Part shown: piece after piece, positions 1 through 44,017 of the stretch | Layout of the letters: each line of letters starts with the position of its first letter | Position numbering within the stretch: position 1 is the first letter of the stretch | Assembly (NCBI GenBank): GCA_035559535.1 | Contig: DATMBG010000013.1 | Span: 1-44,017 of the forward strand | From: Candidatus Limnocylindrales bacterium | GTDB lineage: Bacteria; Moduliflexota; Moduliflexia; Moduliflexales; JAUQPW01 | Length of the DNA stretch: 44,017 nucleotides | Direction: 5' to 3' | Translations under genes and position numbers: made by a program | The notes under the pieces: model-generated | What the model was told of the DNA's origin: nothing | What the model saw: only the letters and a program-made list of their open reading frames with translations | Databases searched by the model: none

Positions 1-70
1 CTCCTGTGTAGGGGCGGGAGGCTTCCCGCCCCTACACAGGAGAGGGGGACAGGGGGTGAGGGGAGAGGGA
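1..70. repeat. GTAG-type REP-like palindrome plus G-rich REP half
   Basis: CTCCTGTGTAGGGGCGGGAG (1-20) pairs with TTCCCGCCCCTACACAGGAG (23-42), 19/20 match. Confidence 0.7.
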
Positions 71-100
71 CCAGGGGCATACGCGCCTTTTTTAAGCTGA

Positions 101-285
101 AAAGCCCCGTCAGGGGCGAACCGTGGGTAGCCCCCGACGCAAGCCGGGGGTTTCAGTCGTTCAGAATTTTTCAAGCTCCGGAGGAGCGGCCTGTGAAACA
201 GGTTGCCCCGCCAGGGTTATCTTTCTTATCCTGGCCCGTATGGGAGCCGGGAGTGAGGGCCGCTTAAAAGTCAAGCAAAACCAGG
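101..285 (+). repeat. Dispersed REP/REPIN-like element, copy 1
   Basis: 101-202 aligns with the reverse complement of about 16042-16144; tail GAGGGCCGCTTAAAAGTCAAGCAAA resembles 34268-34291. Confidence 0.7.
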
Positions 286-310
286 TAAACAGGGTACTAC
301 AAATTTTTTA

Positions 311-339
311 TTGAAAGTATCCGGAAGGTATATTATAAA
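311..339 (+). promoter_or_regulatory. Putative sigma70 promoter of the sugar ABC operon
   Basis: TTGAAA-N17-TATAAA; SD AAGGAGG before ATG 414. Confidence 0.5.
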
Positions 340-413
340 CCGGAATCAGCCGAATTTTCTGAAGCAGTCTATACTTTCAACTAACTTAAATCAACCAAAC
401 CAAGGAGGGAAAA

Positions 414-1772
414 ATGTGTAAGATTCTTTATCTCAATCGGTCATCCTTAAGACTTTTGTTGGTCACGGTCGGGTATATAGGGATAGTTGTTTTAGCCGGT
501 ACACTTCCGGTCATGGCTCAGGAGCGGGTACTGGAAGTCTGGACCCATGAATTTCCACCCCTCCAGAAGGGAATGACCCAAAAATGGATTCCCGAGTTTG
601 AAGCCAAGAATCCCGGTATCAAGGTTAAATTAACGGCAATCCCCTTTGCAGGAGTTGTATCCTTTGATGCCAAACTATTGGCAGCGCTCTCTGGAGGGGA
701 AGGGCCTGATTTCTGGGACATGGGGGATTGGAATTATAAGACCTTCATAGATAATAAGTTCCTGGCACCTTTCGATCCTAAGATCTTCGGCTATACCTCA
801 GATCAGGAGATGATTGAGGCCTACCTTCCGGGTACCATGGATATTTTCATACGGGATGGCAAAGTTTATGGACTGTTCAGCGAGTATAATACACTGGCCC
901 TGTTTTATAACCTCGATATGTTCGATAAAGAAGGGATACCTCCGTTACCAACTGATAAGCCGGTGTCCTGGAAACAAATCGAAGAGATCGGTGCCAAACT
1001 CCGCAAAACGGATCCATCGGGTAAGTTGACTCAGATAGGTTATCAGTTCGGTTTCTTTGCAAGCTTTCGCTCGCCCCAGTGGTATGCCCAAAATTTTTAT
1101 GCTCTGATGCGACAATACGGCCAGGATGATCTTTACATAGATGGAAAGCCTGCAGCCTATACCGAACCGGTCAAGAAAGCTCTCCAGACGATTTATGACT
1201 TTACCCATACTTCTAAGGCGTATGATCCGACCTTTTTGACCAACTGGTTTGCTGATTTCCCAAAAGGTCGGGTCGCCATGGTATTGGCAGGAACCTGGTT
1301 CGTACCGGCTATTAAACAAAATAACCCTAACGTACGGTTTGGTGTGGCTCCACATCCTGTGGTCAACCCTGAAGATAAAGCAACCTATAAGAATATCCAG
1401 TGGTCATGGGGTTGGTCGGTAAATGCCAATAAGCCCCCGGAGCAACAAAGACTGGCTCAAGAATTTATTGCCTTTATGCTGGGTAAGAAAGGTGAAACAG
1501 AACAGGCGACCTGGTGGTTCAGCAATCTCGGTTATACTCAGCCCAGCAGAGCGTTCCTTGAATCCAAAGCCTATGCCGACAAACTGGCCGCAGATCCCTG
1601 GCTTAAACAATGGGTCGATGCCTTTAAAATGTACGAAATTAAGTATGTTCCGCACTCCTATGATGAACCTGGGGCTGCCCTGATGCGCGCCATAGATCGG
1701 GTAGTTTACGATAAAATGTCTCCAGAGGAATCTGCAAAGCTACTTCAGGCCGAGCTTCAACGACTCCAGTAA
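414..1772 (+). CDS. Carbohydrate ABC transporter substrate-binding protein
   Basis: Signal peptide (..VMA|QE), FEAKNPGIKV, LFYNLDMF and GRVAMVLAGTW motifs; two permeases follow. Confidence 0.9.
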   Translation: MCKILYLNRSSLRLLLVTVGYIGIVVLAGTLPVMAQERVLEVWTHEFPPLQKGMTQKWIPEFEAKNPGIKVKLTAIPFAGVVSFDAKLLAALSGGEGPDFWDMGDWNYKTFIDNKFLAPFDPKIFGYTSDQEMIEAYLPGTMDIFIRDGKVYGLFSEYNTLALFYNLDMFDKEGIPPLPTDKPVSWKQIEEIGAKLRKTDPSGKLTQIGYQFGFFASFRSPQWYAQNFYALMRQYGQDDLYIDGKPAAYTEPVKKALQTIYDFTHTSKAYDPTFLTNWFADFPKGRVAMVLAGTWFVPAIKQNNPNVRFGVAPHPVVNPEDKATYKNIQWSWGWSVNANKPPEQQRLAQEFIAFMLGKKGETEQATWWFSNLGYTQPSRAFLESKAYADKLAADPWLKQWVDAFKMYEIKYVPHSYDEPGAALMRAIDRVVYDKMSPEESAKLLQAELQRLQ

Positions 1773-1804
1773 TAAATCTTCTGACCAACCGGAGAGGAAT
1801 CTGG

Positions 1805-2680
1805 ATGCGCCGCGATCTGAGATACGGACTCTTCTTCACTTCACCAGCGATAGCGTTTTTCCTGTTGTTTTGGATTCTCCCTGTACTGCTGGCGCTCTAC
1901 TACAGCTTAACCAGATGGAAAGTGGGGCGCCCTGCAACGTTTATCGGTCTGAAGAATTATATCGACCTGTTCACGGATCCCCAATTTCATCAATCGGTAA
2001 AAGCTTCAGTCGTTATTACCCTTCTGGTTGTTACAGGTACACTGGTTCTTTCTCTCCTCCTTGCAGTTCTCCTCAACGATGACCGTCTGCGGGGGAGTCA
2101 TTTGATTAAAGCTTTAATCATTTTACCGGTTGTCACCGATTGGGTAGCAACCGGACTCGTCTGGCAGCTTATTTTTTTGCCTTATTCCGGGGTTCTGGCG
2201 GGTATTTTCTCTTTTCTGGGTCTGTATAACTTCATGGGACTCGGCTGGACAGCAACTAAATCCCTTGCTCCCTTTGCCATTGTGATCTTTATTATCTGGA
2301 AGACCACCGGTTTGTATACGATCATCTTTCTGGCCGGATTAAAGGGCATTCCACGACAATACACAGAAGCTGCTATCGTCGATGGAGCCAATGCCCGGCA
2401 GGTCTTTTTTAATATTACCTTGCCCCTCCTTCGCCCCATTACGGTTTTTGTGCTGGTCACTGCGTTTGTAAGTACCATGGGTCTCTTTGAACCTGTTTTT
2501 ATGTTAACAGGAGGGGGTCCGGCAGATGCTACCCGCGTTCTTCCGATTTTCTTGTACGAGAATTTTTTTCAATTTCGTAATGGAGGGTATGCCAGCGCAG
2601 CGGGTGTATTGTTTTTGATTTTTTGCCTGGGTTTTGCGCTGATCTCGGCACGAATCCTTCGATATAGTTACTACGAGTAA
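1805..2680 (+). CDS. Carbohydrate ABC transporter permease (MalF/UgpA type)
   Basis: FIGLKNY; EAA loop EAAIVDGA; LTGGGP. Confidence 0.92.
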   Translation: MRRDLRYGLFFTSPAIAFFLLFWILPVLLALYYSLTRWKVGRPATFIGLKNYIDLFTDPQFHQSVKASVVITLLVVTGTLVLSLLLAVLLNDDRLRGSHLIKALIILPVVTDWVATGLVWQLIFLPYSGVLAGIFSFLGLYNFMGLGWTATKSLAPFAIVIFIIWKTTGLYTIIFLAGLKGIPRQYTEAAIVDGANARQVFFNITLPLLRPITVFVLVTAFVSTMGLFEPVFMLTGGGPADATRVLPIFLYENFFQFRNGGYASAAGVLFLIFCLGFALISARILRYSYYE

Positions 2681-2688
2681 GATCTAAT

Positions 2689-3531
2689 ATGGATAGGTTT
2701 GCCCGAATCTTCAAGTATCTGGTGCTCACGCTGTACTGTCTTTTCAGTGTGATCCCCTTTATCTGGATGCTGTCGGCCTCATTCAAGCGCCCCGACGATG
2801 TATTGACGGTCCCTATTCAATGGATTCCCCCAGTATGGCAACCCAAAAATTACTTGCAGGCTTTGTTCGAACCCCGTTTTGCAGGTTACAGTATCTCGAC
2901 TTTTATGATTAACAGTATTATCGTAGCGCTTATGACCAGCCTTTTATCTATGGGTCTCTCAACGTTCGTCGGTTATGGATTTGCCAAGTTTAAATTCCGG
3001 GGTCGTGATGTTTTATTATGGGGAATCCTGAGTACTACATTGTTACCCTTTTCATCGGTTATCATCCCACTTTATCTGATCGTTCGCATGCTCGGTTTGC
3101 TGGATAATTTATGGGCGCTGATTATTCCCTTTGCCTTGACCGGGCAGAGTATTTTTCTGGCCCGTCAGTTTATTCTGACTTTACCTTCCGAACTAATCGA
3201 TGCAGCCCGTGTAGATGGAGCCGGTGAGTTGCAAATCTTTGTACGGGTTGTTTTTCCCCTGTTGGGTCCGGCCATTGTAACCCTGGGTCTCATGACATTT
3301 CTTTTTTCCTGGAATCAATTTCTCTGGCCGCTGGTTGTTTTGTCTTCCCAAAAGGTATTCACGCTGCCCCTGGGATTATCCCTGATGGGACTCGGTTCAA
3401 CTTTTCTGGTGGATTACCATCTTTGGATGGCGGCGGCCACGCTGGCAGTACTTCCGCCGCTTGTCTTTTTCTTAATCTTAGAGCGGCCTTACTTGCGAGG
3501 GTTAGAAACCCTTTCGGGTTTGAAGGAATAG
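2689..3531 (+). CDS. Carbohydrate ABC transporter permease (MalG/UgpE type)
   Basis: ELIDAARVDGA; WNQFLWPL. Confidence 0.92.
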   Translation: MDRFARIFKYLVLTLYCLFSVIPFIWMLSASFKRPDDVLTVPIQWIPPVWQPKNYLQALFEPRFAGYSISTFMINSIIVALMTSLLSMGLSTFVGYGFAKFKFRGRDVLLWGILSTTLLPFSSVIIPLYLIVRMLGLLDNLWALIIPFALTGQSIFLARQFILTLPSELIDAARVDGAGELQIFVRVVFPLLGPAIVTLGLMTFLFSWNQFLWPLVVLSSQKVFTLPLGLSLMGLGSTFLVDYHLWMAAATLAVLPPLVFFLILERPYLRGLETLSGLKE

Positions 3532-3532
3532 A

Positions 3533-3668
3533 CCAGAATATCCAGAAGTCAAAGGTCAGAAGTCAAAAGCCTTTAGGGTCGTCTTTAAACAGGATGATCC
3601 CAAAGGTCCCCCTCAGGCAATTAGAGAATATCTTCATCGTGAAGGGGTGTAACTTCTGAACTTTGACG
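3533..3668. repeat. Degenerate inverted heptamer array (CAGAAGT...ACTTCTG)
   Basis: CAGAAGTCAAAGGTCAGAAGTCAAAAG at the left and ACTTCTGAACTTTGAC at the right of the intergenic gap. Confidence 0.4.
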
Positions 3669-3678
3669 CTAAAAGAGA

Positions 3679-4743
3679 ATGAATCGTATTATTGGTGCTT
3701 TTATTTTTCCAAACGTCTGGCAGACCTGGACCGGGTCCGAAGCAGAACGGATACTCAGGACCCTGGCCGAATTTGGAATCAACACCATCTTTACGGAATC
3801 TGAGTTCTATCGAGATGATCTGATTGAGATAGCCCATCGATTGGGGCTCCGGTGGGTGGGTGGAATTGCCTGTTTTTCCGATCATGCCCATCAGCATCGA
3901 CTGCTTCAAGATCGGCCAGAACTATGGCCGATCGATGAAACCGGTCAGCGTCGTCCCCAGATGGAATGGTATATCGGCATCACCCCGACCTTTGAGGATT
4001 ATAATACTTCTCGATTGGAGCTGGCCGATAGACTTGTACAGAATCACCCTCTCGATGGTTTTTTCCTTGACTTCATCCGTTGGCCGATTCACTGGGAACT
4101 CGAGCTACGTCCGGGTACAACCAGGCCCTTACAATCCTCCTTTGATCCTCATACCCTGACCCGATTCCAGACTGAAACTGGAATCGAACTGCCGACCGAG
4201 CTTGGGGATATCTCCGCCCAGGCCCACTGGATTCTCTCTCACCACTTCACCGCATGGACAGATTTTAAATGTCGAATCATCACAAATTTTGTTCAACAAG
4301 CTACCACGCGACTACGTAAAATCCGAGGTCAGGACTTCTTGTTGGGCTTGTATGTCTTGCCTTTTTCGCCTGAATTACTGGAGCCCCTGGCAGGTCAAAG
4401 GTTACAAGATCTTGCCCTATGGATAGATGTAATCGCACCCATGGCCTACCATGCTATTTTACATCGATCTGTCCAATGGATAGGGGAAGTTATTCAAAGT
4501 ATGACCTCTCTGGTTGCCGATAAGATATTGCCGGTTTTACAGGTAGATTCCACAGAAGGAGCCGAAAAGGGAGCAGATTGGGGACCTCCCATTCCTGTTT
4601 ATGAATGGGAAGATGCCTTACGGCTAACCCTGAACTCATCAGGTATAAGGGGTTTGATAACTTTCACCGGGACCGCTCTTTTTCGTGATCGTCGAGGCGA
4701 GTCCCTGCGGACTATGCTTTCAACCTCTTCTATCAAAGGTTAA
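3679..4743 (+). CDS. Putative TIM-barrel glycoside hydrolase-like protein (GHL10/DUF187-like)
   Basis: GINTIF, LDGFFLDFIRW, DVIAPMAYH motifs; follows sugar ABC genes; no signal peptide. Confidence 0.65.
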   Translation: MNRIIGAFIFPNVWQTWTGSEAERILRTLAEFGINTIFTESEFYRDDLIEIAHRLGLRWVGGIACFSDHAHQHRLLQDRPELWPIDETGQRRPQMEWYIGITPTFEDYNTSRLELADRLVQNHPLDGFFLDFIRWPIHWELELRPGTTRPLQSSFDPHTLTRFQTETGIELPTELGDISAQAHWILSHHFTAWTDFKCRIITNFVQQATTRLRKIRGQDFLLGLYVLPFSPELLEPLAGQRLQDLALWIDVIAPMAYHAILHRSVQWIGEVIQSMTSLVADKILPVLQVDSTEGAEKGADWGPPIPVYEWEDALRLTLNSSGIRGLITFTGTALFRDRRGESLRTMLSTSSIKG

Positions 4744-5063
4744 AAAGTAAATTTATCCCTCGAGGGATTTCCCTATCATTTTTTACTTTTCAATTTTCGG
4801 CAGGAACTGTAAAATAATTCTTTGGTGAAAGAGAAATTAATACCGATTCCATTTTGAAGTACATCCTGAACGGTGGTTTCCCTCCTATTCGCTCTAAGAG
4901 TCTCGAAGGGCGAACGGGTGTATCTTCTAATATATTTAAACCTGGAATGGGTATAAGATCGAAAAATTTACAAAATTCTCTTCCTTCTTTCTGATTTACA
5001 AAATCAGAATTTAATAAAATAACTTTAGTTCCAGGAATCTCTTCTTCGTCAAAGGGAGGTGTT

Positions 5064-5999
5064 ATGGTTAAGAAAAGCTTGTCGGGTTGTTGGCTTCTGC
5101 TGTTGTGTTTGGTAGCAGGAATGGCCACGGCAGCAGATAAAGCCACGATAAATGAATTTTTTACTGCAGTCAAAATAGGGGATACAGATAAAGTCCGTAC
5201 CCTAATAACTGCCAATCCCGAACTGATAAATATAAAGGATCGCTACCATTCTACCCCGTTACACCATGCGATTGGTATGGGTCATTGGGAGATTACGAAA
5301 CTTTTGGTGGACCAGGGGGCCGATATCAATGCGAAGACGCGAAGTGGTATTACACCGCTACATATGGCCATCTCTTCAGGCAATCGGAAGATGGTAGAGC
5401 TTCTTCTGGCCAAAGGAGCCAATATTAATGGGGGAACTGACTATGATGTAACTCCCCTCCATGCAGCCACAGATCTGGATAATCGAGAGATTGCAGAGCT
5501 TCTCATCACCAAAGGGGCCGATATAGGTGCAAGAACCGGTCACGGGACCACCCCTTTACATATCGCGGCCTATGACGGTCATAAAGACATGGTAGAGTTT
5601 CTCCTGGGTAAGGGGGCCGATCTCAATGCCAGGGATAAGGATGGGTCTACTCCTCTGCATTTGGCGGCTTATGGGGGAAAGCGGGAGGTTGTAGAGCTTC
5701 TCCTTGCCAGGGGAGCCGATATCCACGCAAAAAACGATGAAGGGGATACTCCGCTCCACGTTGCAGCTTCTCGAGGTAAGTCAGAAGTGGTGGAACTTCT
5801 CCTTACCAAAGGGGCCGAGATTAATGCCAGGAATAAAAATGGATCGACCCCTCTACATTTAGCAGCCTCTAAGGGTCAGCAAGAAGTTGTGAAGATCCTC
5901 CTGGTCAAGGGAGCAGATATCCATGCCAAGAACGATAAGGGTGAAACTCCTCTGGATGTAGCCGATCCGGATTTGGTTTCGCTCCTCCAAGGACATTGA
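5064..5999 (+). CDS. Secreted ankyrin-repeat protein
   Basis: Signal peptide plus about 8 G-x-TPLH-x-A...LL-x-x-GAD repeats; SD GGAGGT. Confidence 0.93.
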   Translation: MVKKSLSGCWLLLLCLVAGMATAADKATINEFFTAVKIGDTDKVRTLITANPELINIKDRYHSTPLHHAIGMGHWEITKLLVDQGADINAKTRSGITPLHMAISSGNRKMVELLLAKGANINGGTDYDVTPLHAATDLDNREIAELLITKGADIGARTGHGTTPLHIAAYDGHKDMVEFLLGKGADLNARDKDGSTPLHLAAYGGKREVVELLLARGADIHAKNDEGDTPLHVAASRGKSEVVELLLTKGAEINARNKNGSTPLHLAASKGQQEVVKILLVKGADIHAKNDKGETPLDVADPDLVSLLQGH

Positions 6000-6006
6000 T
6001 TTTCAG

Positions 6007-6036
6007 AGGGCAGCCTCCTAAGGCTGCCCTGCTTTT
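6007..6036 (+). terminator. Intrinsic terminator-like hairpin
   Basis: AGGGCAGCCT-ccta-AGGCTGCCCT then GCTTTT, just after the ankyrin stop. Confidence 0.55.
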
Positions 6037-6160
6037 CTGCAACAGTTTCATACCGGAAGGATTTTTCTCCCGATCCGATTCGACCCTCTGAAACGCCGGG
6101 TTCCAATCCCCTCAGCAGTGCTATGATCGGTAATTAACGGAAGCCTCTTTTCAAAGGGAG

Positions 6161-8872
6161 TTATACCGAAGTTGAGACGGCGATCTCCTTTTCCGCTTTG
6201 AGTTTTGCCTGCGCAGCGGCCAGCCTTGCAACGGGAATACGATAGGGGGAGCAGCTCACATAGTTTAAACCTACCTGATAGAAGAATTCTACCGAAGCGG
6301 GATCTCCGCCGTGTTCGCCGCAGACTCCCACTTTTAAGTTGGGACGGGCCGAGCGCCCTTTCTGCGTAGCCATCTTGACCAATTCACCTACCCCCTCCTG
6401 ATCGATAGTGGCGAAGGGATCGGCCTTGAGGATCTTTTTCTCCAGATAATAGGGAAGAAACTTTCCTACATCATCCCGGCTATAACCAAAGGTCATTTGG
6501 GTAAGGTCGTTGGTTCCAAAGGAGAAAAACTCGGCGTATTGGGCAATCTTATCGGCGATGAGGGCCGCTCGGGGAACCTCGATCATGGTACCTACCAGGT
6601 AATCAACTCGAACTCCGGCCTCTCGCATGACTTCTTCGGCAACCCGAACGGTATCTTCTCGGGTGATACGCATCTCTTCCACAGTTCCTGTGAGTGGAAT
6701 CATTACTTCGGGGAATACCTTAATTCCTTGCTTTTTAACTTCTACAGCCGCTTCAAAAATAGCCCGTACTTGCATTTCGGAAATGGCCGGAAAACTAATC
6801 CCCAGGCGGCATCCTCGATGCCCCAACATAGGGTTAAATTCTCGAAGGTTATCAATGGCCTTCAGGGTTTTTTCGAGTTCTTCAACCTGAGCCTGAATCT
6901 GCTTTTTCCGGTCTGCTTTCAATCGTCTTTTTAACTCCATGCGTAATTCAGTAAGCTTCACCAGGATCTCGTCTCGATTGGGAAGGAATTCATGAAGCGG
7001 CGGGTCCAGAAGTCGGATGGTAACCGGTAATCCGTCCATGGCTTTAAAGATTCCGATGAAGTCTTCTCGTTGCATGGGAAGTAGTTTTTCCAGGCTTTTT
7101 TTCCGGGTTTTGTCATCCTCGGCCATAATCATTTTTCGTACCCAGGGGATGCGGTCTTCTCCGAAGAACATGTGTTCGGTCCTGGCCAGGCCAATGCCTT
7201 CAGCGCCGAAGTTTCTGGCAATTCTTGCATCTTCCGGGGTATCTGCGTTAGCCCGGACCCCCAGGGTTCGGATTTCATCTACCCAGTCCATGAAAGTCTT
7301 GAATTCTCCTGTCAGGGAGGCTTGAATAAGGGGAACCTGTCCGAGAATCACCTCTCCGGTATTTCCATTGAGAGAAATATAATCTCCTTCCTTGACCACA
7401 ATGCCATCTACCATGAACTGACCGGCCTCTTCATCTATCGTAATAGCTCCGCATCCTACTACACAGCATTTACCCATCCCCCGACCTACAACCGCCGCAT
7501 GGGAAGTGACACCGCCTCGAGAGGTCAGAATACCCTGTGCTGCATACATACCCACTATATCTTCGGGGGAGGTCTCCGGACGGACCAAAATCACCTTTTC
7601 CCCTTTATCCGCCCATTCTTTAGCCCGATCCGCACTAAAGACGACTTTTCCGACTGCGGCACCGGGTGAAGCCGGTAAACCCTTTGCGATGGGTTTAACC
7701 TTTGCCTTGGGGTCAAAAATCGGATGAAGCAGTTGGTCTAACTGGTCGGGTTCCACCCGCATAATGGCTTCTTCCTTAGAAATGAGACCTTCCTGAACCA
7801 TATCCACGGCAATCTTAACGGCAGCCAGCGCGGTTCGTTTACCGGTTCGGGTCTGAAGCATATAAAGTTTACCATCCTGGACGGTAAACTCTATGTCCTG
7901 CATGTCTCGATAATGACTCTCGAGTTTTTGATAAACCTCTTCCAGTTGTCGATAAATTTCTGGATGAGAATCTTTTAAAGTAGTAATCTTCTGGGGCGTC
8001 CGAATCCCTGCCACTACATCTTCTCCCTGGGCATTAGGAAGATAATCCCCATAAAAGACTTTCTCTCCGGTACTTGGATCCCGGGTGAAAGCTACCCCGG
8101 TTCCTGAGTTCTCTCCCATATTTCCAAAAACCATGGCCTGAACATTGGCAGCTGTACCCCATTCTTCCGGAATCCCATAAATCCTCCGATACTCGATGGC
8201 TCGTTTATTGTTCCAGGAATTAAATACTGCCCCAATGGCCATTCTCAATTGCTCTTTTGGGTCTTGAGGGAAATCTTTTCCCGTTTTCCTCTTGACCAGA
8301 GCTTTGTATTTCTTCACCAGATCCTTCAGATCCTCGGCAGTCAGTTCGGTATCCAGTTTTACCCCTACCTCTTTTTTCTTTTCCTCTAAGAGCTTCTCAA
8401 ACTCATCCCGATCTATACCCAGGACAACATTGGAGAACATGGTAATAAACCGCCGATAGCTATCATAGGCAAAGCGTTCATTACCGGTTCGTTTAATCAA
8501 CCCCTGAACCGTCTGATCATTCAAGCCCAGATTGAGTATGGTATCCATCATACCGGGCATGGAAGCCCTTGCACCAGATCGAACAGAGACCAGGAGAGGA
8601 TTATCGGGATCTCCCAGTTTTGCTCCCATGAGATTCTCTAATCGGCTCAAATTCTCTTCAACTTCATCCCACATCCCTTCTGGATAACGTTTCTGGTTTT
8701 TATAAAACTCGTTACAAGCCTCTGTACTGATGGTAAATCCAGGTGGCACCGGAATTCCTAAATTGGTCATTTCGGCTAAACCGGCCCCTTTTCCACCTAA
8801 TAGATTTCGCATTTTTGCATTTCCCTCGGCTTTACCACCGCCAAAGAAATAAACATATTTTTTTCTGGCCAT
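6161..8872 (-). CDS. ppdK: Pyruvate, phosphate dikinase
   Basis: [26 protein letters not shown] (phospho-His), [18 protein letters not shown]. Confidence 0.98.
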
Positions 8873-8877
8873 CTTTT

Positions 8878-9030
8878 ATGAGAGTATGGGAATATGAGGG
8901 TGTGGGAGTGTGGGAGTATGGGAGTACGGGAGTATGGGGGTATGGAAGTATGGAATTTCTCCCATACCCCCATACCCCCATACTCCCATACCTCTATACC
9001 CCCATACCCCCATACCCCCATACTCCTATA
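8878..9030. repeat. Inverted octamer tandem array (GGGAGTAT)n...(ATAC[T/C]CCC)n
   Basis: About 9 octamers per arm around a short centre near 8955. Confidence 0.9.
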
Positions 9031-9034
9031 TTTT

Positions 9035-9433
9035 CTATTCTTCTTTCGGTTTGACATCCGGTTCAATTTGATAAGCATTAGCTACCCGATTCATACCGTT
9101 AAATAAATCTACCACGGCAATAAGCTCTCCCAGCGCTTCGTTATCTAAACCCAGTTTTTTAACAGCCGCCGTATGGGAGTTAATACAATAGGTACACCCA
9201 TTGGTAATGGATACGGCCAGGGCGATAATCTCTTTCGTGAGCATATCTAACTTACCGGGAGTCATGATAGCTTTTAGCTTTTTCCAGGTAATTTCCAGGT
9301 AATCGGGATTGGTAGCCAGAGCTTTCCATACGTTGGGAACAAAGTCAATCTGCTTTGTTTTTTTGATATCTTCAAAGATCTCAAGGACTTTTCCCGATGC
9401 TTCTTCCTCGGAAATTAGTTTAACGGTTGGCAT
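9035..9433 (-). CDS. AhpD/carboxymuconolactone decarboxylase family protein
   Basis: KEIIALAVSITNGCTYCINSH (E...CxxCxxxH). Confidence 0.9.
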   Translation of the reverse strand: MPTVKLISEEEASGKVLEIFEDIKKTKQIDFVPNVWKALATNPDYLEITWKKLKAIMTPGKLDMLTKEIIALAVSITNGCTYCINSHTAAVKKLGLDNEALGELIAVVDLFNGMNRVANAYQIEPDVKPKEE

Positions 9434-9596
9434 AATTTTCCAAGCAATACCTAATGCATCATACGTAATATAAAAATCGCTATTTTACCCCTTACATATC
9501 ACGCATTATGCACTACGTCGGTTGATCCCCAGGCTAAAAATCAGAATTATCAACTTTAAGATAGGCAAACTTTGTAGACCCGCAAGGGAAGGGCTT

Positions 9597-9631
9597 AAAA
9601 AAAAATAGGAATCAGAAATCTCTGATTCCTA
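9597..9631 (-). terminator. Intrinsic terminator of rplC
   Basis: TAGGAATCAGA-aatc-TCTGATTCCTA with A9 on the left (U-tract on the minus strand). Confidence 0.8.
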
Positions 9632-9655
9632 ATCTTTTGCCATAAAAGACCTCGA

Positions 9656-10300
9656 TCACTTCTTTCCTTTGACGGCTTTTCGGATAATCAATAAAGAGCC
9701 ATTGCTTCCCGGGACGGCCCCTTTGACGAGTAGAAGATTTTGATCCTCCCGAATACTTACGACTTGAAGGTTCTGGATCGTTTTCCGTTCGTTTCCCATT
9801 CGACCCGGCATGCGTTTTCCTTTAAAGATTCGACCGGGTGAGGTTCTACATCCGATAGCACCTCCATGTCTGAAATATTCATGGGTTCCATGGGAGGCAG
9901 GAAATCCGGCAAAACCATAGCGTTTTACTACCCCTGCAAAACCTCTTCCTTTGGACCAGCCGGTAACGTCTACATATTCCCCCGGTTTAAAAATATTTAC
10001 CCTGATCTCATCTCCTTTCGAGTACTCCACAATTTCATCCGGTTCCAGTCGAATCTCTTTAAGGTATCGTTTGGGAGTTACCTGAGCCGCTTTAAAATGA
10101 CCGAGTAGAGGCTTGGTAACTCGCGATTCTTTCTTATCTATAAATCCCAGTTGAATGGCATTATACTGGTCCGACGCGACCGTTTTCTTCTGAACGATGG
10201 AACAGGGACCGGCTTCGATGACCGTTACCGGTACTACGTTACCTTCTGCATCAAAAATCTGAGTCATTCCGATCTTTCTTCCTAATATTCCCAGAGCCAT
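9656..10300 (-). CDS. rplC: 50S ribosomal protein L3 (stand-alone)
   Basis: GRKIGMTQIF, SKGRGFAGVVKR, SHG, PGRIFKGKRMPG, LLVKGAVPG; SD AGGAGGAGG. Confidence 0.98.
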   Translation of the reverse strand: MALGILGRKIGMTQIFDAEGNVVPVTVIEAGPCSIVQKKTVASDQYNAIQLGFIDKKESRVTKPLLGHFKAAQVTPKRYLKEIRLEPDEIVEYSKGDEIRVNIFKPGEYVDVTGWSKGRGFAGVVKRYGFAGFPASHGTHEYFRHGGAIGCRTSPGRIFKGKRMPGRMGNERKTIQNLQVVSIREDQNLLLVKGAVPGSNGSLLIIRKAVKGKK

Positions 10301-10558
10301 AATCTATATACCTCCTCCTAATTCAATTGTTAACAAAATAAAGTAACATAGAATTCGGTATCAAGTCAACGCCTAAATCGCAAAAATTTTTTGGAACCCC
10401 TCTTGAAATCCCCTTGACTTTTTCTCTTTTACTTCCTTAGCTTAGTTTGTCATGAACAGCATAACCTTTTTGTCCTCACTTTGTTCTCAGGCTGGAGCCT
10501 GGGAAGGAGAAAAAATCGGTTTATTCTTGCTCAGATTCCCAGGAACTATTCAGCTTTT

Positions 10559-11407
10559 ATGAATAAAATTCTCATTATTTTTTTCTTTTCGCTATTTTTT
10601 ATTTTAGGTTGTGACGACAACAGTTCCCATAATCCCACCCTGCCTCGAGAAACCCCAACCCCCAGACCAACAGCAACACCTAAGCCAACCCCAACTCCCA
10701 CGCCGACTCCTACTCCCCTTCCTTTTACGGGGAGTGTTACCATTGTGGCTTTTGGGGATAGTATCACTGCCGGGCAAGGATCCAGTTTTGGAGGCTATCC
10801 AACTATACTCGAGCAGGATTTAGAGAGTGCTGTAGGAGGAACCATTACGGTATTTAATCAGGGAAAACCTGGAATAAACTCTTCGGAAGGGGTTAGTTTA
10901 ATCAATAAAGTCTTGCCCAGCAGAGGGATCGTCTTGATTATGTTGGGAACAAACGATGTGGTCAATCCGGGAGAATGTCCTATACCTTTCGATTGTCACA
11001 CCCTCGATAACCTGAAGCAAATGTTGGATATTTCTCGATCTCGAGGCATTGTACCCATGTTAGCTACCATTCCCCCGGTAAATCCTAAAGGAAGAGAAGC
11101 CGCCTCAGAACCCGATGTCAATGATTTGAATGGAGGCATTCGCACCCTTGCAACACAAGAACAGGTTATCCTGGCCGAGGTTCATGATACCATGGTCCTT
11201 GCCGGAGGGAGCGATCTATCTTCCCTTTTCTCAGATGGTGTCCATCCCAATGATGAAGGATATCGGGTAATAGCTCAGGCCTGGCTCGATGCATTTGCCA
11301 GGTCTAATATACTTCAGGAATTTAAAATGGAGCTGCGAAAATTGCACTCTTCTAGGAAGTTTATAACTACCCGGTTGCCAGACCTTCCCTGGATAGGTAG
11401 TAGATAA
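10559..11407 (+). CDS. SGNH/GDSL hydrolase lipoprotein with Pro-Thr linker
   Basis: Lipobox ILG|C, (PT)n linker, blocks FGDSIT, LGTND, DGVHP; start moved to ATG 10559. Confidence 0.88.
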   Translation: MNKILIIFFFSLFFILGCDDNSSHNPTLPRETPTPRPTATPKPTPTPTPTPTPLPFTGSVTIVAFGDSITAGQGSSFGGYPTILEQDLESAVGGTITVFNQGKPGINSSEGVSLINKVLPSRGIVLIMLGTNDVVNPGECPIPFDCHTLDNLKQMLDISRSRGIVPMLATIPPVNPKGREAASEPDVNDLNGGIRTLATQEQVILAEVHDTMVLAGGSDLSSLFSDGVHPNDEGYRVIAQAWLDAFARSNILQEFKMELRKLHSSRKFITTRLPDLPWIGSR

Positions 11408-11412
11408 AATGC

Positions 11413-11440
11413 TTGACAGACTCTGTTTCAGGTTCATAAT
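11413..11440 (+). promoter_or_regulatory. Putative sigma70 promoter of the moaB operon
   Basis: TTGACA-N16-CATAAT. Confidence 0.55.
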
Positions 11441-11496
11441 TTTAAAAAAGGAGAATTCGCTTGGCAATTACCCTAAGAGTACAGGAAAGGTATCCG

Positions 11497-12072
11497 ATGG
11501 ATAAACCATCCCATCATTCCCACAGCAAAGAAAAGGAATTTAAGTCCCATGAGGCGCATAAAGCACAGGCCCCTTCGAGTATTCGATGCATGGTTATAAC
11601 AGTTAGCGATACCCGGAAAGAAGAAACCGATATCAGTGGAAAATCGATTCAAGAACATTTGATAAAAAACGGTCATCAGGTCGTCGCCTATCAGATTGTA
11701 AAAGATGAAGCCCAAGAAATCCAAAATCTTCTTCGGCAAGGGGTTGCAAATCCGGAGGTTCAGGTAATCATCTTCAACGGCGGAACCGGGATTGCGCCTC
11801 GGGATGTGACCTATGAAGCCTTAGAGAGGTTATTAGATAAAAAGATTGATGGGTTTGGAGAAATCTTTCGATATTTAAGTTATAAAGAAATAGGCTCGGC
11901 AGCCATACTCAGCCGTGCATTAGCCGGGGTTTGCAATCGAAAGATAGTCTTTTCTATTCCTGGATCCCCAGGAGCTGTAGAACTGGCCATGCGCGAGTTG
12001 ATTCTGCCGGAGATGGGACATTTGGTCCGGGAAGCTAATAAAGAAGTATCCCTTAATTCTGACCAACTCTAA
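11497..12072 (+). CDS. moaB: Molybdopterin adenylyltransferase MoaB/MogA family
   Basis: TVSD, GGTGIAPRDVT, DGFGE, SRA, PGSPGAV; His-rich N-terminus; start taken at ATG 11497. Confidence 0.92.
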   Translation: MDKPSHHSHSKEKEFKSHEAHKAQAPSSIRCMVITVSDTRKEETDISGKSIQEHLIKNGHQVVAYQIVKDEAQEIQNLLRQGVANPEVQVIIFNGGTGIAPRDVTYEALERLLDKKIDGFGEIFRYLSYKEIGSAAILSRALAGVCNRKIVFSIPGSPGAVELAMRELILPEMGHLVREANKEVSLNSDQL

Positions 12073-12120
12073 CCCGATAATACCGGCAATAACTTCAAGG
12101 TATAAAGAACAGGAGATAAG

Positions 12121-12675
12121 GTGACCCTTAAATCTGACAGATGGATCAGAAAGATGTGTTTAGAACACAAGCTGATTGATCCCTTTGTAGACCGGCAAAT
12201 CCGTGATGGGGTTATCTCTTATGGATTATCTTCCTACGGCTATGATATCCGGGTAGCGGATGAATTCCGCATCTTTACCGATGTAAACGCCACAATCCTG
12301 GACCCCAAAAATTTAGATCCCAAATCCTTTGTAAATTTTAAAGGGGAGATTTGTGTCCTTCCTCCCAACTCCTTTGCACTGGCCCGGAGTTTGGAATATA
12401 TCCGAATGCCGAGAAATGTTACGGCGCTGTTAACTTGCAAATCGACGTATATCCGTTGTGGCATCTTGATTCCAACCACCGTTCTTGAAGCAGGCTGGGA
12501 GGGAATTATTACCCTGGAAGTGGCCAATACGACTCCCCTCCCTGCAAAAGTATACGCCGGAGAAGGGATTTGTCAGATTTTGTTCTTTGAAGGCGATGAA
12601 GAGTGTTTGATTTCCTACGCCGATCGTCAAGGTAAATATCAAAAACAACAGGGTTTGACTCTACCTAAGGTCTGA
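12121..12675 (+). CDS. dcd: dCTP deaminase
   Basis: [22 protein letters not shown]-x-[16 protein letters not shown]. Confidence 0.95.
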
Positions 12676-12692
12676 AGTTGATCGGCTTTTAT

Positions 12693-12783
12693 GGGACACG
12701 GGTTTCTGGGACCTGGAGACACGGAGATAGAGAGACCTGGGGAATATCCCCGCGTCGCGGTGTCCCAGAGTCCCTGCATCTCC
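12693..12783. repeat. Degenerate inverted octamer array (GGAGACAC-type)
   Basis: GGGACCTGGAGACACGGAGATAGAGAGACC...CGCGTCGCGGTGTCCCAGAGTCCC; same family as 13845-13977. Confidence 0.6.
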
Positions 12784-12801
12784 TCTTCTTTGTGATGGGC
12801 C

Positions 12802-13584
12802 ATGCTTGCAACGTTGCCAAGAAAAAAATCGCTGGGTCGAAGGCTTTTAGCAATAGGTGTCGTCAACGCCGTGTTTTTTTGGGGGATTGGATGGTTGATC
12901 ACGTTTCTCTATAGTCCAGTTCCCTTGCTTCTTTGGCTTATAGATCGGTCTGGGAGCCGAACCCACCGCTTTAACGGATTCTGGTCACGAACGCTGCTTG
13001 CAGTTCTCCGAACGCAGGTGACGGTTAAAGGGATAGAAAATATAGATCCTCAAAAGGCCTATGTAATCCTCTCGAATCATCAAAGCACGTCGGATATTTG
13101 GGTGCTGATGGGATACCTTCCTATAAATTTTCGCTGGGTTTCTAAAGATTCTTTATTCAAACTTCCTCTGGTAGGATGGGCCATGAAGGCTGCCGGCTAT
13201 ATTCCCCTTAAACGAGGAGATCTTCGAAGTGCCGTACAGAGTCTGGAGTTGTGCAAGGAAAAGCTAGCTCAAAATATTTCGGTCCTTATTTTCCCAGAAG
13301 GAACCCGAAGTCCCGATGGGACTGTACAAGATTTCAAGATCGGCGGTGTGAAATTGGCTTTAGAAACTCAAAAACCCATTCTCCCGGTAACCGTTCTTGG
13401 AACCCGAGGGATTATCAAAAAGAACGGCTGGCAATTCAATATGGAACAGAAGATTAAAATTATTATTGATAAACCCATTTCGGTGACCGGATACACCAAA
13501 AAAGATAAGAACCTGCTCAACGAGCAAGTTCGAAAGATTATCTCGACAAACCTTCAGGAGGGCGGTCGTGAAAATCAAAGTTAA
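12802..13584 (+). CDS. plsC: 1-acyl-sn-glycerol-3-phosphate acyltransferase
   Basis: NHQSTSD and FPEGTRS motifs. Confidence 0.92.
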   Translation: MLATLPRKKSLGRRLLAIGVVNAVFFWGIGWLITFLYSPVPLLLWLIDRSGSRTHRFNGFWSRTLLAVLRTQVTVKGIENIDPQKAYVILSNHQSTSDIWVLMGYLPINFRWVSKDSLFKLPLVGWAMKAAGYIPLKRGDLRSAVQSLELCKEKLAQNISVLIFPEGTRSPDGTVQDFKIGGVKLALETQKPILPVTVLGTRGIIKKNGWQFNMEQKIKIIIDKPISVTGYTKKDKNLLNEQVRKIISTNLQEGGRENQS

Positions 13585-13831
13585 GCTCTTTGCATCCTAT
13601 CAAGACCTGGCGGGAAAAAGTGAGGTCGAGCTCAAGGTCGATCCAGGGGCTTCCGTTGCAACAGTTTTAAATCAACTGAAGGAACTATTCCCGAGACTAT
13701 CCGAGCGTTTGGGCTCTAATACTCTTATTGCCTTGAATGCGGAATACGTTTCTGTTACCAGTCCGGTCCAGGATGGAGATGAGGTAGCGATATTTCCACC
13801 GGTGAGTGGAGGAATAGGCGCTGAGATGTAA
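13568..13831 (+). CDS. moaD: Molybdopterin synthase sulfur carrier subunit
   Basis: VKLFA...DGDEVAIFPPVSGG, followed by a 5-aa extension. Confidence 0.92.
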   Translation: MKIKVKLFASYQDLAGKSEVELKVDPGASVATVLNQLKELFPRLSERLGSNTLIALNAEYVSVTSPVQDGDEVAIFPPVSGGIGAEM

Positions 13832-13844
13832 GGACTTTAGGACT

Positions 13845-13977
13845 GGGAGACGCGGAGACATGGGGACATGGAGACAGGAGGCTGTGGAGTTTTAGGATAC
13901 GGAGACGCAGAGACGCGGGGAAATATCTCCGCGTCTCTGTGTCCCCCTGTCTCTGTGTCTCCATATTCCTGTGTCCT
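13845..13977. repeat. Inverted octamer tandem array (GGAGAC[A/G]C)n...(GTGTCTC[C/T])n
   Basis: Octamer arms visible between moaD and moaE. Confidence 0.85.
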
Positions 13978-13986
13978 AAATAAATT

Positions 13987-14418
13987 ATGTATTTAATTAC
14001 CGAAGATGTCATCACTTCCGATGCCATCATCGATCAACTCCGAATTAATACGTCGGGGGCTATTGCGACTTTTCTGGGGATAGCCAGAGAATTCTCCAAC
14101 GGACGGCGGGTTGTTCATTTAGAGTACCAGGCTTATAAACCCATGGCCGAGAAAAAACTCAAGGAGATCGGTGACGAGATTTATAAAAAATGGCAGGTGG
14201 ATAAAGTCGTGATAATTCATCGGGTTGGTGTACTTAAAATCGGAGAAACCAGCGTATTGATTGCCGTAGCGGCCCCCCATAGAAGACCTGCCCTGGAAGC
14301 CTGTGCCTATGGCATTGAACGCATCAAACAGATCGTTCCCATCTGGAAAAAAGAAATCTGGGAAGATGGTGAAGTCTGGATCGAAGGGGACCCGTTTAAA
14401 GGGCCTAAAGTGAACTAA
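13987..14418 (+). CDS. moaE: Molybdopterin synthase catalytic subunit
   Basis: GAIATFLG, LEYQAY, HRVG, APHR, PIWKKE. Confidence 0.95.
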   Translation: MYLITEDVITSDAIIDQLRINTSGAIATFLGIAREFSNGRRVVHLEYQAYKPMAEKKLKEIGDEIYKKWQVDKVVIIHRVGVLKIGETSVLIAVAAPHRRPALEACAYGIERIKQIVPIWKKEIWEDGEVWIEGDPFKGPKVN

Positions 14419-14479
14419 AGGGCCTAAAGGGCCTAAAGTTGTATTTAACTTTAGCTCACTTTAGACACTTTAGACACCT
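14396..14479. repeat. Inverted nonamer array (CTAAAGGGC)n...(CACTTTAGA)n
   Basis: Left arm overlaps the moaE 3' end; right arm ends just before the pepA ATG. Confidence 0.8.
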
Positions 14480-14484
14480 AAAAA

Positions 14485-15996
14485 ATGGAATTCAAAGTTA
14501 AAACTGGAAAGTTGAAAGAGGAAGCCGCAGAGGCTCTGGTTGTAAGTACTTACGAAAAAGAGTTGGCCGGTTCGGCCAGAACTGTCGACGAAGCCCTGGG
14601 GGGTACCCTAAACAGGCTCATCGAAGCAGGAGATTTCAAGGGAAAACTTAATGAGATGGCCTGGTTATATCCTTGGGGAGAAGGAATTGCTGCAAAGCGT
14701 CTTTTAGTGGTAGGCCTGGGTAAAAGAGAAGAACTCACCCTGGATAAAGTTCGTGAAGCCGCCGGAACGGCGGCTCGGGAAATCTCGGGAAAAGGTCTGA
14801 AAAGTTTTACAACCCCCCTCTATGGAGTTGGAGTTTTACCTCACCCCATTGAAGTTCTGGTCCAAGCCCTCATTGAAGGAAGTTTACTCTCCCTTTACAG
14901 GTTCGATCAGTACAAATCTAAAAAGGAAAATGATGAAAACGGGAAGGGTATTGAGCAAATAACGGTTCTCAGTGAAGAAGCTAAGGAGGTTTCTAAACTA
15001 GAAGAAGGGGTTCGAATTGGGCAGATGGTAGCTGAGGCCACGAATTTCGCCCGGGATTTAAGCAACCATCCGGCTAACATCGCTACTCCCACCATGTTGG
15101 CCGAGCAGGCAGAAAAAATGGCCCGCGAAGTGGGATTGAGCTGTCGAATTTTATCTAAACCCGACATGGAGGAACTTAAAATGGGAGCTCTTCTTGCGGT
15201 AGCCCGGGGGAGTCAGGAGCCGCCTAAGTTTATTATTCTGGAGCACAACGCAGATAAGAAAGATCTGGATACTATTGTGTTAGTCGGTAAAGGTGTAACC
15301 TTTGACAGTGGAGGTATTTCCCTTAAGCCTGCAGAGGGAATGGATGCGATGAAGATGGATATGTCGGGGGGAGCTGCAGTCATTGCTGCTTTGAAGTGTG
15401 CAGCCGTGTTGAACTTACCTTTAAAGGTCGTGGGTCTGGTTCCGGCAACCGAAAATTTACCCAGTGGTTCGGCCACCAAACCGGGAGACATTGTAACGGC
15501 TTCCTCAGGGACGACCATAGAAATTCTCAATACCGATGCAGAAGGACGACTTATTCTGGCAGATGCCTTGACCTATGCCAAACGTTATAATCCCCGTGCC
15601 GTTATTGATCTGGCGACCCTTACCGGTGCCTGTGTGGTTGCCCTGGGTCATGTGGCCTGTGCTATGTTAGGAAATAATCGCGAGTTGATGGAAAAAGTTC
15701 GAGCGGCCTCAGAATTATCCGGAGAGCGACTTTGGGAACTTCCTTTATGGGAGGATTATAAGGAATTGATCAAAGGGGATCTTGCAGATATCAAAAATAC
15801 GGCCGGTCGAGAAGGTGGGACCATTACCGGAGCAGCTTTTCTCAGTCGGTTTACAGAGGATTATCCCTGGGTCCATTTGGATATTGCCGGAACTGCCTGG
15901 ACCGGTAAGGGTCTCAAAAAATCTTATCTTCCCAAAGGAGCAACCGGTTTCGGCGTAAGGCTGCTGGTTCAATTTTTGAGAAATTGGGGAAAGTAG
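14485..15996 (+). CDS. pepA: Leucyl aminopeptidase (M17)
   Basis: VGKGVTFDSGG, MKMDMSG, NTDAEGRL, ATLTGA, HLDIAG. Confidence 0.97.
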   Translation: MEFKVKTGKLKEEAAEALVVSTYEKELAGSARTVDEALGGTLNRLIEAGDFKGKLNEMAWLYPWGEGIAAKRLLVVGLGKREELTLDKVREAAGTAAREISGKGLKSFTTPLYGVGVLPHPIEVLVQALIEGSLLSLYRFDQYKSKKENDENGKGIEQITVLSEEAKEVSKLEEGVRIGQMVAEATNFARDLSNHPANIATPTMLAEQAEKMAREVGLSCRILSKPDMEELKMGALLAVARGSQEPPKFIILEHNADKKDLDTIVLVGKGVTFDSGGISLKPAEGMDAMKMDMSGGAAVIAALKCAAVLNLPLKVVGLVPATENLPSGSATKPGDIVTASSGTTIEILNTDAEGRLILADALTYAKRYNPRAVIDLATLTGACVVALGHVACAMLGNNRELMEKVRAASELSGERLWELPLWEDYKELIKGDLADIKNTAGREGGTITGAAFLSRFTEDYPWVHLDIAGTAWTGKGLKKSYLPKGATGFGVRLLVQFLRNWGK

Positions 15997-16041
15997 TAAG
16001 AGAGGGAGAGGGGAAGCAACTTTGAAGCGAAATTTCCCTCC

Positions 16042-16170
16042 CCTGTTAAACAGGTCACTCCTCCGGAGCTTGAAAAAACTTCTGTATGATTGAATCTCCC
16101 AACTTACCTCGAGGGCTACCCACAGTTCGCCCCGGATGGGGTTTTTATCCTTATCCTGGCCCCTATGGAA
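16042..16170 (-). repeat. Dispersed REP/REPIN-like element, inverted copy of 101-243
   Basis: Reverse complement reads GGGGCGAACTGTGGGTAGCCC...TTTTTCAAGCTCCGGAGGAG...CCTGTTTAACAGG. Confidence 0.75.
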
Positions 16171-16278
16171 GAAAGAGGGTGTTCAAAAGTAAAGCTATTC
16201 CCCTTCTTAGCTGAATGGGATTATCCCTGTCCGCCTTGAACCTGTCGAAGGGTTATTTTCTCACCTCTGGTAACCCCT

Positions 16279-16719
16279 TTAATCCGGCAGGTGATACGGC
16301 CTGTCTATCTCAAAGGGGTTTTCTAAATGGGCCCATTCCTCTTCAGGCGCATCCACGGTCAGTTCAACTACATTCCCGTCGGGATCTTCTACATAAAAAG
16401 AACGGGAAACAATATGATCTACAACACCCAAAATCTTTACGCCGGCCTTTTTGCACCGTCGGTAGAGCTCGGCCAGAGCTGTTTCATCTTCAACGGTTAT
16501 ACAGAAATGAAATAAACCTACCTGATGGGGTTGTAATGGCGCTGCATCCGGACCTACTTCAAAGAGGGCCAAATCGTGGGGATGCCCGCCTCCCCTGAAG
16601 AACAGCATACGTCGTCGTTGTCCTACCTGCTCAAATCCCAGGATGTAAGAATAAAACTCGGCCGAACGCTGAAGATCTCGCACCTTTAAAACTACATGGT
16701 TAATTCCTCTTAATTTCAC
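16279..16719 (-). CDS. VOC/glyoxalase family protein (CatE-like)
   Basis: GINHVVL, HPHDLAL, GLFHF, YVEDPDGNVVEL; GTG 16719 with SD GGAGG. Confidence 0.88.
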   Translation of the reverse strand: MKLRGINHVVLKVRDLQRSAEFYSYILGFEQVGQRRRMLFFRGGGHPHDLALFEVGPDAAPLQPHQVGLFHFCITVEDETALAELYRRCKKAGVKILGVVDHIVSRSFYVEDPDGNVVELTVDAPEEEWAHLENPFEIDRPYHLPD

Positions 16720-16819
16720 GTATTTCCTCCTCTGGAAGATAATAAATGATCTATATGGTATCAATACCTTTGCAGTTTTTAACTTGAATCCGTTAAATTT
16801 TAAATCCAATAACCTGGGT

Positions 16820-16975
16820 AAGCCCCGGAAGGGGTGGCCTGTTTATAAGAATATTCTCTCCCTTTTCCTATAGCCCCGGAGGGGGGATCTGACTATAAAC
16901 AAACCACCCCTTCCGGGGCCGGTTAAATAAAAAGAACTTCGATTTACTATAAACAGATCGCTCCTCCCGGGCTTT
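16820..16975. repeat. REP-like cluster AGCCCCGGA(A/G)GGG x2 with two inverted partners
   Basis: AGCCCCGGAAGGGGTGGCCTGTTTATA pairs with TATAAACAAACCACCCCTTCCGGGGC; second pair more degenerate. Confidence 0.7.
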
Positions 16976-17094
16976 TATAATTCAATAAAATCCATGATTT
17001 ACAAAAAAGTGCAAAGATATAGAAAATTCAAGCCCGATGTAACATTGTCGAGTTATTTCATAGATTTTGTATGAGACGACGAAAGCCGGTGTAG

Positions 17095-17508
17095 TTATTT
17101 CCTCCGCTTTGCATCCAGACTCCAGGGTCCTGCACCGGCGGCTGAGAAGTAGAGCCAGACGAAGCAATAAAGCACAGCAGGAATACCCCCATTCATGACA
17201 GGCCAGAAGCCTTGAGGGAAGTGAAACTGGAAATATGCCACAGCCATCTCGCCGGCCAGAAGGAATGCGACAGGGCGAGTAAAGAGGCCGAGGAGAAGCA
17301 GGGTACCGCCAAACACCTCCAGAAGGGCACCCAATCCTAACTGGGACATAAGCCTGACGGTGCCGCCGTCTGGGGGGATTCCGGTTGGGAAGGCGAAGAG
17401 TTTCATGGTACCAGCCGATATAAATATAAAGGCAGCCACCATGCGGAGCACACTCCGCAAGTATGGAGCCCAGGCTGACCACCTTGCAACGAGATCAGGT
17501 ACGGTCAT
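17095..17508 (-). CDS. DoxX family membrane protein
   Basis: LLLLGLFTRPVAFLLAGEMAVAYF; GAGPWSLD. Confidence 0.92.
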   Translation of the reverse strand: MTVPDLVARWSAWAPYLRSVLRMVAAFIFISAGTMKLFAFPTGIPPDGGTVRLMSQLGLGALLEVFGGTLLLLGLFTRPVAFLLAGEMAVAYFQFHFPQGFWPVMNGGIPAVLYCFVWLYFSAAGAGPWSLDAKRRK

Positions 17509-17706
17509 AAGGTATCTTTCACTTTCTTTTCCACGTATGCAGCAGGCGGGTCGGAGGCTTCGTCCCGGCCTTACTACCTGTTACCGCAGTTAGTATTTAT
17601 TTTTGAAATATTCATCCTCCTTTAAACAGAAAGAAGAGGTGAAAGTTAAAAAAAGCAATAAAAATTTTTACAAAAAGTAAAAGAAACAACAAAATAACTG
17701 ATGGGG

Positions 17707-18594
17707 TTATCGAGATCTGGGATCCAGAGCATCCCGGAGTCCTTCCCCTACCAGGTTGAAGGACAATACCGTGATGAGGATGGCCAATCCCGGGAACAGG
17801 GTCAGCCACCAGGCATCGAAGATATATAACCTCCCCTCGGTTAAAATATTACCCCAGGTAGGTTGAGGCGGTTGAACCCCGAACCCCAGGAAACTAAGCC
17901 CGGCTTCGGTAAGGATGGCTCCGGCAACGCCTAAGGTAGCAGAGACCAGAACCGGCATAAGGGCATTGGGAAGGAGATGGACGAGAATGATCCTGGAACT
18001 CTTGCCGCCTAAGGCATGGGCGGCCTGGACAAACTCCCTTTCTTTCAGGGATAGGAACTCGGCCCGGATAAATCGGGCTGTTCCGGTCCATCCCGTCAGA
18101 CCGATCACGATCATCACATTCCAAAAACTCGGTTTGAGAAGTGCGACCACGGTAAGAATTAAGAAGAAGCTGGGAAAACTGATCACGGCATCGACTAACC
18201 GCATGAGAAGGTTATCGATCCAACCTCCGAAGTATCCGGCAATACTTCCGACCAGGATTCCCACCGTTACAGCAATTCCCACTGCTACGAATCCCACCAG
18301 AAGGGAGATTCTGGCTCCATGTAACATTCTGGCCAGTACATCCCGCCCAAGTTGATCGGTTCCCAGGGGATGTTGCAGGGAGGGAGGACTCAGCTTGATG
18401 GCCATATCGGTTTCATTTGGATCGTAAGGGAAATAGATGTTTAGCTGACCCAGAAACCACACCGTAAAAGCCACCACAAACAGGAAAACGATCACCAAGG
18501 CCCCTCCAACAGCCGGTTTATTTTTCCTGAAATCTTTTAAAAACTCCCGAAAAGGACTGTAGGGTTTTGTTTCCAGGGATTCCTTCTCAATCAT
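17707..18594 (-). CDS. oppC: Peptide/nickel ABC transporter permease (OppC/DppC)
   Basis: HPLGTDQLGRD, EAGLSFLG, GEGLRDALDP; start ATG 18594 overlaps the oppB stop. Confidence 0.92.
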   Translation of the reverse strand: MIEKESLETKPYSPFREFLKDFRKNKPAVGGALVIVFLFVVAFTVWFLGQLNIYFPYDPNETDMAIKLSPPSLQHPLGTDQLGRDVLARMLHGARISLLVGFVAVGIAVTVGILVGSIAGYFGGWIDNLLMRLVDAVISFPSFFLILTVVALLKPSFWNVMIVIGLTGWTGTARFIRAEFLSLKEREFVQAAHALGGKSSRIILVHLLPNALMPVLVSATLGVAGAILTEAGLSFLGFGVQPPQPTWGNILTEGRLYIFDAWWLTLFPGLAILITVLSFNLVGEGLRDALDPRSR

Positions 18595-19546
18595 ATCGTA
18601 TTCGAGGATCTGCCCAGGCATACAGGACATCTGCAACCAGATTACCGATCAGAACCAGAACCGCGGAAATGGTGGTCAGGGTCATAATGGTAGGATAATC
18701 CCGTGATAAAACCGATTGATAGCCCAACTGACCGATCCCAGGCCAGGCAAAAACAGATTCTGTAATTACGGATCCCCCAATAAGGCCTGGGATTAAAAAT
18801 CCGAAAATGGTAATAATGGGTAATAAAGCATTTCTTAAACCATGACGATACTTGACATCATCTTCGTTCAGTCCTTTAGCCCGGGCCGTTTGAATATAAT
18901 CTTGTTGCATAACCTCTATCATGCTGGCCCGCATGTATCGGGACAGAGAGGCAATTTCCGTAATCGAGGCAATAAGAGCCGGTAAGAAAAGGTGCCAGAT
19001 CCGATCAAAGAAACTCTCCGAAGGACTCAGTCCCTCCAGGCCGAAGGTTCTGACTCCCAGAACCGGTAAACCAAGTCCTTTAACGGCAACGAGGATAAGG
19101 AGATAAGCTATCCAGAAGCTGGGTAAAGAAATGCCTACAAAGGCAAGGGTTGTCGTTACATGGTCCGCCACGGAATAGCGATGGGTCGCCGAGAAAATGC
19201 CTAAGGGGATAGCCACAGAGAAAATAATGAGCGTCGCTACAATATTCAAAAGAAGGGTTGCCGGTAAACGCTCCTTGATCTTAGTCAGAACCGGACGGCC
19301 GTCTTTAAAGGATGTTAACCGACCGGTTACCAGGTTCTTTAGCCACAACCCATATTGAACATAAAGGGGTTCATCCAGATGAAAGATTTTTCTCCACTCC
19401 TCCAGGACTTTGGGAGGAACCTTGGGGTCCATGAGCTGACCCATAGGAGAACCCGGAGCTAAATGGATCATAAGAAAGGAGATAATCGTAATTCCGAAAA
19501 GGACCGGAATACTTTGAAGGAGTCGCCGAATAATGAAAATGAACAT
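18587..19546 (-). CDS. oppB: Peptide/nickel ABC transporter permease (OppB/DppB)
   Basis: RLPAT, DYIQTARAKGL, ESVFAWPGIG, DPRIRY. Confidence 0.93.
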   Translation of the reverse strand: MFIFIIRRLLQSIPVLFGITIISFLMIHLAPGSPMGQLMDPKVPPKVLEEWRKIFHLDEPLYVQYGLWLKNLVTGRLTSFKDGRPVLTKIKERLPATLLLNIVATLIIFSVAIPLGIFSATHRYSVADHVTTTLAFVGISLPSFWIAYLLILVAVKGLGLPVLGVRTFGLEGLSPSESFFDRIWHLFLPALIASITEIASLSRYMRASMIEVMQQDYIQTARAKGLNEDDVKYRHGLRNALLPIITIFGFLIPGLIGGSVITESVFAWPGIGQLGYQSVLSRDYPTIMTLTTISAVLVLIGNLVADVLYAWADPRIRYD

Positions 19547-19551
19547 AGTCT

Positions 19552-21405
19552 TTATCTCTTTAAAAGAGCCCCTCCGGGGCGGTACCACTTGGTGAGATGA
19601 TAGAAAAGCCCCACCGGAGTCATAGAAATATCTTCTAAAATAACCTGCCCCTGGTCGTTGACTCTTTTAATTTTAAATTCTCCTTTATGAAGGGCAGCAA
19701 TTTCTTCAGGTACATACAAGAAGGTATACGGTTGATCCTCATAGATCAACGCCTGGATTTTATGGTAAATTTCCTTTCGCTTCTCGCGATCATATTCGGT
19801 CCGTCCGGCTTCAATCAAGGTATCTACCTGCGGATTTCGGTATCCAACAAAATTGAAGCCGTCTTTGATCTGACTGGAATGCCAGATCTCATAGATATCC
19901 GGATCTAAGCCGAGGCTCCACCCCAGAACGCAAGCTTCAAAATTTCGGGTATTAATTCGATCCCGAATGAAAACGGCCCACTCATAAAGTGCTATTTCCA
20001 CCTGGATTCCAATTTCTTTTAACTGCCGTTGAACAAGGACCGCTATGTTTTGTCGGGCAACATTCCCGTTGTTTGTGATCAGTGAAAATTTAAAAGGCTT
20101 TCCATCTTTATCTAAAATCCCATCCCCATCAGTATCCTTCCATCCTGCCTCTGCCAAAAGTTCTCTGGCTTTGTCTGGATTATACGCCAGGGGTTTAACG
20201 TCGGGATTGAAATACCACATCTGGGGTGGAAAAGGCCCGGTCGAAACAACCCCTAAGCCGTAGAGGATGTTCTCAACGATCTTCTGACGGTCTATCGCAT
20301 AGGTCAGGGCCCGTCGGACCCGTTTATCCTTAAAAAAATCTACTCCTTGATTCCAGCCGATGTAAGTATAAGCATTACCCAATCTCCGATAGATGGCATA
20401 TCGCTCATCCTGTAAAAAGCGTCGGACTTGATGAGGCTGCGGCTCGTAATAGTCAACACCTTCCACTGCAAACTCCATCTCCGCCAAAGAAGACTCCGGA
20501 ATAATTCGATAAGAAATCTGATCCAGATAAGGACGCCCTTCAAAATAATCTTCATTGGCCACAAGAGTTATTTTTTCATCGGCAATCCATTCTTTAAACT
20601 TAAAGGGGCCCGTTCCAATGGGATGACGGTTAAAGGGAGTGGTATTGATATCCTGCCCTTCCAGAATATGCTTGGGAATCATACCTATTCCCCAACTCTC
20701 TAAACTGGGAGAAAAAGGTTTTTTATACACCACCTGAACCCGGTAGGGGTCAAGGATATTAACTTGCTGGACTAACTCAAACATGGGGCGTCGGACGGTC
20801 ATCGTCTTTTCATCCATGATGGTATCATAGGTAAACTTTACGTCCTCCGCCGTAAAGGGATGTCCATCATGCCACCGAACATTTTTCCTCAGGTAAAAGG
20901 TAATGATGGGATGATGATCCACGGATTGGAATTCGGTTTCCGGGATCACCTTGAAGATTTCTTTCTCAAAATCTCTTCCTGCAGTGTTCAAGAAAACTTC
21001 CAGATCACGATCCGACTTGGCTTTGATTTCTACGATCTTCGCCTGATCTAAATCCTCAGGGGCCAGGGAAGTTTTTAATTTAGCGACCACTTCCTGACCG
21101 GACAGAGGGCTCCCGGGCTGGAGGTGGAAGGTAGAAACCTGCTCTATCTTCCAACTCTCCGCCAGATCTCCAATCAATTCCTGATTTTCATTGTATTTGA
21201 CCAGACCGTTGAAGACAAAACTATTGATATCACTGGAAGCCGTATCGGTGGCCAGAACCGGATTCAGCTTTTCGGCATCTCCTATGGAACTGAGAATCAA
21301 TTGATTAACTTGTTTATGGAAGTTCTCCTTAGCCATCAAAAAGGAGATGAAAAAGAATAAAGCCATCAGGAGAGGTAGAGAAAATAAAATCCGTTTGATC
21401 AACAT
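19552..21405 (-). CDS. oppA: Peptide ABC transporter substrate-binding protein (family 5)
   Basis: LAESW, WHDGHPFTAEDVKFT, PIGTGPF, KRVRRAL. Confidence 0.93.
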   Translation of the reverse strand: MLIKRILFSLPLLMALFFFISFLMAKENFHKQVNQLILSSIGDAEKLNPVLATDTASSDINSFVFNGLVKYNENQELIGDLAESWKIEQVSTFHLQPGSPLSGQEVVAKLKTSLAPEDLDQAKIVEIKAKSDRDLEVFLNTAGRDFEKEIFKVIPETEFQSVDHHPIITFYLRKNVRWHDGHPFTAEDVKFTYDTIMDEKTMTVRRPMFELVQQVNILDPYRVQVVYKKPFSPSLESWGIGMIPKHILEGQDINTTPFNRHPIGTGPFKFKEWIADEKITLVANEDYFEGRPYLDQISYRIIPESSLAEMEFAVEGVDYYEPQPHQVRRFLQDERYAIYRRLGNAYTYIGWNQGVDFFKDKRVRRALTYAIDRQKIVENILYGLGVVSTGPFPPQMWYFNPDVKPLAYNPDKARELLAEAGWKDTDGDGILDKDGKPFKFSLITNNGNVARQNIAVLVQRQLKEIGIQVEIALYEWAVFIRDRINTRNFEACVLGWSLGLDPDIYEIWHSSQIKDGFNFVGYRNPQVDTLIEAGRTEYDREKRKEIYHKIQALIYEDQPYTFLYVPEEIAALHKGEFKIKRVNDQGQVILEDISMTPVGLFYHLTKWYRPGGALLKR

Positions 21406-21434
21406 GTTCGGAAATTAATTAATGAAAACAACCC

Positions 21435-21460
21435 GTAGGGATAACCCCAGGGGTTATCCC
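21435..21460. repeat. GTAG-REP-like palindrome
   Basis: GTA-GGGATAACCCC-A-GGGGTTATCCC. Confidence 0.55.
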
Positions 21461-21513
21461 AAAATAGAGAAGGACCCCGTGAATTACCTTTCTAAGTTTG
21501 GATTCTATAAATC

Positions 21514-21543
21514 ATTCTACGAGAATGGAGAAGAAAGTGTCAA
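21514..21543 (-). promoter_or_regulatory. Putative sigma70 promoter of oppA
   Basis: Minus strand TTGACA-N18-TAGAAT. Confidence 0.65.
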
Positions 21544-21559
21544 ATTTTTTTGAGGAGAT

Positions 21560-21690
21560 GTAACTGTAACAATTTAGTGGGTGTCACTTTTTCTGTCTGA
21601 ACACCTCCCTGGCCCCCCTCTAATCCCCCTGTATACGGGGGGAAGGGAGGGACGGGGGGGACTTCAGCAGCAGTCCCACGTCAGTCCCCT
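21560..21690. mobile_element. MITE, truncated copy (one TIR)
   Basis: GTAACTGTAACAATTTAGTGGGTGTCACTTTTTCTGTCTGAACAC nearly identical to the copy starting at 34012. Confidence 0.75.
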
Positions 21691-21718
21691 TTTGATTGAA
21701 TAAGTCGCGTCTGGTAAT

Positions 21719-22222
21719 ATGGGAAGTCCTATAAAACCGGTTAAAAACTCGGTTGCCTTTGTCATTTATAATAGAAATCGGACCCATTTCCTGATAGTTA
21801 AAAGGCCTCCTGAGGATGAGAGGTTACCCGATGTGTGGGGATTACCGGCTGGATCGTTACGGGGTGAGGAAACTTATGAAGAGGCCATTGTGAGATCCGG
21901 TAGGGAGAAACTAGGGGTTGAGCTAAAAGTGGCAGGTAAAATTGGGGAAGGCGAGATCGATCTGGGGGATTATATCCTCCATCTGGAAGAGTATGAAGCC
22001 GAGATCCTGCACGGTGAGCCCCAGGTGCCGCAACCCATCCCCGGCATAACCCAATATGTCCAATGGAAGTGGGGAAAATCGAGCGATTTAATCGAAGCTG
22101 CTCAAAAAGGATCTTTATGCAGTCAGGTGTATCTCTCCCAGGTGGATCAGAAAACGGGTCAGGGGGATTCTTCCAATGCCGAAGCGGAGCCCGATAGAAA
22201 ACTCTCCGGCCCCGATCAATAG
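21719..22222 (+). CDS. NUDIX hydrolase
   Basis: WGLPAGSLRGEETYEEAIVRSGREKLG (variant Nudix box). Confidence 0.85.
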   Translation: MGSPIKPVKNSVAFVIYNRNRTHFLIVKRPPEDERLPDVWGLPAGSLRGEETYEEAIVRSGREKLGVELKVAGKIGEGEIDLGDYILHLEEYEAEILHGEPQVPQPIPGITQYVQWKWGKSSDLIEAAQKGSLCSQVYLSQVDQKTGQGDSSNAEAEPDRKLSGPDQ

Positions 22223-22324
22223 TCCTATCTTAAAGGCCTTATCAATTTTTACTTGCTTTGGTTCCCCCCTGCGTGTAGAGTGGTTTTAATGCCGTCTCCT
22301 ATACTATAACCCCAAAATCATGAA

Positions 22325-22639
22325 ATGGAGGAATTTATGTTACAAGATCCGGTGAAAGTGGCACCCCAGAATTATAAAGTTCTTTTCGAAAATAATCGGA
22401 TACGCCTGATTGAATATACCAGCAAGCCCGGTGATAAAACACCCATGCATTCGCATCCGGCCTATCTTGTCTACATTTTAAACCCGGGTAAGGCAAAATT
22501 TACCTTCCCAGACGGCAAAACCAAAGAAAGAGAAACCAGACCGGGCGAGGTAGTTTGGTCTGAGGCCGTAACCCATATTGAGGAAAATATAGGAACTACA
22601 GATATCCGCGCTTTAATCATTGAATTGAAAGAGGAGTAA
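22325..22639 (+). CDS. Cupin-domain protein
   Basis: PGDKTPMHSHP...THIEENIG; start may be 22337. Confidence 0.85.
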   Translation: MEEFMLQDPVKVAPQNYKVLFENNRIRLIEYTSKPGDKTPMHSHPAYLVYILNPGKAKFTFPDGKTKERETRPGEVVWSEAVTHIEENIGTTDIRALIIELKEE

Positions 22640-22719
22640 ATAAAGAATCTCAACACGCCTATGAACCGGGTTCCAGATCCTTAAAAAAATTGTTTTTATC
22701 TATTTGAGATACCATAATT

Positions 22720-23295
22720 ATGTTACCTAAGAAAGATGTGACTCTGAGAGATCTTAAGTTAAGTAGGGCCAGAGGGGATTTTGATTTATTTTCCCAGGTT
22801 GTAACCAAGTACTTTGGAAGCATGATGATGTATGCTATCCGAAAATATTATTGGTTAAGCGAAGCAGATGCCGAGGATCTTGTGCAAGAGGTTTTCAAAG
22901 AGCTTTGCGAGGTGATAAATCAAGAGGTGAGGGAAAAGGAAGCTCCCGTGGATAAATGGCTTTTTAAGCGTCTTAACCAGCGGTGTCTTAACCATTTAAG
23001 AAATTGGAGGATAGCTTCAAAAACTGAGGTTCTAGAGCCGAATTTTCCCGTAATAGATGGAGGGCTGTTCCCAGCACCGGATGAGATGATCGAGGGTGAA
23101 ATCGCCGGGTTCCTCAGGGAAGGTGTCCATAAACAGCTTAGAGGGAGGACTCAGGAAGTTATAAAACTATATATGGAAGGATTATCACAAAAAGAGATTG
23201 CCGAGAAGCTCCAGGTTAGCTCTGCCCGGGTATCTGTACTTATGCAAAAGGGAATCTATAGGTTAAAAAAGTGGTTACAAACCCAGGGTTTTTAG
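22720..23295 (+). CDS. ECF-type RNA polymerase sigma factor
   Basis: Region 2 DAEDLVQEVF...WL...CLNHLR; region 4 GLSQKEIAEKLQVSSARV. Confidence 0.92.
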   Translation: MLPKKDVTLRDLKLSRARGDFDLFSQVVTKYFGSMMMYAIRKYYWLSEADAEDLVQEVFKELCEVINQEVREKEAPVDKWLFKRLNQRCLNHLRNWRIASKTEVLEPNFPVIDGGLFPAPDEMIEGEIAGFLREGVHKQLRGRTQEVIKLYMEGLSQKEIAEKLQVSSARVSVLMQKGIYRLKKWLQTQGF

Positions 23296-23402
23296 GGAAA
23301 AGGTTAACTTTTTTAAAGCGGTTTTGTTTGTTATATAAGTGCGGAGAACCGTATTTTAAACTTAATGAAGAAGATAAAATACAAGGGATAGAGGGAGGCT
23401 GA

Positions 23403-24077
23403 ATGAAATCGATGAGCTGTGAAGTGTTCATGGGACGATTACAGCAATATTTTAGAGGAGAACTATCGGACCAAGATGAATTAGAGATGGACGATCACCT
23501 GGATCGATGTGAGGCATGTACTGAAAAGCTTAAGGCTTTGCTGGAATCAGAGGAGCACTTCTTACTCTCCCCGTGGGAGCAGACTCAAATCTTACAACAG
23601 CTAAGAGCGTCTTATACGCTAGATCCGGATCGGGAACAAAAAGGAATCGAGAAAGTCCTTGCAAGCACTCGACCGTTCTGGTCGGAACCGGCGAAAATGT
23701 TGTGGGCGGCTGCGAATCTATCCGGAATAGATGAAATTCGAGAGCGAATGGGTGCCGAATTTGAAAAACGAGGTCCCATTCACTTAGAGTCCTATACGGG
23801 AGAGCTGTATGTCCGGGATCAGAATTCGGCTATCCTGGAGTTCAGGAAAGAGGGCAGGCCGGCCTTAGATCTTAACGGAAAAACCATTGAGTTCTTTGCA
23901 ACTAAACCGCCGAAAATGGGAGAACTATCCCCTCGCCTTTCCGAAACAATTCAAGCCGGGATTGTTGTGATCGATTTTACAAAACTGGGACTCTCCCTGG
24001 AGGATTATGCAAAGGTACATTTTAAACTTTATCTGGATGAATCCACCGTTATGGAGGGAAGTCTGGGAGAAGAATAA
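23403..24077 (+). CDS. Soluble zinc-binding (zf-HC2/ZAS) anti-sigma factor with unknown C-terminal domain
   Basis: C6...H32xxxC36xxC39; directly after the ECF gene; no obvious TM helix; SD GGAGG. Confidence 0.85.
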   Translation: MKSMSCEVFMGRLQQYFRGELSDQDELEMDDHLDRCEACTEKLKALLESEEHFLLSPWEQTQILQQLRASYTLDPDREQKGIEKVLASTRPFWSEPAKMLWAAANLSGIDEIRERMGAEFEKRGPIHLESYTGELYVRDQNSAILEFRKEGRPALDLNGKTIEFFATKPPKMGELSPRLSETIQAGIVVIDFTKLGLSLEDYAKVHFKLYLDESTVMEGSLGEE

Positions 24078-24193
24078 GTCTTTGGCCGGTTTTAGATCTC
24101 ATCAAGTCTAATAAAAGATCATAAAAATCCAGGAATGTCTGTGGGAACACCAACATCTTTGGGAGCGCCGATGTTTCTGGAAGCGCAAGCAGC

Positions 24194-27100
24194 TTGCCGG
24201 CTTGTCTTGTTTATTTGATGATGAAAGGTCATTTCGGTCCATTTCAAACCTTCCTGGAACGTTTTGACCAGGCGCTCAAAGAGGCCAAACCTTTAAAGCT
24301 TCAGAATTGTGCCATCAGGCCGGAATTCTTATCTCTCCTGAGTCTTGAGAGGCTTATAGAATTTCACAATCTGTTAGAAGAATCACCGTTGGCTTCCTAT
24401 TTGGATCGAAAAATTATCCAGAAGCTCCAGGCCGAGATTGTTTATCGAGGATTGGTTAAAATTCCAAGAGATTTCAACGTTTTTAAGTCGTTTGTTCAAA
24501 AACAATATCCCAAAGATGCCCTTACCTTATCCCTGGATAGACTCAGCCAGATCGTCCAGACCCCTACAGACTGGATGCAGCAGGAAATTGCCTTTTTGTC
24601 AGAGCTTCGGCAACTTAGAGAACTGGGGAGCCGGTTCGAAGAAGTTCTTACCAAAATCCTCTCGACCTTCTGGCCCGAAACAATCCAAAATAAGGCTGTT
24701 ACTCATATCCTGTTTGTGAGAAGTAAGCAACTCCACAATCTGGTGGTAGAGAACTATGTACGCCCTGCCATCGTTCGTCGGATTGCCACAATTGGGAATC
24801 CTGCCGGGGAAAAGATCTTTGCCACTTTAAGCAACCTGGGAGAGGAATTCGAGGAAACCGTCCAGGGGATTCAATTCAACTTGATGTCTCAAAACCTACT
24901 GGAAACCCGTCTTGAGTATGAATTTGATGATTCTCTGATTTCTTGGACCGACTTCTATGGGGAAGGGCGATCTGCCGGACTTGCCTTTGCGTATCTGGCT
25001 TTAGCCTATCAGGAACCTCTTTATCGAAACCTCGGCCCCTATCTGGCCTGTTTTGGCTCTTACAAAGACGGTATCATCGGGCGGGTGGAACAGATTCGGG
25101 AGAAAGTCCTTGCGGCAAAAGAAAGTGGAATTCGGGTATTGGTAATACCGGAAGATAATATCCCGGAGATCCAGAATGATAGGGAAGGGTGTAGGGTTAT
25201 AAAATATCGTTCCGGTCCTGTTGGAGAAGCGCTTAATTTTGTCGCCCAGGAGCTCACCCGGTTAGTGGACGGCCTTCCGGAAGAACTGAAGCCCGTAAAG
25301 GGGCGGCATCCCTTCTACCAGGTTGGATTAAAAGCGGGTCCGGGTATCGTTTCGTGGGAACTGGTACAGGAACGTAGCCGGGGCTTTGTAGGCCGCAAGG
25401 AAGAAGAGGAGGAACTACTCCGATTCCTTATTCAACAGCCCAGGGGTTACTTATTTGTAGAAGGGGATCCCGGTATCGGTAAGAGCGCTTTGCTTTCCCA
25501 ACTTATTCAGGATCTACTCGGAGAAGGGGATAGGGAAGGTCGCCCACCGGATTTGTTAGAACTTGTGACCGGGCTTGGAAAACAGGGTCTTACGCTGGCT
25601 TTCCACCTCTGCTATGCAGGGAATAGAATCAGCATAGACGTACCGAGGATTCTTTCCTCTCTGATGCAACAGTTGGCCGTGCAGGGTGGTCAGCACACTT
25701 TTATACCACCGGAACGCTCTTCCCATGCACTTTTAAATCTTGCACGTGCTGTGGTAGCCCAACGCAAGGGGAAGGTTTTGATCCTCATAGACGGGATCGA
25801 TGAGGCCCTTTCCGTTCATCCTTCTCATCGGCATACGGCTATTCTTGAGACTTTCCTTCCAGGACATCTTCCGGATGGGGTATTTATACTCATCTCGGCC
25901 CGGCGGGGTGTATTACCGACTATTCCCAATCCCTTTATTCCATCCTTCCGGTTGGAATTGCGGGGTCTTCCCTCTGAATCTATCCATCAACTACTCTTTG
26001 AGACCCTAAACAGGGTAGGCAGACCGATCAATCTTTCTTCCTTTTCAGAGAAGGATATAGAAGCCGTAAGGCGGGTCTCAGCCGGTAATCCCCTCTATAT
26101 AAGAATGTTGGCTGAAGACCTGATACAGGGACGACTGAGGATGGACGGGGCCCATCAACTCCCGCTGGGTGTCGAAGGGTACTTCGAGGATATCTTCCGA
26201 AGGCTTTGTGTGAACTCTCGCTGGGCAACCTTGCGAGATTGCCTTCTCTTGTTGGCAGTTTCACGGGATTACCTCTCGGTGGATCAGGTACGCGCTATCC
26301 TGGACCTGTCCTGGATAGAAGCTCAAGAAGCCATAGAAGGAGAACTTCAATCGATCTTGATTAAAAATACGACTACCTCCGAGGTTTTGAGCTATCAGCT
26401 CTTCCATGAGAAGTTTCGAGAGTTTCTTGTGAACCTCTTCTTGGGAAAGCTACCGGAAGTTGTTTCGCGACTCAATCGTCACCTGGTTCGGCAGGCTCTA
26501 AGAATCCCTGCCATGGAGGCAGTCCTAGAACCGGCCCATCTAACCCGGGTACGCCAGCAGTTACTTACCTACTGCCGGCGCTGGCGTGAGACGGGAGATG
26601 CTTATCCTCTCCTGTATCTGCCCGGTCACCTTTACGAGACGGACGCCGGTGAGGAGTTGGAAGCCTTGCTCCGGAAGACTGATTTTCTCGAGGTGAAGCT
26701 GCGACGCCTGGCAGATCCCTTCCTGGCAGCGGAGGATATCCGGTATCTCACCCTGGTACTTCTAAAAGGAGGTCGGGACCAGGATGTGGTGGAACTAGCC
26801 CTCACAGAAAAGGGTTTTCAGCGAGATGGTATTGTCTTGGCCCTGCGAGGAGCCGGACCGAACTATACCCTGCAGATCCATGGAATCGTAAATGCGTTAA
26901 TAACCGTCCAACCCTCCGATTTGTCCCCTTTTCAGAGGATGCAATTCCGATGGTCGCGATACTTCCTGTCCCATCCCCAGGTCCCGGCCAGCATCCTTAA
27001 TGCGAGACGTGCGGCCATCAAGGTAGCTTACTCCTTGGGGATGGATGAAGTGTTGGTCCAGGCAGCACAGGAGGATTCCCAGGTTGTACGGGTAATGCTC

Positions 27101-28393
27101 ATCCCCTACCTGTACCACTTTTGGAAAGAGCGTAGAGACCGGGGTTGGCATTTGATACAACACCTGTGTAGCAGACCCAGATTATCACAACCCTGGAACC
27201 TGTGGCGATTACTCGAAACCCCTATAGGAGTATCCATTGTCATCCTCAGCTACCATTTCGATGAGCCGGAGGTTGTAGAGCAGTTGAAAGAGTGCTGGCA
27301 GGCTAATTCCCGACGTTTATTCCATATACCTCCGGATATGGGTCGGTTACACAAACTCTGGCTTCAGACATTCTGGGGTGGACTGATCTTCATACTTACC
27401 CAGATTCTGATGAGGTTCCTGGCAACTCAGCCCGAGTTTCAACCCATCAATCTGGTAGAGCTCAAAGATGCTTTTCTCCGTCCGAACCCGGAATACCAGA
27501 AGCTGGTGAGGGTACTGGAATGCCTGGAAGATCCAGACTCAGGTTTCACCCAGGCTTTAGAAGTACTATTAAGCCGCAATACTTCCTTTGACGTATATTT
27601 AATGATAGCCCTGGAATGGACCTTCATCTACCATGGTTCACGGGATCCAGGAGGCGTCCTGGCTGCACTGGATCGTATCCACCGGGAAGGCTGCTCATGG
27701 TTCAGGCAATCGGCCCTGTTTGTAGCTTTCCATACCTTGGACAAGGCCCGGCGTGTTGAAGACGAGTGGCTGGAGACCTATGCCCGTATGACCCGGGAGA
27801 CGATTCGATCCACCCAGGCAACCTTTCAAACGGCAAAAAGAACCTACTCTTTGCTCCCCCATATGGCCTGGGCGGAGGTCGTCTTCGATAAACATCGTCC
27901 TGCCGGACGCGCCCGCTTTATTCCAGAATTTTTAAGGGATGCCATTGCTTCCGGCCATATCGCCTACGCCCGGCGTACCATCCTGGCGGGGGTCGTCCTC
28001 TCCCTCATCTACCGTCGCCATCAACTGGCCTTGGATGCCCTGCGCAGTGCCCTGGAGGTCCAGGATGATCGGCTTCAAGATCTCCTTATAAATGCCCTGG
28101 CAAACATTCGATTTTATGAACAAGAAACTGTAGACCGCTTCCTGGAACACCAGGATGCCAGAGAACTGGCCAGGCGGGTCGCCTCCATCACTCCTACCAT
28201 TTTGTTCGGTCATATCCAAAACTGCTTCGATGAATTCTTCTATCATGGAATAATCCACTCGGATGATTTTCGAACTGAAGTCGTCGGAGCCCTTCGATAT
28301 AGACTCCAGGCTCAAAGCCCAACCCAATGGCTCCGACATGTCGTCAAACGATACGTGAATGCCTTTTTGGGTGAGAAACTTTTCCCGATGTAA
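24194..28393 (+). CDS. Lon-type (S16) protease - STAND/NACHT-like NTPase - helical repeat fusion protein
   Basis: GRS260AG...IREK304VLAAKESGIRVLVIPEDN; FVGR, Walker A GDPGIGKS, Walker B LIDGIDE, GNPLY, YQLFHEKFREFL; start may be ATG 24218 or 24221. Confidence 0.85.
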   Translation: MPACLVYLMMKGHFGPFQTFLERFDQALKEAKPLKLQNCAIRPEFLSLLSLERLIEFHNLLEESPLASYLDRKIIQKLQAEIVYRGLVKIPRDFNVFKSFVQKQYPKDALTLSLDRLSQIVQTPTDWMQQEIAFLSELRQLRELGSRFEEVLTKILSTFWPETIQNKAVTHILFVRSKQLHNLVVENYVRPAIVRRIATIGNPAGEKIFATLSNLGEEFEETVQGIQFNLMSQNLLETRLEYEFDDSLISWTDFYGEGRSAGLAFAYLALAYQEPLYRNLGPYLACFGSYKDGIIGRVEQIREKVLAAKESGIRVLVIPEDNIPEIQNDREGCRVIKYRSGPVGEALNFVAQELTRLVDGLPEELKPVKGRHPFYQVGLKAGPGIVSWELVQERSRGFVGRKEEEEELLRFLIQQPRGYLFVEGDPGIGKSALLSQLIQDLLGEGDREGRPPDLLELVTGLGKQGLTLAFHLCYAGNRISIDVPRILSSLMQQLAVQGGQHTFIPPERSSHALLNLARAVVAQRKGKVLILIDGIDEALSVHPSHRHTAILETFLPGHLPDGVFILISARRGVLPTIPNPFIPSFRLELRGLPSESIHQLLFETLNRVGRPINLSSFSEKDIEAVRRVSAGNPLYIRMLAEDLIQGRLRMDGAHQLPLGVEGYFEDIFRRLCVNSRWATLRDCLLLLAVSRDYLSVDQVRAILDLSWIEAQEAIEGELQSILIKNTTTSEVLSYQLFHEKFREFLVNLFLGKLPEVVSRLNRHLVRQALRIPAMEAVLEPAHLTRVRQQLLTYCRRWRETGDAYPLLYLPGHLYETDAGEELEALLRKTDFLEVKLRRLADPFLAAEDIRYLTLVLLKGGRDQDVVELALTEKGFQRDGIVLALRGAGPNYTLQIHGIVNALITVQPSDLSPFQRMQFRWSRYFLSHPQVPASILNARRAAIKVAYSLGMDEVLVQAAQEDSQVVRVMLIPYLYHFWKERRDRGWHLIQHLCSRPRLSQPWNLWRLLETPIGVSIVILSYHFDEPEVVEQLKECWQANSRRLFHIPPDMGRLHKLWLQTFWGGLIFILTQILMRFLATQPEFQPINLVELKDAFLRPNPEYQKLVRVLECLEDPDSGFTQALEVLLSRNTSFDVYLMIALEWTFIYHGSRDPGGVLAALDRIHREGCSWFRQSALFVAFHTLDKARRVEDEWLETYARMTRETIRSTQATFQTAKRTYSLLPHMAWAEVVFDKHRPAGRARFIPEFLRDAIASGHIAYARRTILAGVVLSLIYRRHQLALDALRSALEVQDDRLQDLLINALANIRFYEQETVDRFLEHQDARELARRVASITPTILFGHIQNCFDEFFYHGIIHSDDFRTEVVGALRYRLQAQSPTQWLRHVVKRYVNAFLGEKLFPM

Positions 28394-28795
28394 GGATAAA
28401 CAGAGATCTAAAACGGTACCTTCCTATCCTCTTTCCTTTCCATGGTCCTATCTCTCTTCGATCTCTAAGAATTTTAAAAAACTTACAACGGATCGGTTAA
28501 ATAAATCCTCAGACAGGGGTTTATAAGGATAGAAAACAAAAAAGTAAGGAATTTTCCTGAACGCTCCCGAAATTTTTACTCCTTCTATGAATTCACCGGG
28601 AAAGTATTGTCTTACTACCTAGATGCTATCCTTATTTCATACAGGCTGAATCCAGGGATGAACAACAATTTCAGCAATTCGTAGCAGTAAACAAACTTAT
28701 CGAGGCTTCTATCCCTCTGATACAAGAAATCATGGGTAAAGTAGCGATTCCCGAGATACTGCGAAATCGCTTTTACCCAATACCCCTTGAAATCC

Positions 28796-29473
28796 ATGAT
28801 CCAATCTACCAATGGTCATACCGATGGTCATAGAGAAACAATATCCAGGGTTATTCAAAGGATAGCCGTAGACGCCTGCAGAAGTCGGCTCCTATCCGGG
28901 ATAACTCACTCAGCAGGTCGAAACCGGGCTCAGAAAATTCTCAAGATCCTCCGGGGATGGCTTCCCGAAACCGGAAAGATTCTGGATATCGGTACCGGTA
29001 TGGGATATGTAGCCGAAGCCATCCAGGAGGCTGGTTACCGGGTAATGGCCTGTGACATTGCCGACCTCTGCCTCGTGGATCTCCCTCGAGTCCTTGCAAA
29101 TGGTACCCAACTCCCTTTCCCTGATTCCCTCTTCGATGCTTCGCTCCTGATCACAGTCTTACACCATCTACCCGCTCACCTTCACCTACCTGTACTCCTG
29201 GAAGGGGTCCGGGTGTTGCGGCCCAAGGGACGTCTCCTGATCCTGGAAGATACTTACCAGGGTTCTTTCGAACGGTTCATAACCTATCTGCAGGACAGTC
29301 TGATGAACCTGGAATTTATCGGGCATCCCCACTCGAACCGGGACCTGAAAGGATGGAGGAATTTGATAAACCGGCTTGGGTTACGTTTGATCCATCATAG
29401 CGAATTTGTTGCGTGGTTTGGCCCTTTTCGGATGCGGCATGCAATCCTGGTGATCGAATCGGCGGGAGTCTGA
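28796..29473 (+). CDS. Class I SAM-dependent methyltransferase
   Basis: ILDIGTGMG, LPFPDSLFD, VLHH, RVLRPKG; start uncertain (28787 or 28796). Confidence 0.9.
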   Translation: MIQSTNGHTDGHRETISRVIQRIAVDACRSRLLSGITHSAGRNRAQKILKILRGWLPETGKILDIGTGMGYVAEAIQEAGYRVMACDIADLCLVDLPRVLANGTQLPFPDSLFDASLLITVLHHLPAHLHLPVLLEGVRVLRPKGRLLILEDTYQGSFERFITYLQDSLMNLEFIGHPHSNRDLKGWRNLINRLGLRLIHHSEFVAWFGPFRMRHAILVIESAGV

Positions 29474-29481
29474 TCCTTTTT

Positions 29482-29590
29482 CTCACCCCATCCTACTCCG
29501 TAGACGGGGAAGGTCTTATAATCTATATGAATCTCTGCTCTCACCCCTAGCCCCTCTCCCACGCTGCGGGAGAGGGGAGTTGGGGAGTGA
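29482..29590. repeat. REP-like CCCTCTCCC-N-GGGAGAGGG palindromes
   Basis: CCCCTCTCCCACGCTGCGGGAGAGGGG; relatives near 34233-34272 and 36765-36789. Confidence 0.65.
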
Positions 29591-29748
29591 AAGCAGCCCC
29601 ATGAGGCCAAAATTAAGTAAACCGTGTAATAGTTTTGTTTTGACATTCCGGGTATACCAGGGTATTCTCGAATTAGGGAATTTTCATGTGGTTGAATTAA
29701 TTAACCTAAAGGGTCTCTTGCAACAGGGGATCCAATCAGGAGGTTTCA

Positions 29749-31260
29749 ATGAAACGATTTTTCTCAAAGATCAACACGTCGGGTACGTATAGAGGGATGT
29801 CTTTGTTTTTTCCAGATCTGAAATCCCCCCACCAGGCTATAGGGTACCTGGGAATCCCACGGATTCTTAAAGGAATGTTCTGGTTGTTTTTGTTTTGGAA
29901 TATAGGTCACGCAGAGGCAGGATGGCTGGGAATCGAACTCCAAGAAAGACTTATAGACCCTGCCAGAGGTTTATCGGTGGTCATGGTAAAGGCCGTAATA
30001 CCTGAGAGTCCGGCGGCTATAGCCGGGATTCAACCGGGTGATCTTCTTCTTACCATCCAGGGGAAACCTGCCGTCCGGGTTCAAGAGCTTATCCATGAGA
30101 TTCAAACTCTTCCACCGGGAACCCAACTTCCCATTGAATTGCTTCGATCCGGTCAAAAGTTGACCCTAACCCTGACTCTTGGGAGTTTACCAACCCATCT
30201 TTCACCGATCCCTTCTCAACCTGACACTTCGTCTTCGAGTTCTTCCCAGCAGAAAAACAGGTCGGAAACTTCCCAGGTTCCCGAATTTTCAACTTCCTTA
30301 TCCAAAAACCAAGAAGACCGAAAAGTTAGCCTGGAGCTGGAGACATATAACGCAGGATTTTTCTCCTTAGACAAGCCTAAAGGGTGGACGGTTATTACAG
30401 CCGGAGCCTGTTCCACCCTGGCCTTTTTAATCCGAGATCCTTCGGAATCTCTTCGACAGATTTTCTATTTCAGCCTGGCCGGACCGGTTTATATGAATAT
30501 TCAACAAAAGCAACAAGATTATCAGTACATGCGTATGGGCGGCATTCCCATTCCCTGGATTGAGATGCCTGTGGTAGATCCTCTGACGCCAGGCAATTTT
30601 CTGACCCAGTTTCATCTCATGGTCCAGACTCAGGCAGCCCGACAATTTATGCCGAAAGCACCCGACCTGGAAAACCTCCAGATTATCTCGACCACTCCTC
30701 AACCCAGTTTCTTAGGGGGTCAAACAGAATTAATTCGGGCTCTGTTTGTCCAGGATAATAAACTGGGTGAGGGTTTATTTCTACTTACAGTAACTCCTGC
30801 CCCCATAGGAAGCATTGCCTTCGGGTCGATGTTTGTAGGAATCACCGCTCCTAAACAAGAGTTTCGATTTCTTGAAGAAACCCTTATTAAATCTGTTCAA
30901 AGCTTTACGATAAGTCAATCTTATATAAATAACTGCATCAGACAACAAGATCAGGATACTAAAGCCCTTCTCAAGGCTGGAAAGACCCTCGGCGAGGCAT
31001 CAGACTTAATTATGAAAAGCTGGGAAGACCGCAATAAGGTGGAAGATATCCTCTCTGAAAAGAGAAGTGATGCAATTTTGGGAAAAGAGCGACTTTATGA
31101 TCCTGCTACCAAAGAGGTCTATGAATTTAAAAATGGTTTCTACGATCAATATCAACTAAATCAGAATAAATATGAAATGAATAACTTACAACCTTTACCT
31201 CAGAACGACTATGAGCTTTGGATGAAAACCCCTCTGGATGGGTATAGACATCTTAAATAG
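29749..31260 (+). CDS. Exported PDZ-domain protein with uncharacterised C-terminal domain
   Basis: GWLGIEL...SPAAIAGIQPGDLL (PDZ), Ser-rich linker; signal-like segment ending AEA; true start may be later, near 29875. Confidence 0.75.
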   Translation: MKRFFSKINTSGTYRGMSLFFPDLKSPHQAIGYLGIPRILKGMFWLFLFWNIGHAEAGWLGIELQERLIDPARGLSVVMVKAVIPESPAAIAGIQPGDLLLTIQGKPAVRVQELIHEIQTLPPGTQLPIELLRSGQKLTLTLTLGSLPTHLSPIPSQPDTSSSSSSQQKNRSETSQVPEFSTSLSKNQEDRKVSLELETYNAGFFSLDKPKGWTVITAGACSTLAFLIRDPSESLRQIFYFSLAGPVYMNIQQKQQDYQYMRMGGIPIPWIEMPVVDPLTPGNFLTQFHLMVQTQAARQFMPKAPDLENLQIISTTPQPSFLGGQTELIRALFVQDNKLGEGLFLLTVTPAPIGSIAFGSMFVGITAPKQEFRFLEETLIKSVQSFTISQSYINNCIRQQDQDTKALLKAGKTLGEASDLIMKSWEDRNKVEDILSEKRSDAILGKERLYDPATKEVYEFKNGFYDQYQLNQNKYEMNNLQPLPQNDYELWMKTPLDGYRHLK

Positions 31261-31310
31261 CTGTTACCAAACCCAATTTTGGGTTTTAATTTTCTTCGGC
31301 CTTAAAAGCT

Positions 31311-31666
31311 GTGCAAATTTTGCATCTCAAAATTCCCCCTTTATCGGAGTTACAGTGGGCATTGGAAGTGATCGACCGTCAGATGCATCAGATGACGCGG
31401 CTCATTGAGGACCTGTTGGACCTTGCTCAAATTACCAGCAACAAGCTGGAACTCCATAAGAGCCGGGTCGAATTGGGGGGAGGTGATAAATGACTCTGAT
31501 CGCCGTGACCGGCTGGAGCCAGAAGATGGATAGATACCGCTCCAAGGAAGCCGGGTTCGATCATCACGTGGTTAAGCCGGTGAATCCTACCGCTCTGCTG
31601 CATCTGCTGGAACAGGCTGTATTGAGTCAGCAAAAGCGCCACCTGACAAACTATCAGACCGGGTGA
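31311..31666 (+). pseudogene. Remnant of a hybrid histidine kinase (HisKA tail plus receiver tail)
   Basis: VIDRQMHQMTRLIEDLLDLAQI (31311-31493), then LIAVTGW...EAGFDHHVVKPV (31490-31666). Confidence 0.8.
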
Positions 31667-31687
31667 AAATCCGGTCGGATAGTTTTT
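31648..31687 (+). terminator. Terminator-like hairpin
   Basis: AAACTATCAGACCGG-N8-CCGGTCGGATAGTTT followed by TT. Confidence 0.5.
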
Positions 31688-31742
31688 CTATCCTTGCCCT
31701 CAAGGTAATAAATCCTACAAGGGGAACGAAAGGGTTTTTTGT

Positions 31743-31901
31743 GTATCCGTATCCATTTAGTAGGTGGAAAAAGAAACACCCCCCTGGCCCCCCTCCAGGA
31801 GGGACTGACGTAGGGTTGCTGCTGCTGAAGCCCCTCCTGGAGGGGGGCCAGGGGGGTGTTCAGACAGAAAAAAGTGACCCCTACTAAATGGTTACAGTTA
31901 C
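31743..31901. mobile_element. MITE, complete copy with 9-bp TSD
   Basis: Imperfect TIRs GTATCCGTATCCATTTAGTAGG / CCTACTAAATGGTTACAGTTAC; flanked by GTTTTTTGT at 31734-31742 and 31902-31910. Confidence 0.88.
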
Positions 31902-31918
31902 GTTTTTTGTTATTTTCG

Positions 31919-31947
31919 TTGACAGGGAGTTAATCAGGTTGTAATAT
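31919..31947 (+). promoter_or_regulatory. Putative sigma70 promoter of the carD-like gene
   Basis: TTGACA-N17-TAATAT. Confidence 0.6.
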
Positions 31948-32016
31948 ATTTTTCTGTATAAAAATCACCTATCAGGTCTTAAGTACCTGAACTTTTAAAC
32001 AGATTAAGGTTATAGA

Positions 32017-32084
32017 GATCATTTTTGATCGTTTTGATAAGCCCTCAAAGATAATCTTTAAAACTTTGAGGGCTTTTCTTTTTT
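32017..32084 (+). promoter_or_regulatory. Conserved 5' leader with terminator-like hairpin (copy A)
   Basis: GATCATTTTTGATCG...AAGCCCTCAAAG-N13-CTTTGAGGGCTT-TTCTTTTTT. Confidence 0.7.
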
Positions 32085-32109
32085 GTCTGAGGGCGTCAAG
32101 GAGATGGGT

Positions 32110-32670
32110 ATGCTAAAATTTAAGAAAGGAGATCAGGTAGTTTACCCTCTTATCGGGCAAGGAAAAGTTGTAGAGGTCTCCTACAAAGAGTTCTACGGAG
32201 AGAAAAAGTTATTTTACACACTGAGATTAGAAGCCAGAGGGGTTAAAAGTATCGTTTATCTTTCTGTAGAATCCAGTGAAAAATTAGGACTTCGAAAGGC
32301 TATGACCCGGGAAGATATTCCGGAGGTGATGGCTATATTACAGAGACAGACTTCAACAGAGGAGGTTATTCTGGATAACAAAAGATCATCGGAAAGGCGT
32401 ACAAAACAAATTGAGACCTTGAGAGTAAGAGGATTTCAAGGGCTAGCTCTGGTGGTATCTGATCTTTATAGCTTCTTTCAAACTAATTCACGAAAACCAG
32501 GCATGGAGAATGACCTCTATAAATCTTCTTCTCAAGAATTAGGAAAAGAGCTTGCCGTTGCTTTAGAAGTGGATTTCAAGGAAGCAGAAAAGATGATTCG
32601 TGAAGCTCTATCGCAAAAAGATCAGTCTTTGCAGTTTCCCCAGATCGATCTCTCCAAAGACAGGAGATAA
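32110..32670 (+). CDS. carD: CarD family transcriptional regulator (divergent)
   Basis: FKKGDQVVYPLIGQG...KLGLR; C-terminal ELAVAL; SD AAGGAG before ATG 32110. Confidence 0.82.
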   Translation: MLKFKKGDQVVYPLIGQGKVVEVSYKEFYGEKKLFYTLRLEARGVKSIVYLSVESSEKLGLRKAMTREDIPEVMAILQRQTSTEEVILDNKRSSERRTKQIETLRVRGFQGLALVVSDLYSFFQTNSRKPGMENDLYKSSSQELGKELAVALEVDFKEAEKMIREALSQKDQSLQFPQIDLSKDRR

Positions 32671-32726
32671 TCAGATAATGTTTTGATCTCAACAGCCTAA
32701 TTTAAATTTATCAAGGGTATAAAAAA

Positions 32727-32978
32727 ATGAGTAACAAAAAAATTCGGAGTTTTGACTGTGGGGTTGTTCACGAGGTGGTACAAATTTACCTGACAGAGAA
32801 AAGAAGCCTTGGACTAGAAAGTCAAAGAAGCTATTTTATCCAATGTAATCAAGAAGACTGCCAGTATGTAGAAGAAAACAAGCTGCCCTGTCCTCTCAAT
32901 CTGGCTATGTTTGCTGAAGAACTCAATGAGCGCCGGCAAAAGATGAAGCAACGTAAAGAAAATGCACAAGATCATTAA
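32727..32978 (+). CDS. Small hypothetical Cys-containing protein
   Basis: 83 aa with CxxxH...C-x4-C-x9-CP; co-oriented after carD. Confidence 0.65.
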   Translation: MSNKKIRSFDCGVVHEVVQIYLTEKRSLGLESQRSYFIQCNQEDCQYVEENKLPCPLNLAMFAEELNERRQKMKQRKENAQDH

Positions 32979-33102
32979 GCTGGTTGCCGGTAATTAAGAT
33001 CAAGCCTATTAAGATTACAACTTCTTCTTGTATCCTTCTTTGTCTGGACAAAGTGCCGAATATAATCTTTATTATCGACTCCCTGGATTATCCAGTGAAT
33101 TC

Positions 33103-33279
33103 TTATTCGACAAGAATTGCCCTGATCGCCTGAACTATTCGGTCTTCCCTTCCTATTACTTTAGCTATATCCTCATGGTTTGGTGGGTAAGTTCTAAAAT
33201 AAGTATTCCTTTTCCTTTGGACCCCGCTATTTTAATCTTCTTCGGATTATCTACAAAGAACTCGGAGTAGATCTTTTAC
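33103..33279 (-). pseudogene. khpA: Decayed KH-domain RNA-binding protein (KhpA/UPF0109-like)
   Basis: Across two frameshifts: VKDLLRVL / VDNPKKIKIAGSKGKGILILELT / HEDIAKVIGREDRIVQAIRAIL. Confidence 0.7.
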
Positions 33280-33337
33280 AACTTTTCCCCTTCTTAACTT
33301 TCAACCCCGAGGAGGGATCAATACTTTCAGGATAATA

Positions 33338-33373
33338 CCTTTTAGTATGAAAATAAATTTTCATACTAAAAGG
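33338..33373. other. Perfect 17-bp inverted repeat
   Basis: CCTTTTAGTATGAAAAT-AA-ATTTTCATACTAAAAGG. Confidence 0.75.
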
Positions 33374-33480
33374 CATACGAAATCATGGGTATAGTCGTCG
33401 GCTTATTCGAGATGAGCTGTTACCGTCAGACTAACCGTCGAAGGTGGTAATAAGAAGATAACTTTAAGATTTCTAACCTC

Positions 33481-33804
33481 TTACCAGCGTCTCTCCCTTG
33501 GGTTATTCTTGCCTCGATAACCACCTCGATTCTTATCTCCACCATTTCTATCATTCCGTTTCGGTCTTGCTTCATTGACTACCAGGTTTCTATCTCTGAA
33601 CGTTTTTCCATTTAACAGACTGATAGCGTTCTGAGCTTCTTCCTCAGAAGACATTTCCACAAAACCAAACCCCCTGGATTGTCCTGTGTATTGATCGGTA
33701 ATGATATTAACGGAGGTAACAGTACCTGCTTCTCCAAAAAGGGCCTCCAAATCACTAACGGTGGTTTGATAAGAAAGATTCCCGACATATAAATTCGTTG
33801 ACAT
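33481..33804 (-). CDS. RRM (RNP-1) RNA-binding protein with Gly/Arg-rich tail
   Basis: RNP2 LYVGNL, RNP1 RGFGFVEM, VNEARP. Confidence 0.96.
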   Translation of the reverse strand: MSTNLYVGNLSYQTTVSDLEALFGEAGTVTSVNIITDQYTGQSRGFGFVEMSSEEEAQNAISLLNGKTFRDRNLVVNEARPKRNDRNGGDKNRGGYRGKNNPRERRW

Positions 33805-33816
33805 GAGCGATTCTCC

Positions 33817-33894
33817 TAAACAAAAAGCCCTCAGAGTTCTAAAGATAACCTCTGAGGGCTTTATTGAAAAACTATAAAGCGATCAAAAATGATC
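33817..33894 (-). promoter_or_regulatory. Conserved 5' leader with terminator-like hairpin (copy B)
   Basis: Minus strand GATCATTTTTGATCG...AAAGCCCTCAGAG-N13-CTCTGAGGGCTTTTTGTTT, then SD AGGAG. Confidence 0.7.
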
Positions 33895-33963
33895 TTTATT
33901 GACTGAATTGGTCCAGAAATTCTGGATTCCTACACAAGCTAAGATTTAAATTAGCTACATAAT

Positions 33964-33992
33964 AAATTAGCCTCTCTTTTAGTTTCTGTCAA
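33964..33992 (-). promoter_or_regulatory. Putative sigma70 promoter of the RRM gene
   Basis: Minus strand TTGACA-N17-TAATTT. Confidence 0.55.
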
Positions 33993-34011
33993 TGAATAAT
34001 TTTTCCAATAA

Positions 34012-34164
34012 GTAACTGCAACAATTTAGTAGGTGTCACTTTTTCTGTCTGAACACCCCCTGGCCCCCCCTCCAGGGGGGACTGACGTGGGGTTGCTGCT
34101 GCTGAAGTCCCCCTGGAGGGGCAGAGGGTGTTTCTTTTTCCACCTACTAAATTGATACAGATAC
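34012..34164. mobile_element. MITE, complete copy inverted relative to 31743-31901
   Basis: TIRs GTAACTGCAACAATTTAGTAGG / CCTACTAAATTGATACAGATAC; flanks TTCCAATAA and TTTCCATAA (degenerate TSD). Confidence 0.85.
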
Positions 34165-34420
34165 TTTCCATAATTTTTTTATAGTTCTCTCAATCTGGCT
34201 TTCTTTCCTGATAGTACTGCTTTTTTCCCAACTCCCCTTCTCCCCTTGTGGGAGAGGGGCCGGAGGCGAGGGCTGCTTAAAGTCAAGCAAAGCTAAGTGA
34301 TCGTCTACCTGCCCATGTCGTCTGAAAAGGTAGAATCATCTCGAAAATCCTTTATTTAGAGGTTTTCATGCCCTTGGGATTTACATTACCCCGGAAACGA
34401 TCATCTGTACAGCTTCTCTT

Positions 34421-35182
34421 CTAATCTACGGCTTCCAGGCCAAAGATCTCCACATCTACTCCGGGAGACATAAGGGAGTGATTCCAATCCCCCTCGGGTT
34501 TCGATAAGCCATTCAGGGTAAACAGATTTTTATCACTTTGGCTGACTTCAACCTCTACCAGAGGATAGGGAACATGATGGACCCTTGCCCGGAAGAGTTT
34601 CTTACGCCGGCTGGAGTAGGCAAATAAAATATATCTTTCGATCAGAAAAAACTCTAAAGTTTCTGGTTCTGCCTGATGACGATTTGAGATAGGCCGATAT
34701 CTAAACCGGGTCTTTAAAGAAATGTCAGAGCCGAACCGGTGAGAGGAGTATAAAATTTCCTTTGTATCAGGATGGATCTCTGCTTGCATCGTGGCATAAA
34801 AGTAGGGCAGGTTAAAACTTAATCGAGCAATTTGCACGGCCAGCCATTGATTGGCATCCAATGAATAAAACCAAATTCCGGGTATACCGTGAGGATCATA
34901 AACATAGGTTCTCACATTGAGTTCCTGAAAATCTGATAGACCTGGTACGGTCGGAAAAAAGCGAGGACGTACGTCTTTCATGAAAAAGGGAATAATCCCT
35001 ATATAGGCGTTACCTTCAAAGGTATCTACCTGCAATCCTTCTGGTAAGGTGCGTTGAATGGCCTTCCCATCATATTCCCAATGTAAAAAGAGTAAGTTTC
35101 GCCACTTTTGGTACATGATAGGATTTCTATGGGTTGGTCGTTCTCTTACTTCTTGCCGTTTTAAAGAAGTCGGTTGTTCCAT
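34421..35182 (-). CDS. YqjF/DUF2071 family protein
   Basis: MYQKWRNLLFLHW, ELNVRTYV, FYSLDA, FLIERY. Confidence 0.9.
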   Translation of the reverse strand: MEQPTSLKRQEVRERPTHRNPIMYQKWRNLLFLHWEYDGKAIQRTLPEGLQVDTFEGNAYIGIIPFFMKDVRPRFFPTVPGLSDFQELNVRTYVYDPHGIPGIWFYSLDANQWLAVQIARLSFNLPYFYATMQAEIHPDTKEILYSSHRFGSDISLKTRFRYRPISNRHQAEPETLEFFLIERYILFAYSSRRKKLFRARVHHVPYPLVEVEVSQSDKNLFTLNGLSKPEGDWNHSLMSPGVDVEIFGLEAVD

Positions 35183-35553
35183 AAAAGGTTTTCCATAGCC
35201 ATAGGGTTAGAGTTTTAAATTTCATTCCAGGATACGTATCATAAAAAATGTTTGCCTATATGGGGTAGATGTCAATTAAAATAAAGAAAAACAGTGTGAA
35301 ATGGATCTTCCTGAAGAGATTGCCCCCCACTTTGCTACAGGAGCATGAAGTTCCTGAAGGGTTCAGGGGATAGCCGCGGCTTGAAGAATGTTTAGAACTC
35401 TATCATCCGGTAGTTTGATGGATGAAGCTTCGGCGTTGAGTCGTGCCAAGAGTCCCCCAAAATGCGATAAATACAGGGGTGTATAGGAGCTTCTAAAAGA
35501 GAAAGATAAAAGTAATCTAGAGGCGATCGGTCGATCGCCCGTACTAAGGTGTT

Positions 35554-36276
35554 ATGACCGTTCGAATAGGTACCTCAGGTTGGGTTTATAACCACTGGCG
35601 TGGAATCTTTTACCCAAGAGGGTTACACCAGAAGGATTGGTTTAACTATTACGCACGGGAGTTTAATACCGTCGAGATCAATAATTCATTTTATCGGCTC
35701 CCGAGCTCGGTTACTTTCGAAGCGTGGCGTGAGCAGGCGCCCCTTGATTTTCTTTACGCCGTCAAGGCCAGCCGTTTCCTTACCCACTTTAAAAGACTCA
35801 AAGACCCCGAGGAATCGCTCCAAAGGTTCTTTGATCATGCCCGTCATTTAGGTAGAACTCTTGGCCCAGTACTTTATCAGCTTCCACCGCACTGGCAGGT
35901 CAACCTGCCGCGGTTTGAATATTTTCTGGCAGCCTTACCGAAGGAATATGTCCATGTTGTCGAATTCCGTGATACGAGCTGGTTGATTGAAGAGACTTTT
36001 CAGCTTATGGAACGCTATCATGTTGCCCATTGTATCCATGATAGGCATCCGCTGCAAATTCCTATCCGCCTGACCTCACCACCAGTCTACCTCCGTTTTC
36101 ATGGTGATCCTACCTGCGGTGGCGATTATCAACCCGCAGCCCTCGAAACCTGGGCCAGGCGCATGGATGATTGGTGTAACCAAAAGCTTGATATCTTCGT
36201 CTACTTTAATAATGATATCCACGGTTATGCCATAAAAAATGCCAGAATGCTGAAAAAGCTACTGACTAAAAGTTAA
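35554..36276 (+). CDS. DUF72 (YecE) family protein
   Basis: IGTSGW, TVEINNSFY, LYQLPP, YLRFHG, YFNND. Confidence 0.93.
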   Translation: MTVRIGTSGWVYNHWRGIFYPRGLHQKDWFNYYAREFNTVEINNSFYRLPSSVTFEAWREQAPLDFLYAVKASRFLTHFKRLKDPEESLQRFFDHARHLGRTLGPVLYQLPPHWQVNLPRFEYFLAALPKEYVHVVEFRDTSWLIEETFQLMERYHVAHCIHDRHPLQIPIRLTSPPVYLRFHGDPTCGGDYQPAALETWARRMDDWCNQKLDIFVYFNNDIHGYAIKNARMLKKLLTKS

Positions 36277-36412
36277 ATGATACAGTGGGTCATGAATGCT
36301 TTCATTCTAACCTCAACGAATGGGTATAATACTAATTCCCTGGTTTCACAGATAGGAGCAATCCAGGGATTGCTCCTTTAATTCCATGGAAGCCTATAGA
36401 TTACCGGCTCTT

Positions 36413-36721
36413 TTAGTCAAAATCAAACAAATCTTCTAGAAACGATTTACGTCTTTTCCTTTTATAATAGTCGCTGTCTTCATATTCCCAATGGTTAGGA
36501 TCGTATTCTTCAAAGTCTCTTTTATAGGATCCGGTATCCTCCTGTCTTCGATACCTATCGCTATAATCTTCTCTCCAGGGAGATGTAGTTATGGATCGTT
36601 GGATTATTTTATCCAATTCTCCTCGATCTAACCATATTCCCCGGCATTGGGGACAATAATCCATCTCAATTCCCTGACGATTCGATAGCTTAAGTTCTAC
36701 CTGGCAAACGGGACAATACAT
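36413..36721 (-). CDS. zf-TFIIB zinc-ribbon protein
   Basis: CPVC...DYCPQCRGIWLDRGELDKII...KSFLEDLFD. Confidence 0.92.
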   Translation of the reverse strand: MYCPVCQVELKLSNRQGIEMDYCPQCRGIWLDRGELDKIIQRSITTSPWREDYSDRYRRQEDTGSYKRDFEEYDPNHWEYEDSDYYKRKRRKSFLEDLFDFD

Positions 36722-36836
36722 TTGTAATCCTCCTACCTATTCGTGCATGACCTGGAGGACTTTCTACCCTCCCCGTGGACGGGGAAGGTTCTAAATTACT
36801 CACCCTTTCAGGTCATGATGGGTCTTAACGATGCTT

Positions 36837-37793
36837 TTACTCTATTTGCTCTTTTAAAGAATGGACCTGTGTCAGGCCGGCCTTTGTCTTCGGTCGAGCC
36901 AGGGAGACTATTATAGAAATGACCAAAATACCGGCTACCACCCCCAGGGAAACCCCTATGGGAATCTTGTAAATATCCGTCAAGGTCATCTTAGCTCCTA
37001 CAAAGACTAAAACCGCTGCTAGTCCAAATTTGAGATAGTGGAAGTATTCCATTATACCCGCCAATGCAAAGTAGAGCGCACGCAATCCTAGAATGGCAAA
37101 TACATTGGAAGTATAAACAATAAAGGGATCGGTTGTTATAGCAAATATGGCCGGAATTGAATCAACGGCAAAGATCAAATCGGTGGTTTCGACCACCAGG
37201 AGTACTATTAAGAGGGGAGTAGCCCAGCGCTGACCGTTTAGTTTAATCAAGAATTTATCCTCATGATAATCCCCGGTTACAGGGATAAATTTCTTGAAAA
37301 GTCGAACCACGGGGTTTTTCTCGGGATGTACCTCAGTCTCTTCCTTAAGGGCCATCTTAATCCCAGTTAAGATCAAAAACCCTCCAAATACGTAAATGAT
37401 CCAATGGAATTTCTGAATCAAGGCGGCTCCGACCGCAATCATAACTGCACGCATGATCAATGCGCTCAGAATGCCCCAAAACAAAACTTTGTGTTGATAC
37501 TTTGAGGAGACATTGAAATAAGAAAATATTAAAAGAAATACAAAGATGTTATCAACACTGAGGGATTTTTCAATGAGATAACCCGTCAAAAATGCAAGGG
37601 CTGCTTCTGAGCCGCGCCAGTAGTAAACCCCCACATTAAAGAGAAGGGCCATAACGATCCAGATCCCACTCCAAATAAGTGCTTCTTTAACCCTGACTAT
37701 ATGAGCCTTACGATGAAAAACTCCCAAATCCAGGGCTAACATTCCAATCACGAATATATTAAAGCCTAACCACAACAGAACCTGATCTAACAT
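36837..37793 (-). CDS. terC: TerC/Alx family membrane protein
   Basis: EKSLSVDNIFVF, DLIFAVDSIPA, SNVFAILGLR. Confidence 0.93.
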   Translation of the reverse strand: MLDQVLLWLGFNIFVIGMLALDLGVFHRKAHIVRVKEALIWSGIWIVMALLFNVGVYYWRGSEAALAFLTGYLIEKSLSVDNIFVFLLIFSYFNVSSKYQHKVLFWGILSALIMRAVMIAVGAALIQKFHWIIYVFGGFLILTGIKMALKEETEVHPEKNPVVRLFKKFIPVTGDYHEDKFLIKLNGQRWATPLLIVLLVVETTDLIFAVDSIPAIFAITTDPFIVYTSNVFAILGLRALYFALAGIMEYFHYLKFGLAAVLVFVGAKMTLTDIYKIPIGVSLGVVAGILVISIIVSLARPKTKAGLTQVHSLKEQIE

Positions 37794-37917
37794 GGAGTCA
37801 CCTTTTTTATTTTTTATTCCTGGGAATAACTTAAAAAATATTAAAGCTTAGCCACAACAGAACCTGATCCGACGTGGAGTCACCTTTTTTATTTTTTATT
37901 CCTGGGAATAACTTAAA
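37756..37917. repeat. 80-bp tandem duplication of the terC start region
   Basis: 37756-37835 versus 37838-37917, 5 mismatches. Confidence 0.9.
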
Positions 37918-38065
37918 TTTACGGATAATAAAATTAGAGCGGGGTGATATGCTCCCGCACTTTAACCATTGTACCGTGCTTTGTAAAGCTAATTGGGCAT
38001 GGATTCTCTTTTTCTCTTCAAGCCTCATAGGCACCAGAATAAGAAGGTTAATTCAAGCCTCGCGA

Positions 38066-38103
38066 CCTGTTTAACAGGACGCGGCTACGGAGCTTGAAAA
38101 AAC
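38066..38103. repeat. Partial copy of the 101/16042 element
   Basis: CCTGTTTAACAGG...CGGAGCTTGAAAAAAC. Confidence 0.5.
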
Positions 38104-38263
38104 AGGGAAGCGAGGTGGCGAGATACTCGCATTCCCCGGTCAAGCTTTTCCACCTTATCCTGGTGCCTATACCTCCAGCCTCTCTTCCAAAGCTTCCGGA
38201 GAAGAATAGAGGTGAGGATAAAATGGTTCTTTACATTATAACTTTACAAAGCAACCGGATTAT

Positions 38264-39127
38264 CTAAATAAAGCTTCCTTCTCGTGCCATAGCCTCCAAT
38301 CTGGCGATACGATCCTCAATGGGGGGATGGGTACTGAAGAGCTTTAGGAAACTCTCTCCCCGTAAAGGATTTACAATAAACAAGTGGGCCGTTCCGGGAT
38401 TAGCGGCCATAGGGATTTGAGATACCCCCCGTTCTATCTTTCTTAAGGCACTGGCCAGGTATAAGGGGTTCCCACAGAATTTAGCTCCCCCTTCATCGGC
38501 CAAATATTCCCGTGATCGAGAAATGGCCATCTGGATAATCATGGCGGCAATGGGAGCTACAATCATCAGGATTAGATTTCCCAGGAAACCCATTCCTCCT
38601 CCCTCTTCTTCCTCATCCTGACCGCCCCCAAAGATCAGGGTCCACTGGGCCATATTTGCCAGCATGCTAATGGCTCCGGCTATTGTCGCTGCAATGGTGG
38701 AAATCAAGGTATCACGATGCCATACATGGGCAAGTTCATGCCCTATTACACCCGATAATTCTTCCCGGTTAAGCAATCTCATAATTCCACGGGTGACGGC
38801 TACGGCTGCATGCTCTGGGTTTCGACCGGTTGCGAAGGCATTGGGAGTTTCCTCATCGATGATATAGAGTTTCGGTATGGGCATACCGACTTTCATACAG
38901 AGTTCCTGTACAATACGATAAAGTTCCGGAGCTTGTTCGGGAGTTACCTCATGAGCCCCATACATGGATAAAACAATTTTATCGCTGAACCAGTAAGCTC
39001 CCAGGTTCATCATACTGGCAATGATAAACGCGAGAATCATCCCTTGGTTTCCACCCAAGAGGTTTCCAATGAAGATAAATAGTAAGGTCAATCCAACCAG
39101 AAAGAGAGTCGTTTTAAACCGGTTCAT
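38264..39127 (-). CDS. htpX: Zinc metalloprotease HtpX (M48)
   Basis: [30 protein letters not shown]. Confidence 0.96.
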
Positions 39128-39341
39128 AGTTTTTACTCCTGATCCGATATCTAATCCTGTAAAAGGTTGTTTAACTTACTTTTCGATTCCTTGCTTCTTA
39201 TTACCTCAAATTACCTCAAAAGAAACTGTACAGATGTCGTCACCTTATTCCCTTTTACAGGCCAGATACGGCGGAGTCCAGGATAAAATCAAAGGGATAC
39301 CATTTAAGCCTTTACGTTGGGTTTACAAAACGCAGGGGTTT

Positions 39342-39779
39342 TTAGGCGAGATAAAGAAGGGGGGTTATTTCGTCGGTATTTTCAGGAGTTGGGATCTTCC
39401 TTGTTTCAGATCCCAGGCTGACAGGAAGGCGGTAAAAATCGGTTTGGCCCAGGTGAGAAAAACTTTGAGCAGAAGATCGCATCAGGACCATCTGAGTGAT
39501 AACAACAGGAGGGTGGTCTCGGGAGATAAAACGAAATTTTAACAAGGGGATCCGAACAGTTCGGTTTCTTAAAGACAGGTGAGGCGAAGATTGAAAAGCT
39601 TCTTTTTTCTGCAAATCTGAATCTATTTTTTGAGCGCTCCAGGATAAGATAGAATCTGGATAAGCTAAAAGATAAAGCGTATTTTCTCCGTCTGCCTGAT
39701 CCCCTTGCAAACCCCAGGCAAAGAAGATTACCGTAATGAGTAAGTAAGCAGTGAAGGAATTTAAAATCGAATTTCCCAT
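39342..39779 (-). CDS. Hypothetical protein with N-terminal hydrophobic segment
   Basis: Longest ORF co-oriented with both neighbours; no recognisable motif. Confidence 0.35.
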   Translation of the reverse strand: MGNSILNSFTAYLLITVIFFAWGLQGDQADGENTLYLLAYPDSILSWSAQKIDSDLQKKEAFQSSPHLSLRNRTVRIPLLKFRFISRDHPPVVITQMVLMRSSAQSFSHLGQTDFYRLPVSLGSETRKIPTPENTDEITPLLYLA

Positions 39780-39964
39780 TTCAAATATTTCGTTTAAACT
39801 TCTGAATTCATCAGGGTAGCTGTATCATAAATACTACCTGTAGCCAAAAACGTCAAGGGGAGTTTCTGGATGTTAAAACTCGTAGGGCTTCTCCTAAATC
39901 TGCCCGGTTAGTTTTAATTTAAGTTCTTTGAGGGACCAGAAGATTCCTGAATCTGGTTAAAGGC

Positions 39965-40990
39965 TCAATCTTCCTCACCGGCAAGTTTTCTAAGTTTATC
40001 AACCTGTTCTGGCTCTCCCATAACAATAAGAATATCCCCCTTTTGGATATGGGTAGAGGGTTTAGGGTTGTAGGTATATTTACCCTCCTGCCGATTTTTT
40101 ATGGCTATTACGATCAACCCGGTCTTTTGAGGGATCTGGGCTTCTCCCAATGTTTTTCCCGAAAGTGAGGAATGGGGAGGGACTTCAATTTCCTCCACAC
40201 GCAGGGTACCATCCCCTTCTCGTAACATAGTATCTAGAAAGTCAACTACTGCAGGCCTGATAAGGAGGGAGGCCATCCGGAGACCTCCTATAAAATTCGG
40301 AGAAACCACACTATGGGCACCGGCAGCTAATAATTTTTTCTCTGACTCCTCCTCAACTACTCGGGATACAATTTTTAAGTGGGGGTTTAAGGCCCGGGCA
40401 GTTAACACCACAAAAACATTGTCCTTGTCTGTAGGGAGGGCACTGACTAAACCCCTGGCTCTTTCTATACCGGCCTCTAATAAAACCGCGTCTTTGGTGG
40501 CGTCCCCTTCGATATATTGAAGGACCCCTTGATTTTTTAGCATCTCCAGGGTTGTATGATCTTTCTCTATTACTACAAAAGGGATTTTTGTCTTCAAGAA
40601 CTCCTCCACAATCCATCGTCCGGTATCTCCTGCTCCACAGATAATAAAATGGTTGGATAATTTTTGGATTTGCTTTTGCATTTTCCTCCTCTTCATTAAA
40701 CGACCTAATTCCCCATCGACAATAAACGCTGCAAATACGCTCATTCCGTATCCAATAATACCGATACCGCTTAAAATAAGGCCCATGGTAAAAATTCTAC
40801 CCCGGGAAGAAAGAGGGTGGATTTCCCCATAACCCACGGTAGCCAGGGTGATAACGGTCATATAAATAGCATCCAATAACGACCATCCTTCAAGGGTGGT
40901 ATATCCCAGAATGCCGCCACAGATTACAATCAGGATAAGAATGAGGGCCGTTAACATTTTCCTGCGGTAAATCGATGGATATACGGGCAT
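39965..40990 (-). CDS. Potassium channel with RCK (TrkA-N/TrkA-C) domains
   Basis: Filter TVGYGE between two TM helices; ICGAGDTG; GDAT. Confidence 0.93.
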   Translation of the reverse strand: MPVYPSIYRRKMLTALILILIVICGGILGYTTLEGWSLLDAIYMTVITLATVGYGEIHPLSSRGRIFTMGLILSGIGIIGYGMSVFAAFIVDGELGRLMKRRKMQKQIQKLSNHFIICGAGDTGRWIVEEFLKTKIPFVVIEKDHTTLEMLKNQGVLQYIEGDATKDAVLLEAGIERARGLVSALPTDKDNVFVVLTARALNPHLKIVSRVVEEESEKKLLAAGAHSVVSPNFIGGLRMASLLIRPAVVDFLDTMLREGDGTLRVEEIEVPPHSSLSGKTLGEAQIPQKTGLIVIAIKNRQEGKYTYNPKPSTHIQKGDILIVMGEPEQVDKLRKLAGEED

Positions 40991-41151
40991 GTCTTTCGTC
41001 CTTCAAGGAATAATTCGCTAAAATTTAGTTAGAAATTTATAAATTAATTATTATATTAGTATTTGAGAAAAATCGGTTTAAACTTTAACTTAGATTGCAT
41101 GAACCTTATTGGCAAGTCAATTAAATTTTCTATGATGAGGAGGTTGTTAGT

Positions 41152-41760
41152 ATGAATGTGCGTTTTTCAAGTAAAGTTCTAGGGAGCTTAGTAGTGTTAT
41201 TGTTATTTTTACAGATCACGGGCTGTGCAAAGAAAACCAAGCCGATTCCTTCCTCGGCTCCTACCGGGAATCAAATTGTAGCACCTCCGGTCACCAATCC
41301 CGAGACTACTCCGGCCCAGAACCCTTCATCGATTACGGATAAAAACATATCTGAAACGGCAAAGCCTAAACGTCCCACCGGAGAATATGTGGATGCTTCG
41401 AGCGTATTAAAGGATGTCTTTTTTGATTTTGATAAATCTGATCTAAAACCGGAGGCCCGAAGAGCTTTGGAAGAGAATGCTGCCTGGCTTAAAAAGAATC
41501 CCCAGGTTCAGATTCTCATCGAAGGTCATTGCGATGAAAGGGGAACGGTAGAGTATAATGAAGCCCTTGGGGAGCGAAGGGCCTTAAGTGTAAAGAGTTA
41601 TTTGATAAACCTTGGAATAAGCGCCGATAGAATCTCGACGATCAGTTATGGGGAACTAAAACCCTTTGATCCGGGGCATAATGAAGAGGCCTGGGCCAAG
41701 AATCGACGAGCACACTTCAAAATTTCAACCGAGAGGGTTTCTCAGGGACCTTCCCAGTAA
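41152..41760 (+). CDS. pal: Peptidoglycan-associated lipoprotein
   Basis: Lipobox [32 protein letters not shown]. Confidence 0.95.
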
Positions 41761-41901
41761 GAAACCCTTGAGCCAGTTACCAGAGCTTACCTTCTTGGTA
41801 AAGCCTGAGAAATTATTCTTAGTATTTTTAAGGCGATGATGAAGGGCCTGTTCCTCCAATAAGCTTAGAACAGGCTCTAGGCCCGTCAAAAAAAGATCCT
41901 T

Positions 41902-42639
41902 CTACTTTTTTCCAAATAATTTCACCAAAATCACACTGATCTCATACAGTACCAGAAGGGGGACCATCATGAGACTCATATTGAAAATATCCGGAGTAGG
42001 AGTTAAGACGGCTGAGGTGATGGCGATGATGAGGATGGCGTATTTTCGCCCCCAGGTCAAATGATGGGTCTGAACGACTCCTATACGCCCCAATAATAAC
42101 ATCACCAAAGGAAGCTCAAAAACCATCCCAAAGGCGAAGGTCAACCAAAAAACAAAGGAAACGTAATTTTCTATGGAGAGATAGGGATCGATTTGGCTGG
42201 TTCCATAGCTGATTAAGAATTGAATTCCAAAGGGAAGTACAAAAAAATAACAGAGGGTGCATCCCGTGAGAAAAAGAATCACGGCACTAACTACCACAGG
42301 TAGGGTGTAGGTCTTACTTTCCGGGATAAAAAAAGGGGAAATTCCCTGCCACAGGTAGTAAAAAATGAGGGGGGAAATCATAAACAGGCTGGATAAAAAA
42401 GCCACTTTAAGGTAGGAGATAAAAGCTTCGCCGGGGCTATAAAAAACTAAAGGAGCCGTTGTAATCGATTTACCAACAATTTTGATGATGCGTTCTGTAT
42501 AAAAGAAATTAATAACGGTTAGAAGTCCTGAAGCAAGCGCAATTCGTTTAAGAGAGCTCCGTAAATTCTCGATTTTCTGGGTTAGATTTTGCCCGCGTAC
42601 TTCCTTGAGTAATTCCTCAGCCTTCATAGGATGGAGCAA
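41902..42639 (-). CDS. tatC: Twin-arginine translocase subunit TatC
   Basis: SPGEAF..YLKV, FGMVFELP, LTPTPD, LYEIS. Confidence 0.92.
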   Translation of the reverse strand: MLHPMKAEELLKEVRGQNLTQKIENLRSSLKRIALASGLLTVINFFYTERIIKIVGKSITTAPLVFYSPGEAFISYLKVAFLSSLFMISPLIFYYLWQGISPFFIPESKTYTLPVVVSAVILFLTGCTLCYFFVLPFGIQFLISYGTSQIDPYLSIENYVSFVFWLTFAFGMVFELPLVMLLLGRIGVVQTHHLTWGRKYAILIIAITSAVLTPTPDIFNMSLMMVPLLVLYEISVILVKLFGKK

Positions 42640-42745
42640 AACTTTTCTTTTGGTGGAGATTTATCCCGGCAAAGGGAGGAACCTCCTCCAGGGTTCCTCA
42701 AGAACACATAGTGAATCGGGGTACCGGTTATCACGTCTAGAAAAA

Positions 42746-43815
<1,070 letters not shown>

Positions 43816-43874
43816 TTTATTAGAAAAGAATAAGTAAAGAAGTAAGCAATAAGCAAATAGTAAGAGAAAAATTA

Positions 43875-44017
43875 CAGTCAAGTCTCACGACCGATTAGGA
43901 TCGGTGGGCTCAACCGGTTACCCGGCTTACACCTCCGACCTATCTACCTGGTCTTCTTCCAGGGGTCTTCAGAATCCTTGCGGATTGGGAGATCTCATCT
44001 TGAGGCGGGCTTCCCGC
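43875..44017 (-). rRNA. rrl: 23S rRNA, 3' end (truncated by the window edge)
   Basis: Plus strand GTCAAG...ATTAG...GCTCAAC...GCTTACAC...CCTATC...GGGAGATCTCATCTTGAGGCGGGCTTCCCGC matches the antisense of the bacterial 23S 3' terminus. Confidence 0.92.

Follow-up and report, generated by a model that had tools for sequence, protein, structure and literature searches.

An ECF sigma factor, a soluble zinc (ZAS) anti-sigma factor, and a Lon-like protease fused to a STAND NTPase are encoded by three adjacent genes that we read, at a probability of a little under 60%, as a CRISPR-independent switch of the CalpL/T/S kind in which a protease gates the sigma factor. This reading is carried by the gene content, the fold of the protease, its catalytic and NTPase motifs, the conserved linkage of the genes, and a predicted docking between protease and anti-sigma factor. 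The trio looks like a rare and undescribed route from a sensed signal to gene expression via the cutting of an inhibitor.

RESULTS

Gene layout and the sigma factor

The genes lie in the window, which is the whole stretch of 44,017 nucleotides that was analyzed, and all three adjacent, same-strand open reading frames claimed by the first-pass annotation were present between positions 22720 and 28393 (Table 1). They do not overlap: 107 nt separate the sigma factor gene from the anti-sigma gene and 116 nt separate the latter from the large gene. The second gap becomes 140 or 143 nt if the large gene starts at an ATG; the one at 24218 or that at 24221 is the probable start, since homologs begin there and residues 1 to 13 are disordered in the AlphaFold2 (AF2) model. 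No terminator-like site was found between the trio genes in the window. The spacing of 107 to 140 nt nevertheless counts against the switch reading to the extent that cotranscription can at most be presumed.

TABLE 1 Features of the sigma/anti-sigma/protease locus (positions in the window)
Feature	Position	Strand	Basis
ECF (group 4) sigma factor, 191 aa	22720..23295	+	TIGR02937, Pfam r2/r4
Soluble ZAS (zf-HC2) anti-sigma factor, 224 aa	23403..24077	+	PF13490, without membrane segment
zf-HC2 anti-sigma domain, residues 6-39; C6, H32, C36, C39	23418..23519	+	Pfam match
Anti-sigma linker motif W101-A-A-A-N105, proposed cleavage region (unproven)	23703..23717	+	Alignment A4
Anti-sigma C-terminal domain, residues 109-224, predicted protease-docking domain	23727..24074	+	Complex prediction
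Lon-like protease/NACHT STAND protein, 1399 aa from TTG	24194..28393	+	Pfam, homologs, AF2
N-terminal helical domain, residues ~15-160; predicted anti-sigma docking surface 16-73	24236..24673	+	AF2, complex prediction
Lon (S16) proteolytic fold, residues 158-359; Ser260 codon 24971-24973, Lys304 codon 25103-25105	24665..25270	+	Foldseek, VIA-align
NACHT NTPase, residues 398-605; Walker A 424-431 (nt 25463-25486), Walker B 529-537	25385..26008	+	PF05729
Post-NACHT region, residues 640-1399, presumed sensor	26111..28390	+	Homolog comparison

The assignment of the first gene to the ECF sigma factors was borne out by TIGR02937 (sigma70-ECF), which scored 66.5 bits against a cutoff of 42.9. Sigma70_r2 (residues 41 to 95) and r4/r4_2 (residues 138 to 184) were above their Pfam cutoffs, and neither region 3 nor region 1 gave a Pfam match at an E value of ≤1.

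The anti-sigma factor

The second gene, whose ATG is preceded by a strong Shine-Dalgarno sequence (GGGAGG), encodes the expected HxxxCxxC anti-sigma factor: PF13490 matched residues 6 to 39 at 29.9 bits against a cutoff of 22.2, and these residues include H32-x3-C36-x2-C39 plus C6. The zinc residues H32, C36, and C39 are invariant in all six aligned anti-sigma homologs and C6 is found in five of them; one homolog, from the locus L019 described below, has an H-x4-C spacing. The absence of a transmembrane (TM) segment was likewise upheld, the maximum Kyte-Doolittle mean over 19 residues being 1.08. The C-terminal domain gave no Pfam or PDB sequence match and its Atlas scores were at chance level. 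Directly before this predicted docking domain lies the linker motif, in which A103 and A104 are invariant (alignment A4). Judging from adjacency and co-divergence, the protein would bind and inhibit the sigma factor encoded next to it, and its nearest solved zf-HC2 relative is RsiW (E value, 0.52).

An anti-sigma factor that senses thiol or redox state as RsrA does, and lets go of the sigma factor unaided, would also fit the H-x3-C-x2-C motif and the score of 21.8 bits with the RsrA model TIGR03988, a weak one given its cutoff of 62.5; the large protein would then be either functionally unrelated or a member of the regulon. We consider this very improbable. ZAS-motif proteins are mostly not redox sensors, the extra C-terminal domain of ~120 aa is confined to anti-sigma factors that adjoin Lon-module genes, and both the co-divergence of the trio and the predicted docking speak against a large protein that is a mere neighbor.

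A divergent Lon module fused to a NACHT NTPase

The large protein is cytoplasmic, as the first-pass annotation had it, in that no membrane segment was found, and a same-genus ortholog is 90% identical. By sequence alone its Lon character is weak: Pfam Lon_C scored 14.4 bits, below the cutoff of 21.1, and the best PDB phmmer match had an E value of 0.0093. The Lon proteolytic fold was therefore assigned from structural matches of the AF2 model, which was built on a 28-row family alignment and has a pLDDT of 87.6. Residues 158 to 359 of the model superimposed on solved Lon proteolytic domains with Z scores of 15 to 16.6 and an rmsd of 2.5 to 2.9 Å over ~168 residues (VIA-align), and Foldseek retrieved E. 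coli Lon (3wu6_A; E value, 1e-6; target TM-score, 0.70). A PDB profile search matched 8dvh_A at an E value of 4e-7, and the family member P0012 passes Pfam Lon_C at 25.0 bits. The preceding helical domain is modeled with a pLDDT of >90 over most of its length, and its best structural match when compared alone had a Z score of ≤5.6. The helical and Lon domains together form a module of ~360 aa that represents a divergent Lon subfamily. The ordinary Lon of this genome (~809 aa) is encoded elsewhere (G000:C17).

The Ser-Lys dyad is intact, as claimed earlier, with S260 and K304 aligned to the catalytic Ser and Lys motifs of Lon. Both residues are invariant in 13 of 13 aligned sequences; in the 28-row alignment, the rows that cover these columns have Ser in 23 of 23 cases and Lys in 22 of 23. 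Some Lon-like folds lack protease activity, and RadA, ComM, and BrxL scored nearly as high as Lon in the structural comparison, which, together with the Lon_C score below the Pfam cutoff, counts against an active protease in our reading. The conserved dyad, however, argues against such an inactive fold here.

The STAND NTPase was recognized as a NACHT domain (PF05729, residues 420 to 605; 45 bits against a cutoff of 26.7) in which both nucleotide-binding motifs are intact, K430 lying in the Walker A motif GDPGIGKS and the Walker B motif reading LILIDGIDE. The region that follows it gave no PDB sequence match and has 20 homologs at 34 to 49% identity. The NACHT-plus-sensor half is common to NACHT proteins of ~1300 aa that carry other N termini. 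For instance, P0040 is 46% identical over residues 376 to 1399, and P0055 has a ThsB-like TIR domain in place of the Lon module. The alternative N termini in this family comprise Lon-like domains, TIR domains, and an unassigned domain of ~290 aa.

Linkage of the three genes

That the trio forms a linked unit was confirmed in three of four independent loci, where a co-diverged sigma and ZAS pair lies directly upstream of the Lon-module gene; this is a small sample, restricted to the loci with readable upstream DNA, with ~27 other representatives of the family outside the count. The four loci are that of the window's genus (G001/L002 and L007, which have the same gene order), L008, L019, and L009. 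L008 and L019 both occur in one genome (G041) of another phylum, in the order sigma factor, ZAS protein, and Lon-module gene; the phyla are two because that of the window's genome (G000) holds 9 genomes and that of G041 holds 176. Compared with the window, the L008 sigma factor is 37% identical, its ZAS protein 47% (full length), and its Lon-module gene 50%, and the anti-sigma and protease genes overlap (1848 and 1838). At L019, the sigma factor is 34% and the full-length anti-sigma factor 32% identical to the window proteins, and the family profile picked out the Lon-module gene at an E value of 2.8e-42. The C-terminal domain of the anti-sigma factor is kept at both loci. In addition, a hidden Markov model of the full anti-sigma factor found full-length matches solely beside Lon-module genes (one in G000 and two in G041), the remaining nine matches covering the zinc-finger part only. 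Taken together, these data support the view that the trio is a conserved functional unit and not a chance neighborhood. Against a fixed linkage stands L009, a locus of the cyclase type, in which sigma and ZAS genes are absent from the 5.5 kb upstream and the contig ends inside the gene; the module is thus not always linked to the pair.

The first-pass annotation had regarded the STAND protein as the partner of the sigma/anti-sigma pair. The linkage to the Lon-module gene holds, but the conserved partner is the helical and Lon module rather than the STAND NTPase, since the trio at L008 has a TM-plus-TPR sensor without an NTPase. The sensor at L019 is of the NB-ARC-plus-TPR type.

Predicted docking of the anti-sigma factor

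Complex prediction with module residues 10 to 372 and the anti-sigma factor gave 0.66, 0.69, and 0.70 from unpaired, shallow alignments (six rows for the anti-sigma factor). Of 80 solved complexes, 58 reach the mark used for docking, as do 2 of 110 mismatched pairs. The earlier idea of a protease:anti-sigma complex gains from this comparison (0.69 against 0.00 for the best control). The pLDDT of the partner was 69 to 72, and at least 55% of the contacts were common to the runs. The predicted interface joins residues 16 to 73 of the helical domain to anti-sigma residues 109 to 189, which supports binding of the anti-sigma C-terminal domain to the helical domain of the module, at the level of a structural prediction. 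The linker lies outside the Lon active site in the predicted complex, and cleavage in trans is therefore an added assumption of our model.

This interface, which involves the helical domain only and not the active site, might also be expected if the real substrate of the protease were another one, such as a killing or growth arrest target or the sigma factor itself, with the anti-sigma C-terminal domain serving as inhibitor, adaptor, or tether, or if the pair merely controlled transcription of the large gene. The 116 to 143 nt that precede the large gene offer space for an ECF-dependent promoter, and the locus without the upstream pair, L009, indicates that the module can function without it. 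Still, we think this explanation unlikely, given that the gene overlap at L008 leaves no room for a separate promoter and that the anti-sigma factor, with two domains and an invariant Ala-Ala linker immediately preceding the one that docks, mirrors CalpT, a proven substrate.

Distribution and the nature of the signal

The module family has 29 representatives among 1.84 billion proteins, in which the module is fused to differing sensors: NACHT, NB-ARC plus TPR, membrane-anchored TPR, and cyclase plus STAND. It is carried by one of four genera in the phylum of the window's genome and by 1 of 176 genomes in the phylum of G041. Around the trio, the window contains housekeeping genes (ABC transporters, PPDK, molybdopterin genes, an aminopeptidase, and MreB). 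The Pfam scan of its 33 open reading frames, 30 of them besides the trio, revealed no defense genes and no cas, CARF, or SAVED gene, in agreement with the first-pass annotation as regards CRISPR and SAVED; there was no CRISPR-related Rfam match either, the search for cas and CRISPR elements covering the window.

A setting that is wholly housekeeping, together with neighbors at L008 and L019 that are also not defense genes, would suit an ordinary environmental or envelope signal as the input. The logic of the switch would then be the same, and the locus would represent a new route of ECF regulation with no immune role, differing from the preferred explanation solely in trigger and biological role. 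Membrane-anchored members with TPR or multipass membrane domains (L008, P0008, P0009, and P0006) resemble classical transmembrane signaling proteins, and searches of plasmids, phages, and viral contigs gave no matches, both of which point the same way. We hold this to be possible but doubtful: the family is extremely rare and sporadic across phyla, and in the family of the NACHT-plus-sensor half the N-terminal domains are exchanged, a ThsB-like TIR domain being among them. Such swapping is characteristic of NLR-type immune proteins. That the trigger is an invader or a danger signal is plausible but unproven, its plausibility deriving from the resemblance of the NACHT-plus-sensor half, by sequence, to the effector-swapping NLR type with a TIR-bearing relative.

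DISCUSSION

From these observations we infer how a protease-gated switch might operate, including cleavage and its site, activation driven by oligomerization, sigma release, and the nature of the trigger. At rest, the zinc-finger domain of the ZAS protein would hold the ECF sigma factor, and its C-terminal domain would also be docked on the helical domain of the large protein. Ligand binding by the C-terminal sensor of the NACHT protein would lead to nucleotide-dependent oligomerization, which would place Ser260/Lys304 Lon-type domains beside docked anti-sigma molecules. Cleavage might then take place in the linker that joins the two domains of the anti-sigma factor, possibly at Ala-Ala 103-104 and probably in trans, by an activity that would be expected to be site specific and not processive. 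This site is proposed by analogy only, the cut in CalpT falling in an LAAA motif that immediately precedes the fragment docked on CalpL. The sigma factor would be freed, either directly or after further degradation, to produce a transcriptional response. Elsewhere fused to NB-ARC-plus-TPR or membrane-anchored TPR sensors, the helical and Lon module may be seen as a portable output device.

To our knowledge, dedicated cytoplasmic proteases that release an ECF sigma factor have been described chiefly in CRISPR-associated systems (CalpL/T/S and Craspase). The present locus suggests that such logic exists outside CRISPR and is assembled from nonorthologous parts, namely, a zinc anti-sigma factor, a Lon domain nearer to that of housekeeping Lon, and an NLR-type NTPase sensor, and that the protease module can be transferred as an output device between several sensor types. 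If so, bacterial NLR-like proteins would gain a transcriptional output, the modes of ECF regulation would gain a new mechanism, and a compact, engineerable module leading from a sensed signal via protease activity to transcription would become available. Tentatively, one may go further and imagine a new class of NLR-type immune receptors with transcriptional output instead of cell killing, in which ligand-induced STAND oligomerization causes the Lon-type protease to cut the docked ZAS protein and release the ECF sigma factor, the module and the ZAS/ECF pair being a portable cassette on NACHT, NB-ARC/TPR, and transmembrane TPR sensors that is of separate origin from CalpL/T/S and convergent with it.

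The trio matches no catalogued system, in line with the first-pass annotation, as neither PADLOC nor NCBIfam holds a corresponding one. The large protein matched PADLOC Avs1b at 36.7 bits over residues 511 to 748 only and NCBIfam Avs1b at 29.7 bits against a cutoff of 1500; the anti-sigma factor had no PADLOC match. With Avs and bNACHT proteins it shares the order of N-terminal effector, central STAND NTPase, and C-terminal sensor, as well as effector swapping within one sensor family, but its output would be transcriptional via a partner pair instead of a directly toxic effector. The fold and dyad motifs are those of LonA/LonB (MEROPS S16), with EGRSAG here versus DGPSAG and REK-x2-AA here versus (K/R)EK-x2-AA. 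Unlike in these proteases, there is no match to the Lon AAA+ unfoldase; a helical domain precedes the protease fold, and a STAND NTPase follows it. Proteolysis of membrane anti-sigma factors of the RseA/RsiW type by site-1 and site-2 proteases also frees an ECF sigma factor, whereas the anti-sigma factor here is soluble and the protease would be a dedicated, sensor-fused, cytoplasmic Lon-type enzyme. In Craspase (Cas7-11/Csx29 TPR-CHAT/Csx30/CASP-sigma), a sensor-activated protease reportedly cuts a sigma-inhibiting protein and thereby frees an ECF-type sigma factor, the same principle as proposed here. That protease, however, is a caspase-like CHAT and its sensor is RNA guided, and the components are unrelated to the trio.

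The closest parallel is CalpL/T/S of type III CRISPR, which likewise consists of a Lon-type Ser-Lys protease, an anti-sigma factor, and an ECF sigma factor. As reported, CalpL is composed of an N-domain, a Lon domain, and a sensor, the C-terminal fragment of CalpT binds the CalpL N-domain in a solved structure, and the ligand induces an oligomer in which CalpT, itself a MazF-like domain plus DUF2080, is cut in trans in its LAAA motif (10.1101/2024.05.08.593097). Both proteases share the layout of N-domain, Lon, and C-terminal sensor; the C-terminal part of the anti-sigma factor sits on the protease N-domain (solved for CalpL/T and predicted here); an Ala-rich linker marks the anti-sigma domain boundary; and sensor-driven oligomerization is plausible in both. 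In contrast, the sensor here is a NACHT domain with a region of 760 aa and not the cA4-binding SAVED, there being no SAVED or CARF match in the large protein at an E value of ≤1 (Pfam and PADLOC) and no cyclic-oligoadenylate or CRISPR context in the window. The anti-sigma factors also differ, with zf-HC2 as the only Pfam match here at an E value of ≤1 versus the MazF-like domain and DUF2080 of CalpT. PDB searches gave no sequence match to CalpL, and the Lon fold aligned with that of CalpL (7qda_A) over 138 residues at a Z score of 11.5, compared with 15 to 16.6 for canonical Lon; the N-domains did not align. Hence, the trio is analogous to CalpL/T/S, or at most very distantly related to it, and is not a member of the CalpLTS group.

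The sigma/anti-sigma pair and the large protein

All three ORFs of the trio lie on the + strand where the first-pass annotation had placed them (see the table). In the product of gene 1, an ECF sigma factor, Pfam sigma regions 2 and 4 scored above cutoff, while region 3 was not found. The zinc ligands of the anti-sigma factor (ZAS) encoded by gene 2 are C6, H32, C36, and C39. As had been proposed, this protein carries no transmembrane segment: over its whole length, the hydrophobic stretches are too short for a membrane helix. A word-index search returned four relatives. By eye, no ECF-type promoter was common to the DNA upstream of the sigma genes in the window, in the same-genus locus L007, and in L008 and L019, two loci of a genome from another phylum (G041). 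Likewise, a scan for consensus promoters and terminators gave scores not exceeding those of shuffled controls. Upstream of its sigma gene, L008 contains a possible operator or repeat element, namely a direct repeat of ~25 nt, present twice (ACAGAAAAC-GAAAATTTT-GTGG type) ahead of a TATAAT-like box.

Features of the window and of related loci (positions for L007, L008, and L009 refer to the respective locus)
Feature	Coordinates	Strand	Basis
Gene 1, ECF sigma factor, 191 aa	22720-23295	+	TIGR02937, 66.5 bits (cutoff, 42.9)
Gene 2, zf-HC2 anti-sigma factor, 224 aa	23403-24077	+	Pfam zf-HC2, 29.9 bits (cutoff, 22.2), residues 6-39
Gene 3, Lon-like protease/NACHT protein, 1399 aa from TTG	24194-28393	+	ORF and domain matches
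Post-NACHT part of gene 3	26114-28390		GC3, 0.569
354-aa ORF	3679-4743		No Pfam match at E<=1e-6
311-aa ankyrin repeat protein	5064-5999	+	Ank, 250 bits
214-aa ORF	9656-10300	-	Partial ribosomal protein L3 match, 59 bits, profile positions 210-290 of 369
503-aa PDZ protein	29749-31260	+	PDZ domain, residues 56-144
23S rRNA gene, 3' end	43874-44017	-	Rfam LSU_rRNA_bacteria, 100 bits
Counterpart of the PDZ protein, L007	8479-10050
Direct repeat pair, L008	~230-345
Two small ORFs, L009	4370-5525

The large protein encoded by gene 3 has a NACHT domain (Pfam, 45 bits versus a cutoff of 26.7) with a Walker A motif, GDPGIGKS, at residues 424 to 431 and a Walker B motif, LILIDGIDE, at residues 529 to 537; no membrane segment was found over its whole length. 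The ORF and strand first assigned to gene 3 stand, but the true start is probably not the TTG but the ATG at 24218 or 24221, because homologues begin there and residues 1 to 13 are disordered in the structural model. Residues 390 to 1399 had no sequence match in the PDB, and values in the ESM Atlas for the sensor region and the anti-sigma C-terminal domain (0.80 to 0.84) were at chance level. The GC3 of the post-NACHT part is the highest within the trio (0.44 to 0.49 in sigma, ZAS, and Lon module). Whether this shift marks a recent fusion was considered; the value lies at the top of but inside the range of the 17 other window ORFs (0.470 +/- 0.038; maximum, 0.571) and is therefore not evidence of such an event.

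A rare module with a Lon fold

Judged by sequence alone, the Lon assignment of the window protein would be marginal: Pfam Lon_C reached 14.4 bits, under its cutoff of 21.1, and the best PDB match had an E value of 0.0093. An exhaustive HMMER search of 1.84 billion representative proteins yielded only 29 relatives of residues 1 to 400 at E<=1e-3 (a word-index search with the N-terminal module yielded two), one of which, P0012, scores above the Lon_C cutoff at 25.0 bits. An AlphaFold2 model of residues 1 to 400 made without an alignment was unusable (pLDDT, 41) and was replaced by one based on a 28-row family alignment (pLDDT, 87.6; pTM, 0.86). Foldseek matched the latter to the E. coli Lon P-domain (E, 1e-6; target TM-score, 0.70), and VIA-align superimposed ~168 residues (model residues 158 to 359) on solved Lon proteolytic domains with Z scores of 15 to 16.6 and rmsd values of 2.5 to 2.9 A. 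In sequence alignments with Lon, its catalytic Ser and Lys motifs coincide with S260 (in EGRSAG) and K304 (in REK-VL-AA) of the window protein. Neither residue varies among 13 aligned sequences; of those rows in the 28-row alignment that extend over the two columns, 23/23 carry Ser and 22/23 carry Lys, which is replaced by Thr in the weak match P0031. Because a family member passes Lon_C, the family model is confident, and this model matches solved Lon domains, we consider the model-based Lon identity of residues 158 to 359 solid. Together with the conserved dyad, this upholds the Lon domain with S260/K304 proposed in the first-pass annotation. Residues ~15 to 160 form a family-specific helical domain, for which the best structural match (Z, 5.6) was not convincing.

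Exchange of module and sensor

Fusions were surveyed in 10 representatives (Pfam plus a membrane-segment check), in the precomputed domains of P0005, and in scans of L008 and L019. The ~360-aa helical-plus-Lon module is a mobile unit. It is followed by a STAND NTPase of the NACHT or another type (P0020 and P0024), NB-ARC plus TPR (P0016, P0023, and L019), a single membrane helix plus TPR (L008, P0008, and P0009), a multi-pass membrane domain (P0006), or an adenylate/guanylate cyclase followed by AAA_16 and TPR (P0005). In the last protein (1638 aa), where AAA_16 is the STAND NTPase and the C terminus is of the DUF1349 type, the cyclase constitutes a second output on one protein, a hint that the module is employed differently there.

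Conversely, the remainder of the window protein (residues 376 to 1399) is 46% identical to P0040, and its post-NACHT region is common to 20 NACHT proteins (34 to 49% identity), mostly of ~1300 aa (range, 999 to 1435), that have other N termini. These include a ThsB-like TIR domain in P0055, an unrelated domain of ~290 aa in P0040, and a weak, possible Lon-like stretch in P0057 (hhalign probability, 27%). Since the module precedes varied sensors and the NACHT/sensor half occurs under other N termini, the window protein is an NLR-type sensor with a Lon module in the effector position.

Linkage and distribution

The main challenge to reading the trio as one system was that homologues of the large protein might not be linked to ECF/ZAS genes. 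The linkage held, across two phyla, at three of four independent loci, a small sample made up of the window genus, L008, L019, and the metagenomic locus L009. Within the genus (L002 in genome G001, and L007), the order sigma, ZAS, large gene is kept, an agreement that carries little weight given how closely related these genomes are. In L008 (contig C59 of G041), the order is that of the window, with 37% identity for sigma, 47% for ZAS over the full length, and 50% for the module; the gene for its 781-aa large protein (Lon module, TM, and TPR) overlaps the ZAS gene. The trio of L019 (contig C23) is more divergent (sigma, 34%; ZAS, 32%) and its large protein, of 1193 aa, combines the Lon module with NB-ARC and TPR. 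G041 (9.1 Mb) accordingly holds two diverged trio copies, L008/L016 on C59 and L019 on C23, with TM+TPR versus NB-ARC+TPR sensors. An HMM of the whole anti-sigma factor found full-length matches only beside Lon-module genes, one in the window's genome and two in G041; the other nine matches in these genomes cover the zinc-finger part only.

At L009, a cyclase-type locus and the sole metagenomic one recovered, sigma and ZAS genes are absent from the 5.5 kb upstream, and the contig ends inside the Lon-module gene. Just upstream of that gene lies a 156-aa ORF, whose first ~50 residues duplicate the gene's N terminus and whose remainder is unrelated, followed by a 134-aa ORF; the arrangement resembles the insertion, with duplication, of a small cassette of two genes into the Lon-module gene's 5' end.

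In the phylum of G041, the module occurs in G041 alone (1/176 genomes searched), and among nine genomes of the window's phylum it is confined to the window's own genus. In the phylum of G030, it was found in 0/14 genomes, a blind and uninformative sample. The locus search used a 6-row alignment and narrow peptide patterns; it missed L019, recovered later by genome search. Low locus counts are therefore not the true range of the family, as such patterns miss divergent members.

The trio may serve in defense or in general signaling. The extreme rarity of the family, the sporadic scatter of the module over two phyla, and the TIR-bearing relative of its NLR-type sensor are in keeping with defense, but the window genes are purely housekeeping, L008 and L019 have non-defense neighbors, and searches of plasmids, phages, and viral contigs gave no matches. 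Moreover, the membrane-anchored TPR variants resemble ordinary signal transducers.

Several other genes of the window deserve mention. The 311-aa protein consists almost entirely of ankyrin repeats, an architecture uncommon in bacteria, and is preceded by the 354-aa ORF. Two genes downstream of the trio, at a position kept in the sister genome (L007), lies the gene for the 503-aa PDZ protein, which has no recognized protease or other domain. The L3-like ORF is solitary, outside any ribosomal protein operon, and the 23S rRNA gene extends beyond the end of the window.

Predicted docking and a proposed mechanism

Complex prediction was carried out for one pair, the protease module (residues 10 to 372) and the anti-sigma factor, with an alignment given for each. 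Three runs scored 0.66, 0.69, and 0.70, and three controls all scored 0.00. In calibration, the mark was attained by 58/80 solved complexes and 2/110 mismatched pairs, counts that are only a rough guide because author-made alignments were used here. The pLDDT of the partner was 69 to 72, and at least 55% of contacts were common to the runs. The prediction supports, but does not show, binding between module and anti-sigma factor. The predicted interface joins helical-domain residues 16 to 73 to anti-sigma residues 109 to 189, within a conserved C-terminal domain that matched no known family. Directly preceding this docking domain is W101-AAA-N105, in which A103 and A104 are invariant in 6/6 homologues.

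The analysis shows the parts, fold, motifs, conserved linkage, and predicted docking; in the mechanism proposed here, we infer the trigger, trans geometry, cleavage and its site, and sigma release. At rest, the zinc-finger domain of the anti-sigma factor would bind sigma while the anti-sigma factor is parked on the helical domain of the large protein. A ligand on the C-terminal sensor would then cause NACHT oligomerization, upon which Lon domains of neighboring subunits might cut the docked anti-sigma factor in its Ala-rich linker. Sigma would be set free and its regulon transcribed.

Comparison with known systems

That the trio corresponds to no named system was borne out in PADLOC and NCBIfam, where only partial NTPase matches to Avs1b appeared. 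A description of a Lon-STAND/ZAS/ECF trio was likewise not found in the openly available main texts searched. The word "Lon" is missing from the main texts of both a 2026 STAND survey (PMC13581612) and the study by Kaur et al. (2020; PMC7159879), and a cyanobacterial sigma paper (PMC11119718) deals with NB-ARC solely as a fusion domain of sigma factors.

The closest parallel is CalpLTS, the type III CRISPR-associated set made up of CalpL (a SAVED-Lon protease), CalpT (an anti-sigma factor), and CalpS (a sigma factor resembling the ECF type). According to a preprint (10.1101/2024.05.08.593097), CalpL comprises an N-domain, Lon, and SAVED, and a C-terminal fragment of CalpT sits on the N-domain (structure 8B0U). 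CalpT is cut inside an LAAA motif, in trans, by the neighboring subunit of a ligand-induced filament. The active-site mutant S154A of CalpL loses protease activity, the dyad S154/K195 being equivalent to S152/K193 in a homologous CalpL.

The window trio reproduces the CalpL/CalpT layout from different parts. Its sensor is NACHT, whereas that of CalpL is SAVED, and its anti-sigma factor is zf-HC2, whereas CalpT is MazF plus DUF2080. A CRISPR context is absent from the window, in agreement with the CRISPR independence first proposed. The Lon fold of the window protein is nearer to canonical Lon (Z, 15 to 16) than to CalpL 7qda_A (Z, 11.5 over 138 residues), the N-domains of the latter and of the module model did not align, and CalpL was absent among the matches of PDB sequence searches. 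Thus, the trio lacks the defining features of CalpLTS membership and yet, by analogy, may plausibly work like it. It would belong to the protease-gated ECF switches, already a known kind, probably as a form not described before.
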